A stretch of DNA of 64,000 nucleotides from a virus (Duplodnaviria > Caudoviricetes): positions 64,001-128,000 of the IMG/VR virus record IMGVR_UViG_3300020576_006124; one strand, 5' to 3'. How positions within the stretch are numbered: the stretch's first letter is position 1; each line of letters opens with the position of its first letter. The translations under genes were made by a program, and so were the position numbers. Below, piece by piece: positions 1 to 64,000 of this stretch. The notes beneath the pieces are model-generated. The model was not told the DNA's origin, did not search any database, and saw only the letters and a list, made by a program, of their open reading frames with translations.

Positions 1-2
1 GT

Positions 3-437
3 CAGGTAATAGATGGCGTACTAAACTCTATAGATCACTCCTTAAAAAGACAGTCCTATTATGACGCGCAAGGGATTTCAAAAGAAAGCCTCTTCTTTTT
101 TACAAACGTTGCCCTATGTAGAACTAAAGATCTTTCTGGATTGAAAGACCAAACTCCAGACTCCTTAACTATCAAGCAGTGTAGAATAAATCTCCTTGTT
201 CAATTAGCTTGTGTTCAGCCTGAGGTAGTTTTGCTGTTAGGAACTGTATCAGCAAAAGCGTTTCATATGGAGACTTCTCCGTTTAGAACTTTAGTTGATT
301 CAAGATACGGCTGTAAAATAATAAAAGACAGACATCCCGCCTTTATTATGAGATTAGAAACACCTCAAGAAAAGGCAAGTGGCTATGCTCTGCTTAGAAA
401 AACTTTCAAAGACGCAATAGAATATGTTGGAAACTAA
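3..437 (+). CDS. Uracil-DNA glycosylase family 4-like protein (5' end outside window)
   Basis: Frame is open from nt 3. It reads FFTNVALCRT...DQTP...IKQCRINLLVQLACVQPEVVLLLG...HPAFIMR, matching the family-4 UDG TNxxxCRP, PxxIxxLG and HPA motifs. Confidence 0.8.
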   Translation, partial: QVIDGVLNSIDHSLKRQSYYDAQGISKESLFFFTNVALCRTKDLSGLKDQTPDSLTIKQCRINLLVQLACVQPEVVLLLGTVSAKAFHMETSPFRTLVDSRYGCKIIKDRHPAFIMRLETPQEKASGYALLRKTFKDAIEYVGN

Positions 438-1179
438 TATGAAAAACTCAAAAGAAGACAATAAAGTACTAGAGCTTGTCCTGAGAACTGCTAATTTAGA
501 TAGGTTAGAACAAGCAATTCTTCAATACCAGAAAGGTGTTTATACAAAGGATAGAAAAGACTTTAGACCATCTGTTTCTACCAATGAATTAAAAACATGG
601 TCTCTATACTTTACTAAAGAGAAAAATAAGAAATCATGTCTTGCTATAGAATATTTAAGGAACTTGTGGTCTTTATCTAATTCATTTATGAGTTCTTATT
701 CAAATCTTATAAATTACTTGAATCGAAATGCCTCATCTTTTGCGAGTAAGGTACGTTTTGAGTATTTATACCAAACCTTATTAGAGGGTACCGATTCTTA
801 TCAGAAACTTAGGGACTTCTTGGGAATTGAGACAGTCTCTAAAATCAAACTAGGACTAAGTACACTAAGGAGTACTTATTTAAACCCTGAGGATCTTAGA
901 ATTGACATAAGTGAGGAGGAATGGACTCAAATTCAGGACTCCAGAAATTTAATTATAGCCTTTGGCTTATTTCTCTCTTCCCCATTGGTTACTAAGGTAC
1001 TTTCTGATTCTAGCGAAGACCATACAACTGAAGAGGTTCATTTTAACGTATTTCAGTTTAATGTTGCATCTGATTTTCCAAACTTACCAAGACCTAATTT
1101 TAAGTTTAAAGCTAAAACAGATCTTTATGCTGAGTCTATGTTAAATGAAATTAAAAAGATTAAAGACTTGTCTTTATAG
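424..1179 (+). CDS. Hypothetical protein
   Basis: 251-aa ORF overlapping both neighbours; no motif recognised. Confidence 0.6.
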   Translation: MLETNMKNSKEDNKVLELVLRTANLDRLEQAILQYQKGVYTKDRKDFRPSVSTNELKTWSLYFTKEKNKKSCLAIEYLRNLWSLSNSFMSSYSNLINYLNRNASSFASKVRFEYLYQTLLEGTDSYQKLRDFLGIETVSKIKLGLSTLRSTYLNPEDLRIDISEEEWTQIQDSRNLIIAFGLFLSSPLVTKVLSDSSEDHTTEEVHFNVFQFNVASDFPNLPRPNFKFKAKTDLYAESMLNEIKKIKDLSL

Positions 1180-2011
1180 GAACCTGAGAGAACGGGAGTT
1201 TTATTTCTCCCCGTATCTGAATATTCTACATAGCCCTAATCTTTCTGGAAAGACTAATCTTTTTAGGGCGCTAGAGTCTCTATGTTTCTTTAATACAATT
1301 AAGTATGAGGATGATATAACGTGGGGATTTGAGAAATCTGGGGAGGATATTACCCTCGAATTAGAAACTTCAGACTACACACTAAAGAGAACTATATCCA
1401 AATCAGAACAAACCTTTGAGCTAGGAGATCATTTCATCAAAGGTATAAAGGATGCTGAGCGTATCTTACAAAAAGAAACTAGGTTTAAACCCTATGGCTT
1501 TCTAAAAGACTTCAAAAACCTGAACTTTTTCCAAGCTAGACAAACCCTTCTTCTTTCTCAAAATACACCTCAAGAACTTTATAAGCTATTTTCTACTCTA
1601 TATGGGGTCAGCTTTTTTACTGATAATCTAAAGAAACATAAGAAGGACCTGCAGACTCAAGAGACAATTCTTTTAAACACCAATAAAGAATTGGAGAGGC
1701 AAGAAGAGAATGTTTCTTCTTTGAGGGAGGAACTAAGTTTTGTCGAGAGTCAGATTAAAGAGAAGGAAAACCTAGTTCTATTATTAGGTGCTCTTGACTC
1801 AGAAAAAAGAGTGTTAGATGAAGAGATTTCGTCGCTAGAGACTTTGTCCAGAGAGCTAGTATTTTCTTTATTCGTAAAAGATAGTACAAGCGATTTATCA
1901 ACCTTAATACTGGATATTCAGACCTTACTTATACCTGTCGGTCCTTTAACTAAAGAGGTTATTAATTCCAAATATGAAAAAGTATGTCCTACCTGTAAAA
2001 GACCGATTTGA
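1145..2011 (+). CDS. sbcC: SbcC/Rad50-like ABC ATPase, N-terminal half (Walker A, coiled coil, zinc hook)
   Basis: MKLKRL...NL start, Walker A SPNLSGKT, Q-loop-like FFQARQ, coiled coil, ending in CPTC. No Walker B. Confidence 0.85.
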   Translation: MKLKRLKTCLYRNLREREFYFSPYLNILHSPNLSGKTNLFRALESLCFFNTIKYEDDITWGFEKSGEDITLELETSDYTLKRTISKSEQTFELGDHFIKGIKDAERILQKETRFKPYGFLKDFKNLNFFQARQTLLLSQNTPQELYKLFSTLYGVSFFTDNLKKHKKDLQTQETILLNTNKELERQEENVSSLREELSFVESQIKEKENLVLLLGALDSEKRVLDEEISSLETLSRELVFSLFVKDSTSDLSTLILDIQTLLIPVGPLTKEVINSKYEKVCPTCKRPI

Positions 2012-2972
2012 AATTCTCTATTTTGGGGATGCCCATTTTCATAATTCCAAAGCCGCCTGCTCCCCAGAAGTAACCCCAGAAAAATATCTAGAACTGCTGG
2101 ACCAACTTCTTTACCATTTTGATTCGGATATAGTTATTTGTGGGGGGGATTTCTTCCACCTCCCACAATACCCAAGAGACTTTACTGTTAAAGTTATATC
2201 TAAGATAGTTTCAGCTTTAGGTCGTCATACTCAACTTATTTGGTGTTTGGGGAATCATGATATATTTGGGTACTCTAATTCTTCTTTTAATGAGACTATA
2301 CCTGGGCTACTAAAAATAACCCTAGAGGAACTAGCTCAATCAAAGAGCTTAGTTCCTACAAAACCGCTTTTGGGAATTGAAGAAAGCGGAATTTCCTTCT
2401 CCTCCAAAGAGTATGGGAATCTAGATTTATTCTTATTTGACTCTAAGACTAATCTTGAAGCTTACAAAAGATTTATAGGAAATTATTCATCTAGTACTCC
2501 ATTTATCACCTGTGGACATCAAAGAGTTGGGCCAGAAGAATCATATTATTGTCAAGGCTTTAAGAGCCTTCCTTATAGGAATAACCAAGTTATATCATTT
2601 TGGGCGGATATTCATGAACCTTTCCTAGAAAGGAATGATTTTGGAAATCCAGTAATTAATAATGGGAGTATCTGTAGAAGAACTATTTCTGAGGAATATC
2701 CTTCTCATATCTATAGAATCCAAGTTGACTTAAGTGCAACTCTACCGATAGAATCTATTACCAGAATAGATTTAAACTTTAATAGAGGAACTTTAGTTTT
2801 TCCTAAAAAGAAGAAGGACTTAAAAACAGAGCAAATATCATCTTCAGAGTCTTTATTCACATCTGAGAAAGATTATAGATCCTTAGATTTTCTAAAGTCT
2901 TTATTTAATACCAGAGACTATGACCCTATATTAGAAAAAATTCATAACGAAATGAAATCTTTGGAGAGCTAG
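1974..2972 (+). CDS. sbcD: SbcD/Mre11-like metallophosphoesterase nuclease
   Basis: Motifs GDAH, GGDFF, GNHD, GH, DIH and NNGS; located between the two SbcC halves. Confidence 0.88.
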   Translation: MKKYVLPVKDRFEILYFGDAHFHNSKAACSPEVTPEKYLELLDQLLYHFDSDIVICGGDFFHLPQYPRDFTVKVISKIVSALGRHTQLIWCLGNHDIFGYSNSSFNETIPGLLKITLEELAQSKSLVPTKPLLGIEESGISFSSKEYGNLDLFLFDSKTNLEAYKRFIGNYSSSTPFITCGHQRVGPEESYYCQGFKSLPYRNNQVISFWADIHEPFLERNDFGNPVINNGSICRRTISEEYPSHIYRIQVDLSATLPIESITRIDLNFNRGTLVFPKKKKDLKTEQISSSESLFTSEKDYRSLDFLKSLFNTRDYDPILEKIHNEMKSLES

Positions 2973-3175
2973 TGGAACTTATAGAAATACCAGAATTCCT
3001 TCTTCAGAAACTTAGAAAAAGAATACCAACTTTTGAGTCGAAAGATCTTTACTCAGTCCAAGAGATACAGACAATATTAGAGGAGCTAAAAGTACAGAAG
3101 GAGGTTCTTCATCAAAACAGAGTTAAAGTCCTTTCTGAGTTAGAGGAGTTAAAAACAAAGTACTTAAATGGTTGA
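2972..3175 (+). CDS. Small coiled-coil protein
   Basis: 67 aa with heptad-like L/E/K pattern; overlaps sbcD and the sbcC C-half. Confidence 0.55.
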   Translation: MELIEIPEFLLQKLRKRIPTFESKDLYSVQEIQTILEELKVQKEVLHQNRVKVLSELEELKTKYLNG

Positions 3176-3755
3176 AGAGTTAAAATTAGAGATTAATGAT
3201 CTGAGAGTAAGAAAGATTCTTTTAGAGAAAGACTTAGAGAGGATCAAGTCAGCCACCTCAGAACTTTACTCAACGAAGAAGTCCGCTGAGGAATTTATTT
3301 CACTTCATAGGGATTATGTTTTTGTTCTTACTAAAATAGTAGACTCTGTTGTAGAACAAATCAAGAGCTTCTCTGAAGCTCAGACTAGAAACCTAGATCT
3401 TCTATTCCCTGAAAAGAAGTATCATTGTGAGTTTGAATTTGTAAAAGACTCAGAAGGGTACTACAAAGAGATAAAGTATAAGGTATACTCTAACGGTAAG
3501 CTGATAAAAGACTTAGAGTCTCAGGAAGGTGCAAGCTTACTCAATATCAACTCCAGCCTATCTCTCATAGAGATAGTATCATCAGGGCAGATAGGCCCTA
3601 AAATACTTTTTCTGGATGAGTCTTTCGCTAACTTAGATTCCAGTAATTGGGCTAAGCTTGAGCCTTATTTAGAAGAAATTTGTAGAGAAAAAGATTTACA
3701 ATTATTCTTAATTAGCCATCATACACCACTTTCGGAAAACGTAATAACAATATGA
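3168..3755 (+). CDS. sbcC: SbcC/Rad50-like ABC ATPase, C-terminal half
   Basis: N-terminal coiled coil, degenerate signature SQEGAS, Walker B/D-loop LFLDESFANLD, H-loop ISHH. Confidence 0.85.
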   Translation: MVEELKLEINDLRVRKILLEKDLERIKSATSELYSTKKSAEEFISLHRDYVFVLTKIVDSVVEQIKSFSEAQTRNLDLLFPEKKYHCEFEFVKDSEGYYKEIKYKVYSNGKLIKDLESQEGASLLNINSSLSLIEIVSSGQIGPKILFLDESFANLDSSNWAKLEPYLEEICREKDLQLFLISHHTPLSENVITI

Positions 3756-4021
3756 ACGGATCTTTTTATACTTGTAAGAACTGTGGAAGTAATAAGGTTA
3801 ACTGTCACTTTCACATAGAAAAGGGAGGAAGTATTCTAAAGAATACGGGCTACAGACCTTTAATGTTCGAATCTAGGCTTAAGGCCTTGAACTACGCTAT
3901 ATTGAATAATATTTATCCCCCTATAGATATCTATGCTACTTCTTCCTGTGAGGTCTGCCAACACCCCAATCAAATCTACACACTCCATTCGGGATTTAGA
4001 CAGACCTTTAACAGTTATTAA
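3752..4021 (+). CDS. Zinc-ribbon protein
   Basis: CKNC and CEVC pairs. Confidence 0.55.
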   Translation: MNGSFYTCKNCGSNKVNCHFHIEKGGSILKNTGYRPLMFESRLKALNYAILNNIYPPIDIYATSSCEVCQHPNQIYTLHSGFRQTFNSY

Positions 4022-6124
4022 ATGAAAATCTTAAATGTAAATGATCTAAATAGTAAATTTTTGGGTAAGACTTTATTCTTAGAAACTCAGGAAGAACTAG
4101 ATAAGTTTTTCATAAAAGCTAAGAAAGAGTCTAAGCATACTTTTATTGATCTAGAAACTAACTCTCTTAACTGTAGGAGTGGGGATATACTACTCAACTC
4201 CTTATCTCTTAGAAAAGGTTGGGCTGTTGTTTTTAACCCAAATAAGTTCAAAAGCCTTAATTCTTTTAAAGATTATCTTCATAGACTGATGGTTTCCAAC
4301 CAGTCTATGTCATTTGATCTCCCCTGGCTATATCACCATTATGAGGTAGAACCTAAACTTACATGGTGTACAGAAATTGCAGCCCAGTATGGCTGGGGGG
4401 AATTACTCCCTTATAAATCCTTAGACTATCAGTGTCAGATGTTTCTAAATACTAAACTGGATAAAATGGTAAGAGACCAGTTTATTGGAAGGGATCCAGA
4501 AGAAGACCCTACAGATGATGAGATAGCTTATGCTGCTGCAGACACTATTGTTCTCCACGATCTAACTAGGATACAGTGGAATAGAATTAAAAACATAAAT
4601 CAACAAGATTTCTTCCTAAAATATGAAATCCCTTGCTTGGAGATTCTTACTAAAAGCTCTTATTTAGGGTATCCAATTAATGTTGATTATTTAAAGGACT
4701 CTTTATTAGAAGTAGAAGGCCAATTAGCTTCTATAAAAAATAAGTTCACTGAACTAAACAGGAGTCTGCAGCAGAAGTTAGAACCAGAACTAGATATTGA
4801 TTTCACTGTCAATCCCAGAGCTAGAGAGCAAATCATTAAACTTCTCGAACTTACTGGCATAAGAACTAATTCTATTAAAGAAGAAGTTATAGAAGACTTA
4901 TTTAATAAGAACCCTGATAACCCAGTTCTTTCTTTATATAAAGGGGAATATGCTAAGAGTAAAGCTTATTACGAAAAATACTTAAAGCCTTACTCAGCCT
5001 TTGCCTCCTCAGACTCAGAATCTAGAATACATCCATCTATTAGAACCTGTATTAATACAGGAAGAATGGCATCCAAGGATCCAAACATTATGGCTACTCC
5101 TGCTACTGGGAGATCATTAGTAAGGGCTGAGGAAGGATGCTACATAGTCTCTTGCGACTTCTCCTCTTATGAGTTTAGGGCTTGCGCTGCGGATTCAGAT
5201 GAAGAGGTTTTATTAGAAGCTTTTAAAACCAGAAAAGGTTTACTTCCGGAGATCACCTCTTTAGCCTCAAAATTTGTTGAAAGTAATGGAGTTCCTTTTA
5301 AGGATCCAGATAAGTTTACTAAAACTTACTTTGAAAAAAGACCAGATACAATAGTTCTTACAGAAAAAGAAAGATCCTTATTAGAGATTTTCTACTGCAA
5401 TGACATACATAGGCTTAATGCATCTCGCATGTGGAAGATATCTCCATTAGATGTAACATCGGCTCAGAGAACTATTGCTAAAATGTTAGGCTATGCTGTA
5501 CTTTATAGTATTACAGCAGAAAGTCTACAAATTCAGCTAAGAGGAGAAGGATTGAATTTTTCCATTGAGGAGGTAAAGGAATTTATGGGTCTTTTTACAG
5601 AGGCCTATCCTAAAATCGCTCTATCAATAAAAGATAATAATACAAAGATATCTCTTCCAAAATTCAAATCTTCTATTAGAGAAGAGTACTGGCAAGAAAC
5701 TTTACTCGGTAGAAAGAGATGGTTTTTATTCCCTAAAAATAAGAAATCAGATTACTACAGGGAAGTACTTTCTGCGAACCAGAGAGAGTCTTATAATCAT
5801 AAATTCCAAGGGAACAATGCTGATGCATTAAAGATAGCCTTACCAGAACTGGATACATTCTTCAGGAGTCTTAACAAGACAAGTGAATACGCAAGTCCAT
5901 ATTCTGAGCAGGAATATATAAGATTTGTTAGACAAAATAACTATCAAGTATCCAGGGTCTTTTGGCCTGTACACGATGAGATTAACTCAAACGTAGAAGA
6001 TAGACACTTAGATATAGTTATAAAGGAAAAACCTCTTATACTTGAAAGAGCAGGAGAAATAGCCACAGGGTATAAAGTACCAATGGAAATAGCTGTATCA
6101 TACGATAGGGTTTGGCCTAAGTAA
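4022..6124 (+). CDS. polA: Family A DNA polymerase with 3'-5' exonuclease, no 5' nuclease
   Basis: Exonuclease motifs DLET and YAAAD; TGRMAS.DPN; motif A DFSSYEFR; motif B RTIAKMLGYAVLY; QG..AD; motif C VHDEI. Confidence 0.95.
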   Translation: MKILNVNDLNSKFLGKTLFLETQEELDKFFIKAKKESKHTFIDLETNSLNCRSGDILLNSLSLRKGWAVVFNPNKFKSLNSFKDYLHRLMVSNQSMSFDLPWLYHHYEVEPKLTWCTEIAAQYGWGELLPYKSLDYQCQMFLNTKLDKMVRDQFIGRDPEEDPTDDEIAYAAADTIVLHDLTRIQWNRIKNINQQDFFLKYEIPCLEILTKSSYLGYPINVDYLKDSLLEVEGQLASIKNKFTELNRSLQQKLEPELDIDFTVNPRAREQIIKLLELTGIRTNSIKEEVIEDLFNKNPDNPVLSLYKGEYAKSKAYYEKYLKPYSAFASSDSESRIHPSIRTCINTGRMASKDPNIMATPATGRSLVRAEEGCYIVSCDFSSYEFRACAADSDEEVLLEAFKTRKGLLPEITSLASKFVESNGVPFKDPDKFTKTYFEKRPDTIVLTEKERSLLEIFYCNDIHRLNASRMWKISPLDVTSAQRTIAKMLGYAVLYSITAESLQIQLRGEGLNFSIEEVKEFMGLFTEAYPKIALSIKDNNTKISLPKFKSSIREEYWQETLLGRKRWFLFPKNKKSDYYREVLSANQRESYNHKFQGNNADALKIALPELDTFFRSLNKTSEYASPYSEQEYIRFVRQNNYQVSRVFWPVHDEINSNVEDRHLDIVIKEKPLILERAGEIATGYKVPMEIAVSYDRVWPK

Positions 6125-6128
6125 AAAA

Positions 6129-6329
6129 ATGAGTAAATTAGTAAGAAAAATAACTAATGGGTTTGTAGTACAAGTTTTTAATGAGGAGACTCGAAAAATA
6201 GTAGACCAAGAGTTTATATCTTGTGACGAGTACGAGATAACTACCTTAGATGGGGAAGTTTTAGATAGTGCTTCATATGAAGATCTTTATCATCCTTTCA
6301 ATCTAGAAGAGATACCACATAATGACTGA
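6129..6329 (+). CDS. Hypothetical acidic protein
   Basis: 66-aa ORF tightly packed in the operon. Confidence 0.6.
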   Translation: MSKLVRKITNGFVVQVFNEETRKIVDQEFISCDEYEITTLDGEVLDSASYEDLYHPFNLEEIPHND

Positions 6330-7479
6330 ACTTGAAAGAATTATACAAAAAGTAAATAAAGATAGGGACAAGCAGGGGAAAGATCCCCTAGTTATTCAAG
6401 CCAAAAAGCTTGAGCCTGTCTTCAAGATAGGAACTGGTATTGAACAGGTAGATGAAGCTTTAGGGGGAGGAATTTCAAGAGGTATCAGCACAGCTATTTG
6501 GGGTCCTCCTAATTGCGGTAAAACTTCCCTCTGTCTAACACTAGCCCGAGGAGTTATTAACTCCGGAGGTACAGTAGTATGGGTAGATACAGAAAATCTA
6601 AAACCAGAGGCTTTAGAAGCTTTCAGAGTAAATATTGACTCCCCTAACTTCTTTATTATAAGAAATAATGATTCTGCAGAGGAGATGATAGATACTGTCA
6701 ACACTATGCTATTCGATGAGGGCACTTCTAAGCATAGGGGGCTAGTTGACTTAATTATTATTGACTCTATTACTAATCTCCCCCCAGATGCTGAGAACAC
6801 TGCATTAGAAAAGACCGGACTTGCTGGGAGTGCCCAGTTAGCTAGATTACCTGCTATGTTAGCTAGATGGACAACTCAAGTAACTGGTAGAAACATGTTA
6901 GGTTATGGAGAAAAAGCTACAGCTCTTGTTTTAATTGCACAGCAAAGAGCTAATGTAGGAGACCAATACAATCCTACTCATATGTCGGGGGGACATGCCG
7001 TAAAGCACAACCCTAAAGTAATAGCTAAAGTAACTAGGGCCGGAAATACTTCTAAAAAAGATCCTAAAACCCAGCAGCTTATTCCCTATAGCCATGATGT
7101 TATTTTTGAAGTTACCAAGAATACCTCTGGAGGTATGCCTACCAAAATAAGGTATACTGTAATATACGGTGTAGGTGTGGATGATACTCCTTCTATTTAT
7201 AAGAAGGCCCTAGACAAAGGCTATATACAAAAACATCCGAAGTCAACTTTCTTCTACCTTACTTCATCTGGTGTATACAAGTTTGTTGGAAAACAGGCAG
7301 ATTCTATGGAGATACTTAATCATATTCCAGAGATTAAAGACTCTTTAAGAAATGATATTAAAGGCCCTAGAGTAACTGAGTTATTTAATCCAGATGAGTC
7401 AGAAGTAGAAATTAAGACAATTTCTTTTGAGGTTCAGGCTTCAACAGATTCTGAGGATCCTGATCAAATAGAAAACTAA
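6322..7479 (+). CDS. recA: RecA/UvsX-like recombinase
   Basis: TG...D.ALGGG, Walker A GPPNCGKT, VDTE, IIIDSI, QQR, SGGHAVKH. Confidence 0.93.
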   Translation: MTELERIIQKVNKDRDKQGKDPLVIQAKKLEPVFKIGTGIEQVDEALGGGISRGISTAIWGPPNCGKTSLCLTLARGVINSGGTVVWVDTENLKPEALEAFRVNIDSPNFFIIRNNDSAEEMIDTVNTMLFDEGTSKHRGLVDLIIIDSITNLPPDAENTALEKTGLAGSAQLARLPAMLARWTTQVTGRNMLGYGEKATALVLIAQQRANVGDQYNPTHMSGGHAVKHNPKVIAKVTRAGNTSKKDPKTQQLIPYSHDVIFEVTKNTSGGMPTKIRYTVIYGVGVDDTPSIYKKALDKGYIQKHPKSTFFYLTSSGVYKFVGKQADSMEILNHIPEIKDSLRNDIKGPRVTELFNPDESEVEIKTISFEVQASTDSEDPDQIEN

Positions 7480-7483
7480 AACT

Positions 7484-7924
7484 ATGAGTAACATTAATAC
7501 TATTGTCGTTTCCGGGTACGTTAACCGATCTTCGTCCCGAGCAATTAGTGACACACTACGAGTCCTAAACTTTACACTGTCCGTTCCTGGAGCTGGTCCT
7601 AAGGATCCAACTACGAACAAGAGAACTTATGGGTACTTTGACGTAACTCACTTCAACGCTCCTGATTGGATGGAGGCAGCGATCCTGAGCGCTCCAGACA
7701 CTAAAGGGTCTAAGGTCTATGTTCAAGGAACTCTTCAGATGGAAAGTTGGGTTGATAAGGATACTCAGAAGAATATGTACAAGACAGTCATTATTTCTAA
7801 TGATATTGACGTATCAGCTACAAAGGACTCAGTTCCGAGTAGTGAGGAGTCATCTTCTAGCAGCACTCAGCCCGTTCAGTCTTCTCCTTCTCTAACAGAT
7901 GAAGTTGCGGCCCTACTAGGCTAA
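7484..7924 (+). CDS. ssb: Single-stranded DNA-binding protein
   Basis: N...V.G, KGSKVYVQGTL..ESW.DK motif and a Ser-rich linker tail. Confidence 0.9.
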   Translation: MSNINTIVVSGYVNRSSSRAISDTLRVLNFTLSVPGAGPKDPTTNKRTYGYFDVTHFNAPDWMEAAILSAPDTKGSKVYVQGTLQMESWVDKDTQKNMYKTVIISNDIDVSATKDSVPSSEESSSSSTQPVQSSPSLTDEVAALLG

Positions 7925-7939
7925 AAAATAAAAGAGTTA

Positions 7940-7962
7940 CCCAGATCTCATAAAAATCTGGG
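7940..7962 (+). terminator. Intergenic hairpin after ssb (possible terminator or processing/stability element)
   Basis: CCCAGAT-ctcataaaa-ATCTGGG is a perfect 7-bp inverted repeat in one of the few intergenic gaps. No clear U-tract follows. Confidence 0.35.
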
Positions 7963-7983
7963 ATATATAAACATTTAAACAAT

Positions 7984-8217
7984 ATGGAAAAAGTAACCTT
8001 AGTTGGATTATTAACATACTCAGGTCCCGGGGGAGATCCTGTCTTTACAGGTTTCCTTAAAGATGAAATAGGGATTGTGCCTTGTGTAGATTGCTCCTAC
8101 GATGAAATCGTTTCGACTTATTCTGAACTGATGCCACTTATCCCCCAATATTCCTTCTCTTTAGAACATGTGTTTTGTGAAAGCTCAGCACAGCTTGTTA
8201 GAGAGGCTCAGAAGTAA
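7984..8217 (+). CDS. Hypothetical protein
   Basis: 77-aa ORF in the operon. Confidence 0.55.
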   Translation: MEKVTLVGLLTYSGPGGDPVFTGFLKDEIGIVPCVDCSYDEIVSTYSELMPLIPQYSFSLEHVFCESSAQLVREAQK

Positions 8218-8220
8218 AAG

Positions 8221-8889
8221 ATGATGTCCCGAGATGAAATTATACACCAGAGGCTCTTAGCTCCTTTTCCAGTAACGGCATTGGACTTTAAGCCTCTGGA
8301 CGGGACTATGAGGGATGGAAAGGCAAAACCTTATTGCTATCCTGATATCAGAGCAGTAACCGACAGACTTGTAAAGAGTATTGGGGTTAATGACTTCAAG
8401 ATCTCCACAGATTTTCACCATATTAGCCCCTTTCTCTATGAGAAAGTAGATAAACATAATAAAGAGGCTAAGCTTGTCGTGGAGACTCATTTTAAAGCCT
8501 GTATAGGTGTTACAATTGGTATTAGAATAGGAGAGGACAACTGGGTCACTCGGTCTAACGTTGGTGAAGCAGAGAAGAGGGCCGAAGCTATGACTACAGC
8601 ATACTCTCAAGCCTTTAAAAGAGCAGCTGTTTTGTTTGGATTAGGAAGATATTTATATGATATGGATTTGCCTCTTTACCCTTATAATCGAGGATTCGAT
8701 ACGAATAAAATCTTTCAGAGCCCTGAATTCGATGCTGCGGTAAAGAAAGCGTTAGAAGCTTCAGGCTTTGAATTCAAATGCGAAGAGACCGGACAAAAGG
8801 TTGATTGGAAAACCGCATCACTTACAGTAGCTAAACTTGGCAGAGTCCTTTCTATAGATGCTGTTAAGAAAATTACAGGAGCAGTATAA
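8221..8889 (+). CDS. Rad52/Rad22-family (Sak/DdrA-like) ssDNA annealing protein
   Basis: L.APFP start, Y.D.RAV.DRL, and the signature AYSQAFKRAAVLFGLGRYLY. Confidence 0.88.
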   Translation: MMSRDEIIHQRLLAPFPVTALDFKPLDGTMRDGKAKPYCYPDIRAVTDRLVKSIGVNDFKISTDFHHISPFLYEKVDKHNKEAKLVVETHFKACIGVTIGIRIGEDNWVTRSNVGEAEKRAEAMTTAYSQAFKRAAVLFGLGRYLYDMDLPLYPYNRGFDTNKIFQSPEFDAAVKKALEASGFEFKCEETGQKVDWKTASLTVAKLGRVLSIDAVKKITGAV

Positions 8890-9380
8890 TGGAGAAAACA
8901 GAAAGTTTAATGCCTCCTCCCTGGAAGGAACATTCTTTAATAAACCATAAGTTAGAGGTAGATATGGAGTGTCCAGAGGCCCTTAGGCCCTGGCAGCCAG
9001 ATACAGCATCATCTGGATTAGATCTGAGATCCTCTATAGATTTTACCTTAGAGCCGGGTAAAAGAAGCTTAATTCCTGTGGGGGTTAAAACTCGATTTAT
9101 TCCAGGCTATGAGGTTCAGATTAGGCCTAGATCCGGATTGGCCCTAAAGCACGGAATAACAGTATTGAATACACCAGGGACAATAGACAGTGGCTACTGT
9201 AATGAGTGGGGTGTAATACTGTTTAATACCTCTGATGAACCCTTCAAAATCAAAAAAGGAGAAAGAATTGCTCAGGCAGTGTTTTGCCCTATCTGCTTTC
9301 CCCAAATTACTTATGTAGAAAAGATTGAAGCAACTACGGAGAGAGGTTTAAAAGGATTTGGAAGTTCCGGAATAAGTTAG
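8889..9380 (+). CDS. dut: Trimeric dUTPase
   Basis: SGLDL, RPRSGLA, PGTIDSGY, RIAQ, RG.KGFGSSG. Confidence 0.96.
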   Translation: MEKTESLMPPPWKEHSLINHKLEVDMECPEALRPWQPDTASSGLDLRSSIDFTLEPGKRSLIPVGVKTRFIPGYEVQIRPRSGLALKHGITVLNTPGTIDSGYCNEWGVILFNTSDEPFKIKKGERIAQAVFCPICFPQITYVEKIEATTERGLKGFGSSGIS

Positions 9381-9384
9381 AGAA

Positions 9385-9612
9385 ATGATAAAAAAAACTA
9401 CTGTATCCTTTTATGATATTTATGATTTAGGGCTTTCAGAGGAAAGTTTTGACGAAGTTCAAGATAGTGATTTTTGCTTCGGAACCAACTTAATAACGCT
9501 AGTTTATGCAGTAGAATTAGCAGATGTTATTTCTGAAACAAATCAAGTACTAAACAAGATTATTTTAGATGATCCATATGCCCTGATTGCTTTGGAGGAT
9601 AAAACAGTCTAA
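9385..9612 (+). CDS. Hypothetical acidic protein
   Basis: 75-aa ORF. Confidence 0.55.
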   Translation: MIKKTTVSFYDIYDLGLSEESFDEVQDSDFCFGTNLITLVYAVELADVISETNQVLNKIILDDPYALIALEDKTV

Positions 9613-9627
9613 AGGCCCTTAAAAAAA

Positions 9628-9930
9628 ATGATAGTTAAAGCAACAAATATTTACGGTTTTACTTCTGAGAAGTTTGTACGAAGTGAAAAACAATTAACCC
9701 TAAGAGAGTGGTTTGGTTTAGGTAAAGAACTTTTACCTGGCATGAGGTTCTCTTTAAAGGGAGAGAGTAGTAACGAAACTTTTTATTTAGGAGATGCTAC
9801 TCCCTACCATCAACCCTCTGATAATGATGGGGGATTTGGTTGGGATATGGATCACCCTAGAATGTCTATGCTAATATCAGAGGTACATATGCCGTGCTTT
9901 ACGTCCAGACCTGACCTCAATGAAGGATAG
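9628..9930 (+). CDS. Hypothetical protein
   Basis: 100-aa ORF. Confidence 0.55.
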   Translation: MIVKATNIYGFTSEKFVRSEKQLTLREWFGLGKELLPGMRFSLKGESSNETFYLGDATPYHQPSDNDGGFGWDMDHPRMSMLISEVHMPCFTSRPDLNEG

Positions 9931-9934
9931 AATA

Positions 9935-10345
9935 ATGACTACACAAGATCTTATAACAGCCCTCCTTCATGAGGGCTTTAGTCAAGATAGGCTAAATCAT
10001 GGAACCTAGAGATTTTACAAATGCGGAGAAGAAATTGGTTTTTCTATCTTTTGCACATTTTTAATTGAAGACGGTAAGATAATTGAAAGACTTGATGGAT
10101 ATATTCATTATCTTCGTAATGCGGAAGAAGAAAAAACTACAGGAAGCCTCCAACATATTTGGTCTTGGTATCGTAAGGCAGTAGAATTTCACAAGCCCCC
10201 TTATAAAAATTTTGAAGTTACATTTAAACTTAGAACATATTTACGAACATATTCTGAGGAAACTGACTTGGACACAATTTCTCTCGACTATACCCAATCA
10301 GGTGCTTTAGAAATAACCTATTATAAAATAACTGAATTAAAATGA
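9935..10345 (+). pseudogene. Unannotated 136-codon gene interrupted by one in-frame TAG (10007-10009)
   Basis: ATG at 9935 gives MTTQDLITALLHEGFSQDRLNHGT*RFYKCGEE...YYKITELK. The closing TGA (10343-10345) forms an ATGA overlap with the next gene, and the frame fills the 410-nt gap. Confidence 0.7.
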
Positions 10346-10590
10346 AAAACCAAATATTTACACTAAGAGGAGTACTTGAAGATCCTCTAGACTCTTTCTT
10401 TACAGGAGTTCTTTCTATTGAGGGTGATAAGGACGAAACCTTTGTAGGTGTTCCTCTTGAGGAGATCCTTTTCTATAATGCTAAATATGAGGAAGGGTCT
10501 AACTTTACTTTAAATTTTATTCATGATGAGGAAACTGCAAAAAAAGCTGAGCAAGATTTGGAAGATCAGCACCCAGGCCCTTCTCTATAA
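10342..10590 (+). CDS. Hypothetical acidic protein
   Basis: 82-aa ORF. Confidence 0.55.
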   Translation: MKNQIFTLRGVLEDPLDSFFTGVLSIEGDKDETFVGVPLEEILFYNAKYEEGSNFTLNFIHDEETAKKAEQDLEDQHPGPSL

Positions 10591-10601
10591 ATATTCCTAA
10601 T

Positions 10602-12833
10602 ATGTCAACTATACCAAAAGAACTTATGCAAGTTACTAAAAGAGACGGGTCAAAAGAGGCTCTGGATTATGATAAGATAAACAAGATTTTATCCTGGGCT
10701 ACCGAAGGGGTAAAAGAGGTTAGTATTACTGATATTATTATAAAGGCTGAGTTAAGCATAACTAATAATATCAAGACTAAGGACATCCATAAAGTCCTTA
10801 TTCAGGCGGCAGTTAATTGTATGAGTCTGGAAACTCCTAACTACCAGTATGTCGCTTCACGTCTTCTCAATTTCCAGATTAGAAAAGAGGTTTGGGGGGG
10901 AGTAGAAGCTCCTAAGTTAAAGGAAATCATTCTCTCCAATATTAGTAAGAAAGTTTATGATAAAGACATACTAAATCAGTACTCTGAAGAAGAAGTTGAA
11001 CAATTAGACTCCTATATCAATCATCAAAGAGATTTTATTTTTTCTTATGCGGGCCTAAAGCAAATGTGTGACAAGTATCTAATTCAAGATAGAACTAAAA
11101 AGATACTTTTTGAAACCCCCCAATTTGCTTATATGATTATTCCCATGGTTATCTTCAATAGATATCCTAAGGAGGTCAGACTAGACTGGATTAAGAGAGC
11201 TTATGATCAATTCAGCCTTCACAAATTGAACCTACCTACACCACAATTGGCTGGGATTAGAACTCCCTTAAGAGCATATAGTAGCTGCTGTCTAATTGAG
11301 ATGGGAGATACTATGGGCAGTATTCTTTCTACCAATTTTGCTATTGGAGCAGCAACATCTCAGAGATACGGAATTGGGGTTAACATCTCAGGAGTTAGAG
11401 CTATTGGCAGTAAAGTTAAAGGCGGAGAGGTTGTTCATACAGGATTAATACCTATTCTAAAGATAGTAGAAGCTAATACTAAAGCATTCCAACAGAATGG
11501 AATCAGAGGTGGAGGTGCCACTGTAACTTTCCCATATTGGCATCACGAAGTTCTAGATGTTCTCTCTTTAAAGAATAATGGTGGGACAGAAGAGAATAGA
11601 GTAAGAAAACTGGATTATAGTATTGCTGTTGATAGGCTATTATTAGAGAGATTTAGAGAGAATAAACTAATTACTCTTTTCAGTCCCCATCAAGTCCCAG
11701 ACCTCTACGAAGCTTTTGGAACACCTAAATTCCAAGAACTATACGAGAAGTATGAGAAAGACCCAAGTGTTATTAAGAAAACAGTTTCAGCCCTAGAATT
11801 AATGGGGGCTCTTGTTAAAGAGAGAACTGAGACGGGGAGGATCTACGTGTTCTTCATTGATCTTTATAACCATCATTGCTCTTGGGGAGAGACAGTTCAA
11901 ATGTTAAACCTATGCCAGGAGGTTGGTACTCCTACAGTACCTCTTCAATCTACCGACGACCCAGATGCAGAAATAGGGATATGCACTCTGGGAGCCATTA
12001 ACTGGTTAGCAGTAGATTCAGAACAGGATATCAAAGAGTCTTGTGAACTTGCTGTCAGATTCCTTGATGAGTTATTAGACCATCAAGAATACTTTCTTCC
12101 TGCAGCCGAAAACTTTGCATTGAAAAGAAGAAGTTTGGCTGTAGGTATTAACAACTTTGCAGCCTGGACAGCTAAGAAAGGATTTAGAGAATGGGGATCA
12201 CCGGATCACTTAAAAGCGGTAGATACAAAAATGGAACTACAACAGTACTATCTACTTCAAGCATCCCTCCAGCTAGCTAAAGAAAAAGGTCCTTGCACTA
12301 AATTCTCTAATACTAAGTACGCTAAAGGAATTTTACCTATAGACACTTATAAGAAAGATCTAGACTCCATTTGCGAATTACAATTAAGTAAAGATTGGGA
12401 TTCTTTACGAAGTGAGATAGTTTCTCATGGATTAAGACATAGTACCCTTAGCGGCCAGATGCCCGTTGAATCTTGTCTAAGCTTAGATACAAAGATTCAA
12501 ACTCCCTCTGGGTTGCAGACGTTCAGAAAACTACTAGAGGACTCAGGTCTTAATTCGGATAGGGTAATAGACGAGGACTTACAGGGCTGGCATGAACTTG
12601 ACCTACCTCTTGACTTATGTACGAGATTTGGGAATAAGCAATCCCCCAGAGTCTATTATAATGGAATCTCCTCAACCACTTTGATAGAAATGGAAGATGG
12701 TACTCAAATTAAAGCCACTGGGGAGCATAAGTTCTTAGTAAGAACTGAGTCAGGGGATGAAAGTTGGAAAAAAGTATATGAACTTTCTGAGGAAGATGAT
12801 ATTATCACTTCAGAATTTTATTTTCAAGAATAA
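10602..12833 (+). CDS. nrdA: Class Ia ribonucleotide reductase alpha, N-terminal fragment fused to split N-intein
   Basis: ATP cone (VTKRDG), ETPQ, LPTP, SSC, GIG, RGG, NLCQE (catalytic Cys), ICTL, then MPVES followed by the intein start CLSLDT. Confidence 0.95.
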   Translation: MSTIPKELMQVTKRDGSKEALDYDKINKILSWATEGVKEVSITDIIIKAELSITNNIKTKDIHKVLIQAAVNCMSLETPNYQYVASRLLNFQIRKEVWGGVEAPKLKEIILSNISKKVYDKDILNQYSEEEVEQLDSYINHQRDFIFSYAGLKQMCDKYLIQDRTKKILFETPQFAYMIIPMVIFNRYPKEVRLDWIKRAYDQFSLHKLNLPTPQLAGIRTPLRAYSSCCLIEMGDTMGSILSTNFAIGAATSQRYGIGVNISGVRAIGSKVKGGEVVHTGLIPILKIVEANTKAFQQNGIRGGGATVTFPYWHHEVLDVLSLKNNGGTEENRVRKLDYSIAVDRLLLERFRENKLITLFSPHQVPDLYEAFGTPKFQELYEKYEKDPSVIKKTVSALELMGALVKERTETGRIYVFFIDLYNHHCSWGETVQMLNLCQEVGTPTVPLQSTDDPDAEIGICTLGAINWLAVDSEQDIKESCELAVRFLDELLDHQEYFLPAAENFALKRRSLAVGINNFAAWTAKKGFREWGSPDHLKAVDTKMELQQYYLLQASLQLAKEKGPCTKFSNTKYAKGILPIDTYKKDLDSICELQLSKDWDSLRSEIVSHGLRHSTLSGQMPVESCLSLDTKIQTPSGLQTFRKLLEDSGLNSDRVIDEDLQGWHELDLPLDLCTRFGNKQSPRVYYNGISSTTLIEMEDGTQIKATGEHKFLVRTESGDESWKKVYELSEEDDIITSEFYFQE
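12474..12830 (+). mobile_element. Split intein, N-fragment (119 aa)
   Basis: Block A CLSLDTKI, block B ATGEHKF, W.....L...D.I and an acidic end, followed by a stop. Confidence 0.92.
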
Positions 12834-12855
12834 TTAAGAAGTAATGCCTCTATAA

Positions 12856-13497
12856 GCATTTTCTAAAAAATTTGGACCAGAGAGGGCTGAAGAGGAGTTA
12901 CGAAAATGGAAGAAAGAGTCTTCGAGATTATCTAAATTACATTGGATAAAAAAGGGATTAGCAGAAGAGGGAGCTAATCTAAAAGTTTCTGTGATTCAGA
13001 GAAAAAATTCGGGAGTACATCCCTGTTACTATGAGGACAAAGGCCTTACTGACGATGAAATTAGCTTTATTCTTAAAGAGATTAATAAAAAGAAATCTAA
13101 TCATAGGAGGAACAGAAAGTACCTTAGGGAGTCTGGTATTGAAAATTGGGAAGAGATTTATCTAGAATCTCAGAAAAGACATAGAGACACTATGGAAAGC
13201 CTGGGAAGATGGATTGTCAGATCGGAGTATGATTCTTTTGGAAAATATAGATCTCTAGTCTCTTTTTATACTAGGCAGTCTTTAGAGAAAAAAGATCTTC
13301 TCAATCTTAACTCAAAAGAACTACATATTGATCACAGGTTTTCTGTCAAGTCTGGATTTCTAAATCAAGTATCCCCAGAAGTTATAGGTAGCATAGTAGA
13401 TTTATGTTTTCTCCCTGCTAAACTTAATTCCGCTAAGGAAGCTAAGAGCAGTATAACGCCAGAAGAACTAAACGAGTTGTATAAAAATGAAAATTAA
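12856..13497 (+). mobile_element. Free-standing HNH-type homing endonuclease, probably degenerate at its 5' end (track ORF 12991-13497)
   Basis: HIDHRFS..GF....P..IG...L..L....N..K pattern. The frame is open from 12856 (KKFGPERAEEE...HWIKKGLAEEGA), but two TAAs lie between it and an in-frame ATG at 12796. Confidence 0.72.
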
Positions 13498-13594
13498 AAA
13501 AATCACCCATAACTATTCAATCGAACCAACTTTCGACTTAGAAGTACCAGGAGTCCACGAATTTCTCTTAGAGGGTAATTTAGTCACCCATAAT
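13487..13594 (+). mobile_element. Split intein, C-fragment
   Basis: Basic MKIKKI start, block F TFDLEV, block G THN, with Ser+1 at 13595. Confidence 0.92.
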
Positions 13595-13981
13595 AGCTCC
13601 TTGATATCTAATTCCACTAATGGTATTGAGCCTCCCAGAGATTATATCTCTTATAAGAGATCTAAATCGAGTACCATTCCTATTATTGTTCCATTCTATC
13701 AGAAACTAAAGAAGGATTATACTTTAGCTTTCGATATTGGAGATAATAAAAAGATTCTTAATGTGGTTGGGGTTTTATCTAGATGGTTAGACATGTCTGT
13801 AAGCACCAATCTATACTACCGATACTCGGACTATCCCGGGGAGAAACTGCCTGATATGGTGGTTATTAAAGACATATTCTATGCATATAAACTTGGAGTA
13901 CCTGCTCTCTACTATTCAAATACTTCAGATATGACGTCTATGGATTTGGAGTCCTGTGCTGGAGGAGCTTGTGCGATATGA
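13487..13981 (+). CDS. nrdA: Split C-intein (36 aa) fused to NrdA C-terminal fragment
   Basis: MKIKKI...TFDLEV...H.F....LVTHN followed by SSLISNSTNGIEPPR, S.N, LYY and terminal CAGGACAI. Confidence 0.95.
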   Translation: MKIKKITHNYSIEPTFDLEVPGVHEFLLEGNLVTHNSSLISNSTNGIEPPRDYISYKRSKSSTIPIIVPFYQKLKKDYTLAFDIGDNKKILNVVGVLSRWLDMSVSTNLYYRYSDYPGEKLPDMVVIKDIFYAYKLGVPALYYSNTSDMTSMDLESCAGGACAI

Positions 13982-14313
13982 AAAAATCAGAACTAAGAGC
14001 ACTTATTCTAAATAGTAATAAGGAAAGACTTAAGCACCCCCTTGAAATGATGGAAGATCTTTCAGAGGGAGAAAGCTTCCAAATACTTAAGTATTTTGGA
14101 AAGGATTGTTGGTTTTATAGGGTTAGAGAAAATAACCTAACTGGCACCTTATACAAAGAACACTATAAGGTAGATAAGAGAGAGGCAGCGATTATCGGAC
14201 TGCTTCTTAACTCCTCAGTAGAAGGTATATCAAAAGAGTATTTTGAAGATACTATTCAGAACATGGAAAAGTACATCAATGGGGAAAAAGAAAAGGAAAC
14301 CGTACAGTCTTAA
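13978..14313 (+). CDS. Hypothetical protein
   Basis: ATGA overlap with the nrdA-C stop suggests a start at 13978. Confidence 0.55.
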   Translation: MKKSELRALILNSNKERLKHPLEMMEDLSEGESFQILKYFGKDCWFYRVRENNLTGTLYKEHYKVDKREAAIIGLLLNSSVEGISKEYFEDTIQNMEKYINGEKEKETVQS

Positions 14314-14545
14314 AATAAAGCCGGGGTCAGGGCATACACAATACTCTGGCTCCGGACCTCATAAGAATAAAAATACTAAAAGGTCTAATAACCCTAATAA
14401 TAAAGAGCGAGGGGGTAGAGAGTCTTCTGAAGATGTAATTATTAGGAACCTCGAATTCCTACAAGAAGTGGTTGAGGGTAAGGTTCAAATGATTCCTAGA
14501 GTGGGCTATGATGTTAAAGCCTCTTGTGAAATGTTTACACCTTAA
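14279..14545 (+). CDS. Small basic protein
   Basis: MGKKKRKPY...GHTQYSGSGPHKNKNTKR; probable ATG at 14279. Confidence 0.45.
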   Translation: MGKKKRKPYSLKIKPGSGHTQYSGSGPHKNKNTKRSNNPNNKERGGRESSEDVIIRNLEFLQEVVEGKVQMIPRVGYDVKASCEMFTP

Positions 14546-14554
14546 ATTTTATAC

Positions 14555-14989
14555 ATGACCAAAGAAGAGACGGCTAGATTCACTATAAAAATAAAAGCCC
14601 TTCAACATCATCTTAGAGAAATTTTCGATAGACAGAGAGTTTCTTTCTTATTGTCCAAACTTGAAGAAAAAGGATATACTCTCGAAGAACGTGGGGGAGG
14701 AGTACAAAAAAAGGTTATCTTTAAGGCTAGAAGACACAGAAAACCCCATATTTTAAGAGTAGGTATAAAATTACACTATAGTGAGGGGTTCTCATTTATG
14801 ATTGAACGATTAGATCGCAACGGGTGTTCTTGGGTTACTCATAAGAGTTTTTCTACCTCGGATCACAGTTTTAATGCTCTAACCAGAAAACTATCTCTAC
14901 CTATTGGGGCTAAAAAGCATCTAGAATCCATTTTTGAGGAGACCCTATTTCTATTAGATTACTTCCAACTTAAAATTGAGCAGGTTTAG
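14555..14989 (+). CDS. Hypothetical basic protein
   Basis: 144-aa ORF whose stop lies inside the tRNA 5' end. Confidence 0.55.
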   Translation: MTKEETARFTIKIKALQHHLREIFDRQRVSFLLSKLEEKGYTLEERGGGVQKKVIFKARRHRKPHILRVGIKLHYSEGFSFMIERLDRNGCSWVTHKSFSTSDHSFNALTRKLSLPIGAKKHLESIFEETLFLLDYFQLKIEQV

Positions 14990-15054
14990 CTTAATGGTTA
15001 AAGTCCCAGTCTTCCACACTGGTTATACGGGTTCAATTCCCGTAACCTGCTCCA
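14980..15054 (+). tRNA. tRNA-Gly (anticodon TCC)
   Basis: Acceptor stem GCAGGTT/AACCTGC, anticodon arm CCAGT-CTTCCAC-ACTGG, T-loop TTCAATT, U73 discriminator and encoded CCA. Confidence 0.95.
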
Positions 15055-15078
15055 AGATTTTTTAATTCTAGAGAAAAA

Positions 15079-15528
15079 ATGAGTTATATTTACCGAAGTA
15101 GATTTTTTGTTTTTCCCTCTGATTGTAATCATTCAGCTGAGATTATATTTGGAGGGAAGCTTATGTCTGAAATGGATTTAGCTGCCGCCCATGCAGTAAG
15201 TGGCTTATTAAGAGATGACGCAACTCTAGCTTTAGGCGTTGAGTCCGCAGTTACACACAAAGCCTCTTTTGAGTTTGTTGCTCCATCGTATTGTGGGGAT
15301 GAATTAGAAATTATTGCCTCAGCAGAGTTTGGAGAAAATAAGTCTGTTAAGATTGAAGTAGTTGCTATAATATTTAATGGGAAGAGACTAAAGCCCCTCG
15401 CGAAAGCTTTAGTTTTAGAAGATATTAAAGATAAAATAGTTGCAAAAGCCAGTTTTGTTTTTATTACAACATCTGCTTACACAGGGAAGTACAATATGTT
15501 AAACTATAAGAATCATCATGATGTATAA
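15079..15528 (+). CDS. Hotdog-fold acyl-CoA thioesterase (YciA-like)
   Basis: VFPSDCN....IFGGKLMSEMDLAA, F.AP...GD, A.FVF. Confidence 0.85.
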   Translation: MSYIYRSRFFVFPSDCNHSAEIIFGGKLMSEMDLAAAHAVSGLLRDDATLALGVESAVTHKASFEFVAPSYCGDELEIIASAEFGENKSVKIEVVAIIFNGKRLKPLAKALVLEDIKDKIVAKASFVFITTSAYTGKYNMLNYKNHHDV

Positions 15529-16039
15529 AACTAGTTTCCCATATCAAATGCTAGATATTATTAGTTCTAAGTCTAAGATCCTTAGGGATTATGAAGAGGA
15601 GATTTTTAAAAGCTTTGATAGGATCTCTAATATTTTTTTCTTATCTCTATTAGAAACTCTGCCTAAGGAAGTTCATTCTTTTTGTATAGAGTTAGAATAT
15701 AAAGTAACTGGTCCTGAAGAGCAGTTGAATTGCTATGAGGGGTATTTTAGCTTATATGAAACCTTTTCCTACTTAAATGAAGAGAGTATTCTATTTTTTA
15801 ACAAAGAGAGAGAGATAATTGCAGATTGGTGTGAAGATGATTCGACCCCAGAAAACCCAATTAGAGAATATTACGCCCATGCTGAGAATATCATTAATCA
15901 TCTAGATAGAATCCCAGCTCTAATTTGGAGATGGTATGATGGTAGTATTGATACAAATAAATATTTTATATGTAGCAGAGACCTAGGTTGGTCCACCACA
16001 AGAGAGTTACCAAAGAAAAAACATGATAACAGTATTTAA
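15518..16039 (+). CDS. Hypothetical protein
   Basis: 173-aa ORF overlapping both neighbours. Confidence 0.55.
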   Translation: MMYKTSFPYQMLDIISSKSKILRDYEEEIFKSFDRISNIFFLSLLETLPKEVHSFCIELEYKVTGPEEQLNCYEGYFSLYETFSYLNEESILFFNKEREIIADWCEDDSTPENPIREYYAHAENIINHLDRIPALIWRWYDGSIDTNKYFICSRDLGWSTTRELPKKKHDNSI

Positions 16040-18056
16040 CAACGATTTTATAGACCCACGTAGTCAGCCTATCTTCCTTGGTCAACCTTTAGGGTTACAA
16101 AGATTTGATCTGCTAAAATACCCTAAATTCTTTAAGCTGGCTGAGACACAAGAGGGATTTTTCTGGAGAGCAAACGAAGTTGATCTCACTAAGGACAGAA
16201 GTGATTATAAGAGTCTTTCTGAGACAGATAGATTTATCTTTGACAGTAACCTAAGATGGCAAACTATGACTGATAGTATGCTCTCTAGATCAATCAATGG
16301 TATTATGGAGTATATTACCAACCCAGAACTAGAAGCTTGTTGTCAGGTATGGGCCTTCTTTGAATCTAATATCCACAGTAGATCCTACTCTCATATCTTA
16401 AAATCTGTGTATCCTGATGAGACAGCTTTCTGGAATAGTATTATTGAAGATAAAGAAATTATTAGAAGAGCGTCAGAAATTAAGAAATCCTATGATAATC
16501 TTTTTGGATTAGATTATTACGCAACTCAGACTGATATTAAAAGATCTATCTTTAATGCTTTAGTTAGTACTAATGTAACTGAGGCCTTAGCTTTCTATGT
16601 TTCCTTTGCCTGCTCATTCTTTTTCGGAGCAACTGGGGTGATGGAAGGTAACGCTAAGATTATTAAGTTCATTGAGAGGGACGAAAGGTGTGTTTCCGAT
16701 GATACAGAGGTTTTTACATCCGATGGGTGGAAATTAATTCAAAATCTTACTCAATATGACCATGTCGCTCAAGTTAACAAGGATAACACTTTAACCTTTG
16801 TTAAACCTTCTAATATAATCAATAAATCATATAAAGGTATTATGAAAAGACTTTATATGACCAGTGGATTAGATATGTTACTCACGCCCGATCATAGAGT
16901 TGTTTGGCAGGATAAACAGGGTAATTGGGGAGAAAATGAAGCTCAGCTTATTAAATTTACACCCCATAAATACTTACCTGCTTGCGCTAAAATAAAGAAT
17001 ACTACATCTGAGAAATTTAATCTAACAGATTATCAGAGGTTTCTTATAGCACTTCAAGCGGATGGTCGCTTACTTAAACATGATTTACGAAATGGCAAGT
17101 TTTCTGGATGTAAACCGGTAGTATTTAAATTGAAAAAAGATAGAAAGCTGAAGGAATTGAAACTTTTATTATCTAGTTTAAAGTTTGATTATACTGAATC
17201 GAAGATTAATTCTCAGGGGATGATTTCATTTTATATTAAAGTCCCCAAAGAAAGTTTACTAACTAAGAGTTTCAGTGATTGGGTTAAAGGATCAGATTTT
17301 TCAGTAGAATGGTGTAAAGACTTTATTGAGGAATTAGTTAAATGGGATGGGTCTCTTATTAATTCTAATAGATATTACTATTCTAGTATCAAAAAAGATA
17401 ATGTAGAAATAGCTCAAACTATAGCTATGTTAGCCGGGTATAAAACTCATTTTAGTATCCAGAAGGATAATAGAAAAGAAACTTATAATACAGTTTATAG
17501 ACTCTCAATAAGAAAGAACGTTGACTCTTATAACTTCCAGTCTATTAAATCTGAAGATATTAATTACGACGGAAATGTAACTTGTGTTACAGTACCATCG
17601 GGAATGTTCTTAGCTAAGAGAAATAATAATATATTTGTTACAGGAAATTGTCATGCAAATATTACTACAGAGATTCTTAAGATTTTAAGGGATGTACCTG
17701 AGGAAGGATTCCAGGAGATATATAACCCCGATTTAATCATAGAAGCTTATAAGGTTGGCCTGGAGTCAGAAAAGATGTGGGCTGACTACCTCTTCAGTAA
17801 GGGCAGTCCTTTAGGCTTGACAGCAGAGCAATTTAAGATGTTCGCAGAGTTTAAGGCTAATGAGAGACTTAGATTATTAGATCTTCCATTAATTGCCCCA
17901 AAACAAAAAGATAATCCTTTAGGATCATGGTATAATGAATTCCTAAATTCAGACAAGGTTCAGGTGGCACCTCAAGAGACTGAAATAACTTCTTATAGAA
18001 TAGGGGCAAGAGACACCACAATGGATCAACAAGAAATTAAAGACTTGGACTTTTAA
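16023..18056 (+). CDS. nrdB: Class Ia ribonucleotide reductase beta subunit with intein
   Basis: FFW...EV, DS, ESNIHSRSY (radical Tyr), E...FYVSF, IERDE..H and terminal QVAPQETEI.SY. Confidence 0.95.
   Translation: MITVFNNDFIDPRSQPIFLGQPLGLQRFDLLKYPKFFKLAETQEGFFWRANEVDLTKDRSDYKSLSETDRFIFDSNLRWQTMTDSMLSRSINGIMEYITNPELEACCQVWAFFESNIHSRSYSHILKSVYPDETAFWNSIIEDKEIIRRASEIKKSYDNLFGLDYYATQTDIKRSIFNALVSTNVTEALAFYVSFACSFFFGATGVMEGNAKIIKFIERDERCVSDDTEVFTSDGWKLIQNLTQYDHVAQVNKDNTLTFVKPSNIINKSYKGIMKRLYMTSGLDMLLTPDHRVVWQDKQGNWGENEAQLIKFTPHKYLPACAKIKNTTSEKFNLTDYQRFLIALQADGRLLKHDLRNGKFSGCKPVVFKLKKDRKLKELKLLLSSLKFDYTESKINSQGMISFYIKVPKESLLTKSFSDWVKGSDFSVEWCKDFIEELVKWDGSLINSNRYYYSSIKKDNVEIAQTIAMLAGYKTHFSIQKDNRKETYNTVYRLSIRKNVDSYNFQSIKSEDINYDGNVTCVTVPSGMFLAKRNNNIFVTGNCHANITTEILKILRDVPEEGFQEIYNPDLIIEAYKVGLESEKMWADYLFSKGSPLGLTAEQFKMFAEFKANERLRLLDLPLIAPKQKDNPLGSWYNEFLNSDKVQVAPQETEITSYRIGARDTTMDQQEIKDLDF
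16689..17648 (+). mobile_element. Contiguous intein (320 aa) with LAGLIDADG endonuclease in nrdB
   Basis: CVSDDTEVFT start, LTPDHR block B, FLIALQADG and FIEELVKWDG motifs, end V.CV.VPSG.F..KRN......TGN with Cys+1. Confidence 0.93.
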
Positions 18057-18058
18057 TT

Positions 18059-18547
18059 ATGGCTAAGAAAAATAATACAAATAATTCAAATCTAGACTTT
18101 TCAAAGTTCTTAGATGTTAATTTACCTAAGAACTTTCAAGAGGTCTACGATTCACTACTAAGATCTGTATCACTATCAGATCTAGAGGATGAAGGTAAGA
18201 AGGTTCTTTGGTCCCTCAGTACCTCACTCACAAATCTCTATTCCTTTAAGTTTAATCTTGCCTCTTGGAAGCTTCCTTTCTCTGACGAAGAAAGAATTAA
18301 AGCTTTCATTCAGGACTTTACAGACTACGCATCTAAAGCTGTATCAGAAAATCCTTTGCTTATTTTAGAGGTTTCTGCTTCTATTTCTGAAGTACTTTCG
18401 GGAATGGTAGATGCTCTTATCAGAGGAGCCAAGAAGGTTAATCTCTTCAACTGGGATGCCACAAAGGAATTTAGACTCTATTGTGACACAGCAGCCAGAA
18501 AATACCTGAGTAAGGATTCAAGATATAGGATCCTAAGAAAAATCTAA
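18059..18547 (+). CDS. Hypothetical protein
   Basis: 162-aa ORF. Confidence 0.6.
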   Translation: MAKKNNTNNSNLDFSKFLDVNLPKNFQEVYDSLLRSVSLSDLEDEGKKVLWSLSTSLTNLYSFKFNLASWKLPFSDEERIKAFIQDFTDYASKAVSENPLLILEVSASISEVLSGMVDALIRGAKKVNLFNWDATKEFRLYCDTAARKYLSKDSRYRILRKI

Positions 18548-18753
18548 TGGAATTACCTATACCTAAATCTGATTATGCAAGGAGACTTGGAGAGTTAGTT
18601 ACTAGGTACAAAGGGGAAGTAAAAGGAGTAAAACGAGGGAAACACCTGAAACTACTATTTAATGGCCGATTAGTGGTTGTCTCTACTTCCCCTAGAGACC
18701 CAAGCACAGCCTTAAAAAAGATAGAAAGTGATATCAGAAAAACCATTAGCTAG
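18547..18753 (+). CDS. HicA-like small protein
   Basis: 68 aa with RGKHLKL, VVVSTSPRD and a C-terminal helix ALKKIESDIRK, matching the HicA-like pattern. Confidence 0.6.
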   Translation: MELPIPKSDYARRLGELVTRYKGEVKGVKRGKHLKLLFNGRLVVVSTSPRDPSTALKKIESDIRKTIS

Positions 18754-19099
18754 AGATTATACGGAGTTCTATAAAGAACACGTAAATGACGTTAAGGCCA
18801 CTCAGTTAAAATGGGGAGTCTTTAGATATGTTATTTTAACTTCCTCTGGGAGAAGTTTGTTTAAAGATCTACCTCTATCAGTAAAGGTAAGATCCGTAGA
18901 AGACAAAACATCTCTTGATATTATTATAGGGTCAGAAGAGGCCGATGAGGAAACTAATGATTACTTATATGAGCTATTTTCTGTGTCTATAAACCAATCC
19001 TGGATTGATCAAGGTAATTCCCTTACTAAACCTAAGCAGGATATAAAACAGCTGATAGCAAAAGTATTAAAGTATAATGGTCTTTCTTTCGAACGATAG
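18728..19099 (+). CDS. Hypothetical protein
   Basis: 123-aa ORF. Confidence 0.5.
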   Translation: MISEKPLARDYTEFYKEHVNDVKATQLKWGVFRYVILTSSGRSLFKDLPLSVKVRSVEDKTSLDIIIGSEEADEETNDYLYELFSVSINQSWIDQGNSLTKPKQDIKQLIAKVLKYNGLSFER

Positions 19100-19481
19100 T
19101 CCCTTTTCTAAAACTGTATCTAGAAGAATAATAGGGAAGAGATTTAATTACCTGGAGATCCCCCCAGGTAATCTTCTTTTTTTGCCCCTAGTTAGAAATA
19201 GTCGGAGTCAAAAATCCTTAAAAGACCCTAGAAGAATCTACTATAGAATACCTGAGACGGATATTTACTTCTTTAAGCAACTAAAGCAGACTAATCAGGC
19301 TTTTCTGGAAGGCAACTTTTACATTAAAGAGTGGTATATAAACAAGAACTCATTAGGGTCTATACCTTCTTTTTTATCCTTTACCTTTTTAAAAGTTTCG
19401 GAGTGGGATTTAAAATCTAGAAAAAACATATCTTCTTTAAAAAGAAAGAAACTAGAATATTTCAAGAACAATCTTTTTTAG
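19077..19481 (+). CDS. Hypothetical basic protein
   Basis: 134-aa ORF; last gene of the + block. Confidence 0.5.
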   Translation: MVFLSNDSPFSKTVSRRIIGKRFNYLEIPPGNLLFLPLVRNSRSQKSLKDPRRIYYRIPETDIYFFKQLKQTNQAFLEGNFYIKEWYINKNSLGSIPSFLSFTFLKVSEWDLKSRKNISSLKRKKLEYFKNNLF

Positions 19482-19897
19482 ATAGGATTATGTATAAAAA
19501 CCAGGGGGAATTCTATTACCTCAGTCTCTAATTTTGGGGATTCACTTTTGTCGCATTCAAATCTAGCCCTTATTACTTGGCAAGTCTTAGTTTCACAGTA
19601 ACCATAGATATCCTTAGATGAGAACCAAACCCAATCGGATGTTTCCCCTAAGTTTGAGACAATATCGTAGTAACCCCTTAGTAGAATTTCTGCAGACTTA
19701 GAATGTGAAACTATTGGGTAATCCGGCTCCAAAACTACAAGGGACCATTCTTCCTCAGGCTCCGGCCAGCATCCTATAACATCTTTAGGTTTTAGGCTAA
19801 TCCTTAAGTTATTGTTATTATAGAAAAGTAGTATTTCTTTTTTAGCAATTTCATTCTTAGAGGTAACTCTTACCTTTCTTTTATACTCTATAGGCAT
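19478..19897 (-). CDS. Hypothetical protein
   Basis: 139-aa ORF; last gene of the - block. Confidence 0.55.
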   Translation of the reverse strand: MPIEYKRKVRVTSKNEIAKKEILLFYNNNNLRISLKPKDVIGCWPEPEEEWSLVVLEPDYPIVSHSKSAEILLRGYYDIVSNLGETSDWVWFSSKDIYGYCETKTCQVIRARFECDKSESPKLETEVIEFPLVFIHNPI

Positions 19898-20550
19898 TAG
19901 ATACCCACATTTCTAAAGTAACTGTGTCTTAGAACTTTCATTTCCCATTTACTACTAGGAATTTCTAGAGAGCTTTCTAGATTCCGCATTAAGGACTCCT
20001 CGGTAGAAACTTTATCCATAACGTAAAAGGCTTGGTCAACGTTTACTTCATTCTTTCTAAATTTATCGTCTATATAAGTCTTAACTACGGCTTTTAATTT
20101 AGCTGCTATAGTAAGAAAGAAATTCTTTTCCCAATCCTTAATTGCAATAAGGATTGCAACCCTTACCATATGCTTAAGTTCATCATCAGGCACATCAACT
20201 AATTGATTCTTATAGACTAAACACTGTGCTTTGTATTTACTTTTATCCTTTGTGTGGAGTTTTAGAAAATACATCTGCCCCTTAGACCTATAGTTATAAG
20301 ATCCCTTTCTGAACATACTAAAGAATCCCTCTATAGTCTTTTCAAACCTTAGAAGGATCTCCTCTACCGCCTTAGGGTCATTTTCTCTTGCTTTTCTGAG
20401 AATGTCCTCTAATTCGTTGGGGTCATAATTAGGTAAAACCTTTTTAGGTCCTAACTTTTTTACCATATCCTTTATTAGTACCATTACTATGTTCTGGTAG
20501 TATACTCGATGTACGTATACTAAACTGCTGAGAAACGAATACTTTATCAT
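19897..20550 (-). CDS. Divergent sigma-70-like factor (region 2 only; start probably near 20466)
   Basis: LRKARENDPKAVEEILLRFEKTI and DDELKHMVRVAILIAIKDW resemble sigma regions 2.1/2.2. No region 4 HTH seen. Confidence 0.55.
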   Translation of the reverse strand: MIKYSFLSSLVYVHRVYYQNIVMVLIKDMVKKLGPKKVLPNYDPNELEDILRKARENDPKAVEEILLRFEKTIEGFFSMFRKGSYNYRSKGQMYFLKLHTKDKSKYKAQCLVYKNQLVDVPDDELKHMVRVAILIAIKDWEKNFFLTIAAKLKAVVKTYIDDKFRKNEVNVDQAFYVMDKVSTEESLMRNLESSLEIPSSKWEMKVLRHSYFRNVGI

Positions 20551-21505
20551 TTAAAAGTTTTCTTATCTCAGGAATAACTAAGGAACCCCTTAGGAGTTCG
20601 TCCACACATTCCCCTACGTTTTTATAAATGTGTAGCTCGTCGAAGTCTTTCATCTCTACGATAAAATCGAAAATAGGTTCACTATCTCTTTCTCTTCTTC
20701 TCTTCCTACCTTGATTCATCTTACTAGCTGATTCATCAGTGAGAGTAACTTCACTTATAGACCCTATTAGATGGTTTAAAGGGGGGTTATTTATTAGATT
20801 TTCTAAGGAGTTGCCATGAGCAGTTGCTATTAGTTTAACTCCTCTTTGAGAGATAGTTATGGCAGCAAGGGCCTCTTCTTCTGTGGATATCTCATCAATA
20901 ATCATACACTCCGGGGTATGTGACTCCAAAGCGTAGATCATGATATTTTCTTGGGTTTTCCCTTTCGGTACTTCGAATCTACGAGAGAATCCTATAGAAG
21001 GGTGTGCCGGACTAGACTCCCCCCCGATCTCGCTGCTTTTATCTACAACTAGAGTTCTCTTAACCTCTCCTAGGTATCTAGCTATTTTTCTAAGGGTAGA
21101 AGTTTTACCCCTTCCAGGGCTGCCTAGAATAAGGACAGACCCCTTATCAACGAGGTCCTTAATCATCTCTAGAGCTCCTCCTATATCCCTTCCAACTCTA
21201 TAGGTAAGACCGACTACCTCACCATTTCGATCCCAAACACAAGAGACTCTGTGAAGGGTTTGAGGGATGCCAACTCTACCATCGGATCTGAACGCAGATA
21301 GATTCTTTAAGCACTCTTCAAGGTGCTCTTTAGTTATAACTGTGTCAACAAGTATAGGTCTGAATGAGGACACTCTGTACTCAAAGTATCTGCCTAAATC
21401 TATAATAATCTCATTCACCTTGTTATAGTCTTCTGGATCTATTAGCTTAACCAGATTTTCAGGTAGTGTGCTTAAAAGACGTTCGAACTCTACTTCATTC
21501 GACAT
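20444..21505 (-). CDS. Ycf45/SpoIIIAA-family AAA+ ATPase
   Basis: DLGR, R.GI..TLHRVS, GLTYRVGR, GSPGRGKT, D.S.EIGG, H.PE..IIDEI, RGV.LIATAHG, NP.L..L.G, VTL.DE. Confidence 0.9.
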   Translation of the reverse strand: MSNEVEFERLLSTLPENLVKLIDPEDYNKVNEIIIDLGRYFEYRVSSFRPILVDTVITKEHLEECLKNLSAFRSDGRVGIPQTLHRVSCVWDRNGEVVGLTYRVGRDIGGALEMIKDLVDKGSVLILGSPGRGKTSTLRKIARYLGEVKRTLVVDKSSEIGGESSPAHPSIGFSRRFEVPKGKTQENIMIYALESHTPECMIIDEISTEEEALAAITISQRGVKLIATAHGNSLENLINNPPLNHLIGSISEVTLTDESASKMNQGRKRRRERDSEPIFDFIVEMKDFDELHIYKNVGECVDELLRGSLVIPEIRKLLNDKVFVSQQFSIRTSSILPEHSNGTNKGYGKKVRT

Positions 21506-21518
21506 TAGTTATTTTTCC

Positions 21519-21728
21519 TTATTTTCTTACGACAACTATAAGGTTATCGTAAACTCTTATAAACTCTTCCTGACTGGGATGCCTCTTGAGAATTAAAGAA
21601 GGTATAGGCAGGTTAGAGTATTTGTTCTCCAGAATTCTGTACATTTGTGGGGGCATCTGACTACTTAAAGCAGTAAGTCTACCACTTTCTTTTTTTAAAT
21701 ATACCCCATCAGAAACTCTTTCAAACAT
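21519..21728 (-). CDS. Hypothetical protein
   Basis: 69-aa ORF. Confidence 0.45.
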   Translation of the reverse strand: MFERVSDGVYLKKESGRLTALSSQMPPQMYRILENKYSNLPIPSLILKRHPSQEEFIRVYDNLIVVVRK

Positions 21729-21754
21729 TTTATTTTTAGGTATTATATTAAAAT

Positions 21755-22309
21755 ATGGATTTTGACACCACTTATATAAACTTCTTTGCTGGACCTGGAT
21801 CAGGAAAATCAGTTCTTTCTAATGAATTATATACAAGATTTGAAAAAGAAGGTCTGTCAGCCCAGTCTATAACAGAGTTTGCTAAGGATAGGGTCTGGGA
21901 AGAGTCCACAACAGTTTTAAAATGTCAACCTTACATAATCGGGGGTCAGATACTTAGACAATTCGTTTTAAGGGGCAAGGTGGAAGTTGTTTTCGTAGAC
22001 AGCCCTATTCCTCTAGGCATAGCCTACAAAGGCTTTGGTTGTAACGAAGATTGGGAAAAAGGGGTAATATATCAATTCAACTCCTTCAGGAACATTAACT
22101 TTCTTCTTTTAAGAAACCCAGATCTCATTACTTTTAAAACTAAAGGAAGAATTCATTCTTATGAAGAATCTCTGAAGAAAGATGAAGAGATAGTTAGTAT
22201 TCTTAAGAAACATAATATACCTTACTACGAAATTACCCCCCAGAAGGATGGGTCTCATTTAACAATTATTACTGACATAATCCTAGAGGAACTAAATAAA
22301 ACTGTCTAA
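21755..22309 (+). CDS. P-loop nucleotide kinase / NadR-type AAA protein
   Basis: INFFAGPGSGKS, EFAKD.VWE, Q.YI.G.Q, DSP, GR.H...ES. Confidence 0.8.
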   Translation: MDFDTTYINFFAGPGSGKSVLSNELYTRFEKEGLSAQSITEFAKDRVWEESTTVLKCQPYIIGGQILRQFVLRGKVEVVFVDSPIPLGIAYKGFGCNEDWEKGVIYQFNSFRNINFLLLRNPDLITFKTKGRIHSYEESLKKDEEIVSILKKHNIPYYEITPQKDGSHLTIITDIILEELNKTV

Positions 22310-22965
22310 GGAATAACTTTAATGGATTTAAGAATTTTCTCAGGAGTTTCAAATAAGTCGTTATTGACTACTGGTATTTTCCTTTTTATATTTTTGTATA
22401 AATCATCAAGTATTTCTTCAAACTCAAGTTGAAGGCCCAAAGAGTCTACTCTTAAGACCATATCATCCTCAACTTTTGGAATTGAATTTATCTTATTCCA
22501 CATTTGGAAAGAGGCACCACCACAGTAATCTAGATCTGATGTAAAGGGGAGATCCGATGTACAATACACCCCAATAATAGGTACACTATCTATTCCTTTC
22601 CAATGTTGCTCTTCACAGATTTGAGAATAAAACTTTAGTGACCTTAAATAATTAGTTGTTACGACAATGGATGTCTTTGACTTCTCTTGTATTTTCTTAT
22701 GGTATTGAAGAAGAAAGCTTCTGTACAAGCTGACCCATTTATCGGGGTTAGATAGTAAAATATCCGGTCTATTTTTTATCAGCCTAAAAAACTCAAAGTC
22801 TAAATCATAAATCGAAAAATTAGGTAATCCAAAAAAAGGAACCCTTAGCTTTTTAGCCAAATAGGTTCCTAATATTTTTTTGCCACAGTTTATTGAACCA
22901 TAAAGTTCAATAATGGTTCCTTTATTCCTATCTAATTTTTGATCTCTTTTTAAGCTGACAATCAT
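22306..22965 (-). CDS. Thymidylate/NMP kinase-like protein (degenerate P-loop)
   Basis: KGTIIELYGSINCGKKI...LAKKL, similar to the Tmk N-terminus. Confidence 0.5.
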   Translation of the reverse strand: MIVSLKRDQKLDRNKGTIIELYGSINCGKKILGTYLAKKLRVPFFGLPNFSIYDLDFEFFRLIKNRPDILLSNPDKWVSLYRSFLLQYHKKIQEKSKTSIVVTTNYLRSLKFYSQICEEQHWKGIDSVPIIGVYCTSDLPFTSDLDYCGGASFQMWNKINSIPKVEDDMVLRVDSLGLQLEFEEILDDLYKNIKRKIPVVNNDLFETPEKILKSIKVIP

Positions 22966-23300
22966 TGATAGTTGAGAGAGCTAAACTCTGCTGATTTGTC
23001 CTTAATGTAGTCCTCATAATTTAACTTCTTTAATAAGTCGTCAGTAGATAAAGGGGAAAGGACAAGACTATTATCTTCTAATAAAAGTACTGATCTTATT
23101 TTTTTATTTGCTTCGTATAAAGAGATAACCCTAAATCCAGTTTCTTGTCCATTTTTTACTCTCCTTACAAGGCCAGAAGTCTTCCTTTGGCTGTAATCTA
23201 GGATCAATCTTATACTATCCACAGAAACATGGTTACCAAAACCTATATTTATAAATAAAGGAATAAGCCCTTTTTCTGACTTAGTAACTTCCAAGCTCAT
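22962..23300 (-). CDS. remA: RemA/DUF370 (YlzA) family regulator homologue
   Basis: FINIGFGNHV....I..I and K.RSVLL.ED..LVLS.L....L..KL match the DUF370 consensus LINIGFGN.V...RI.AI and RT.AVI..D...VILS. Confidence 0.85.
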   Translation of the reverse strand: MSLEVTKSEKGLIPLFINIGFGNHVSVDSIRLILDYSQRKTSGLVRRVKNGQETGFRVISLYEANKKIRSVLLLEDNSLVLSPLSTDDLLKKLNYEDYIKDKSAEFSSLNYQ

Positions 23301-23691
23301 TTATAACCTCTAGCTCTCCTACTTCCTCTTGCTGTTTCATAGTCTCTAAGGCCTCTGCCAGTCTTAACTGCTTATCAATAGCCCAGCCTATTTCCTCTAC
23401 ATATTGACCTGTGCCCTGGTTATTAGGAGCTCTCTTCCTAAGATTTTCCATAAAGTTATGAGCTTCTTGTATATCCTTTCGATGATCAGACTCGAAAGGA
23501 TAACCTTTAATTGGAAAACCAGAGGCAGGCTTATTTAATGCTTCTACCACCCTCAATTCACAAGATTTACATTTAAGTAGATGAGGGTTATAGTTCTGAC
23601 ATTTACTTGAAACTATACAAAGATGACATCTAGAGCATTTCTTTCTTTGAGGGCTATCATAGTAAAACCCTGCACTCTGGCCGTTATACAC
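23281..23691 (-). CDS. Cys-rich zinc-binding protein
   Basis: CSRC, C, C and CKSC. Confidence 0.55.
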   Translation of the reverse strand: MYNGQSAGFYYDSPQRKKCSRCHLCIVSSKCQNYNPHLLKCKSCELRVVEALNKPASGFPIKGYPFESDHRKDIQEAHNFMENLRKRAPNNQGTGQYVEEIGWAIDKQLRLAEALETMKQQEEVGELEVINELGSY

Positions 23692-23694
23692 TAC

Positions 23695-24135
23695 TTAAAT
23701 TTCCTCGTCCTCTTTTTCGAAAGCATCTCTTACGACCTTGATATGCCTAGTTGAGACTTTCTTTAACTTCTCAAAGGTCTTATCAAAAAACTCAGAACTG
23801 AATTCGGCCTTAGCAGGCTCTAGACCAAGATTTATTCTGCTCCTCAGATCTGATAATACCATGCTCACAGTATTAATATAAATATGATTTAGACAATGTT
23901 CTAACAGGCTCTTCCCGTCTTCACTTTGAGTCAAGAAGAACACCTCAAAGATCTTTTTAAGTTCAGGTGTAATTTCATCCTCAATAAGACTAAGAATATT
24001 TTCGATATTCTTTTCTCCACCCTGTGACTCAAAGGACTCCACAGAAATCAGATCATTAGCCTTTCTACTAATTTCTTCTGAAGAAACCTCAGACAGAATG
24101 TCTTCTAACTTTTCATAAAAATCTCTACTTAACAT
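23695..24135 (-). CDS. Hypothetical acidic helical protein
   Basis: 146-aa ORF. Confidence 0.55.
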   Translation of the reverse strand: MLSRDFYEKLEDILSEVSSEEISRKANDLISVESFESQGGEKNIENILSLIEDEITPELKKIFEVFFLTQSEDGKSLLEHCLNHIYINTVSMVLSDLRSRINLGLEPAKAEFSSEFFDKTFEKLKKVSTRHIKVVRDAFEKEDEEI

Positions 24136-24722
24136 TTTTTTTTAACGTATCCTATAATCTCTGAGCTGTCAATAAAATACTCATTAACGTCTTCTAGACC
24201 TAAATGAGAATATTTAAGCTTAATAGACCTGAACGGAATGAACATAACAGTATCCCCCTCTTTTAAATCAAGAGAAATAAACTCATTTTGTTCATTCTTA
24301 AGGCCACTACCTACTCTCTTAATAGTTCCCCACCAGTACTCTGGTATCTCTGTCCGAGAATACCCAACCTTTTGAGTAAACTCAATAGGCTCAATAACTA
24401 CGTAATTACCATAAGGAACTATTTTACCATCTCTAACTACTGCGATGGCATCTAATACAGATGCAGCGTAAATTAGATCGTCCTCATCTGGTAAAGAAAA
24501 AGGTTTTACTCCATGATTAGCCATGTATACTATTTCTTCATTAAATATATCTGTGGTAATAAGGTTACCTGTAGAGCTATATATGCCCGGGCCGGAGCTT
24601 AGAACCTTATACCAATTAGTCTCTTTCTCAAAGGGGTTTTCTATGGGGGAAGACTGATCCTCCGCCTTTGAGACTTTATCTAAGATTAAGTAGTTTAGTC
24701 TTCCTTCTATTTTATAAGTCAT
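24129..24722 (-). CDS. groES: Co-chaperonin with two tandem GroES domains
   Basis: Domain 1: IEGRLNYLIL...KVLSSGPG....GNLITTDI....IVY...GVK...DAIAVV. Domain 2: IVPYGNYVVI...GTIKRVGSG......LDLKEGDTVMF...EIIGYV. Confidence 0.85.
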   Translation of the reverse strand: MTYKIEGRLNYLILDKVSKAEDQSSPIENPFEKETNWYKVLSSGPGIYSSTGNLITTDIFNEEIVYMANHGVKPFSLPDEDDLIYAASVLDAIAVVRDGKIVPYGNYVVIEPIEFTQKVGYSRTEIPEYWWGTIKRVGSGLKNEQNEFISLDLKEGDTVMFIPFRSIKLKYSHLGLEDVNEYFIDSSEIIGYVKKKC

Positions 24723-25005
24723 CTATAGTTTCGGGGCCTGATATTCCATTATCCTCTTCATTCTCTTCTATGATTACAAACTCTTTAGTATCTATGAATT
24801 CTGTAACCACAGATTGAATCTCCTGCCCTAAGTAGTCCGTCAGATTATCTCTAAGATCTTTAATAGAGAAAAGGGGTAAACAAGAGGTTAAAACGTTACT
24901 AATAAAGAATATACAATCGCTTGTAGGTGCAGACAAGCCTGGAACGAACTTGATATCCCCGTAAATCCCCTTAACGCTACCTGTGGAAACTTTAATTTCC
25001 CCCAT
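24712..25005 (-). CDS. Hypothetical protein
   Basis: 97-aa ORF. Confidence 0.5.
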   Translation of the reverse strand: MGEIKVSTGSVKGIYGDIKFVPGLSAPTSDCIFFISNVLTSCLPLFSIKDLRDNLTDYLGQEIQSVVTEFIDTKEFVIIEENEEDNGISGPETIDDL

Positions 25006-25486
25006 TATCCAAAGTCTCCTCCTTCTTTCTTCCGGGCTTTTTTACTTTAATAGGAGTAGTATCTACTTCTCCCTTAGAAGCAGGGTTATCCTCCGTAGAT
25101 TTTACCCCTTCTTCTACCTTTTCTTTCACAGTCTTTGGTTTAGAAATAAAGTTGAAGATTAAAACCTTCTTTTTATCCTTAGCAGGAACTGACAAGTACC
25201 ATGGAACTACTGCACCTTTTAAAAAAGTTAATTGATTCTCAAAGACCTGGACAGCACCCGGGTCACCCTTATGATAAATGGCCATTCTTTCAAGCTCTCC
25301 TTGGTCTGGGAGCAGAAAGGTAATATTTTCCACCTTCTCATCATAGGTTCCACTAGAGTCTAAAAGAACCAACTCTAATCTCCTCACATGCCCTTGATCC
25401 TCCCCAATCCTCAATTCTGTTTTGGATTGTAGGGGAAAAGAAGCTAGAAGCCTAGCTATTTCTAGTTTTATTCTGGATGCATCCAT
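24992..25486 (-). CDS. Hypothetical protein
   Basis: 164-aa ORF with a charged tail. Confidence 0.55.
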   Translation of the reverse strand: MDASRIKLEIARLLASFPLQSKTELRIGEDQGHVRRLELVLLDSSGTYDEKVENITFLLPDQGELERMAIYHKGDPGAVQVFENQLTFLKGAVVPWYLSVPAKDKKKVLIFNFISKPKTVKEKVEEGVKSTEDNPASKGEVDTTPIKVKKPGRKKEETLDNGGN

Positions 25487-25488
25487 AC

Positions 25489-26547
25489 TTATGTTAGATT
25501 ATACTCTACTCCCTTTAAAATTGGGGTAAAATAACTACTATTAGAATTAAAAATGATATTAATTCTATTTGAGGAAAGATATCCAAGTAATTCATTAGTA
25601 TTAGCTCCCTCGAAAGAGAAAACCTCTGTAAGAGTACCGGCTGAAGGATGCTTTACTACAACTGTTCCGGTAGTATCATAGTTATTATTTTTTATGTCGA
25701 AGGATCTAAAGCCTATTTTAGTTAATGTCTTGGTGTCTATGCAAACTAAAACATCTGAAACATCCTTAGTTCTTCCATCAAAAAGAAGTCTGAAACTACT
25801 TATACTTGATGCAGTTCCTCCAGAGTATAGAGGTAGATAGCTAAAGTCGTGTGTTTCCCAGTTGCCACCAAAACTTCTTATCTTTACAACTTTTAGATCA
25901 GAGCAGAATGCTGGCCATACATCTAATGTAAAACAATTAGTTACCAGGTTAGTTAATCTAGTGTTCTGCCTAAACCACAACCACATATAATGATCAGTTA
26001 AATCTGCATCTAAAGAGATTGGTCGAATTGGGCTAAAGATGTCGTTTAAATCCAATATCTCAGTAAAAGAAGAGGATGAAGGTTGAGTGGTGCTGTTAGT
26101 TTTTGCGTACTTTACTTCTATCCCTTCATGTACAATTCTGTGGTTAGAATCGTTTACGATATAAACGTTACTTGTGGAGCTGTTTATTGGAAGGGTTATT
26201 TGTCCATATTGAGAGTCTAAGCTACCTGTAGGGGAACTATGTACAAAGGAACTGCTATAAAAATCTGCGTATCTAGTAGTTCCAGCTATAGTACCTACAG
26301 CCGTAGTCAAAGAAGAAATAAGGCTTGTTAACGCGGCATTCTCTGTAGAGGAAAAGGTATTAGTTAGGTCTAGTGCATCTCTAAGTCTAGAAGATGAAAA
26401 ATACAGCTTAAATAGATCATTATTCAGCGCAGTTAAGAGTTTATTAAAGTCTTCGCTGGAGCTAATACCCCCTGCTTTAGGCTTTTTACTTATAAGTGAT
26501 TCTAATTGTTTTAAAACAATTTCTTTTGGGAATCCATAATTACTCAT
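25489..26547 (-). CDS. Putative virion baseplate/tail structural protein
   Basis: N-terminal helical SSEDFN.L...L.NDL..LY followed by a S/T-rich beta region; inside the structural operon. Confidence 0.55.
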   Translation of the reverse strand: MSNYGFPKEIVLKQLESLISKKPKAGGISSSEDFNKLLTALNNDLFKLYFSSSRLRDALDLTNTFSSTENAALTSLISSLTTAVGTIAGTTRYADFYSSSFVHSSPTGSLDSQYGQITLPINSSTSNVYIVNDSNHRIVHEGIEVKYAKTNSTTQPSSSSFTEILDLNDIFSPIRPISLDADLTDHYMWLWFRQNTRLTNLVTNCFTLDVWPAFCSDLKVVKIRSFGGNWETHDFSYLPLYSGGTASSISSFRLLFDGRTKDVSDVLVCIDTKTLTKIGFRSFDIKNNNYDTTGTVVVKHPSAGTLTEVFSFEGANTNELLGYLSSNRINIIFNSNSSYFTPILKGVEYNLT

Positions 26548-26552
26548 TTTTT

Positions 26553-26813
26553 TTATCTATTAAAGAATTCTATTTGAACCAGGGCTGAATTAATTGACGA
26601 TCTAATGGAAGATGAGAAAGCTGTATTCTCTGGGCTATAATCAAAAAATTCATTGAGGTCGCTGTCTACTAAGTAAAGAACCCTAGTCATCTCCTGAATC
26701 CCTAATTGTAACTTCCAAACATCTCTTGTACCATATTTAGAAAAAGGAAGAGTAGTATTAAAATACTCAGTGGTATTAAACCTTGTATGTTTAGAAAAGT
26801 AATTATCTTCCAT
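26553..26813 (-). CDS. Small putative structural protein
   Basis: 86-aa ORF in the structural operon. Confidence 0.45.
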   Translation of the reverse strand: MEDNYFSKHTRFNTTEYFNTTLPFSKYGTRDVWKLQLGIQEMTRVLYLVDSDLNEFFDYSPENTAFSSSIRSSINSALVQIEFFNR

Positions 26814-28788
26814 ATACCCTCAGTTTAGACATTCTATCTTCAATATTTTTGAAGTTAAAAGTTAAAGCGGTTTCTAGGGATTCTTCTTCTGAAGAAGAGC
26901 CTTCGTATAAATACTTGGTTGAGATTCCTCTCACCCTGCCATCAAGATTATTATCTACTTCTCTTAAAAGTATTCTACCATTCTCAGAGTCTAATGCAAA
27001 AGAAGTTTGTGTTGAGTCATCGCTTAAAATACTATTGAGCGATATATTGTTAAGGACTTCCCCTCCCCAGTACCTATCTACTCCCGACTCAGAAAAAACA
27101 TCAGAAAAAGGACTTGGGTAAAAAGATACTTGTAAGTATGGTTCATTAGTGAATAATGATCTTTCGTTTTTAATGGAGGAGTTAATATCACTGTAGAGAA
27201 TCTCAATACTAAGAGTATTTTTTCCTTTTTTAAAGTTCAAATCGAATTTGTTAAATTGGGAATCTATACTTCCATCAGAGTAGACTTTGCTGAGACTTCT
27301 AGACGATGTAATTTCCTTCCCATTTAAAGACACTTTTGCTTTGATTAAAGCATCTGTATAGTTGGGGTTATTGACTTCTGATATTGGTATAACACCTTGT
27401 ATAATGTTTAAAAGACAATCTTTAACAGAGAAATCTTGGTTGCATCTCAAGTTAATACTAAAAGTGTAAGTATTTCCTGGTACTAAGAACTGGCTGTTAT
27501 TTCCATAATTTAAGCTGACTGGAATTACTAATTCCTTATAGATTCCGTGAGGATTATCTCTTTGGAAAAGAACATCCACTCCACTTATTAGTTTAGTAGA
27601 GTCCCCAGGCTCAACTGCTAAATAGGACGTTGTTTGTAGATCATTATTCTCTACGCTAGAGTAGATAACTCCTATTTTTTTGTTTCCTCTGGAGCAAGCT
27701 ATTTGTATTTGGTCTAACCCAACGTACATTTCTGCTTTTTCTGTATTAGAAACTTTACTTGTTGTTTTCTGCTTTATATTTCCCCAAGCAATTGGGGTTA
27801 GAGATGAAGAAAGAAATTCTTCCCTCTTAATCTCGGGGGATTTGACTGATACCCATTTATTCAAAGCACAAGGGTAGTCTACAGAAGAATGCGTATACGA
27901 CGCTTCTCCTAAGAAATCTGTTTCCACAAAAATTGAGGATACGCTCTCTGGTATATTAAAAGATCCTGTAGTCAGAGAGCCTGGGTCTACGATAGAATCT
28001 TTTATGCCTAAAGTTCTAACTTTAAGAGTTATCGGCCTTACCTCAGGAGAGAGTAAAGACACTGTAAACGTTTTTTCTTTAACCGGAATAGCTAGATAAA
28101 GACTACCGTTAAAAACAACCTCACTACTTTTTTCCAAGCCATCTGAATATTTCAGCTGTACGGAGTTAGAGCAAGATAGATTAATGTAGTTAAAAACTTC
28201 ACTACTGCTAAGAGTAACATTAAAGGAAACTTCTTCTCCAAACTTTAATATCAGTTCTCCATCTGAATTCTGAATAGAGTTTTTGCTATTGGTAGTTAAT
28301 TTAAAATCCTTTAAGGCTCGAACTTTAACCCAAGCTTTAGACCTTATTTCTCCAGAGGTTTGATTAAAGAAAACATCGCTGCTTCTATCAAAAGTAGAAA
28401 AGGATTTAAAGTCCCCTATCAACAAGGCTTTATTAGTTATATTGCCTGAGACTCTACTCTTTAGCCTGGAGACTTCCTGTTTCAGAGTCTCTATCCTTTC
28501 TGTGACACTTTGAGCCAAAAGAAAGTGGTGCTGGTTGAGTATTTCTTGTGAGAGCCTAATCGTGTCTGAATCTATCCTCAGACTTTTAAAAAAGTCCCTC
28601 ATCTTTCTTGATGAAATCTCCTCCATAGGAAAGGCCGTATAATTTTGAGTTATAGGAGACCCTACTAGGAACTTAGTCGAGATTTCAGAGTAAAGATCCT
28701 GGAAGGAAGTTATTCTTCCTTTCTCAAGACTTAAGCTAAGAAGCTCGGAATAAAGTCTTTTAAATTGTTGCTCTTCTACTAAACTCAT
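26803..28788 (-). CDS. Putative virion structural protein
   Basis: 661 aa; N-terminal coiled coil then beta-rich sequence. Confidence 0.55.
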   Translation of the reverse strand: MSLVEEQQFKRLYSELLSLSLEKGRITSFQDLYSEISTKFLVGSPITQNYTAFPMEEISSRKMRDFFKSLRIDSDTIRLSQEILNQHHFLLAQSVTERIETLKQEVSRLKSRVSGNITNKALLIGDFKSFSTFDRSSDVFFNQTSGEIRSKAWVKVRALKDFKLTTNSKNSIQNSDGELILKFGEEVSFNVTLSSSEVFNYINLSCSNSVQLKYSDGLEKSSEVVFNGSLYLAIPVKEKTFTVSLLSPEVRPITLKVRTLGIKDSIVDPGSLTTGSFNIPESVSSIFVETDFLGEASYTHSSVDYPCALNKWVSVKSPEIKREEFLSSSLTPIAWGNIKQKTTSKVSNTEKAEMYVGLDQIQIACSRGNKKIGVIYSSVENNDLQTTSYLAVEPGDSTKLISGVDVLFQRDNPHGIYKELVIPVSLNYGNNSQFLVPGNTYTFSINLRCNQDFSVKDCLLNIIQGVIPISEVNNPNYTDALIKAKVSLNGKEITSSRSLSKVYSDGSIDSQFNKFDLNFKKGKNTLSIEILYSDINSSIKNERSLFTNEPYLQVSFYPSPFSDVFSESGVDRYWGGEVLNNISLNSILSDDSTQTSFALDSENGRILLREVDNNLDGRVRGISTKYLYEGSSSEEESLETALTFNFKNIEDRMSKLRVYGR

Positions 28789-28791
28789 AAC

Positions 28792-30723
28792 TTACTGCTC
28801 GATGAGGGTTACTGTGCTTACAACACCACGGTTTCCACTCGTAGACTCTATTAAAATTTTATAGTAAATGAACTTTGGTGAGTCCATATAAACTAGAGCT
28901 GTTGGATTGGCTTTTACATCCTCTGTCTGAATCCAATTTATTCCATCTTCTGATAAGAAGTATCTGTAAATTACACCAGGGGCTTCATCTGCCTCAACTG
29001 TAATACCTACTTTAGTAACTTTCTTTTTAATTGGAATAGCCGAGGATATTATAGCAGACTGGGATAAATATTTATTGCTATGCACTTCAATATCCTTAAT
29101 GGCAATTCCAGCTCTCCACCCAAAGAAAATATCATAGGAAATAATAGAATTTTCGGGAGTCTTTTGATGGTTATAGCTAAAGGCATTTTGTAAGGTATCC
29201 GCAACAGCTAGTACCCCAGAATATACCCCTAGAGCAGAGCTTATCCCTGATGGAATAAGGCTACTTATCAGAGCCCCGGATTTTACATGGGAAGATTTTC
29301 CTCCTGTGATCGAAGTTAGAACATTATTTAACTCTTTAGAGCTTTTATTGATGTTACCCAACGCTCTAGTAGTTCTAAATAGACTGTTAGTTGAGGTTAA
29401 GACGTCTTTGTAAGTATAATAAGTACTTAAGGCACTAACAGGATTAAGAGGACTTAAGTTTACATTTCCTTTAAATAAGGACTGCGGAACGTAGGTTTCT
29501 CCCGAGGAGGAAAGTAAAGTAGGGCTGTATATGTCTATAGATTTAGATGAGTATTTATTGGGGGATCTTTCCCAAGACTCCCACTTATCAACTGTTCTCC
29601 ATAGTCCGTGGCTCCTTGTGGATTTTCTCAGAAATTTAGTAGTTTCAAACTCTTTATAAATTAATCCAGTATCTACATAATCTGTAGAGAACAGTAAATC
29701 AATTTGATCCGTAGGTAGGATAGAATTTAGACCTAAAACAACAGTTCCTTTTATTACCTGAGCTTCTTTTATAGACACCCATCTATCATTAACAAGAATC
29801 TTTACAGACTCAATTTTTAAATGACTAAATCCTCTTCGAAATAGTGGGTTAATTGTAATAGAATTAACTTCTTTAGGCTCAGGCAGAATCAGCTTAAGAT
29901 TCACATAAAATTTATCTACTGGCTTCTCTGAGGATATGTTTAATAAAGTTTTATCCTCACTTTTGGATCCATTCTTGATTGTTATAGTATTGTCATCTTT
30001 TGGAATTAGGGGGGATACATCTATATTCTTTCCCCCATCAGAGTAAGTATTAGATGTACTTTTCTTTATTGGCTGGTTTCTCTTAACAAAGTAAAGCTCC
30101 ATTTCAAAGCAACTTGTTGGATCCCCATCTGATAGATTAAGAATACAAAAACTTTGATTAGGTTCTTTCTCTACTGAGACTGCACCAGTTTCCTTATCAA
30201 TCTTAAAAGTTGTAGACAAAGCATTGCATCCTGGGATCGCCCCTTGGGATGTCTTTTCCCCCAAAACAGGCAGATAGTCTACGGCCTCTGAAGACTCTAA
30301 ACCACTTGATGCTATTCCAAGGCCTAAATCCACAAACCCGTTTGTTGCTCCTAAGTTTAAATATTCCGAAGAGTTAAAGGGTTCTTGAAATAGGATGTTG
30401 TATTTTCCTTGAGACCTTGTAGCACTTAAAGACTTCCCTAATGATTGAACCTCTTTTAGTAAAGAATCAAGTGAGATAACCCCGGAATTGAACAGGGATA
30501 AAAGATCAACCGAATTTTTATTAATATCAGTAATAACTTTATTTATCTCTGTCTCTACAGAAATTATTCTATCTTGAGTCAGCTCAGTAACATCAGAGCA
30601 ATCAGTCAATATGGTAAGGTCAGACTCTGTCTCGAAATTAAAATTAGAATAACAAAGTTGTATCTCCTCTAAGCTGGAGGAGTTACTAACGTCCACAGAT
30701 TCAATTTTTTTATTGAGTTCCAT
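28792..30723 (-). CDS. Putative virion structural protein
   Basis: 643 aa; coiled coil plus discoidin-like NLSDGD..S.FE and N.I.INP segments. Confidence 0.55.
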   Translation of the reverse strand: MELNKKIESVDVSNSSSLEEIQLCYSNFNFETESDLTILTDCSDVTELTQDRIISVETEINKVITDINKNSVDLLSLFNSGVISLDSLLKEVQSLGKSLSATRSQGKYNILFQEPFNSSEYLNLGATNGFVDLGLGIASSGLESSEAVDYLPVLGEKTSQGAIPGCNALSTTFKIDKETGAVSVEKEPNQSFCILNLSDGDPTSCFEMELYFVKRNQPIKKSTSNTYSDGGKNIDVSPLIPKDDNTITIKNGSKSEDKTLLNISSEKPVDKFYVNLKLILPEPKEVNSITINPLFRRGFSHLKIESVKILVNDRWVSIKEAQVIKGTVVLGLNSILPTDQIDLLFSTDYVDTGLIYKEFETTKFLRKSTRSHGLWRTVDKWESWERSPNKYSSKSIDIYSPTLLSSSGETYVPQSLFKGNVNLSPLNPVSALSTYYTYKDVLTSTNSLFRTTRALGNINKSSKELNNVLTSITGGKSSHVKSGALISSLIPSGISSALGVYSGVLAVADTLQNAFSYNHQKTPENSIISYDIFFGWRAGIAIKDIEVHSNKYLSQSAIISSAIPIKKKVTKVGITVEADEAPGVIYRYFLSEDGINWIQTEDVKANPTALVYMDSPKFIYYKILIESTSGNRGVVSTVTLIEQ

Positions 30724-33641
30724 TATTCTAATCCAATTTTAATACTAGTTATTTTAGGAGGAAGATCTTCGCTATTTAGAATAATCTTCGACACAGCTTT
30801 CTGCTTAAGTGTATCATATGATACACTTATTTTAGAAGAATAAGAGCTAAAAGGACTTAGCTCCCTGCTGAATATTAACTCTCCATTCGGTTTAACCCTA
30901 TATTCCAATATAGGGTAATAATTGGGAGAGTTCTGGTCTAGGTTTAGGGGCCTCAACTCCAACTCTTCCCAAGTTTCGTAGTCTGTTACATTTCGGGTCA
31001 GAGGGAACTTAACATTAGAACCAAAAACAGTTCCGTCATCTAATTTAAACCAACCGCTATTCACAAATCTACCCATTGTATTCTTAGGCTTGTAATTAGC
31101 AAACACAGAGTAATCCCCTGGTAGGTTTGAGATAGTTAATTTAATAACTCCTATCTCATAGTAGACCTGGTATTCTCCTGGCTCCAATATTCTTGTAGCC
31201 GAAGTAGAATTGTTAGTCACGCTAATTTGGATAGATTCTTCCCCTTCCATTAATGGGAAATAAAGGGTCTTGAACGCTGATTGTACTGCTGTTATAGTTT
31301 CTGTAACGTCTCCGTCTTTGCCAGAGAGGTTCTTATCGAAGTCGTTTTTTATAAGGTCTTTTAGTCCACCAAGTAATCCACCCTCTATTGCTTTCTTTAT
31401 GCTTAGATCTAAGGACTCAGCACTAAGATTCTTGGAGATAGTGTCTCGGTACTGGGATATGCTCAAATAATTTCTTAAAGTGATTGCTCCGGACCACTCA
31501 TCAAAAGTAATAGCTGAGTTTTGTTTAATTTTCTTTGAGACTTCAAAGCTAATATTAGTTAGCTCTTCTCCTATTATTACATTATTGCTGAATGAATTAG
31601 GCGGGCCTAGTGTGTCGGGAACTGCAGTAAAATGCTCATTCTCTACTGTTACTTCAACGGGCATATACCCATCACAGATTTCCAGATCAGCCTCTAATTG
31701 TTCTACAGAAAGAACCCCTTTTGTTTGAAGTTCTGGTAAGTCTGCAAGACTAGCTGACTTTAATCCAAAATATTTTTTGATATTTGGATTAAAAGGAATT
31801 TTATAGATGTAGTGTACTCCAACCCAGTCCTTAATTTTCTTAACTTTTACTTTGCTTACATGTGGGGCATACTCTAGTTGAATTCTTCCAAAAAGATCAG
31901 TGCCATTAAATTCCTCTGTTATCTTCTGAGGTTTAACTATTACAATATCACTACTATCTACAGAGTTCCAACCAGCCTCCTCTTCCTCTGTGGTAATTAT
32001 CCTAAATGATCCAGAATCTGAAGTAAAGGACCTAAAAATGTTATAGTCTTCATGAACCGGGTAAATAGTAGTATTTACGGCACCTTGCCCTAAATTCTCC
32101 CCCTCAATTTTAAATGCGATAGATCTTATCTCTTTATCCGGTCTAATTTCAGAAGTGTAAAAACCACACTCTGGTAGGTACTGATCATACAGAAAATCTA
32201 TCTCCTGCAATGAAAACTTGTACTCTAGGTAAGATCCTTCTTGTATTTTATTTTTTACGTCGTTCAAGAAGAAAGAGGGGAGGGAGCCTGAAGGGTTAGT
32301 TATTTGAGGGGGGGTATAATAGCTTATTTCCCCAAACTCTTTTGATAGTATTACACTTATTCGATCCGTAGTTATTGTGTGAGGCAAGCTTACAGTTTTT
32401 GACCCCTCTATATTGACCGAGACTTCATATGAAGACTCCCCTATATAGGCTTCAAAACTAGATATTTCTAAGGACTCAGTCGATGAGACGGACGGATCAT
32501 AGGTTATTGAAAGATCTAGATCTTCAGCCCCTTCTGGAACAAAGTCTATAATAGTTGAGTCACTCCATCCCCCAGTAGCTGTTATTTTCTCTGAGTGTTC
32601 TCTTATGGTTATCCCACTAGAATCTTTCCAATTAAAATTAACTTTAAACGGGGAAAGAAGAGATCCTTTTGTATTGATTATAACCTCAACTCTGGAAGAA
32701 GTAAGATCAACAGGGTTTGCTGAGAAGGCTCCTTGTACTGCAGAGGATAAAAGGTCTACTGTTTGGGTAAGAGATGCACTACCTCCTGTTAGGGTGGCCT
32801 TACCCCCAGAGATAGTAAAATTAGTGGCTGTCCATGACCCTGAAGCAGCTAAATCACTATTAGTGAGACATTGTGGTGTCTGAGAATTTCTCCAGCTTAT
32901 CTTCTCTAGAGAAACAGGTAGAAGTGAGTTTATCAGAACCGCGTTGAAGGACGTAGGACGGCTTAAATCAAAGGTTAATAAGACCGTTGCCTTATTATCA
33001 AAATATTCTCTAACCCATGGGTCTCCAGAGGTTGAGGTTTTTATGGGAGACTTACTTAAGATACTAGTACTCCAAGATGTTGAAAGATTAGAATCAACAA
33101 TAGCCTCGGGGCTTTTTTCTGTGAGATTACCTGTCCATCTTTCAACTTTAACTTTCCCCCCAAAATACCCCTCGTTCTTATTTAAGGAAAAAGAACCAGC
33201 CTTAGACCCAGATATTGCTTTCTCCCTTGAATCATAGACGGCTTTAGGATAGAGAGGAATCTTTTCAAAATTTGGAAGGTCTAAGGGGGTATAAACCTTA
33301 TTATATACTGTACTTCTTTCTGAGAAGAAAGATTCTGAATCTTTATTTAGATGAACAAGAGCGCCTTCCAGTAAGTCCAGTTTGCTAAACAGAGTATTTC
33401 TTGTTTGGATTAGTAGATTCTGGCTGTGGTCAATCTGCTTAAATATCCCAAAAAGAGACGCGGTTAGATTTTGGGTTCTCTTATTCCAGTTATTTGGGTC
33501 ATTAAGGTCTTCCGTTTGAATAGAAATCAGTGGAATCTTAGTCGGGAACAATTCTTTATCAAGGAAGATAGTCCCGTCATTATCCGGGCTTTCTATTGCC
33601 TTAGCTAAAGAAAATACTGTAGTGAAGTCTTTTATTAACAT
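30723..33641 (-). CDS. Putative virion structural protein with carbohydrate-binding-like domains
   Basis: 972 aa; AIVD....TSW, LTFDL and LTQTVDL resemble discoidin/CBM segments. Confidence 0.55.
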   Translation of the reverse strand: MLIKDFTTVFSLAKAIESPDNDGTIFLDKELFPTKIPLISIQTEDLNDPNNWNKRTQNLTASLFGIFKQIDHSQNLLIQTRNTLFSKLDLLEGALVHLNKDSESFFSERSTVYNKVYTPLDLPNFEKIPLYPKAVYDSREKAISGSKAGSFSLNKNEGYFGGKVKVERWTGNLTEKSPEAIVDSNLSTSWSTSILSKSPIKTSTSGDPWVREYFDNKATVLLTFDLSRPTSFNAVLINSLLPVSLEKISWRNSQTPQCLTNSDLAASGSWTATNFTISGGKATLTGGSASLTQTVDLLSSAVQGAFSANPVDLTSSRVEVIINTKGSLLSPFKVNFNWKDSSGITIREHSEKITATGGWSDSTIIDFVPEGAEDLDLSITYDPSVSSTESLEISSFEAYIGESSYEVSVNIEGSKTVSLPHTITTDRISVILSKEFGEISYYTPPQITNPSGSLPSFFLNDVKNKIQEGSYLEYKFSLQEIDFLYDQYLPECGFYTSEIRPDKEIRSIAFKIEGENLGQGAVNTTIYPVHEDYNIFRSFTSDSGSFRIITTEEEEAGWNSVDSSDIVIVKPQKITEEFNGTDLFGRIQLEYAPHVSKVKVKKIKDWVGVHYIYKIPFNPNIKKYFGLKSASLADLPELQTKGVLSVEQLEADLEICDGYMPVEVTVENEHFTAVPDTLGPPNSFSNNVIIGEELTNISFEVSKKIKQNSAITFDEWSGAITLRNYLSISQYRDTISKNLSAESLDLSIKKAIEGGLLGGLKDLIKNDFDKNLSGKDGDVTETITAVQSAFKTLYFPLMEGEESIQISVTNNSTSATRILEPGEYQVYYEIGVIKLTISNLPGDYSVFANYKPKNTMGRFVNSGWFKLDDGTVFGSNVKFPLTRNVTDYETWEELELRPLNLDQNSPNYYPILEYRVKPNGELIFSRELSPFSSYSSKISVSYDTLKQKAVSKIILNSEDLPPKITSIKIGLE

Positions 33642-35080
33642 TAGTTGTCAATTCCACTTTTTACCATTAATATCTCTAATTCTACATCAATAGATGTGCT
33701 CTTTTTCTCCTGGAAATAGAAGTTATTGAAGCACATTATCCTATCAGTATTATCTCCAGTTGAGAAGGGTTTTACAAAGAATCCTCCTGTGCCTGTAGTG
33801 ATAGAGCTATCTGTAACGCTCAAAATGTTAGTAAACGTTGCACCGCCAGCACTCTCATCCAAACTGAGAGTGTTTCCAACGATAGAAAATTTGTAAAAGT
33901 ATTTTACTCCCCCCTGGTTATTTACCTTTACTGTAGAAGTGGAGCTTAGTGAGGTAACTCCTGTGTCGGTTAAAAAGTTACTACCAGAACCCCCGGCATC
34001 CGCTGTCATATCATGGCCAGACAATTTTATAATCCTTACATTTTGAGCTGTTTGTCTGTTTGTAATGTTGCTTGCAGAAGCGCCAGAAAAGAGAAGTGCG
34101 TATCCAGACATATTAGTACTGGTGCCGCTTGTTCTCAGAAGAAATCCACAGAGTGAGTTTAAAGATCCGTCCGAGGGTAGACGCTCTGCGTGGAGGGAGA
34201 AACCTATCTCTTGATCCGCTGTGGTTCCAGGCACATTAGTCAGAGTTACGTATCCCCCTCCCTTCCTATCCGCAGGTAGGTTGGCCAAATATAAAGAGGA
34301 TTCCAGGTATGTATTTGTCCCAAATTGAATAGAACCCCCGTATATTTGAACACATCCAATTGCCCAGTTAGAAGTACCGGATACAGTATTAAAGACTTCT
34401 GTATACCCAGTGCCTAATCTATAAATAGTCAGAGCAGGGGAGTACCCTGGTAAGGAGTAGTTATAGATAGTTCCACTTCCTCTGTAAAAAGGATCAACCC
34501 AGTTTAGCTCATTATTGGACGCAACCACTCCAATACTTACAGTATACCCAGACCCTGCCCTGCTAGATAAAGTTGGAGTAATACAAGTAAAATAGTTATT
34601 GTTATTTACTACCCAAGGAGTAAATCCATAGTTATTTTGGGCCGTATACTGCCCCACAAGTCCACTTTCGTAACAGCTCTCGGATCCTCCAGTTCTGATC
34701 TCTTTCACTGTCCCAGACACAGAGAAATTAGAGTTTAAGAAAGGATCTGTACCAAAAATGGCAGGCACTGTACCAGTAGTAGTTGTTACTCCTGTGGAAC
34801 TGATGCTAAAAGTTAGTGGTACAGTTTCCTTATACACTACAGTACTTGCATCAGTATTAACGGGATCACCGTTACTGTCATAAGTCTGGCTAGATGAAGT
34901 ACTTATATTTTTCTGAAGACGGATAGCAGCATCAAACATGTGGTTCCAGTCGTTAGCCTGCTCCAGAGTGCTTACGTCTGTTAGGGTGCCTGCGAAAGGC
35001 TTCTTGATCTTAAAATCATCTAGTGTTTGGGTACTTTTGTCGAAAGTACTCAGTGGGCCAGTATTAGGTCTATTAGGCAT
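33641..35080 (-). CDS. Putative tail fibre / receptor-binding protein (lectin-like C-terminus)
   Basis: G/S/T-rich; C-terminal Y.YKFSIVGNTL...ILSVTDSSITTG.GGF resembles a concanavalin-like fold. Confidence 0.55.
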   Translation of the reverse strand: MPNRPNTGPLSTFDKSTQTLDDFKIKKPFAGTLTDVSTLEQANDWNHMFDAAIRLQKNISTSSSQTYDSNGDPVNTDASTVVYKETVPLTFSISSTGVTTTTGTVPAIFGTDPFLNSNFSVSGTVKEIRTGGSESCYESGLVGQYTAQNNYGFTPWVVNNNNYFTCITPTLSSRAGSGYTVSIGVVASNNELNWVDPFYRGSGTIYNYSLPGYSPALTIYRLGTGYTEVFNTVSGTSNWAIGCVQIYGGSIQFGTNTYLESSLYLANLPADRKGGGYVTLTNVPGTTADQEIGFSLHAERLPSDGSLNSLCGFLLRTSGTSTNMSGYALLFSGASASNITNRQTAQNVRIIKLSGHDMTADAGGSGSNFLTDTGVTSLSSTSTVKVNNQGGVKYFYKFSIVGNTLSLDESAGGATFTNILSVTDSSITTGTGGFFVKPFSTGDNTDRIMCFNNFYFQEKKSTSIDVELEILMVKSGIDN

Positions 35081-36158
35081 TCTTTACCCCTAAAAGTTGA
35101 ATTTGAGCGTATATTGTACCCGCCCCTATTGTTGTAAATTGCAAATGTTTTTGTATATTAATACCCGGGGTTACTTTTAAAACTCTGGTTGGGGCTGAAG
35201 CAAGGGAGACAAAAGACAGACCAAGATGGTAAGATTCTTGATTACCGGTCCTAACTTTCACAATAGACCCAGATGCAGATAAAGGAACTATTGTAGGGCC
35301 TGCAATAACTTGGTACGCGTTCACCTTTACAAAAGTAAAATCTATATTGTCGTTAGGAAACGAAGATAGTGTATGGGAAGACGGGGCCAGACTAAAGTCT
35401 GAGGTTTCATACACACTTCCCCCCGCAGGAAATCCGTGGAAGTAACAATCAAAGGAGGAACCCACCGAGGTTCCAAATGTAGCCTCGAAACTCATGTTAT
35501 GAACTACAAGTGTTTTACCATTGTTATCTATAGCAGGACCACCCGTTCCGAATATAGCGGCTCTTTCTAAGTTGAAAAGGGCATCGCCTAGAAGATTTAC
35601 ATCTTCTGATTTTACCTGATGAGTCAGACCTCTACCATTTGTTATTGAGGGAAATGTATCTACCGATACAGGGAACTTAGATCTAGTTCCTCTCAACCCT
35701 GTAGTTGTACTGGTATAATAAATCCTTAGACTAATGTAGTCAACGTTAACGTCTGTAGTACCCTCCCTGGCAACTTTGACCCCCCATGACGAGTTCCCTA
35801 CTATATAGCTTGAGGGAAAGGGCGTAATAGCCCACAGATCCGTACTGGTTCCTACAGAGTAAACTGTTGGGGTAGTAGTTATTCCTGTTATAGACTTAGA
35901 CTCTCCAAGATTAGACCCCCCATCAGAGGTCAAGTTAACTACTAGTTCTCCAGTACCACTCGCTGTATGTGCTTTTACCTTAGCAATTACACCATCAATT
36001 TCGCAGTCGTCAGGAAGGATATTTTCGAATCCTGTAACTGTTAAGGATCTCCTATCAGAGCTAGTTGAAAGATAGCCATCATCTAAAAGAGAATAGGAGG
36101 GGGTAGACCAAGTAGGGCCGTAAGCGGATGTTGGTATAACCAGGTCAATAAAAGCCAT
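35073..36158 (-). CDS. Putative tail fibre / appendage protein
   Basis: Beta-rich N domain (VDYISLRIYY) plus an internal FP..VDTFP...N.L.DA module. Confidence 0.5.
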   Translation of the reverse strand: MAFIDLVIPTSAYGPTWSTPSYSLLDDGYLSTSSDRRSLTVTGFENILPDDCEIDGVIAKVKAHTASGTGELVVNLTSDGGSNLGESKSITGITTTPTVYSVGTSTDLWAITPFPSSYIVGNSSWGVKVAREGTTDVNVDYISLRIYYTSTTTGLRGTRSKFPVSVDTFPSITNGRGLTHQVKSEDVNLLGDALFNLERAAIFGTGGPAIDNNGKTLVVHNMSFEATFGTSVGSSFDCYFHGFPAGGSVYETSDFSLAPSSHTLSSFPNDNIDFTFVKVNAYQVIAGPTIVPLSASGSIVKVRTGNQESYHLGLSFVSLASAPTRVLKVTPGINIQKHLQFTTIGAGTIYAQIQLLGVKNA

Positions 36159-36832
36159 TATTTTAAGAAGAGAATGTCCAAACCCACTAATAAAGAGTTT
36201 GCTGAAGAGGTAGTAGCAAAAATATTGTTGCTTCGATGACTTAGAATACTACAGTTAATTGTTAATGCCGAGTACCCAGAACTAAAAGAAAGAGTATTGG
36301 CGTTACAGGAAAAAAGAGATGTATTAAAAGGGGCTTGTATTTTTTGTAAGTTGGTTTTAGGAATCGACTCTACACTAGAATTTGGTGTTAGACTTAAAGA
36401 GGGAATAATTGAAGATGTTGCTAGGTCAAAATCTTCTAAAACAGAACTATCAAGAACTAGTTTCAAAGAGGAGTTACTCAGGTCATATGTTTTGAAATAA
36501 GCGGGAATATCGTCCGCTAAAACTACATCAAACTCAAAAAGATTTCCCGGCCATGAGGATACCGTATTTGACTGTATAATATGTTTGTACAGGCTGGTGA
36601 AAGGAATAGTTAAATTAAACTTTATGCCTATCCTATCTAGCGACCCATCAGAATTAAGCTTACTATTAGAATAAAGATTCTCTGCTTTTAAGATGAAGTC
36701 CTTAAGCTTATTGTAATGTTCCGCATAAACAATTGTAGCCTCTGTGTCATTAACTTGGCCCTGGTTGTATAGAGTAGGCCAAGTATCCTTTGAGGCTGGC
36801 CACTGGCTTTTACTTGGGTATATAAATGGCAT
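36158..36832 (-). CDS. Putative tail fibre adaptor
   Basis: N-terminal WP.SKDTWP...AEHYNKLKD module. Confidence 0.5.
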   Translation of the reverse strand: MPFIYPSKSQWPASKDTWPTLYNQGQVNDTEATIVYAEHYNKLKDFILKAENLYSNSKLNSDGSLDRIGIKFNLTIPFTSLYKHIIQSNTVSSWPGNLFEFDVVLADDIPAYFKTYDLSNSSLKLVLDSSVLEDFDLATSSIIPSLSLTPNSSVESIPKTNLQKIQAPFNTSLFSCNANTLSFSSGYSALTINCSILSHRSNNIFATTSSANSLLVGLDILFLK

Positions 36833-36834
36833 AA

Positions 36835-38367
36835 TTAGATGTACTTAATTGTAAAGACAACATCCGGAGGCATATGTTGTTTAACTACCTTATAAATCTC
36901 CTCCTCAGTGCAATTGTTTAGTGCTGTAGCACTTACCTTAACAACAACTTCTCCACCTAAGCTATAAGCCCCACCACCCCAAGTTCCAACATTCAAAAGG
37001 GATTTAAGAATTGGAAGATCTTCCTCTGGGATGTAGTCTTCATCCTTAGGCATTAGGATACCTCCTCCGTAATTATCCGCCTTAATTAAGGTAGATTCCA
37101 TTCCATTAACAGTTGATAAGAATATCTTAGAAATAGGAACGCAGAAAGGAAGATCTGAGTCGAAGGTGAAGCTGGATGTATTCTCATCATAATAGTTAAC
37201 CCCCAGTGTTGCAAAACCCCAACTATTCGCGGAGTTAAAATTACCTCGGCTTAGGGTAAATTCAACCCCCGCGTCATATACTTTATGTTTTAAACAAGAT
37301 TTAGCATATGGGGATGCAGTTGCAGGTCTTATATCAAAACAACTCCAACACTTTATGTCTAAAGAGCCTACAACATCCCCAATTACATCTGTATAGGGGG
37401 TAAAACGAACCCTCATTACTGCTGAAGGTTCTAGATATAAAGCTATCTGTTTATCTATAAGATCAGAAGTAGTGTAACTGGCCCATAAGTCCTTTATCTT
37501 GTGACTATATTCTGGATTACAATCAAATCCGTACCAAGAAGACCCGCTGCCGAATCCTGTGTACACAAACGATTGTGGGTGAGAGTAATACTCTAATATT
37601 ACAGAATCCTGTGGGCTGAGGTTTTGAGAAATTCTTATGGACTTCTGATTGTAGTCTAGGTTTAAAATCTCATTTGTAGGGGTATCATCGTATACTCCAG
37701 AATAGAAGTCTACGTTATTTATTTTTATTTTCTTTAGGGTTCTAAGATCTCCACTATACCCTATGGTGTTTATATTTTGGATAATACCAATCTCTCGCTC
37801 AGTGTCTACCCTTCCATTACCAGGAAACTTAGTATCAGTTACTGTGGTATTTTCCTTGTAGTAAAGCTCTGGTAAAGAATAAATAAAAACTAAAGTATCA
37901 TCCGCTTGGATATTGGTACCAAACTCATCATCCAATAAAAGAGAAGCCCAACTATAGTTAGATGGGGTTTCATCCCCACTGACAACATATGAGTCTACCA
38001 TGAAACCATTATCTACCCTTATACCCCACGTATTTCCTGGTAGAATTTCTACAGCCCGGCTCTCAATTTTTTTAGTATTGAATTTGAGGTTGAGTTTTTC
38101 TGTTACTGATTTAATCCTTCCAGTTTGAACTGAAGTTATAGAAGCAAGAGCACTATCTGTAAAGGAGAGATCCACCTGAAAAGAGGATAAGCTGTATTGG
38201 GCTGCAAGGATGCTTTTCTGCTCTCCCCGGTAATAAGAGCTACCTTCTACTAAGTTCAGTATAATAGGTTGGAAAAAGTTTTCACTTGACCCCCCATGAA
38301 TATACCCAAGTAGAACGTGGTCCTCCTCTGGCCTAGTAGGCACTACTTGAACATTTAGTCTATTCAT
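36835..38367 (-). CDS. Putative baseplate protein
   Basis: 510 aa; GF...DCNP motif and C-terminal I...V..H.P......I.Y. Confidence 0.5.
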   Translation of the reverse strand: MNRLNVQVVPTRPEEDHVLLGYIHGGSSENFFQPIILNLVEGSSYYRGEQKSILAAQYSLSSFQVDLSFTDSALASITSVQTGRIKSVTEKLNLKFNTKKIESRAVEILPGNTWGIRVDNGFMVDSYVVSGDETPSNYSWASLLLDDEFGTNIQADDTLVFIYSLPELYYKENTTVTDTKFPGNGRVDTEREIGIIQNINTIGYSGDLRTLKKIKINNVDFYSGVYDDTPTNEILNLDYNQKSIRISQNLSPQDSVILEYYSHPQSFVYTGFGSGSSWYGFDCNPEYSHKIKDLWASYTTSDLIDKQIALYLEPSAVMRVRFTPYTDVIGDVVGSLDIKCWSCFDIRPATASPYAKSCLKHKVYDAGVEFTLSRGNFNSANSWGFATLGVNYYDENTSSFTFDSDLPFCVPISKIFLSTVNGMESTLIKADNYGGGILMPKDEDYIPEEDLPILKSLLNVGTWGGGAYSLGGEVVVKVSATALNNCTEEEIYKVVKQHMPPDVVFTIKYI

Positions 38368-39935
38368 AGGTTTATGTCGTAAAGGCCTTCGTTATCAGAG
38401 TCTGTCACAGCTAAATAGGCGCCAGTTTCTATTAATATAGCATTATTATAGTAAGGATCAAATATAGTAGACGGAGGGAGTTCAAAGGACCCCTTATACA
38501 CTATACCTTGATAGGACATTTCTTGATCATCTTTTGGTTTAACTGTCAAAGATTTGTTCAGCCTTGGAAGCCCATCTAGTCTAGACTGTTGACAATATAT
38601 ATTACCTTCTTTTTGGGTTACAAAGGAGTATCCCTTTTCGTAGTCGGTACTTGTATATATATTAGAGGTGGCTGTACCTGATATAGTATTTGAATTTATA
38701 GCTGAACAGGTAAAAAAGATACTCCAAGCCCCTGCCGCTGTAGCCTTAACATAAAAACTAATTTTGCCTGTGCTATCCACCGCTGTGGGAAAAGAAGTAA
38801 TAGCTGTAAGATTGGAAGAGGTTTTACTAATAGTTGCTAGGGGCACAGGTATATTGGATCTATCCAGGACTATCACAGTAATAAGGGTCTCCTCTGCTAC
38901 ACCTGTGTGCAGATAATCCTTATCTGAGTAAGCGACCACCCTATGAGGCGTGTTAAGAGAAGAAATAGGGGTGTCAGTAGATATCACAAAACCCTGACCC
39001 TTGTAGCCCAAGGTTAGTGGAGATAAATTAACAGCGGTTAGAGAATCCAGTCCTTCTTTTTTATGGGTAGTTTCATAATGAATGATAATCGCATCTGCGG
39101 AAGCATACCCTGCGTAAACCTCAAAACTAGTAGTTGTTTTCTGGATATAGGAATACTTAATATAGTACTCCAAAATTACCCACTTCCCCTCTTCTATTGT
39201 TGTCTCTAGATAATCTCCAAAAAATGGGGCTCCACTGTTATATAACGTGTCTCCACCCCTCCGTATAGTTATACCTTCTATATATTTATATGTCGGCCTT
39301 ATTCCTTCTTTTTCAACTATCACAGCCTCTCTAAACTTAAGAAGGGGTTGAGAGTAGATCAGATCTAAATAATAATTATTATTTGGAGAGGTTGTAGTTT
39401 TTATGTATACGTAGCTCGTAGCTGTATCAAAAAAGTACTGATCTTCACTCTTAACTTCCGTCAAGGATTTAACCTCTAACAAAGTTTCTTCCTCTAGGCT
39501 TCTTACATTAATAAGCTTTGTTCCCGCTGGAATTTGAACTCTATAGTAGGAACCAGAGGCAGTCCATGTAGCAACATACCCTGGGTACAGGCAGTTGTTA
39601 ATAGGAAGGTAATGAACCTGGCCACTTCCTCCAGCCCCCTCAGTGTCTGAGTAAATAAGGACTGGTCCTTTATTTGGATTGGCCGATCCCGTTAAGGTTA
39701 TTGTGTTGACACCCGCTGCTAAAGTAAAAGTTTCCTCTGCCCTATCATTGTAGTTATACTGAAGCCTACCATCAAAATAATAGAAGCCACTACCTGCGTC
39801 CAATAACCATAGATACTCCGTCTTTTCTTCTGTTGAAAGGCTTGTGTCTACTGTTCCTGATCGAGGGTACCCGTATTTTTCTAAGGTTGCGGCGACCTCC
39901 CCCAGTCTATATTTTGTAAAATTAGGTATACTCAT
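38364..39935 (-). CDS. Putative structural protein with Ig-like domain
   Basis: I.V.VLD.SN.PV......TAVDSTGK..F resembles a Big-1-like segment. Confidence 0.5.
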   Translation of the reverse strand: MSIPNFTKYRLGEVAATLEKYGYPRSGTVDTSLSTEEKTEYLWLLDAGSGFYYFDGRLQYNYNDRAEETFTLAAGVNTITLTGSANPNKGPVLIYSDTEGAGGSGQVHYLPINNCLYPGYVATWTASGSYYRVQIPAGTKLINVRSLEEETLLEVKSLTEVKSEDQYFFDTATSYVYIKTTTSPNNNYYLDLIYSQPLLKFREAVIVEKEGIRPTYKYIEGITIRRGGDTLYNSGAPFFGDYLETTIEEGKWVILEYYIKYSYIQKTTTSFEVYAGYASADAIIIHYETTHKKEGLDSLTAVNLSPLTLGYKGQGFVISTDTPISSLNTPHRVVAYSDKDYLHTGVAEETLITVIVLDRSNIPVPLATISKTSSNLTAITSFPTAVDSTGKISFYVKATAAGAWSIFFTCSAINSNTISGTATSNIYTSTDYEKGYSFVTQKEGNIYCQQSRLDGLPRLNKSLTVKPKDDQEMSYQGIVYKGSFELPPSTIFDPYYNNAILIETGAYLAVTDSDNEGLYDINL

Positions 39936-41115
39936 AAGTCTGTTCTCCAGATAGGATAGGATTCCCCCACCTTATCTTTTTTGTTCTAGTCACTTTTTCA
40001 ATTTGAACTGATGTCTGTGTTAAGCCAATATAAGATCTGGGATAACCAGAATCTCTTCTAACTCCTATAATTTTATCGTAAGAGTCTTTCAATAAAACTA
40101 TATTTCTAGACCAAATTCTTCTGGCTCCGATTCTGTCTGTATCTGCCTCATCATAGTCAAGAATATTTTTATCTTTAGTTTCCCAATAACCAAATCCCTG
40201 GGCTGTATAATAACTTCCCCCACTTTCTATGGGGGATATTCTACTTTGGGTAAAGAGTGAGTTATTCGGAAACTCAATAGAATTGTACTCAGTACTAAAA
40301 TTAAGTGGATTGGAAGTGTGAGAGTTCCAGGCCAGAACCAATCCCAGCCCTAAAACAATAGCTATTTGGTTCTCAGTTTTTCGGCTTAGACAATACTTCT
40401 TGTGGATCAAAGAAAGATCAGTATTAGAAAAATTTTTACATCTTAAGTATCCGAAAACTTTAACATTGGTATCCCATATGTTACTTATTAAATGAACTTC
40501 CGGAGTTGTATTGACTGAGTTAAGTTGGAGGTTGCTAGTGTGAGCTAGAATTTCCGCTCGTAGATCCTCAGAAAGATACTTTAAATTAAAAGTTCCTGCT
40601 TTGTAGCTAAACAAGCCATTTTGATCTGGATATACCCTTACCCATGGCTGATTGCCGGAACCTTCTATAAGAAAATAAGAGTCTTCTGTGGGTGGGGTAG
40701 ACAGGAGTTGAGAAGAAATATCAAAGGTTCCTGTTGTAGTAGATGTTATTTCTACGGTTATTTCTTCTGAATTGGATACAAAGTACCCTTCCCTTGCTTT
40801 AAAGTAGTAAGAAGGCTCTTTTGAGTATTTGAGGTCTTCAAGACTTTTTGCTCTTTTAAACCCTAAATTGAGGGCTGTGGACTCAGCTATAGTAGTAGAG
40901 AGCGTAATTCCCTCTTCCATAGTTGCTGTATCCCTTAGAAAAAGAAAAGAGGTCGGCTCAGATACGTCCCAATACCTTAGAGGGCCACAAAAGTATGCGG
41001 ACTGCTCCACCTCTTTAAGAGGATAGAACAATCCGCGAATTGGCAGCTTGTAACTAAGACTACTGGTATTTAAATATGCAGCTCCCCATCTAGGTTGCTG
41101 GGAGAGGTCTAACAT
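39922..41115 (-). CDS. Putative baseplate protein (likely paralogue of 43209-44546)
   Basis: Context and a shared C-terminal RWGN motif. Confidence 0.45.
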   Translation of the reverse strand: MLDLSQQPRWGAAYLNTSSLSYKLPIRGLFYPLKEVEQSAYFCGPLRYWDVSEPTSFLFLRDTATMEEGITLSTTIAESTALNLGFKRAKSLEDLKYSKEPSYYFKAREGYFVSNSEEITVEITSTTTGTFDISSQLLSTPPTEDSYFLIEGSGNQPWVRVYPDQNGLFSYKAGTFNLKYLSEDLRAEILAHTSNLQLNSVNTTPEVHLISNIWDTNVKVFGYLRCKNFSNTDLSLIHKKYCLSRKTENQIAIVLGLGLVLAWNSHTSNPLNFSTEYNSIEFPNNSLFTQSRISPIESGGSYYTAQGFGYWETKDKNILDYDEADTDRIGARRIWSRNIVLLKDSYDKIIGVRRDSGYPRSYIGLTQTSVQIEKVTRTKKIRWGNPILSGEQTYEYT

Positions 41116-41135
41116 TCTTCATTTAAAATAGAGTC

Positions 41136-42692
41136 CTACTCTGCCTTTTTATCTATGATTATTGAGTTTGTTTGAGTATAATGTTTAGCTATATTGATTG
41201 CATTCACAACGGCAGCTTGAACTGTTCTTGCGGAATCAATTATACCCAACTCGAACATATCTTTTCCTTCTTCTTTAGTGGCCATGTTAAAGCCGCCTAC
41301 AAGAAGTTTATTCTGATAATCCTTCTCAGGCATTTCAGCATTTAAACTAATTTGGGATGAAGGGGCTAGTAAACATTTAAAAGCCTCTCTATACTTAGTG
41401 TCTAGACTATTCTTTTCGAAAATCTGTAGAAGGAATTTACCTCCACCCTCAACAACTCCGTATTTAATTCCATTCCTAGTCGCGTTGATAGCATCCTCAA
41501 ACCTATCTCTTTTCTCAGCAGCGTCGGAAGCATTCTCTCCTCTTAAAAAGATAGTAGCAGTTTTACCGGTAAGTTGTGCTATTCTTTTTTCAAACTTTTC
41601 TTTGTCTTCCTTAGAAAAGTTCTTAACCTCTTCTAGTAATTTAGCTGTGTGTTTAGCTATATTCTCCTCATTCTCCTCATTGGTCTGAATGAGGGTTTGG
41701 CCTCTAGCAATGCTCACTTTTCTAAAATCTCCTAGATCAGTGGGCTCAACCTTACTGAGAAGAACCCCCTTATTTTTATAGAACATTGTAGCCCCGCTTG
41801 CTGCGGCTAAGTCCTCAAGGAGTTGGAGTCTTCCCTCCCCAAAAGAGGGGGCTCTAATAACACAAATATTCAAGCTATTCTTGTTAATATTAGAAATTAG
41901 TGTTCCTAGGCACCTATCTGACATTTCATCGACAACAAGAAGCAGGGGAATCTCAGCCCCTATGTTGCTCTTAATCATTTTTTGAAGGAAGGGTACAAGT
42001 TCGTTTTCATTAGTTATCCCACTCTCCCAAATAAGAACTTTGGGATCCTCCCTTATCCAGAAACCTCCAGGGGCCATGTCAGGATGATACCACCCCTTGT
42101 CTAGGGTAATTCCTGAGCTGATCTTAACATGGGTGTTTTCGTCACTGACATAATCCAGGGTAATGATTCCTTCTGGCCCAATATTGTAAAATGCCTCTGC
42201 GACAGCATTACCAACCTCTTCTGAGTTACCCGAGATAGTAGCAAGGTTTCTTAAGGTCTTTAAATCAGAAGCAGAGATCTCTTTCCTAGAATTTTCTAGT
42301 GTGGATAAAACTACCCCCTGGACATATTCTAGTTTCTCTACAATTTCTCTGGAGTTATCCCCTGTCAACTCTCGGTCAACAAAATCACAAAAAGCTCTGG
42401 CTAGAACGCAGGCTCCGCTCGTTCCGTCTCCTGAAATGTTATTAGTACTTAGGGCCACCTGTAAGAAGAATTCTATAGCTGCTTGAATAAAAGGATCTTG
42501 TGATTTGACCTGTGAGGCAACTGTAACTCCATCTTTAGTAACATAAGGAACTCTTCCTTTCATAAAAAGGCAAGTCTTCCCATGAGGCCCCATAGTAGCA
42601 CCAACGGCACTAGCTACCAAATTGATGCCCTCCTTAAGCTTTACTTTTGCGTCAGAACCTAATAGAACTAGCGTCTTATTCTCTTCAATCAT
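41136..42692 (-). CDS. groEL: GroEL-like chaperonin (start probably 42692)
   Basis: TMGPHG, VTKDGVTVA, GDGT, APSFGE.R...LEDLA, RIAQL.G, RFEDAINATR, GVVEGGG, GIID. Confidence 0.96.
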   Translation of the reverse strand: MIEENKTLVLLGSDAKVKLKEGINLVASAVGATMGPHGKTCLFMKGRVPYVTKDGVTVASQVKSQDPFIQAAIEFFLQVALSTNNISGDGTSGACVLARAFCDFVDRELTGDNSREIVEKLEYVQGVVLSTLENSRKEISASDLKTLRNLATISGNSEEVGNAVAEAFYNIGPEGIITLDYVSDENTHVKISSGITLDKGWYHPDMAPGGFWIREDPKVLIWESGITNENELVPFLQKMIKSNIGAEIPLLLVVDEMSDRCLGTLISNINKNSLNICVIRAPSFGEGRLQLLEDLAAASGATMFYKNKGVLLSKVEPTDLGDFRKVSIARGQTLIQTNEENEENIAKHTAKLLEEVKNFSKEDKEKFEKRIAQLTGKTATIFLRGENASDAAEKRDRFEDAINATRNGIKYGVVEGGGKFLLQIFEKNSLDTKYREAFKCLLAPSSQISLNAEMPEKDYQNKLLVGGFNMATKEEGKDMFELGIIDSARTVQAAVVNAINIAKHYTQTNSIIIDKKAE

Positions 42693-43212
42693 AGTTTTTG
42701 TTATATGCAAGATATACACCCAAACAGTCGCTAAAGGTGTACTTTACTTGTTTTGATTTTACCTTATACTTCTCCAGTATTTGCTCAAAATCAGGGAAAG
42801 ATTCTAAAACTTTTTGAAAAACTTTTTCTTTTACTTCCTCCGTATTCTTTATTGTACGGGGTATCCCTAGAAGTTTCTTAATAGCTCTAGCTTCGACATA
42901 TTCCGGTTTTATTCCAGATGTGTACTCTAAAGAAACGCAGAGAGTCCTAACTGTAGCTAGGGCAAGTAAGGCTTTACTAGACTGAGATCCTTGTGGATTT
43001 TCAAATACTATCTTGTCTGGTTTTAAAGCTTTGATCAAGTTGGTCAATTTTCCCAAGATCTCCCTAGTTCTTAGTATTATAGACTCTGCTTCTGTTAGCT
43101 TAGAATTAGGAAGAGTCTGAATAACAGACATCTCTAAAATTTCCTTAGTTGTGGTTTCCACAACTACAACCCCAAAGAATCTTAAGGAGGGGTCTAAAAG
43201 CATTATTTTCAT
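42685..43212 (-). CDS. ruvC: RuvC-like Holliday junction resolvase
   Basis: LLDPSL..FGVVV, IVFE, IKK, K..V and SDCLG acidic catalytic pattern. Confidence 0.82.
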   Translation of the reverse strand: MKIMLLDPSLRFFGVVVVETTTKEILEMSVIQTLPNSKLTEAESIILRTREILGKLTNLIKALKPDKIVFENPQGSQSSKALLALATVRTLCVSLEYTSGIKPEYVEARAIKKLLGIPRTIKNTEEVKEKVFQKVLESFPDFEQILEKYKVKSKQVKYTFSDCLGVYLAYNKNYD

Positions 43213-44546
43213 GTATTGATATAAAGGTTATTAAAAGAGTATTCTCCTCTATTACCCCATTTAGCCCTTTCTCTGTTAAACACAATTTTTTCTACTTTGT
43301 GTACTGAGTCTGCTATTTGGAATATAGTTCTTTCTCCTACGTAGTTATCATTGACGGGTCTAATATGCCCTATTTCCGGAATCAGAGTAGGGTTATAAGA
43401 TTGGCAATATACTATTGATCCGTCTACTAGTGTAGTCGTATACTCATTCCCACTTTTAGTAAAGGATACAGGGCCTTCTGGTGTAAATAGTGTACCCCAT
43501 TCCCCGGTAAACCTGGAATAAGTTTTACCCCCTTTAATCTCAAGTTTTTCTACAAACATATTCCAGTCTGAGTATGTTTTTTCTTGAAAATAGTTATAGG
43601 AGTCTTGGTTAAAGTAGCCCCCTAAGCTTGTTTCCTGGTAGATGTTAGAATTTGTAATTTCTCCCAGAACATACAAAAGATAGTTGCCCTGGTTTAGAAT
43701 TTGAGCTTTGGGTAACAGTAAAGCCCTTTCTTTGTTATAGCTTAAAGCCCTTATATCTAAAACTCCTTGCTTAAAAAGGAACTTGTCTGGTTGAGAGTAG
43801 ATCTTTTTTATACTTGCGCTTGTACTGCTACCCCCATTTATTTTAATGTTCAGTGAAGTCAGGCTGTTGTACGTTTCTTTATATAAAGTTAAAACAACCA
43901 ATTCTTCGTCTGTTTTAACCCCTAAATACCTATCAGACCTGTTTTCTGATTTAACAAAAAATCTATTGGAAGAGGGGAGGCTGAAATAAACTATAGAATC
44001 CAAGTGATCAAAGCATGGATCTGTGCTAAAGGCAAATCCGTCTGTAGTTGTAGACAAAGACCTTGAGAATTCTACCCCTGAGATCAAAACACAGACCTCA
44101 GATTGATAATACATTGGAGTAGTACAAGATAATAACTCCTCTTCACTATTGGCTTTATCTATGGGAATCCACGTATTATCTGAGTACTGAATTTCCAGCT
44201 GGGTGACGTTTAAGTCTGTTTCTTTAATCCACAGGTACTCTTTAAATCCTCCTCTAAGTGTAAATTCAGACAGTGCTTTATCTTTAATTAAAGATAAGCA
44301 CCCAGCTAACTCACAAAGAATGCTCTCTTTCACACTTTGAGACGATATGGAGGGGAAAGATACTTTCCAGGCACTAGGGACTTTCCCTGCAGAAAAAGTA
44401 GGAACCGACCCTACTAGTGCTGGTGCAGTAGGTATCTCTTCAACTACATCATCCTCAACCAGAAAGTTGATAGATTCCCATCTGGGGAGCTTAAGCCCCA
44501 TTAAAGTTGCTTTCCTGATTAAATTGATGGGATACAGACTAGACAC
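43209..44546 (-). CDS. Putative baseplate protein
   Basis: Immediately downstream of baseplate J; C-terminal KWGN. Confidence 0.5.
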   Translation of the reverse strand: MSSLYPINLIRKATLMGLKLPRWESINFLVEDDVVEEIPTAPALVGSVPTFSAGKVPSAWKVSFPSISSQSVKESILCELAGCLSLIKDKALSEFTLRGGFKEYLWIKETDLNVTQLEIQYSDNTWIPIDKANSEEELLSCTTPMYYQSEVCVLISGVEFSRSLSTTTDGFAFSTDPCFDHLDSIVYFSLPSSNRFFVKSENRSDRYLGVKTDEELVVLTLYKETYNSLTSLNIKINGGSSTSASIKKIYSQPDKFLFKQGVLDIRALSYNKERALLLPKAQILNQGNYLLYVLGEITNSNIYQETSLGGYFNQDSYNYFQEKTYSDWNMFVEKLEIKGGKTYSRFTGEWGTLFTPEGPVSFTKSGNEYTTTLVDGSIVYCQSYNPTLIPEIGHIRPVNDNYVGERTIFQIADSVHKVEKIVFNRERAKWGNRGEYSFNNLYINT

Positions 44547-45640
44547 TAAGATATGGTTATTGAACTAAGCTCGAATTTTTCATCTACTTTACCAGCATAA
44601 AACCCGTTATTAGAAAGAATAGATCCCCCAATCTTCACAATAACAGCAGCATTTTTAATTTCCTGTGCTGAGTCGATTACAAACCGGGTAATCTGATTTG
44701 GGTAGAGGACAGCTGGGTTGGAAGAATCTAAAGATGAAATATAATTGTTAACGGCATTTGTGACTCTTTGAGATAGGTCCGAAGAAGTTCCAGAGCTAAG
44801 AGTAAGAAATATTTCTACATTAACCGGTATCCTTTCGGGGATTAGAAGTTTATAGTCAGTCCAAACTGGAACTGCCTCAGCAGCCATAGTAGATGCAAGA
44901 CTTAAAATAGTATTTTTATCTTGAAAAGCGGAAGGGAATAGTACGACATCTACTGTACCTGGGCCTCTCCTAGCCCTGTAGACACTTACATTCTTTACTC
45001 CAGGTATGGCCATAAACATACTTCTAAAGTTCTCTTCATTAAGGACGAATCTTCTTTGGAACTCTTGAAGAAGCCTAAATCTATATGAATCGTCCCCCTC
45101 CTCATCGCTACCGTTATCAATAGGGAGAGTGTTTGTAACAGAAACGGAAATGTTTACTGAGTTGTGGGAGTCTATGTCCCCTACTTTGGCTGAATAGTAA
45201 GAACCAGTGTCCGCAGCAATAACGTGTACAAAATCTGATTGAGCTACATCTAAGGATAGATTTTCTGTAGTAAAAAATGAAACACTAGGATTACCCGAGC
45301 TGTATACCCGAGTTCCTGCAATAATTGTCACGGTCCCCGAATCTAAATTGGTAAATTTGACAGCCCTACTCAAACCAACTGTAGTTGACTTGGTTGTCCT
45401 CTTCCTAGAAACACCTAAATAGTCACCCCAGCGATCTAGATAGGTACCAGTTGCCTGAAACAAATCAGAATTAGCCTCTATTTCTTGTAGAAAGGACCAT
45501 AGACCTTCAACCTCTTCCACAAAAATTGAGACTATTCTGCCCAAGGTACTATTAGTGGCAGACACATTCAAATCTGTATCAGAGTTAATTCTGCTGATTA
45601 TTCTTTCTATAGTGGTAGTTTTATCCGGCTTAGCAATCAT
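44546..45640 (-). CDS. Baseplate J / wedge protein
   Basis: ATGTYLDRWG..LGV.R, I.AGT.V, VTN......G.DEE.D.SYR.R, RGPGTVDV. Confidence 0.92.
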   Translation of the reverse strand: MIAKPDKTTTIERIISRINSDTDLNVSATNSTLGRIVSIFVEEVEGLWSFLQEIEANSDLFQATGTYLDRWGDYLGVSRKRTTKSTTVGLSRAVKFTNLDSGTVTIIAGTRVYSSGNPSVSFFTTENLSLDVAQSDFVHVIAADTGSYYSAKVGDIDSHNSVNISVSVTNTLPIDNGSDEEGDDSYRFRLLQEFQRRFVLNEENFRSMFMAIPGVKNVSVYRARRGPGTVDVVLFPSAFQDKNTILSLASTMAAEAVPVWTDYKLLIPERIPVNVEIFLTLSSGTSSDLSQRVTNAVNNYISSLDSSNPAVLYPNQITRFVIDSAQEIKNAAVIVKIGGSILSNNGFYAGKVDEKFELSSITIS

Positions 45641-46028
45641 TAATTTTTACCCTAATCCTAAAGTCTTTTTTCTCATTTGAAAGAATCTCAATTATAGTGA
45701 AAGGTATTTCGTACCTTTCTTCATTGTTCCTAAAAAGGATGGAATCGCCTATTTTAAGTAGAGTAGGAATACTTATCAAACTATGTCCACAAGCTTGACA
45801 TTTTATTTTTGAATAAAATGATACTGATGTGCAGGAAGGGTTAGAACAAATCTTTATAAATCTATTGTTTTTACATTCAAGAAGAATATTAGATTTGTCT
45901 GTTATCTTTTCTTTCACCTCCGAAGATTTACAAAAAATGAAGTTATAGGTGTTATTTTCCCCCTGCTTATTTACGATCTTCTTAGCAGTATAAAAGAAAA
46001 ACTTATCTCGGTTTAATTTTCCCATCAT
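45630..46028 (-). CDS. Zinc-ribbon protein
   Basis: CSNPSC and CQAC. Confidence 0.5.
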   Translation of the reverse strand: MMGKLNRDKFFFYTAKKIVNKQGENNTYNFIFCKSSEVKEKITDKSNILLECKNNRFIKICSNPSCTSVSFYSKIKCQACGHSLISIPTLLKIGDSILFRNNEERYEIPFTIIEILSNEKKDFRIRVKINDC

Positions 46029-46401
46029 TAAGGTTTAGTGACGCAGACCATTGAATTCTGTTTAACGTTGCGTCTAAGTATTCTACCACAATTAAAACGC
46101 TATTGTCTCCGGTTTTTAATACCCTTACGTTTCTTAGCGTAACAAAGTCGTCCCTAGAAAGTTCACGGATTACAGCATCAAGAATGTCGTTTCTTACTTT
46201 TTCTGTGTTAGGGAGACCAATAAATTTTTCAAGATCTGCCCCAACGTTAGGGTCTATTGTATAGTCACCTTTAGATGTCTTTAACCTAAAGAGGATCTCT
46301 TGTGCTACTTGTCTCTGACCTGTTACCTTTAGGACATCCCCATTAGGTCCCACTAATAGTTCTCCATCCTCATCAACAGCCCAATCAACTAAATAGCTCA
46401 T
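46003..46401 (-). CDS. gp25-like baseplate / sheath initiator protein
   Basis: NGD...V.G....QEI.FRLKT..GD....PNVGADL..FIG.PN. Confidence 0.85.
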   Translation of the reverse strand: MSYLVDWAVDEDGELLVGPNGDVLKVTGQRQVAQEILFRLKTSKGDYTIDPNVGADLEKFIGLPNTEKVRNDILDAVIRELSRDDFVTLRNVRVLKTGDNSVLIVVEYLDATLNRIQWSASLNLNDGKIKPR

Positions 46402-46904
46402 AAGAACTTAGACACCTCGTTAAATATATAATTTTTTTTCTCATCCTTCTCTTTGTGATCAAGGAGAAGGGGTATAACTTCAAATAAATCTATAATAGGG
46501 ACTGGATTGACTATCTCCCCTATGCCTGTTCCGGGATCTACTTGAACGTAGGATTGTGGGCCAATTACTTTAAAGCCATTTAGGTCTACTTTTGGTCTTA
46601 AGACGAAGGAGTTCTTCTCTAAAGAAGAGTTTAGGCCTTTGTTGTTAATTTTGAAGCTCTCTAAGTCTGGAACCTTTATTCTAATAGAAGATGATCTAAT
46701 CCCAAGAAAATCAGATAGAACCCCTACAGCCCCGGAAGCATCCAGAACCACTTTAGAGATTCCTGAGTACAACTCAGACTGACCAGTTTCTCGGAAAACA
46801 ACTCCACTTGGGCAATAAGGAGATCTAAGTCCTATGGATCCCCTACTATAACACATTAAGGTTTTATATGTCTTTTGTCCGCTTATGGAGATTTTATCAA
46901 ACAT
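46398..46904 (-). CDS. Putative baseplate spike-associated protein
   Basis: Position upstream of the gp25-like gene; short beta strands. Confidence 0.4.
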   Translation of the reverse strand: MFDKISISGQKTYKTLMCYSRGSIGLRSPYCPSGVVFRETGQSELYSGISKVVLDASGAVGVLSDFLGIRSSSIRIKVPDLESFKINNKGLNSSLEKNSFVLRPKVDLNGFKVIGPQSYVQVDPGTGIGEIVNPVPIIDLFEVIPLLLDHKEKDEKKNYIFNEVSKFL

Positions 46905-47578
46905 TATTTAAAATATCCCATAAACATTCCCGTGGGCACGTATGTGGTACCTGTCAGAGCGTTTGTTCCTTGTGATGTTTTTAGTGATTGTGGATTAACA
47001 GGTTTATTCTTTCCTGTTTTTGGATCAAATAGTTTGGGAGCTACAGGGTCTTTGGCGGCAGTGTTGGTTATATCTTTGGATGATGGGTGATCCATCTTTA
47101 ATGGGCTCTTGGAATTCATTTGATCCCAAGGTAGATTCCCTGCCAGTGGAGTATTTAGGCCACTTTGATCGTTTAGGGGGTTGGTTACAGTAGAGTTTAC
47201 CGGTTGTCTTTTATCAAAATATCCAGTAACAGTTGGTGTGGCATTACCACCTCCAAAAAAAGTAATATGTGCAAACATACCCTCAGCATTAGCCCCACCT
47301 AATTGACCGGAAGAGGATGAGGACACAAGAGAATCCTGTTTGGGGTCTACAAACTTATCAGGCACCGAACCAGAAGTACTTCTTGTTACAAGGGTGACAC
47401 TATCCCCAAAAGGGGCTCCTTTTATTTGAGCCATATTAAACTCAATTAAAGAAAACCCCTCGTATTGTTGGGCTGTTTGTTCCGCCAGGCTTTGAGTTTT
47501 TACGAAGAATCCTACTGTACTAAACGGTCTTTGTACAGAATCTAGTCTTGATAATCCTTTAACCTTGTCAGAGAACAT
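46904..47578 (-). CDS. Putative baseplate protein
   Basis: Context only. Confidence 0.4.
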   Translation of the reverse strand: MFSDKVKGLSRLDSVQRPFSTVGFFVKTQSLAEQTAQQYEGFSLIEFNMAQIKGAPFGDSVTLVTRSTSGSVPDKFVDPKQDSLVSSSSSGQLGGANAEGMFAHITFFGGGNATPTVTGYFDKRQPVNSTVTNPLNDQSGLNTPLAGNLPWDQMNSKSPLKMDHPSSKDITNTAAKDPVAPKLFDPKTGKNKPVNPQSLKTSQGTNALTGTTYVPTGMFMGYFK

Positions 47579-49002
47579 TAAATAAAGTAGCCGTCAAAAG
47601 TTACAACATGACCTAAAACGCCTGCTGTGGCCACTGTACCAATATATTTGCACACAGTCTGAACAAACTCTCCAGGGTAGACAGGAATTGGGTTTTGGAA
47701 AGTCTTAGCAACTGTAGAACATGTGGTAAGTGCAGGGGCGGTTGCAGCTAGTGTTTGAACCCCCAGTGGAACTCTGACAGGAGCTTTAGCGGTCGCTGAG
47801 GTTGTAGTTGCGAGCGATACTGCGTTATGCCCGAAGGCTAGAGACCATTGAATATTAAACCCACCACCCGTTAAAGTTGTTTGAACGTAGGTGTCTATAG
47901 ATACCCCTGTGATCATTAGCACCTTACCAGAGATAGCCGCTGTACCCGCAGGGTTCTGGTAGCTTGAGATAATACCATCAGTATTAAGGGCTAGGGTGGC
48001 TGTTGCCCAGAACTGTCCACCAAGACCAGAACCCAAAGCAGCAGTAGTATTAGTGGGGACTGCGGCTGTAGGGTTTGCAGAGTTGGCATAGTTTGCAGTA
48101 GATCCAAGAGTGTGCCCTGTTTGGCCCTGATAACTATGACGACCCATCAAACTTTGGGCGTGATGTATAGGGAAACTAGCCCCTGAGTTATCTCTCAAAC
48201 CTACATAGACGTTCCCAACTTTAGTCTGCTGAGAAACAGTAGGGGCTACAGCTGCGTTATATTCCCTAACAGTGAAGGGTTGACTTTCACTAAGGCAAAC
48301 AGCTGCCGTAGCTGACGGCACAGGGATCTTAGCTACAATTACACCATCTATAGAGAACCTAACAGCATCATCATCAATGACAGCTCGATAGGAGTGTCTT
48401 ACCCCCGCAGATGGTGCGGTTAAAGCCCCAGAAGTTATCTCAGTACTGTTGTTAACTATAACAGCTTTGAGAACCCCAGTAGCGTCATAGCGAAATAGAA
48501 TTCCGTCTGTAGGGGCAGTTGTTCCTGTTGCTTGGAACATTCCTATTTCAACAACGTTATTTGTTTGTGGTGCTTGAGTTAGGATTATGTCTGACTCAAA
48601 AAACAGAGCGGCATCTACTGGCTTAGAGAAGAAAGGATAGGTGGCTATTCTGGCTACGGCATTGGCGGTAGTTACGTTACCAGAGTTAAGAACACAGAAA
48701 CCGCCAGTTACAGCGGTAGCAAAGGTTGTTACAGGAGATGTAAAAATAGAAGTATTTAGGGCAGTACCATTAAAGGTCTCATATAGAAGAGGCGCATCCT
48801 GACTCGCGATAAGTCTTCCTTGAGGACTGACCCTAATAGCTTGAATTTCTCTCGTACCTGTAGAGGCTCCATCATCTAGTTGCCCACTGAGCACACTAAA
48901 GCCTGCTAAATCTTCATCTGTGGGTGTAACAACGCATAGGTTGTAATTACTATCAACATTGGCTTTACCAGCGTTGTTTGATCCAGAATCTATTACTGCC
49001 AT
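47578..49002 (-). CDS. Putative virion fibre/appendage protein with lectin-like domain
   Basis: T/A/G-rich; H.YR......VRFSIDGV.VA resembles a concanavalin-like segment. Confidence 0.55.
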   Translation of the reverse strand: MAVIDSGSNNAGKANVDSNYNLCVVTPTDEDLAGFSVLSGQLDDGASTGTREIQAIRVSPQGRLIASQDAPLLYETFNGTALNTSIFTSPVTTFATAVTGGFCVLNSGNVTTANAVARIATYPFFSKPVDAALFFESDIILTQAPQTNNVVEIGMFQATGTTAPTDGILFRYDATGVLKAVIVNNSTEITSGALTAPSAGVRHSYRAVIDDDAVRFSIDGVIVAKIPVPSATAAVCLSESQPFTVREYNAAVAPTVSQQTKVGNVYVGLRDNSGASFPIHHAQSLMGRHSYQGQTGHTLGSTANYANSANPTAAVPTNTTAALGSGLGGQFWATATLALNTDGIISSYQNPAGTAAISGKVLMITGVSIDTYVQTTLTGGGFNIQWSLAFGHNAVSLATTTSATAKAPVRVPLGVQTLAATAPALTTCSTVAKTFQNPIPVYPGEFVQTVCKYIGTVATAGVLGHVVTFDGYFI

Positions 49003-49007
49003 AATTT

Positions 49008-49343
49008 TTAACTTAGTGTTCCTATACTATAATATATACCCCTTTTCCCAACAATAGGTCCAGGAAAAGCTGTTGCGTTTAACCAAAAAGATCCGTCCTC
49101 TTCCACCCAGGCTGAGTATATGGGCATATCCCAAAGATCATCATCTTCTGCGTGTCTACCTGTAGCTGTTCTGCCTGTGGAAAAGACATTAATTATACTT
49201 GCAGAGGTTACTGCTGGGTCTGTGATAAGAAATAACTTGGAATAAACAGGAGTGGTGCCAAAGTCTATTTCAGTAGTGCTTATACTATTTCCTGCAGGAA
49301 CTGAAGCGTTGCTTCCCCCCGCTTTAATTATAGTTGTTCCCAT
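49008..49343 (-). CDS. Small putative structural protein
   Basis: 111 aa between two fibre-like genes. Confidence 0.5.
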   Translation of the reverse strand: MGTTIIKAGGSNASVPAGNSISTTEIDFGTTPVYSKLFLITDPAVTSASIINVFSTGRTATGRHAEDDDLWDMPIYSAWVEEDGSFWLNATAFPGPIVGKRGIYYSIGTLS

Positions 49344-51892
49344 TATTCAGAGGTCTCCGATACCATAGCAGATCCAGAAGTACTTGCCCAAACACCTGTC
49401 AAAACTCCTGTGTAATCCGTTACGATTAACGTGTCGTATTGAGACAATCTATAGGTGTAACTACTCCCTGTTACACCTGTCCCCTCCTTTATATATAGAG
49501 TATTGGTAGAGGAGCTAGCATCGTTAACAATAACAGCCTTAACTCTTAAACTATTTGAAGATAATAGTGTAGTGGAGGATGTTGCTGCGGCTATTTGTGT
49601 TACAGATGTTGAAGAGCCTCTAAACTGCTTAGCGGTAACACTTCCACTGGTTCCAATATCAACTTTGTTTGTAGTTCCGGGAGTAGATTGGTCTATAGAA
49701 ACTTTTCCTATAACATTTGATCCAGCAGGAAGAGTTGAGATACTAACTGGTTGAGTGGTAGCTGTCCCGTCTACTAAGAGTGGGGTCATCCCGGCAATGC
49801 CCTGAACTGTTATTACATCTGATGACGCTGAACCAGAAGTTCCTAGGCTAGGTTGCTTAGCGGAGGTTGATGCCCCTGTTGGAAGAGGGAGACTGGCCGC
49901 CGACATAGCAAAAGTTCCTGTTCCCGCATTAGCCGTAACCGTACCACTTATAGGCTGAGTAGTGGTTCCAGTCGGGTCAGTTCTAAAAGGATTAGAAGAG
50001 ACTCCGATCTGATTCCCAGAAGAATCGTATATAGCTACATCTAGTGCTTGGTGATTAGCCCCTGACGGTGTATGGGTGATGTCTTCGTTGGTGTTAGTTG
50101 AACCCTTCTGACCCCCTCTTAAAACTGATTTAGCAGAACCCCCTGTCAAAGTAGAATCTAGTGCTAGTCCATTTGTAGTTCCTATATTTGATGTAACGGT
50201 TCCACTTATAGGTTGGGTTACAGCACTTCCATCAACTTTAACTGCTCCTGCAGCTGATACAGTAGCAACATTGGTTCCACCAGAGTCAACTATCTTACTG
50301 ACTTGCTCACCGTTACTTAGCCTACTGTACACACTATTTACAACATCTACTAGTTTTCTTAGCCATCCTAAAATTCCAGATGCTGACGAGGACAACGCTG
50401 GTGGAGAATCCCCCGCAGCACCAACCGCAGTATTAATGTTAGAATCAGTGGCTGCCCCCGATGGTAAAGGGAGAGAGGAAATACTTACAGGCTGTGTAGA
50501 GGCAGAGCCATCAACCTTAAGAGCTCCGGTACCAGTTACTACCGCAACATTTGAGCCCGCTGAATCAACTAATTTTGTTTTTTGGCTGCCCCCAGTAAGG
50601 GTCGCATCTAGTGCAACTCCGTTGGTTGTGCCTATATTCGCAGTAACAGTTCCATCAGACCCTATACTTACTTTATTAGTAGTTCCGGGGGTGGTCTGAT
50701 CTATTCCTACCTTACCTAATAAATTAGTACCTGATGGTAAAGGAGAAGTTATCTTAACATCTTGAGTCTGCTCTACTATATTTGCGGAGGAAGGGGGTGT
50801 TCCTAGAATTGCCCCTGTTGTGAGATTTAACCAACTACTAACAACTACTGTTGGAGGAGAGGTTTTGGCATTTAGTGTTACTATTCTAGCAATTAAATCC
50901 CCTGAACTATACCCTGTTCCTCCCGATGTAGCATCAAAGAAACTATTTATAACTTGGAGGTCTTGGGATGTACTGGCAGGCCTTAGCCCCGCACCAGGAG
51001 TGGCTGTAGTTCCAGATGGATCTGTAAACGCCACAGATATACTTCCTGTCCCCTGATCTACAACATCTCTTCTTAGATAGAAACTGCCGCTGTCATCAGT
51101 CCAAAGCGTAGCTGCTAAATCAAGCTGGGCTTGAATAGCTGTCTTTACCGCCAGCAGGGTTGTCTCTGTGGCGGCCCCAGTGGGAAGTGGCAGAGAGGAG
51201 GCTGAGATAGGCTGAGTGACGGAACTTCCATCTACCCTTAATTCTCCCCCAGTGGTAAGAGATAAGGGATTAGTAGTACCGTTAGTATAAGTTGGGGCTG
51301 AAGTTGTTGTTGCCGCCTGGGCCAACCCCCCAGTTTGCCCTGAAGTAGAAGACCCCTGTGCAACAGCCCCACTAGACGCCCCGGATTTTATATTAACATC
51401 AATAGCGTTGGATGTAGACGTAATAGAGTTGCCTGTGCCATCCTTTAGATTGACGTCTACGGTACCACTTACAGGCTGGGCTGTAGCCCCAGTAGGATTT
51501 ACTCTAATTGGGTTTGAGCTAGTGCCTAGATGATTACCAGAGGCATCGTAAATAGCTACGTCTAATGCCTCGTGGTTGGATCCAGAGGCTGTATGTGTGA
51601 TGTCTGCATTAGTATTGGTGGTCCCTTTTTGTCCACCCCTAACAACAGTTTTTGCTGTACCCCCTGTTAAGGTTGAATCTTGTGCCACTCCAGAAATAGT
51701 CGTGGAAACAGATCCTGAGACGGTAACGGTACCACTAATTCCTACTGTTCCGTCAACAGTTACTGACCCCCCTCCATCAGAGATTGGAACTGCAGTTCCT
51801 CCGGAGACTCCCTGAACTGTAACTACGCCGGTGTCCGGTGTTCCAGCAGTGCCCAGGCCCTTAATATCAATTTGTTCAAAAGAGGATGGCAT
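49343..51892 (-). CDS. Repetitive G/S/T-rich fibre-like protein
   Basis: Recurring TQP(V/I)S, LPLP(T/S)GAAT, VDGS and IDQ.TPGTTNKV modules. Confidence 0.65.
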   Translation of the reverse strand: MPSSFEQIDIKGLGTAGTPDTGVVTVQGVSGGTAVPISDGGGSVTVDGTVGISGTVTVSGSVSTTISGVAQDSTLTGGTAKTVVRGGQKGTTNTNADITHTASGSNHEALDVAIYDASGNHLGTSSNPIRVNPTGATAQPVSGTVDVNLKDGTGNSITSTSNAIDVNIKSGASSGAVAQGSSTSGQTGGLAQAATTTSAPTYTNGTTNPLSLTTGGELRVDGSSVTQPISASSLPLPTGAATETTLLAVKTAIQAQLDLAATLWTDDSGSFYLRRDVVDQGTGSISVAFTDPSGTTATPGAGLRPASTSQDLQVINSFFDATSGGTGYSSGDLIARIVTLNAKTSPPTVVVSSWLNLTTGAILGTPPSSANIVEQTQDVKITSPLPSGTNLLGKVGIDQTTPGTTNKVSIGSDGTVTANIGTTNGVALDATLTGGSQKTKLVDSAGSNVAVVTGTGALKVDGSASTQPVSISSLPLPSGAATDSNINTAVGAAGDSPPALSSSASGILGWLRKLVDVVNSVYSRLSNGEQVSKIVDSGGTNVATVSAAGAVKVDGSAVTQPISGTVTSNIGTTNGLALDSTLTGGSAKSVLRGGQKGSTNTNEDITHTPSGANHQALDVAIYDSSGNQIGVSSNPFRTDPTGTTTQPISGTVTANAGTGTFAMSAASLPLPTGASTSAKQPSLGTSGSASSDVITVQGIAGMTPLLVDGTATTQPVSISTLPAGSNVIGKVSIDQSTPGTTNKVDIGTSGSVTAKQFRGSSTSVTQIAAATSSTTLLSSNSLRVKAVIVNDASSSTNTLYIKEGTGVTGSSYTYRLSQYDTLIVTDYTGVLTGVWASTSGSAMVSETSE
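49937..51688 (-). repeat. Diverged ~77-codon internal duplication (about 51458-51688 and 49937-50167)
   Basis: VAQDSTLTGGTAKTVVRGGQKGTTNTNADITHTASGSNHEALDVAIYDASG... versus LALDSTLTGGSAKSVLRGGQKGSTNTNEDITHTPSGANHQALDVAIYDSSG... Confidence 0.85.
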
Positions 51893-51896
51893 AAGA

Positions 51897-52580
51897 TTAT
51901 ATTAGTTCCCAATAAGTTTTATCGTAGGAGGGAGCAAGATCCATGGAAGACTTGTATTTCATTTCCCAAGAGTTAACCCCCGATATTAATTGACCAGAAG
52001 CTCCTTGAATAGTAACTTTATTCCCGTTATAAGTGTTTACTTTTTTTATAGTGTACCTTTTAGAGGTGCAAGTAGTAACATCTTGCAGTGTTATAGTTAC
52101 TGGTGCTGAGGTGGAATCTACCTGCAACACATCATCCGAATTCAACATAGACCCAGAAGATGTTATCATCCGAACACTAATAGAGGGGTGATAGCTATTG
52201 CTATCCAGAATCATTTGAAGAAGTTGATTTAACAAATCTGAGTCTACGTCTCCTACACCGCTACCAGAGTTAAGAACTGTCCAACCGTTAATGCCCCCAA
52301 ATAAAATAGCAGAACCTAGTGGGCTAGTAATCTCAAAAGAAGTATTTCCATTGATCTTTTCTGCTCCATGGGGGGTTAAAATAATTTTTTTGGTTGAACT
52401 ACATTCCCCACTAATATCTTGAACTGCAAGACCAAGGGTGGGAACAGATGGAGCAGGGGGAAGCTTAACAGTTATTGAAGAGGATAGAGCAGTTACCACT
52501 AAACTTTTGTCTACCGCTTTAACAGAATAATTACTAGATATTCTTTTTACATTCTTTGGTAGAGAAGAAGTTAGGCTCAA
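51897..52580 (-). CDS. Two-domain fibre-tip-like protein
   Basis: Two similar ~100-aa domains (D..L.V......IT..L ... I.G ... S..L ... W). Confidence 0.55.
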   Translation of the reverse strand: MSLTSSLPKNVKRISSNYSVKAVDKSLVVTALSSSITVKLPPAPSVPTLGLAVQDISGECSSTKKIILTPHGAEKINGNTSFEITSPLGSAILFGGINGWTVLNSGSGVGDVDSDLLNQLLQMILDSNSYHPSISVRMITSSGSMLNSDDVLQVDSTSAPVTITLQDVTTCTSKRYTIKKVNTYNGNKVTIQGASGQLISGVNSWEMKYKSSMDLAPSYDKTYWELI

Positions 52581-52583
52581 TTT

Positions 52584-53201
52584 TTATACTCCTGCTCGCT
52601 TCTGGAGGGCATCCATTCTATTCAACCACCCTTTAAGAAACTTGCCTTGTGAGGAACTCTGTTTAACTAGTGAGTAATAGTAATTTCTTCTTACCTCTAT
52701 TAGGGTTCTTGCAATGTTTGCCGTCGAGTTACTATATTGTGGAGATTGTTCCAAGGCTTTTTTGTAAAGCTGCCTTGCCTTACCATGCTGTACTGCTGTA
52801 TCAAAAAGTACTAGGTTTAATGGCTCAGGGGTGGAACCACAATCAAAAGCATCCCAATATTGCTCTTTGTAGATCTGGGAGGCCTCCTGTTTAGTAATAT
52901 CCCTAATATCTTTGTGGGGTAATCCCTTTCTCTTTAGCCACTTGTAATATTCTTCATGAGTTATTCCAAAATTAGTGGCCCCACCCCTATCCGCAGCATC
53001 GTTAGAAAAACCACCCTCCATTTCAAAAACGAAGTCAAGGCAAGCTTCAAAAGAAAAATCTTTATTCTTTCCTAATGTGTTATTGCCTGACGACATATTG
53101 ACCCTTCCTGGCAGACCTGTAGATGGGACTCCCGCTGAACTGGATTTATTAAGGATTCCAACCGAGTATAGTTGGCCATCTTTTTTGTTTAAAAAATCCA
53201 A
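52584..53201 (-). CDS. Glycoside hydrolase family 108 lysozyme
   Basis: EGGFSND..DRGGATNFGIT, IYK..YW, FDTAV.HG, FLKGWLNR. Confidence 0.93.
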   Translation of the reverse strand: MDFLNKKDGQLYSVGILNKSSSAGVPSTGLPGRVNMSSGNNTLGKNKDFSFEACLDFVFEMEGGFSNDAADRGGATNFGITHEEYYKWLKRKGLPHKDIRDITKQEASQIYKEQYWDAFDCGSTPEPLNLVLFDTAVQHGKARQLYKKALEQSPQYSNSTANIARTLIEVRRNYYYSLVKQSSSQGKFLKGWLNRMDALQKRAGV

Positions 53202-56200
53202 TTAATCTCCCAAACTTGAATCAGAACCTGGTTGAACTTTCCTTTCCAAAGCAAAGAATCTTTCTTCTTCATTCTTTAAAAAGTCTCTCATCTTTTGGTT
53301 AGCAGGATTATCGTCTGAGGGGTATTCTAGGCCGGTTAGAACACTTAGCGCTGTTCCTGCCAAAGTCTTATTAAACCACTCATCTAAAATAGAGTTTACT
53401 AACCCCGGCTTTTCTCCTAAAACGGAACCTTGATGCCCTTTAATTCCTGCCACATAAGGAACACCCTTATATTTTCTCAGGGGAATTATCTTAACACACT
53501 GCATTCCGGAGAAGGCTGCATTAATGCCATCAAAAACAGAGTTTCCTATTATTTGTATAGTGACATTTAGGGCTAAGGTTATAGGGGTAGATGATAGTGC
53601 CATTTTTGTCATCTTTATAGTCTTCAAAGTGTTCTTAAACTCAGAAGCCCCTGAAATGATAGACTTTATTCTGACAGAATCTTTGACAATATTATAAGCA
53701 GATTTAGAGTCTTTGACTACTTGTTTTCCTATTTCTGTAACGGCCAACCTTGTCCTTAGGGTCCAAGGGGTTAGTTTCAAGGTCCCTTTAACATCCTTGA
53801 TTTTCGACGCTGAGCTAATAGAGGTGTAAATTTTCTCTATAGTCTCAGGGGTTAGCTTTCCTTTATTGAACTCTTTAATAAGCTCTTTATTTTCTCCCAG
53901 GATTCTAGTCCAAAACTCAATTGTTTCTTTGGAGAAATTCTTCTTACTTAAAGACCTAAGAGTTCTAGAATCAACCCTGTTAAGGATATTTCTATGCATC
54001 TCATCTAAGATCTGAGAATACAGCTCATGTTCTCTTAAGATAAATTCAGATTCCGTTAGTCCTTTTGATTTAATTAAGAAATCAAATTCATCTACTATAT
54101 CTTTCACTGCTGGGTTAGACATGTTTTTTCTAACCTCTTTCATTAGCCTGGAATAAGTTTCTGGGTCGGACTCTTTCAGAATAAGGAAATCTTTGGCCGA
54201 TATCTCATCAGCACCTGAGGCTAACCTTAGAATATTAGAAATTTTAGACTTTAAAATAGCGTAGGGGAGAAGTCCCGCTAACTGATTTCCAATTATTGAT
54301 GTGAGTCCTGTATATGCATGTAAGATTAATTCTTGTCCAATTACAGAAGATTTTGGAAGAACCACTAAATCAGGTGAAATATAGGTTATAAAACCGGATT
54401 CTGGATCTAAGCTATGAATAACTTCTTTAACGTGTAAGGGGCCTTGAAGTCTAGTTTCGGCATCGTTGTAGAGAATAAAATCTCTAGGTTTCAGTGACGA
54501 ATAGCCATCAATTATAAGCCAGCCGTCGTACATGTTCTTTACTGTGTCACACAGACTTTGTATAACAGAGTTTTGCACAGCAGGAGTTGTTGGCTTCTGG
54601 GCTATATCTCCGACTGGCCCTGGAAGCCAGCTAAGAACTTTATCAGTAAATCCTTTTAAAGGGGCTTGTAATGAGGTAGTTACTAGACCTACTTCTACCA
54701 TCATTGTTCTTCTGTCTGAGGGTTCAATGTTGTTGTCCACAGACCAGACGTTGGTTTTGGTAACAGATTCCGAACTGAACCACCCATTATGGGTTTGAAT
54801 CCCTATAGCGTCAGTCGCAATATTCCTTCCTTCAAGTTTTACTCTTCCTTGAAAAAGGTTCACACCAGACATAGCAATATGAAATTGGCTATATGGTTTG
54901 GATTTCAGAAAAGAAACATACTCCTCATCAGAAAGATCATGTATAGCAATATTTTCTACCCTAGATATTGGTAGTACACCTGCCTCTTGTTTAGATGCTT
55001 GCACTCCGGTACTCTCAGACATTCCATAACCTGTGGGGACGAAAATACTAGGGTCCACTTTTATATTTGAGTTACCCGGATAAGGCACTTTTACCGGTTT
55101 GTTTACTATACTCCAATCAATTTTTCCCACACCCTTATTCTTTATTTTCTCAGGTACTTGAGGGGCTAAAGGTTTAACAGAGAGTGTTTCCGAAAATCTA
55201 GAAAGAACTCTATCATCATACTCATAATGATAAGGCCACCACCACTTTCCAAAGAAAAGACTAGATCTAAATCCAAAAGTTTCTGGGGCAGCTACAAAAT
55301 CTAAACAAGCTCTACGACATGTTTCTATAATTTTCCAAGTAGTGGGTTCTTTTACTGAAATTGAGAAGTAGTTTACATCATCCCAGTTATAAAGAGCATT
55401 CCTAGTCATAAAGTTAGTAACAGGGCTGATGACCTGTTCTAATTTTGTGTTAGAAGAGTTATAGATATTTATCTGGAAATCTACAGTACTTGTTCTTGGG
55501 TTAGCCCCGGAGCCTGTATAAACTACATCTCCAAAATGCTGAGTGCTGGCCTTACTCCAATCCCTAAAGAATCCATGAGTAATGGCCCCAAGAAGGTTAG
55601 GCCCAACCAAGGCTTCTGTTATGATATTAGCAGGGGATTTACCCATACCCCAGTAACCCCCATCGGTATAAGTATAAGAGTTTGAAGAGGATACTGATGC
55701 CTCTGCCGGTTGCTTCTCTAGTTCGGCCCCATCACCTTGAGCTACTATTTGGAAATAATTTCCATCTGTGCTCTCAGCAGAAATAACTTGGCCTGTAAAG
55801 GTTACGGGGAGAGACGCTGCATTTGAGCCGTAGCCCATTCTGATTTGGATTCTACTTCCAGGACCTAGGAGTAGTCTCTTCTTCATCTGTTCCGCCCACA
55901 GGTTAGCTATATCCTCTGGAACATTTTTTAGTAAAAATCCATCTACTAGTGTTTTTAAGGTAGAGGCTGCCTCATCCTTTGCAAGTCCGGGGTTAAAAAC
56001 TATATTTTGTAGAAGTTCTCTTCTTTCAATAATATTCTCATGAAGAATATTTTCTAGATAAGAAGTGCTGATAGACCTTCTAAATATGTCTGAGAAAGTG
56101 ATAGTGGCTTCCCATGTAGGGGTTAGCCTAGATTTAAAAACCTCCACCTTAGCAGCATTTCCTCGGGTATAAAATTGGTCCCAAAGCTTCTTGTTGCCAT

Positions 56201-59200
56201 TCATCCAGTAGCTCCCCTCATTGATAACTAAAATGCTATACGAGGGAAAAGCTCTTACAAGTCTGTTAAACTTTCCGTACTTTCTTAAGTCTTGAATACA
56301 GCCGTAGATAGAGTCCTCTGTAGTTGGGCTCATGGCAGATCTTATCTTTCCTAAAGTGGACGCAAGAGTGTCGATTCCGGTTTGAATCTCCCCATTAACC
56401 ATAAGATCGTTTACGTCAACATCCCCAATAACAGTGGAACTAGTCTGAATAGACTCAGGATTCCTAGTTTCTTCTACATTTATTTTTTGACCATTAGGGG
56501 TGTGATCTGTTTTTATAAAAGTTTGTTCTTTGGTACCTGAAGCACTCAAGTAAATCAAGGGGTTGAAGGGGGTAAAGAAAGGATCTTGAACCCCCGCGTG
56601 ATGCATGTGCGCCCCGTTTAGTTTAGTAAATTTCAAATACTGTTGGTAGTAAAGGGTTATTACATCTCCCAAGCCATATTTATTTAATAATTGTCTTACA
56701 ATAAGTACAACTTCTGAGTAGGACTTACTGGCATAAGCTTTATTAATATTTTCCTGAGCTTCTAAAAACTTATCCAGAGTTTCCTTGTTAGCCATGGAAA
56801 CTTTATCTACCTCTCTGTATCGAGCCCAACTTTTTGTGAGAGAAATATGGGTCAGACCTAGGGCTAAAGATGGGCAAAGTTTGTAATAATCCTTATAAGA
56901 AGAAAAGTAACTTTGAAAGAGAGACCCAAATCCTAATTTGTCCTCAGCCCCCTCTGGTAAGTCAAAATCATGGTTTTCTCTTAACCCTCTAATAGAAAGG
57001 AAGCCGCAAGCTAGGTTGAAATCTATGTTAGAGCGATGCCAGTACGCCGGATCATCTAAAAGGAACTTATCCCCGAACCAGAAAAGACCATTATTAATAG
57101 ATTCATCTTTGTTTTTGGTTTGGATTTCCCCCAAAACACTTGTACACCCCAAGAATGAAGTTCCACCCAATCTAAACGTGTCATTCAAAAATAAATCAAA
57201 CTTTTGAATAATGTCGTCTTCAGATCCGTTTGACAATATTTTTTTATTGGATTCTGAATCGTTCTGGGTGACATCCTCTATGAATCTTATTACTAGCCTA
57301 TAAGGCACAGGGTTGGAAAATTTCCAATTCAACAGATATTGATTTTTAGCAGCAGCTATGGCGACGTTAAAGAGAGAAACATTGCACCCGAAGGCCTTGT
57401 TAATTTCTGACCTAAGTTTTTTAAGCCCTTCAAGGTCTCTAGTATTGGAGCTAAGATTTTCCGCCCCAGAATAAAGAGGTCCACAGAAATTTCCGTTAGA
57501 TTGAACTTCTGGTGTGGGATCTAACGTACCAGATGCCCAAGCGGATAGAGTCATTGCTCTTCTCCAATCTAAGCTGTAGAAGAAGGATTCATCATCTTTA
57601 CTTAATTCTTTAATTGCCTGTGCTGAAATAATATCAACGCTAAAAGGTTTATTCAGAATATCCTCTGATGCTTTTAGATTAAAGTATTCTTTGTCTCCTG
57701 ACGAGAAGCCTGGGGAAAGACTCCACCACCTTTCGGGATGGGAATCTAGCTCTTTAAGGGCTGTTTTGTAATTCTGGGAGACTATCTCAGCTTTTCCTTT
57801 AGGGAAGGCCCCTACTCCTGGTTCCTCCATCCTAGTCCAGTAATCCCCTATAATTTTACCATTAACACTTGAAGCCTCAGGCCCTAATATGTGGTAAGTT
57901 TCGGCACTTTCGTCAAAGAAAACCGTAGTGTAATCATCCTTATCAGCATCATCTGGAAGTTTTGCCCGCTTGTCCTCAGTAGGCAATCCAAAAGAAAGGG
58001 TAGATGCTTTAGTAAGAATTGATTCCCAAGTTTGTTGTGAATTGTAGAATATAAAGAAATCCGGGTCTGCAAAGGTTAGATCATTCTCCCCTAATCCTTT
58101 TAAGTTGACCTCAGACAGAGTTTTTATACCTTTTCTACTAGACTCACAATTGAAGAACTCCTTACAATATTCTTGAACATCGTAATCAATTCTAGGTACT
58201 AGGGGTTTATTTTCAAGGATTCTTCGAAGGGAATCTACCCAACCATAAACTTCTGATTTATAGGGTAGTTTCATATCCTGGTAAAGATTTTCTTTTGAAA
58301 GATTTGCCTGAACATTAAACCACTCTGCTGCCTTGTAAAGCAATGGGTCATCCTCTCCACCATTATTTGAATGGTAGTCAAAAGTTTTCTTCATGTTTTG
58401 CCAAGTGGTCTCTAGGGGCTTTAAAGCCTCTTGACTAGAATTTAGTGGTTGGTATTCGAGGAACTCTAGAGTAAACTCAAATAAATCAGGATGCCCCTCT
58501 ACTGAGGTCTTTGTTAAACCCATGGGGATAACAAAGTTAACTCCATACATGTTTATTAACCCATTCTTGACTCGGTAGCAGTAATCAGGGTAAGAGTTCT
58601 TTTTTATATCTTTCTCTCGTAGTTGATTATAGAACTCTTTTTGAATCTCTTCTAACGTTCTTGTGGCATCTACCCCTATACATTTTCCTTTAACTATGAT
58701 GGAAGTTGAGGAGGACCCCAAAAATTGGTGGATTGGTAGGTCTAAAGTGGAGGCGTAGTTCGTCGGGGCGTTATGGGATTTCACACAGACTATCTGATCA
58801 ATGATAATATCTTTATTTTTGCCTCCAACTGTTTTTACACTAATAACAGGCTCAGCAGGTTCCCATCTACTTTCTTTTTTCTCTTCTTCTTTAGGTTCTT
58901 TGTGGTCTTCTTGTAGATCCTTATTCTTTTTTAACTCTTCTTGATATTTCTTCTCCGGGACTATATTTCCTCTATGATCCCTGTGTACTACCTTATCTTC
59001 CTTATAAAGCAGGGCTCGATCCTTATTAGAAGTGTTTATCCTATCAGATTCTAAGTGAATAGAAATCTTAGCTCTGAGAGTAGTTAGGGCTTTTTGATCC
59101 TCTAAAGAAATAACTACTGCATACTTTTCCCAAGGAAAATCCGAAGTTGTAGGTACGGCTGCGGCAGAATACACATCTAGAAACCCTAGGCTCTTTGTGT

Positions 59201-60455
59201 TATTATCCTCTTCTGGGAATACATTTGAGATGTTGTTAGCCAAAAAATTCTCAGGCACAGAGAAGGTCTCAGATGAGAATTCCCCATCTCCATTTACAAA
59301 GTTCCATTCTTTAACCTTATTCCACTCGATAAGGCCCAGGTATCCTGGAAACTTGGTGTTGTCCTCCCCAAAAAAGTCCTGCCACTCTAGCTGAGAGTTT
59401 AATTTAATTAAAAAGGATTTGGGGATTCCTGTTATTTTTTTTATTCTTGTGACTCTAGACCTTTCTCCATCTATCACATCTAACAGGTTCTCATAAACTA
59501 TTGTCCTTTCTCCTATGTTTCTAGGAGCGGACTCAGAGGCTAAGAATTTATTATAATCTTTTTCTGTAGAGGGAAACAATTCAAAGATGTCTTTTCCATC
59601 TTCGTAAGAGAAAGCATTTGGAGAAGATTTCTCACACCAAATTTTGAACAGAGGCCAGCAAATAAGGTCCTCCATGTCAACTAGTCTTCCAAGCTCACCA
59701 ACCTCTGGTGAAAGGTACCAGTCCCAAACGAAAGGCTCTACCACTAGGGTAGTTTCTAGAAGATCGGGACTTCCAGGTACTGTGGTGGTTGTAAAAGACT
59801 TAACTACTACTTCATGATTGGGTATAAATCCCGTTTCGTTCTTATTTCCAAATGGTCCCCCATAGCCCCAAGTTATAGGAAATAGGCTTAGCTGCCGGAT
59901 GACCTGAGACAGCTCATTTTGTATTTGTTCCCCGCTGGATCGAAAAGATATGTTGTAGGAGGCAGCTCTCTGATGGGTCTTCTTAATAACTTTTTGAGAA
60001 GACCTAATCAAATCCACGGTTGGGGCTGGGGAGACAGAGCTTGTACTTACCCCTGTGATAGGACCATGAATATTCGTATACCCAAGTCTTAGAGTTCTAG
60101 ATGCATCGTGTGGAAATGGGATTGGGACAGCTAAGTCGGCCAGATCAATATTTTTTATAGATTCTGTAGATAAATTAAGAATAAGACTGGAGATTCTCTT
60201 TTTATACTTTGTATTAGAATAGGAGGTATCTTCCGTATATTCGACCTCTGTTTTATACAGCCTAGACGTCAGAAAAGAGACATTAGTGATATTGCTCTCT
60301 AAAAGTTTAGGAGCATTCATTACCCTAAGAGCTTTCGCTAAAACCGTTTGTGGGCACTCTAGTGTAAGTCTTTCTTTGTTTGAATCAACAACAAAAATAA
60401 TAACAAAGCCCCTAGAGCTGTCTTGTTCAAACGATTCAATAGTTGCTTTGGGCAT
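53202..60455 (-). CDS. Giant baseplate hub / tail-associated protein (2417 aa)
   Basis: LGPGSRIQIRMGYGSN...LP..F.G.V...VAQGDG.EL, Y.G.L.I.G....KPRD and V.EV.H.L....GFIT resemble a gp27-like hub. It lies between the tape-measure-like gene and the lysozyme. Confidence 0.65.
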   Translation of the reverse strand: MPKATIESFEQDSSRGFVIIFVVDSNKERLTLECPQTVLAKALRVMNAPKLLESNITNVSFLTSRLYKTEVEYTEDTSYSNTKYKKRISSLILNLSTESIKNIDLADLAVPIPFPHDASRTLRLGYTNIHGPITGVSTSSVSPAPTVDLIRSSQKVIKKTHQRAASYNISFRSSGEQIQNELSQVIRQLSLFPITWGYGGPFGNKNETGFIPNHEVVVKSFTTTTVPGSPDLLETTLVVEPFVWDWYLSPEVGELGRLVDMEDLICWPLFKIWCEKSSPNAFSYEDGKDIFELFPSTEKDYNKFLASESAPRNIGERTIVYENLLDVIDGERSRVTRIKKITGIPKSFLIKLNSQLEWQDFFGEDNTKFPGYLGLIEWNKVKEWNFVNGDGEFSSETFSVPENFLANNISNVFPEEDNNTKSLGFLDVYSAAAVPTTSDFPWEKYAVVISLEDQKALTTLRAKISIHLESDRINTSNKDRALLYKEDKVVHRDHRGNIVPEKKYQEELKKNKDLQEDHKEPKEEEKKESRWEPAEPVISVKTVGGKNKDIIIDQIVCVKSHNAPTNYASTLDLPIHQFLGSSSTSIIVKGKCIGVDATRTLEEIQKEFYNQLREKDIKKNSYPDYCYRVKNGLINMYGVNFVIPMGLTKTSVEGHPDLFEFTLEFLEYQPLNSSQEALKPLETTWQNMKKTFDYHSNNGGEDDPLLYKAAEWFNVQANLSKENLYQDMKLPYKSEVYGWVDSLRRILENKPLVPRIDYDVQEYCKEFFNCESSRKGIKTLSEVNLKGLGENDLTFADPDFFIFYNSQQTWESILTKASTLSFGLPTEDKRAKLPDDADKDDYTTVFFDESAETYHILGPEASSVNGKIIGDYWTRMEEPGVGAFPKGKAEIVSQNYKTALKELDSHPERWWSLSPGFSSGDKEYFNLKASEDILNKPFSVDIISAQAIKELSKDDESFFYSLDWRRAMTLSAWASGTLDPTPEVQSNGNFCGPLYSGAENLSSNTRDLEGLKKLRSEINKAFGCNVSLFNVAIAAAKNQYLLNWKFSNPVPYRLVIRFIEDVTQNDSESNKKILSNGSEDDIIQKFDLFLNDTFRLGGTSFLGCTSVLGEIQTKNKDESINNGLFWFGDKFLLDDPAYWHRSNIDFNLACGFLSIRGLRENHDFDLPEGAEDKLGFGSLFQSYFSSYKDYYKLCPSLALGLTHISLTKSWARYREVDKVSMANKETLDKFLEAQENINKAYASKSYSEVVLIVRQLLNKYGLGDVITLYYQQYLKFTKLNGAHMHHAGVQDPFFTPFNPLIYLSASGTKEQTFIKTDHTPNGQKINVEETRNPESIQTSSTVIGDVDVNDLMVNGEIQTGIDTLASTLGKIRSAMSPTTEDSIYGCIQDLRKYGKFNRLVRAFPSYSILVINEGSYWMNGNKKLWDQFYTRGNAAKVEVFKSRLTPTWEATITFSDIFRRSISTSYLENILHENIIERRELLQNIVFNPGLAKDEAASTLKTLVDGFLLKNVPEDIANLWAEQMKKRLLLGPGSRIQIRMGYGSNAASLPVTFTGQVISAESTDGNYFQIVAQGDGAELEKQPAEASVSSSNSYTYTDGGYWGMGKSPANIITEALVGPNLLGAITHGFFRDWSKASTQHFGDVVYTGSGANPRTSTVDFQINIYNSSNTKLEQVISPVTNFMTRNALYNWDDVNYFSISVKEPTTWKIIETCRRACLDFVAAPETFGFRSSLFFGKWWWPYHYEYDDRVLSRFSETLSVKPLAPQVPEKIKNKGVGKIDWSIVNKPVKVPYPGNSNIKVDPSIFVPTGYGMSESTGVQASKQEAGVLPISRVENIAIHDLSDEEYVSFLKSKPYSQFHIAMSGVNLFQGRVKLEGRNIATDAIGIQTHNGWFSSESVTKTNVWSVDNNIEPSDRRTMMVEVGLVTTSLQAPLKGFTDKVLSWLPGPVGDIAQKPTTPAVQNSVIQSLCDTVKNMYDGWLIIDGYSSLKPRDFILYNDAETRLQGPLHVKEVIHSLDPESGFITYISPDLVVLPKSSVIGQELILHAYTGLTSIIGNQLAGLLPYAILKSKISNILRLASGADEISAKDFLILKESDPETYSRLMKEVRKNMSNPAVKDIVDEFDFLIKSKGLTESEFILREHELYSQILDEMHRNILNRVDSRTLRSLSKKNFSKETIEFWTRILGENKELIKEFNKGKLTPETIEKIYTSISSASKIKDVKGTLKLTPWTLRTRLAVTEIGKQVVKDSKSAYNIVKDSVRIKSIISGASEFKNTLKTIKMTKMALSSTPITLALNVTIQIIGNSVFDGINAAFSGMQCVKIIPLRKYKGVPYVAGIKGHQGSVLGEKPGLVNSILDEWFNKTLAGTALSVLTGLEYPSDDNPANQKMRDFLKNEEERFFALERKVQPGSDSSLGD

Positions 60456-61099
60456 TAATACCTCTTTTCCTTTTTGTCAGGTCTGTCCTCAAATTTGTGA
60501 GAACCCTTAAACCTTAAATGGATACCCCTTTGCTTTGTTTTGTCTTTACGATCCGGGATATCGTGTAAGTCGTTTATTTTATTCCCAATAGCTGGGATAG
60601 ATAGTCCCGCTATGGAAATACTCAACCCACTAATAATAGAGTCTTCCCCAAAACTCTCATGGAACTTGGGAGGAACTATTTCATACATTGCGTCTATTCC
60701 TTCTTTTAAAATTCCCTTAGAGAGTATACCACTACTCTTTATAGAAGAGGCTACCACCTTCCCTATATTAGTGGAATACTTTAGCAACAAAGCCGCAGAC
60801 GCTGTTGTAAGTGCGGTGGAACTGCTGGCTCGAAGAATAGAATCTGTCTTGTGGAGGTTATAGTTTAGCAAACTTCCCCCCAGCAACCCGAGGAAGACGT
60901 GGCTCTTGTTAAGAGAAATACCAAATCTCCCACTAGCGAACTCGGCAACACCTGCCACGGTTGCTGCCCAGGCTACCTGTCCATGTATGCTAGGTTTTTT
61001 CTTAGACAGACTGTCCGTGAGCCAAAATAACCCTATGCCCCCTACAAAAAATCCTACTGGAGCATATCTAGATTTCAGCGCGGAAGACAGATCAAACAT
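60455..61099 (-). CDS. Hydrophobic, putative membrane-interacting protein
   Basis: Several Gly/Ala-rich hydrophobic segments and a basic C-terminus. Confidence 0.55.
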   Translation of the reverse strand: MFDLSSALKSRYAPVGFFVGGIGLFWLTDSLSKKKPSIHGQVAWAATVAGVAEFASGRFGISLNKSHVFLGLLGGSLLNYNLHKTDSILRASSSTALTTASAALLLKYSTNIGKVVASSIKSSGILSKGILKEGIDAMYEIVPPKFHESFGEDSIISGLSISIAGLSIPAIGNKINDLHDIPDRKDKTKQRGIHLRFKGSHKFEDRPDKKEKRY

Positions 61100-63996
61100 T
61101 AGTTATATAGGTTCTGTCTCTGTTCTAGAGCATTCTCCTGCTCCACAGTCAGCTGGTTAATATAGTTAGAAATGACGTATGAGTTGCTTATAGTATCATA
61201 AATTGAATTTTTTAAGCCATTCAAATTTTCTCTTGATAGAGTTCCTGATATCTTAAAGTGTACACTAGTGTGTCTGACTTGGGGCACATTATCTCCGTGA
61301 ACATTTTCCTCTCCGTTTCTGGGAGTATAAGGGATCATTACTGATGGGGTTATAGATTGAGAGAGAGTAACTACAGCCGCAAGAGCCGCAGCTTTGGCCA
61401 TGTTTGACTTCTTACCCCCCTGTGCTCCAACACTCTCAATTAAATTATTGATGTCATGAGCTATATCTTCAGCGTTTGTCTCTCTGCTGGCTATTTTATA
61501 ATCTTGAGTTTTTGCTGTAAGATCCAATAATCTCTTAGCTTCTGATGCTTGGGGTGGGATCCCAGCCTCTCTTAAAGATCTTATCTCCTCAAGTCTATCT
61601 CTAACTAATTGACCTAACTTATCTGGAGAGTTTCTACCCCTATTATCCCTAGCATAAATAAGGGCTTCTTCTATCTCCTCTTTTGTGTGCAGCCCTTTGA
61701 TGGAATGGATTTCTTTTTCTATTCCGGCTAGATCAGTTTTTGAGTCTAAATTAGATAGGATAGATAAGGTATCATTACCTTCTTTAGACCTTAGTAAAGA
61801 GCTATAAGAGGAATGGCCTGATAGGCTGTGCAGGATGGTTGGGAGGTCATTCAGCCCCCCTTCAGCGTTATTTAGAGAATCTAACAGCCTCTCGTAAAAA
61901 TCAGTCTCACTGGCTGTTCTCGGGGAAGAGTCTTTTTTCTCTAATAACCCCCCTATAAAAGAGTTGAATAAAGATCCTTCCCCTTTATCCGCGAATGCCT
62001 GCTCTCTAGCACGTACCAGATCAGGAGACTGGTCCACAACTCCTCTAGCTTTAATTAACGACTCAGCTCTTTGGGATGTGTAGTCTGTGGTAGACGTATA
62101 TCTTAACTCAGTTCTCAAGCCTGCTATATCAGAAAAACCATACTTCTCTAGAAATTTAGAGCTGGCAACCCTGTCGAAATCGCCCTCTACTCGGGATCCT
62201 GTAGAGCTAACTATTGAAGCAAATAAAGTCTCCAGAGAAGTCTCTGCAGACACTCCACTTTCCATGTTAATGGACACCCTTTTTTTAGTCTTTCCTAAAG
62301 CTTTGGGTAGACCAGCCTCTTCTAGCGAAGGGTTGAGATCAACGGTAACGCCTAGACCTGGCTGATGGTAGTATCTTCTATCTGGGTTGGCATATGCTTG
62401 TTCCATCATAAAGGCATAAGCAAGACCATATGAGCTAGAGTCAGAAGATTTATATTTTAAATAGTTCATACTCTTACTGCTAAGCACCTCATTAGCAAGA
62501 TCGTATGTAGCCTTTTTACTAGGATCTCTCCAGGAATCCACTAACATATTTCTAGCCATCTCTTCTGCGTGAGAGTCCCCCGGAAAAAGTCTTAAAGCCT
62601 CTTCATTCGAAAGCTCTATATTATCTTTTACTTTTTCTATGACACTAGGCATGTACAAGAGTCCCCTAGTTGCATCATTGTATCCAGAGAAAGAACTAAA
62701 AACAGTATCTACTTTATTTATTTCTCCATCCAGGTTGGCTTTAAAGATAGGAAGAGCGGTAGTGTCTAAATTAAAGGGGTTTATATTGTTTACAATGCGA
62801 AGGGCTCTTTCTGAAACTATGTCGTCCATAGGCCTAGATGTACTGGTCTCTAGAGACTTTAAAAAGGATTGAGTCCCTGCCGGAGTTAAATCTAAATGGA
62901 ACCCGTGACCTCCATCAGACGGAGACATCAAAATTCTATGGTGTCCGCCCATATCTTGAATTCCATTAATCTTAAACCCTCTCCCAGCAAAAGTCCCCCC
63001 AATAATGGAATCATTAAGGAAAAACTCAGTGTTCGAAATGTTTTCTCCCCTAATCAATCCTAATGGATTTTCTTTAATGAAGGATCTTTCTGAGAGGATT
63101 CTTCTAAGGCCAACAGATTCTTCTGGAAGTAAGTGATCTAAAACGTTGGCTGTCTCCGTTGACATAGACAGCGGGTAGCTGTTGTTTGATACAGCTTTTG
63201 TAATTTCTTCTAATTGGGATGAGATGGATGAGCTTTGTCCTGTAACTAGGACTTTCTTGGTGCCTGATGATAGAGTAAATGTTGAGGAGTTTGCATCAAA
63301 AGACAAATTTAACGAGCCTCCCTTTTTAAAGTTCTTTCTTTGAGTCTCAACAGAATTGAACTTCTCATCTGCAAGAAACAATCCTTTATTTGTGGGGTAG
63401 ATGTTGCCTCTTACCTGCGGATATTCTATTTTTGTGGGAGTAAAGGTCCCAGTAGCTTCATTTTTAACAACAGTTGCTCTTGGATCTGAGGGGTCTACAA
63501 TAATCTTCGGATTAGAGTCAGCTACTTCCTTGCTCTTGGATATTAAAGCTTTTATTTCGGAGCCTTCTAAGTCTAAGGTTTTTAGGTCTTCTAGCTGAGA
63601 GGCTTTTAGGAAGATTCTTTCCTGCCCTGCAAAAAGAGATCTAAGATCATTGTTCCTATTGTAGTTTGTGTGGGCAAAGGCTAAGACCAGATTAGTGTCT
63701 ACACCTAATATGGCTTCCGGAGAGTCTATAGAGAACCTTTCAAGTTCTGATACTCTCCCTAAACTGTATCTGCTAACTGATCCCGTTTTGGTAGATCCTA
63801 CTACTCTTCCTGCTATCATCCACCCCAGCTCATTCTTTGCTCTACTTAGTTGTTCGTAGACCTTCGAGGAGGAGCCCAAAGCCCCTGTAGGATCATAGGC
63901 TGTGAACATATATTTTAGTTGCGCGTAAGATACTTTAGAGTTACCAAGAAAATGGGTTGTTAGATTGTCCCTTTCTTGGGCTGTCAGATCCCCCAT
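61099..63996 (-). CDS. Large tape-measure-like / ejected virion protein (may extend beyond the window)
   Basis: At least 965 aa, with a helical C-terminal third and hydrophobic AKAAALAAVVTL; upstream of the hub. Confidence 0.45.
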   Translation of the reverse strand: MGDLTAQERDNLTTHFLGNSKVSYAQLKYMFTAYDPTGALGSSSKVYEQLSRAKNELGWMIAGRVVGSTKTGSVSRYSLGRVSELERFSIDSPEAILGVDTNLVLAFAHTNYNRNNDLRSLFAGQERIFLKASQLEDLKTLDLEGSEIKALISKSKEVADSNPKIIVDPSDPRATVVKNEATGTFTPTKIEYPQVRGNIYPTNKGLFLADEKFNSVETQRKNFKKGGSLNLSFDANSSTFTLSSGTKKVLVTGQSSSISSQLEEITKAVSNNSYPLSMSTETANVLDHLLPEESVGLRRILSERSFIKENPLGLIRGENISNTEFFLNDSIIGGTFAGRGFKINGIQDMGGHHRILMSPSDGGHGFHLDLTPAGTQSFLKSLETSTSRPMDDIVSERALRIVNNINPFNLDTTALPIFKANLDGEINKVDTVFSSFSGYNDATRGLLYMPSVIEKVKDNIELSNEEALRLFPGDSHAEEMARNMLVDSWRDPSKKATYDLANEVLSSKSMNYLKYKSSDSSSYGLAYAFMMEQAYANPDRRYYHQPGLGVTVDLNPSLEEAGLPKALGKTKKRVSINMESGVSAETSLETLFASIVSSTGSRVEGDFDRVASSKFLEKYGFSDIAGLRTELRYTSTTDYTSQRAESLIKARGVVDQSPDLVRAREQAFADKGEGSLFNSFIGGLLEKKDSSPRTASETDFYERLLDSLNNAEGGLNDLPTILHSLSGHSSYSSLLRSKEGNDTLSILSNLDSKTDLAGIEKEIHSIKGLHTKEEIEEALIYARDNRGRNSPDKLGQLVRDRLEEIRSLREAGIPPQASEAKRLLDLTAKTQDYKIASRETNAEDIAHDINNLIESVGAQGGKKSNMAKAAALAAVVTLSQSITPSVMIPYTPRNGEENVHGDNVPQVRHTSVHFKISGTLSRENLNGLKNSIYDTISNSYVISNYINQLTVEQENALEQRQNLYN

Positions 63997-64000
63997 TACT

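Follow-up and report, generated by a model that had tools for sequence, protein, structure and literature searches.

The window, meaning the whole 64,000-nt stretch that was analysed, belongs to an IMG/VR record of 197,239 bp that is viral and rated 85% complete by CheckV. In the genome are a phage DNA polymerase A gene, RNR genes that contain inteins, and a long block of structural genes. Downstream of structural genes, the minus strand holds a tightly packed run of eight genes (Table 1), in the order 352 aa, 164 aa, 97 aa, a double GroES-like gene (assigned from GroES matches), an acidic protein of 146 aa, a zinc-ribbon protein of 136 aa, a RemA-like gene and a P-loop gene. The sole sizeable gap upstream of this run is at 26548–26802. 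The last two genes have a GC content of 0.32–0.33, compared with 0.385 for the genome. An earlier, sequence-only reading had picked out these two ORFs by their motifs, a GSINCGKK loop and an ATGA overlap, and both ORFs are exactly as it described them (ORF coordinates and sequence).

Table 1. Features at the RemA-like locus (window coordinates)
Feature	Position	Strand	Description or basis
RemA-like gene, 112 aa	22962..23300	-	PF04025/DUF370, strongly divergent; core residues 15-97, N-terminal extension 14 aa, C-terminal extension ~15 aa
Orphan P-loop gene, 219 aa	22306..22965	-	Walker-A-like loop G[ST]IN[CS]GKK at residues 23-30
ATGA stop/start overlap (TGA of RemA-like gene, ATG of P-loop gene)	22962..22965	-	ORF coordinates and sequence
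Shine-Dalgarno-like GAGG	23307..23310	-	6 nt before the RemA-like ATG; within the 3' end of the preceding zinc-ribbon ORF
Packed same-strand run of eight genes	22306..26547	-	Gaps or overlaps of at most 20 nt; ends with the RemA-like/P-loop pair
Convergent AAA_28 / thymidylate-kinase-PHROG protein	21755..22309	+	Canonical P-loop GPGSGKS; Pfam AAA_28 35.6 bits; phrog_2107 E 3e-6

Around the GAGG that precedes the RemA-like gene, direct reading of the minus strand gives GGAGAGCTAGAGGTTATAAATG. No Shine-Dalgarno motif is visible before the start of the P-loop gene, and for this reason the ATGA overlap is likely to couple the two genes by termination-reinitiation. On the other side, the stop codons of the 219-aa gene and the convergent AAA_28 gene overlap at 22306–22309. 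Comparison of this neighbour with the 219-aa family by hhalign aligned only the P-loop, and no kinship was detectable.

The proposed DUF370/RemA homology of the first gene is borne out by HMM search. The 112-aa protein matches PF04025 over the full model (1–73 of 73) with E 2.7e-10 and 40.7 bits, well above the gathering cut-off of 26, and the same match is recovered at 40.9 bits in a profile search of the whole genome. Alignment to 69 bacterial RemA sequences with hhalign gives a probability of 96.4% (E 1.4e-9), while the RemA structure 7bm2 in the PDB is matched over residues 15–97 with E 0.0034. All 30 feature neighbours in the ESM Atlas are PF04025 proteins, and the structure search of the same resource returns a RemA-like cluster (TM 0.66/0.80, residues 13–107), a match of predicted against predicted structure with a query pLDDT of 0.67. 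The ORF is intact and has kept the core family motifs; FINIGFGNHV and SLVLS align with canonical RemA, and the protein contains RSVLLLEDNSLVLS. Profile and motif matches show the gene to be a phage-encoded, rapidly evolving member of the RemA family, and its product, going by the predicted structures, probably adopts the RemA wedge fold.

The divergence of this protein is extreme. The closest match among 1.84 billion representative proteins has 39% identity (E 6e-6), and an exhaustive search of that set found no close RemA-like relative. Its score against a bacterial RemA HMM is 28 bits, compared with 64–128 bits for 28 other viral copies, and it lies below the cut-offs of the NCBIfam equivalogs for RemA (NF046064, 25.7 bits vs 140) and RemB (NF046065, 19.4 vs 40) as well as of PRK04323 (33.3 bits vs 87). 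It is the most diverged RemA-like copy found here. In the alignment, it departs from cellular RemA at many positions where the latter is invariant. Its branch in the tree is 6.1 substitutions per site long and joins other long branches with weak support; this position is not reliable and points to no donor or host. Searches of INPHARED phages with blastn and tblastn found no relatives of the locus, nor did two metagenome scans, and IMG/VR yielded no related loci when queried with the RemA-like protein, the P-loop homologue P0011, the SpoIIIAA-like ATPase, the double GroES protein and others.

Among the closest points of comparison is RemA (YlzA) of B. subtilis and Geobacillus thermodenitrificans (PF04025; PDB 7BM2, 7BME, 7P1W; PMC8481266), with which the phage protein shares the full-length domain and the INIGFGN motif at an identity of about 29%. 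RemA residues R50, R51 and R53 are needed for DNA binding (PMC8481266), and K66, K67 and R69 of the phage protein align under them, so that the basic character is retained through conservative substitutions rather than identities. An acidic residue (E75) lies under RemA D59 and an arginine (R46) under RemA R32, and the net charge of the 72-aa core, +1.9, equals the bacterial RemA median. In contrast, R18 and P29, two residues on which ring geometry and helix alpha-1 of RemA depend, are not kept: R18 aligns with S29, with an arginine two residues later, and P29 with G43. The phage protein further differs from RemA in its failure to reach the equivalog cut-offs, in its extensions (14 aa N-terminal, 15 aa C-terminal) and in the lack of an acidic C-terminal tail.

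The 219-aa partner belongs to a family of four members, all others being metagenomic, with three homologues at 41–58% identity; the closest, P0011 (58%), is on a 14-kb contig. Since all four keep the G-x4-G-K-K loop and share 71 invariant positions, this conservation marks the gene as real and under constraint. No sequence match was found in Pfam, NCBIfam, PHROG or the PDB, a PDB profile match to an integrase domain (E 0.03) having been judged spurious. AF2 reached a pLDDT of 34 from the single sequence and 43 with the four-sequence alignment, and the latter, low-confidence model consists of a strand (17–22), the loop, a helix (28–39) and an alternating strand-helix core. With this model (pLDDT 43), the best Foldseek match is APS kinase (E 3e-3) and the top matches are almost all P-loop small-molecule kinases or NTPases; with VIA it is the T4 PNK kinase domain (Z 5.7), and thymidylate kinases match over the whole length at Z 4.0–4.8. 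Structure search in the ESM Atlas leads to AAA_33, SKI and gluconokinase clusters at TM 0.52–0.58. Taken from the models, the partner probably has a P-loop kinase/ATPase fold, with no family assignable.

These structural leads give the earlier label, “NMP-kinase-like”, only weak support, and no relationship to Gmk, Tmk or dNK is detectable. The HMMs for these three families (PF00625, PF02223, PF01712) give nothing in the genome at E<=10, and a Gmk HMM of our own has no match in the phage at the same threshold. Against 46 Gmk sequences, hhalign aligns only 28 P-loop columns with a probability of 0.9%, and against Tmk again only the P-loop. Two segments of the partner, TNY and PIIGVYCTSDLP, resemble Tmk motifs when aligned by eye, without statistical support. 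Neither global hhalign nor shuffled pairwise alignments against Gmk, Tmk and AAA_28 had the power to discriminate, as known remote pairs also score z ~1. The strand, G-x4-G-K loop and helix of the pLDDT 43 model are shared with thymidylate kinase, APS kinase, shikimate kinase/AAA_33 and the T4 PNK kinase domain, but the partner has no profile match to such kinases, no recognisable DR(Y/F) or LID arginines, and no visible NMP-kinase-type conserved arginines in its family beyond R41. It also has Lys in place of the Ser/Thr that follows GK. The earlier description of the P-loop as degenerate may overreach, since at Faecalibacterium loci the proteins encoded after remA, in the position of gmk, have GKD there.

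The earlier statement that bacterial remA usually precedes gmk agrees with the 69 bacterial loci compared, a sample biased toward Clostridia. In 63 of them, the remA stop is followed within 60 nt by the start of an ORF of 120 aa or more; 46 of these ORFs have the GxSGxGK motif, and the two genes often overlap, by 4 or 8 nt. The phage layout mirrors this pair, in that a Walker-A gene of about 200 aa follows with a 4-nt overlap likewise, and the two genes may descend from a captured remA-gmk cassette. Unlike the bacterial locus, the ~200-kb phage has neither yicC nor a recognisable gmk: YicC and Guanylate_kin have no match in the genome, and the yicC-remA-gmk synteny is absent.

The sequence-only reading had implied that a phage RemA was unique. 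A survey of IMG/VR gives 28 loci with RemA-like genes in phage contexts, and diverged copies are therefore recurrent in unrelated uncultured phages and not unique to the ~200-kb phage. Like the gene described here, they belong to PF04025 and lie outside a yicC-remA-gmk locus; their products are basic and lack the acidic tail of the bacterial proteins. They are found about 4 kb or less from genes for the large terminase, a primase or a methyltransferase, or directly between those for a Cas4-like exonuclease and a DnaE-type polymerase. No Gmk is present within 4 kb of any of the 28, and none of their neighbours resembles genes of the ~200-kb phage. They differ from the present copy in their much higher RemA scores and in what follows them: a Walker-A ORF is downstream in 0/28, so the pairing with such an ORF is not a general phage feature. 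Eight further RemA matches, to INPHARED entries named “Bacteriophage sp.”, were not accepted as phage evidence, as the two inspected are fragments of bacterial chromosomes carrying ligA, an AIR-synthase-related protein, yicC, remA, gmk and coaBC. The literature searched contains no description of a phage RemA, in keeping with the earlier remark that no characterised one was known.

As an explanation of the whole, we are about half convinced that the locus encodes a RemA ring that acts on phage DNA, with a coupled P-loop partner, rather than on host biofilm genes. RemA-like subunits with the wedge fold would assemble into rings, the outer face of which would bind DNA through K66-K67-x-R69, the putative counterpart of R50-R51-x-R53. 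Termination-reinitiation at the ATGA would yield the RemA-like and 219-aa proteins in fixed proportion, the latter being a predicted nucleotide-binding partner or accessory enzyme. The pair could serve as an architectural or a transcription-activating DNA wrapper; action on the phage's own DNA is proposed because there is no close cellular RemA and because the copies of other phages adjoin DNA-handling genes. Counting against a ring with a DNA role are the loss of R18 and P29 and the many changed invariant residues, and RemA-fold rings that do not bind DNA are known from SwrD (PMC13740483). A more elaborate version, in which an NTP-dependent partner loads, remodels or modifies a DNA-wrapping ring that organises the ~200-kb genome or activates promoters for phage RNA polymerases, is decidedly unlikely; if true, it would be a viral chromatin-like or activator system made from the fold of a bacterial biofilm regulator. 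Since no close RemA-like relative turned up in the exhaustive search, the relatives of the P-loop gene may be without a RemA-like partner.

That the protein is directed at the host, binding promoters of matrix, osmoprotection or other RemA target genes, is unlikely, although RemA activates the transcription of host operons (PMC8481266), the phage protein keeps the basic K-K-x-R patch, and the pair is AT-rich, as accessory “moron” genes often are. The failure at the RemA and RemB equivalog cut-offs and the extreme divergence speak against it, as does the company of DNA-handling genes kept by the RemA-like genes of other phages; the DNA targets of RemA are moreover poorly conserved and repetitive, so that target specificity cannot be deduced. 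Nothing here supports the suggestion made earlier that the phage reprogrammes host matrix or biofilm genes. Its companion, that phage subunits join host RemA rings and poison them, fares worse and is very improbable. RemA does need an exact ring geometry, the R18W change turning the octamer into an inactive heptamer (PMC8481266), and the phage protein has S29 at this position. Mixed rings, however, require compatible beta2-beta3 interfaces, whereas no known RemA-like protein is more than 39% identical to this one, which departs from cellular RemA at many invariant positions; a pure decoy would also have no need of the basic DNA-binding residues that are kept. Quite improbable, too, is a ring that does not bind DNA, or binds RNA, and works with the P-loop protein in, for example, assembly or chaperoning. 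The gene lies in a packed unit with the double GroES-like gene, downstream of structural genes, and SwrD, whose hexamers share the RemA fold and lack DNA-binding elements, belongs with LytTR and ComK to a group of small beta-rich subunits forming rings or dimers with a fold common to RemA (PMC13740483). In SwrD the insertion bearing the DNA-binding arginines is missing, but the phage protein has this segment, with its basic residues, and the core charge is equal to that of DNA-binding RemA.

A different kind of explanation starts from a captured remA-gmk unit, of which the pair would be the remnant; the functional gene would be that of the P-loop protein, as a kinase of nucleotides or other small molecules for phage DNA synthesis, and the RemA-like gene would travel along. 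Gene order, the tight overlap and the partner's length (219 aa vs 170–213 aa) are as at bacterial remA-gmk loci, the phage devotes much to nucleotide metabolism (RNR), most of the structural leads are to small-molecule kinases, and the lack of a downstream Walker-A ORF at the other viral loci also fits. The sequence comparisons argue otherwise, with nothing from the Gmk, Tmk and dNK HMMs, only P-loop columns aligned to Gmk, and R41 as the only candidate among NMP-kinase arginines. The GMP-binding domain of Gmk is beta-rich, while the partner is predicted, at low confidence (pLDDT 43), to be helical after the P-loop helix. An intact RemA-like ORF with its core motifs does not look like a decaying passenger, and this history is, on balance, an unlikely one.

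The locus is of wider interest because few bacterial regulators are known to wrap DNA around a ring, and RemA, which is one of them, has been examined solely in its housekeeping role as a biofilm activator. The recurrence of diverged copies in unrelated uncultured phages suggests that mobile elements can reuse the RemA fold as a module for handling DNA. The present result is at the level of annotation; as the most diverged of the copies found, and the sole one among them with a coupled P-loop protein, this gene could reveal how much change the ring and its DNA-binding surface allow.

Regulatory signals around the locus are few. A candidate late-promoter motif, CTCTATT/CTCTATW, occurs at chance frequency in the window and is absent from the gap at 26548–26802, a scan for sigma-70-type promoters stayed at background level, and no tandem repeats suggesting a RemA-type binding array were found. 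There is no terminator-like site between the convergent 3' ends; such sites number 10, against 5.5 +/- 2.3 in shuffled sequence, which is at most a modest excess.

The 112-residue RemA-like protein belongs to a known family, as a new phage member of unusual divergence, and it is accompanied by an orphan P-loop partner. It matches PF04025 in Pfam over the whole 73-position model (40.7 bits against a cut-off of 26, E = 2.7e-10), and profile-profile comparison with 69 bacterial RemA sequences, extracted from genome loci, aligns 77 columns at 29% identity (probability 96.4%, E = 1.4e-9). The solved Geobacillus RemA (7bm2) is matched at E = 0.0034 over residues 15–97. All 30 of its feature neighbours in the ESM Atlas are PF04025 clusters, and the Atlas model of the protein (pLDDT 0.67) fits a RemA-like cluster with TM scores of 0.66/0.80. 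The sequence-only reading, which had proposed a phage RemA (DUF370) homologue, is borne out by both the DUF370 match and a RemA-related predicted structure: this is a genuine family member encoded by a phage. The ORFs, INIGFGN-type motif, GSINCGKK and ATGA overlap that it described are all present. The source IMG/VR virus record is linear (197,239 bp, 85% complete by CheckV). The window covers its bases 64001-128000 and carries a family-A DNA polymerase, RNR subunits with inteins, a single tRNA and, on the minus strand, a long block of large unannotated genes of structural type.

Judged by its sequence, the protein is an extreme outlier of the family. Searched exhaustively with phmmer, a set of 1.84 billion representative proteins yields only eight other matches (E = 6e-6 to 6e-4, at most 39% identity), and a word-indexed search returns the self-match alone. 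Canonical RemA proteins from Clostridia and other phyla are 63–99% identical, and many of their invariant positions are altered in the phage protein. The HMM built here from bacterial RemA gives it 28 bits, compared with 64–128 bits for 28 other viral copies, and it falls below the NCBIfam equivalog cut-offs for RemA (25.7 vs 140) and RemB (19.4 vs 40). In a phylogenetic tree its branch is 6.1 substitutions per site long, and its placement is unreliable. Two metagenomic proteins that rank among its nearest relatives, P0003 (191 aa) and P0006 (225 aa), each join two RemA-like domains in a tandem fusion, and one of the two proteins bears a long acidic tail; no description of this architecture was found.

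Residue correspondences were taken from the alignment with Geobacillus RemA. The basic triad R50, R51 and R53, needed for DNA binding and in-vivo activity (PMC8481266), is conserved as K66, K67 and R69. E75 corresponds to D59, which in RemA touches R18 of the adjacent ring subunit, and R46 to R32 on helix alpha-1, at the proposed octamer-octamer interface; S29 takes the place of R18, which determines ring geometry, and G43 that of P29, at which helix alpha-1 begins. The net charge of the 72-residue core (+1.9) equals the bacterial median, and such cores carry the same positive charge in the bacterial and viral groups. Since triad and core charge are both kept, the DNA-binding surface looks retained. 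The main distinction of bacterial RemA is an acidic C-terminal tail, absent from the viral copies including this one. Full-length bacterial proteins (loci L004–L083) have a median pI of 5.3 on account of this tail, the viral RemA-like proteins (L089–L116) one of 9.0.

The packed run that ends with the pair also holds a double GroES-like gene. GAGG lies 6 nt 5' of the RemA-like ATG, and ATGA is common to its stop and the partner's start, before which no Shine-Dalgarno motif is visible. The overlap and the missing motif make it likely that the partner is translated by termination-reinitiation, coupled to the RemA-like gene. Neither the zinc-ribbon nor the acidic protein has a significant Pfam or PHROGs match (marginal only, E ≥ 0.03). 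The pair (22306–23300) is more AT-rich than the genome (GC 0.32–0.33 vs 0.385). The reported late-promoter motif (CTCTATT/CTCTATW) occurs at chance frequency in the window and is absent from the sole sizeable upstream gap; generic promoter scans give background levels only, and terminator-like sites exceed the shuffled expectation modestly at most. At 22306–22309 the partner and the convergent AAA_28 gene overlap in their stop codons, with no terminator-like hairpin between the genes, and antisense run-through into the opposite gene would be expected for transcripts from either side. A paralogue of the AAA_28 gene, 41% identical to it, lies about 86 kb distant in the same phage genome (G000:C1:172338-172862).

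Features of the RemA-like locus (window coordinates)
Feature	Position	Strand	Length	Remarks
RemA-like ORF	22962..23300	-	112 aa	contains FINIGFGNHV and RSVLLLEDNSLVLS
Partner ORF	22306..22965	-	219 aa	contains GSINCGKK
Eight-gene packed run	26547 to 22306	-		RemA-like/P-loop pair at its end
Canonical P-loop gene, AAA_28 / thymidylate-kinase PHROG	21755-22309	+		convergent, stop-on-stop with 3' end of pair
Zinc-ribbon-like protein	23281-23691	-	136 aa	CxxC...CxxC motifs; directly upstream of RemA-like gene, same packed run
Acidic protein	23695-24135	-	146 aa	same packed run, 5' of zinc-ribbon gene

The 219-residue partner has no sequence match in Pfam, PHROGs, NCBIfam or the PDB, but for its family profile's single, spurious PDB hit. 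Three metagenomic homologues (41–58% identity) share 71 invariant positions with it, including G-[ST]-I-N-[CS]-G-K-K, and Pfam scans of all four give nothing at E ≤ 10; by this conservation it is a real, constrained gene. AF2 gives models of low quality (pLDDT 34 and 43), which place the loop, at that low confidence, between a strand (17–22) and a helix (28–39). Structural comparisons lean towards P-loop kinases or ATPases, at values all under the trust level for a fold match: the highest-ranking Foldseek matches are, with few exceptions, P-loop small-molecule kinases or NTPases (best E = 3e-3, TM about 0.3), VIA-align ranks the T4 polynucleotide kinase domain highest (Z 5.7) and aligns thymidylate kinases over the whole length (Z 4.0–4.8), and the Atlas model gives TM 0.52–0.58 with AAA_33, SKI and gluconokinase clusters. 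No match to the Guanylate_kin, Thymidylate_kin or dNK HMM occurs in the phage genome at E ≤ 10, and hhalign against 46 Gmk, and separately three Tmk, aligns the P-loop alone. Because of these weak matches and negative family tests, "P-loop, probably kinase-like" is the most that can be claimed; of the proposed NMP-kinase-like gene, the conserved Walker-A-like loop and the weak kinase leads stand, and the specific families find no counterpart. In Faecalibacterium (L004–L006) the ORF in the gmk position 3' of remA has the Walker A variant SGAAGTGKDS, with Asp after GK, so Lys there need not mean inactivity, a caution against equating non-canonical P-loops with inactive ones.

RemA-like genes occur in other phages too. 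Scanning IMG/VR with a degenerate pattern derived from the canonical RemA alignment gives 28 viral RemA-like loci; among the neighbours scanned are large terminase, primase, DNA methyltransferase, and a Cas4-like exonuclease with a DnaE-type polymerase. The last two flank a 111-aa RemA-like gene in IMGVR_UViG_3300025530_000001 (197.4 kb; locus L114, 3111-7827), which has no other gene detectably in common with the present locus. PHROGs holds no RemA-like family, and a literature search found no description of a phage RemA. Neither the IMG/VR scans nor two metagenome scans contain a relative of the RemA-like/P-loop locus. The exhaustive search finds no close RemA-like relative, yet the partner has a 58%-identical homologue (P0011), which hints that either the pairing is not conserved or the RemA-like gene evolves much faster.

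That bacterial remA usually precedes gmk agrees with the sampled loci: at 63 of 69, an ORF 120 aa or longer begins no more than 60 nt from the remA stop, and the two genes often overlap by 4 nt (12 loci) or 8 nt (17 loci). The phage genes are arranged in the same way, with a partner of similar length, and no Gmk lies within 4 kb, nor a Walker-A ORF downstream, at any of the 28 other viral loci. Layout, length and the missing Walker-A ORFs fit a history in which a remA-gmk cassette was captured and then diverged to an extreme degree. The partner, however, lacks Gmk-specific similarity, and its region after the P-loop is predicted, at low confidence, to be helical; a common origin is possible but less likely than not. 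The sequence-only observation is correct, and the interpretation given with it is supported in part. On the favoured reading, the RemA-like subunits would assemble into rings that wrap DNA, and the protein, probably co-translated with its partner in a fixed ratio, most likely acts on the phage's own DNA in an architectural or activating role. Poisoning of host RemA would need the phage subunit to co-assemble with it, which is argued against by divergence from every sampled cellular RemA. Control of host promoters is possible and finds no support.

Among INPHARED "Bacteriophage sp." matches to canonical RemA, the two inspected (MT835528.1 and MT835556.1, both of human faecal origin and entered as "UNVERIFIED: Bacteriophage sp.") were rejected as bacterial yicC-remA-gmk-coaBC fragments. 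Their gene order is that of bacterial housekeeping genes (ligA, an AIR-synthase-related gene, yicC, remA, gmk, coaBC), and at these loci they look like pieces of bacterial chromosome rather than phage.

Follow-up and report, generated by a model that had tools for sequence, protein, structure and literature searches.

A tandem, Cpn20-like GroES gene in a large tailed phage that also encodes a GroEL

Bacterial GroES is a single-domain protein that forms heptamers, the rotation between neighbouring domains being about 51 degrees for a seven-fold ring, as against 45 or 60 degrees for rings of other symmetry. Its mobile loop, with a glycine and three small hydrophobic residues of the I-V-L type, binds helices H and I of GroEL. 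Some large phages encode chaperonins of the Cpn60 family themselves, such as the lid-independent EL gp146 (PDB 6tmt), OBP gp246 and AR9 gp228; the phage GroELs of EL and OBP work without a co-chaperonin.

Co-chaperonins of about 200 aa made of two head-to-tail Cpn10 domains are known from plastids as Cpn20, Cpn21 or Cpn23 (for example CPN20 and CPN23 of Chlamydomonas, and the Cpn20 of Arabidopsis and Plasmodium). This tandem Cpn10 architecture has been termed “unique” and “chloroplast-specific” (PMC5780408). It raises the question of how an even number of domains fits a seven-fold ring, to which several answers have been described: Cpn20 forms tetramers, a total of seven domains is reached in the combined lids of Chlamydomonas, and concatamers carrying six to eight GroES domains are functional lids of heptameric GroEL (PMC5780408). 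The native plastid lids are probably seven-domain hetero-oligomers, according to Tsai 2012 as cited in PMC5780408. GroES-fold lids are also encoded by phages, namely T4 gp31, RB49 CocO and the single-domain GroES of virioplankton (PMC5649160). Most virioplankton carrying a co-chaperonin lack GroEL, and tandem or fused forms are not mentioned in this survey by Marine et al. (PMC5649160). Likewise, no paper on a phage tandem GroES was found in a full-text literature search whose scope left out most subscription journals.

The gene described here comes from an uncultured phage and is carried by a 197,239-bp IMG/VR virus record (85% complete as estimated by CheckV), bases 64001-128000 of which form the 64,000-nucleotide window that was analysed. 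It is an ATG-to-TAA open reading frame of 197 aa, opposite a plus strand riddled with stops. The coordinates and length given in a first-pass annotation of the window proved exact, and the strand, absent from that annotation, is minus (Table 1). At its start the gene overlaps the end of a 97-aa ORF, and its stop and the ATG of a 146-aa ORF overlap within the sequence ATGTTAA; the double GroES is thus translationally coupled, as a member of a minus-strand operon. Neither of these flanking ORFs has a match in Pfam or PHROG. The candidate late-promoter motif CTCTATW is not enriched in the window (40 matches for 40.6 expected); one copy lies 140 nt upstream of the double-GroES gene, within the preceding ORF, from which no conclusion is drawn.

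Table 1. Position of the double-GroES gene, of its parts and of the other features discussed; positions refer to the window unless a locus or an accession is given.
Feature	Position	Strand	Basis or remark
Double GroES (Cpn20-like) co-chaperonin gene, 197 aa + stop	24129..24722	-	ORF; Pfam Cpn10; AF2 model; match to 7ekq_R/Q; 63 homologous clusters
N-terminal GroES domain, residues 1-99, sequence-divergent	24426..24722	-	hhalign; model vs solved GroES; Pfam in relatives; domain tree
C-terminal GroES domain, residues 100-197	24132..24425	-	Pfam Cpn10; six-frame scan; phmmer
N-domain mobile-loop segment, about residues 19-33, I-E-N for I-V-L	24624..24668	-	Low pLDDT; family column mapping
C-domain mobile-loop segment, about residues 114-129, V-G-Y for I-V-L	24336..24383	-	Low pLDDT; alignment; tripeptide table
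Upstream 97-aa ORF, end overlaps the double-GroES start	24712..25005	-	ORF list
Downstream 146-aa ORF, ATG overlaps the double-GroES stop	23695..24135	-	ORF list
Phage GroEL (Cpn60), 527 aa from GTG start	41136..42719	-	PF00118; phrog_5725; PDB sequence matches; conserved residues
RuvC-like resolvase fragment	42685..43212	-	
SpoIIIAA/Ycf45-like ATPase	20444..21505	-	PF19568, E 2.4e-11
RemA-like protein	22962..23300	-	PF04025, E 2.7e-10
Baseplate wedge subunit	44546..45640	-	phrog_6, E 1.9e-39
Endolysin-domain protein	52584..53201	-	
GroEL of related phage G001, 866 aa	L004:1459-4059	-	
GroEL of related phage G003, 866 aa	L012:1474-4074	-	
Cellulophaga phage phi18:3 gp096 (GroES)	L029:41458-42060	+	NC_021794
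Cellulophaga phage phi18:3 gp080 (GroES)	L029:31108-31362	+	NC_021794

The C half of the protein is readily recognized: residues 123-189 match the Pfam Cpn10 family (PF00166) with 33.3 bits for a cut-off of 21.1 (E 4.9e-8), a six-frame scan widens this match to model positions 3-90 of 93, and phmmer retrieves the Cpn10 of M. tuberculosis and T. thermophilus. The N half lies below Pfam detection and has no similarity to the C half by BLASTP, their homology being visible at the profile level only. When a 36-member family alignment was cut at residue 99, the two resulting profiles matched over 90 columns with a probability of 99.3% (hhalign, E 9.8e-21). In less divergent relatives, the N half alone passes the Pfam Cpn10 threshold, with 41.8 bits in the record G001, and two Cpn10 stretches are seen in each of the family members P0008 and P0015.

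The AF2 model computed from the 36-sequence alignment has a mean pLDDT of 90.7 and a pTM of 0.85; it superseded a mediocre first model from three sequences (pLDDT 67.8). Its residues 2-98 align with solved GroES chains with Z scores of 10.6-11.5 in VIA-align (94/96 residues at an rmsd of 2.6 for 4v4o_O, for example), and the whole chain aligns with the Cpn20 chain 7ekq_R with a Z score of 13.9 over 177 residues. The top two PDB matches in Foldseek are 7ekq_R and 7ekq_Q (TM 0.70, rmsd 3.9-4.3, about 208 columns), named Cpn20 and Chaperonin 23 by their depositors, and both chains come from an assembled co-chaperonin ring. From the matches of the N and C halves, the model and the structural alignments together, both halves are predicted GroES-fold domains, and in the model they are placed relative to each other as adjacent domains of an assembled co-chaperonin ring are. 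The first-pass proposal of two head-to-tail GroES domains with a Cpn20-like architecture, for which a structure or profile comparison had been suggested, is thus borne out, both domains and not just one being found.

Compared with plastid Cpn20, which it matches along its full length, the phage protein has no transit peptide, a sequence identity of just 13-15% and non-canonical mobile loops. Each of its domains shares with bacterial GroES (PF00166; 1aon_O, 4v4o_O, 1wnr) the beta-barrel, the mobile loop and a segment of the length of the roof hairpin; the differences lie in the two domains per chain, the N domain invisible to Pfam and the altered loop tripeptides. The single-domain gp31 is a poorer match to the model (Z 7.3-7.8).

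Four viral UniProt entries match the model over its whole length in BFVD, and one of them is a protein of a cultured phage, gp096 of Cellulophaga phage phi18:3 (S0A356, 200 aa). The BFVD model of gp096 aligns over 218 columns with a TM of 0.57, and here too Pfam Cpn10 matches the C half only. Its annotation as “co-chaperonin GroES” does not reflect a two-domain nature. gp096 was considered as a member of the double-GroES sequence family and set aside, with an hhalign probability of 37% and with halves that fall outside the N and C clades of the family. The complete genome of phi18:3 also encodes a single GroES, gp080, and no GroEL, so that a double lid does not require a phage GroEL. The earlier statement that fused dimers are typical of plastid Cpn20 is therefore right for the literature, and too narrow in view of this full-length structural match in a cultured phage.

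A HMMER search with a three-sequence profile, on representatives at 50% identity, retrieved at least 63 clusters of proteins of about 200 aa, almost all of them viral and metagenomic. Since nearly all of these clusters are 190-220 aa long and matched along their whole length, a chance ORF is excluded. The contigs carrying family members reach 235 kb in length. Nearest to the family in the ESM Atlas are clusters of “Cpn10 domain-containing” proteins of 190-236 aa, with 239, 77 and 62 members that are 97-100% viral, and the structural neighbours include the plant “20 kDa chaperonin, chloroplastic” (TM 0.78) and a viral cluster of 981 members. No full-length relative was found by tblastn among 50,697 GenBank phage records (queries P0001, P0015 and P0008), where Listeria phages and faecal phage contigs gave single-domain matches only. 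A single peptide pattern had no match in the genome and metagenome contig collections, which is weak evidence of absence, and viral contigs gave no related locus with the three-sequence alignment or with the family member P0012 alone. One metagenomic protein of 1045 aa (P0054) was dropped from the family, its seven profile stretches being weak and without a Cpn10 match in Pfam. These stretches always match the C-domain part of the family profile; P0054 may represent either a highly divergent chain of several GroES domains or a repeat protein whose fold is unrelated.

When the domains were separated and placed in a FastTree phylogeny, all 36 N domains formed one clade (SH-like support 0.93) and 32/36 C domains another one (0.69). 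This topology suggests that the family began with a single ancient duplication or fusion. A long branch outside the main C clade is formed by the C domains of P0001, P0005 and P0006. The two halves are sisters of each other in the metagenomic proteins P0052 (212 aa, support 0.99) and P0061 (203 aa, 0.81), which suggests that each arose from its own, more recent GroES duplication, separate from that of the main family. As for plastid Cpn20 and Cpn23, the family profile has no colinear N-to-N and C-to-C match to them: the two domains of Cpn23 are both aligned with the C half alone, and Cpn20/Cpn23 score lower than bacterial GroES. An origin independent of plastid Cpn20 is likely, not proven, the domain tree being one without a Cpn20 sequence. 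GroES duplication thus probably happened several times independently.

The only blocks of low confidence in the AF2 model are residues 21-30 (mean pLDDT 63), 111-120 (79) and 121-130 (65), which coincide with both mobile-loop segments and with the canonical loop positions. The canonical G-G-I-V-L corresponds, in the columns of the family alignment, to S-P-I-E-N in the N loop and to Q-K-V-G-Y in the C loop, the latter being about four residues shorter than in most relatives. One of the three tripeptide positions is thus hydrophobic in the N loop and two are in the C loop; the first position is retained in both and the third one in the C loop. Across the family, three hydrophobic residues are present in 20/36 N loops and 19/36 C loops, usually in the form G-[ILV]-x-[ILV]-P. 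Degraded loops of the kind seen here are particular to a small subclade of three members (P0001 and the closest metagenomic homologues, P0005 and P0006) that includes the double GroES of this phage, and within this subclade they are kept as I-x-N-P in the N loop and [VI]-[GK]-Y in the C loop. Given this conservation, the loops look retuned rather than decayed. In virioplankton, position 2 or 3 of the tripeptide is charged or polar in 23% of the GroES (PMC5649160). The first-pass description of loops lacking the GroEL-binding sequence was correct in that both tripeptides are degraded; “lacking” is too strong for loops with hydrophobic positions partly kept and motifs conserved in the subclade, and in view of the polar residues known from virioplankton.

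That the phage also encodes a GroEL, as had been noted, is confirmed by a full-length match to PF00118 (105.9 bits, E 2.7e-30) and by a match to phrog_5725 (E 1.6e-98). The Pfam match begins only at residue 35. An ATG nine codons after the GTG (M-I-E-E-N, in the 42692-42719 region) is an equally plausible start, and the RuvC-like resolvase fragment overlaps this start region. The best PDB sequence matches are cellular GroELs, with E values of about 1e-66 to 1e-64, as compared with just 4.3e-24 for EL gp146; this GroEL is thus far nearer to cellular GroEL than to the EL type, and it travels with a GroES-type gene. Alignment with E. coli GroEL shows that D52, D87, D398 and G414-416 are kept, and that the groove between helices H and I is largely hydrophobic, with L237, L259 and I263 retained. 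The apical binding face carries the changes Y203D, F204M and V264S, a combination absent from the GroELs of five relatives, which makes it somewhat more polar than theirs; the GGM tail is absent. Its closeness to cellular GroEL and its intact ATPase residues make the protein look like a lid-using, ATP-competent group I chaperonin.

Co-occurrence of the two genes was then considered, as the first-pass annotation had proposed. GroEL lies 17-25 kb upstream of the double GroES on the same strand in 6/6 IMG/VR records, namely the genome of the window and five relatives; none of the six showed a detectable single-domain Cpn10. These records belong to related phages with conserved synteny and are thus not independent observations; shared ancestry alone could explain the association. 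The completeness of five of them is 66-85% and that of the sixth 95%, which leaves room for a single-domain GroES outside the fragments. With this restriction, the co-occurrence is suggestive of a phage-owned pairing. In this phage, the lid gene and GroEL stand 17 kb apart and do not form an operon. Both are on the strand of the tail/baseplate module, which includes a baseplate wedge subunit in the same minus-strand block, and the lid gene is at the distal end of that block. The order of genes is syntenic among relatives at 22-40% identity, with large upstream proteins followed by the lid, a 136-aa protein, a RemA-like protein and a 219-aa protein. The same minus-strand block holds an endolysin-domain protein, and PHROG matches are lacking for most of the large ORFs from 26.8 to 64 kb. 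The RemA-like protein and a SpoIIIAA/Ycf45-like ATPase are encoded a short way downstream of the lid gene; the former is syntenic in 3/4 relatives compared, and the latter is matched in only 1/4 (L009).

The reading that we favour, with a probability of about 0.6, is that the double GroES is a phage-owned, Cpn20-like tandem lid for the phage GroEL. The co-chaperonin would descend from one ancient duplication or fusion within a lineage of large tailed phages, and its two beta-barrel domains would sit side by side like neighbouring subunits of a GroES ring. A dome would be closed by a small number of protomers, three or four being most likely and giving six to eight domains, and would dock through its flexible loops on the apical domains of the ATP-competent phage GroEL, late in infection. 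The lid would thereby cap the chamber in which phage proteins fold, in the manner of plastid Cpn20 on Cpn60. We infer that the loops bind the phage GroEL rather than that of the host. The idea of a phage-owned GroEL/lid pair, already put forward at first pass, gains support from the co-occurrence in all six records, from the lack of any single-domain Cpn10 detected in them and from a GroEL nearer to the cellular proteins than to EL gp146. The further proposal that the pair is a complete and orthogonal machine is an inference. The mismatch between an even number of domains and a seven-fold ring, raised at the same time, is a real problem, for which solutions are already known in the case of Cpn20, six- to eight-domain lids being functional on heptameric GroEL. 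An enlarged folding cage is pure speculation.

Besides the distance between the lid gene and GroEL and the kinship and incompleteness of the six records, two observations weigh against this phage-owned lid and open the way to other explanations. The hydrophobic tripeptides are degraded to I-E-N and V-G-Y, so that GroEL binding may be weak, restricted to one domain, or lost. Moreover, phi18:3, with its structurally similar GroES and no GroEL, shows that double lids can serve the GroEL of the host. The double GroES might accordingly be imagined as a hijacker of host GroEL in the manner of gp31, replacing host GroES and retuning the chamber for phage proteins, with the phage GroEL acting separately, alone or with host GroES. 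The frequent lack of GroEL in virioplankton with a co-chaperonin and the distance between the two genes in this phage are in line with such a role, as is phi18:3, which adds a single GroES to its full-length structural match; gp096 is, however, not demonstrably of the same sequence family, degenerate loops would fit the canonical groove of host GroEL poorly, and a phage GroEL accompanies the double GroES in all six records of the clade. We consider this explanation unlikely. A host contribution of another kind would be a mixed seven-domain lid of three double-GroES protomers and one host GroES (3x2+1), like Chlamydomonas Cpn20/Cpn23 with Cpn11. The probable composition of native plastid lids and the presence of Cpn11, Cpn20 and Cpn23 together in 7ekq provide precedents, and with no phage single-domain GroES found in the six records, only the host could supply the odd domain. 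The interface residues are nevertheless strongly diverged from those of bacterial GroES (13-24% identity), and a mixed lid appears quite unlikely.

The degraded loops can also be read in two further ways. The protein could have kept the GroES fold and left the chaperonin cycle, serving in the assembly or scaffolding of the tail module, or as the partner of another ring machine, to be compared with Cpn11/20/23 on ClpP in 7ekq. The loss of both canonical tripeptides in the subclade, the long branch of its C domains and the position of the gene at the end of the tail/baseplate block would agree with this. It is made very unlikely by loop motifs that are conserved rather than decaying within the subclade, by the barrel cores and inter-domain geometry conserved in the model, and by a GroEL retained in all relatives examined. 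The subclade may instead have rewritten both lid loops in parallel with the polar changes of the GroEL apical face, giving an insulated, orthogonal pair that neither uses host GroES/GroEL nor is poisoned by them; one loop per protomer might then be used, or the ring might be non-heptameric, with four protomers on an eight-membered ring, for example. Such an orthogonal pair is improbable.

Tandem GroES lids have been treated in the literature as a chloroplast speciality (PMC5780408). The debate on how an even-numbered lid works on a seven-fold ring still draws on engineered concatamers and on hetero-oligomers from plastids; the large phage family of natural double lids offers a compact, bacterially expressible two-gene system to study lid stoichiometry and loop usage. 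In this clade, the double GroES is apparently the sole lid gene and is paired with a phage GroEL, further evidence that folding machinery for late structural proteins is carried by large phages themselves. Database labels such as plain “GroES” or “hypothetical” hide the two-domain architecture.

A last observation concerns the GroEL genes of two of the related phages (G001 and G003), which encode proteins of 866 aa. In both, an insertion of about 330 aa, which the GroEL of the window does not have, splits the ATP-binding GDG|T motif and separates D87-G88 from T89. The insertion ends with H-N before the threonine and carries LAGLIDADG-like motifs, with sub-threshold matches to the Pfam families Hom_end_hint, LAGLIDADG_3 and Hom_end. 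It is probably an intein with a homing endonuclease.
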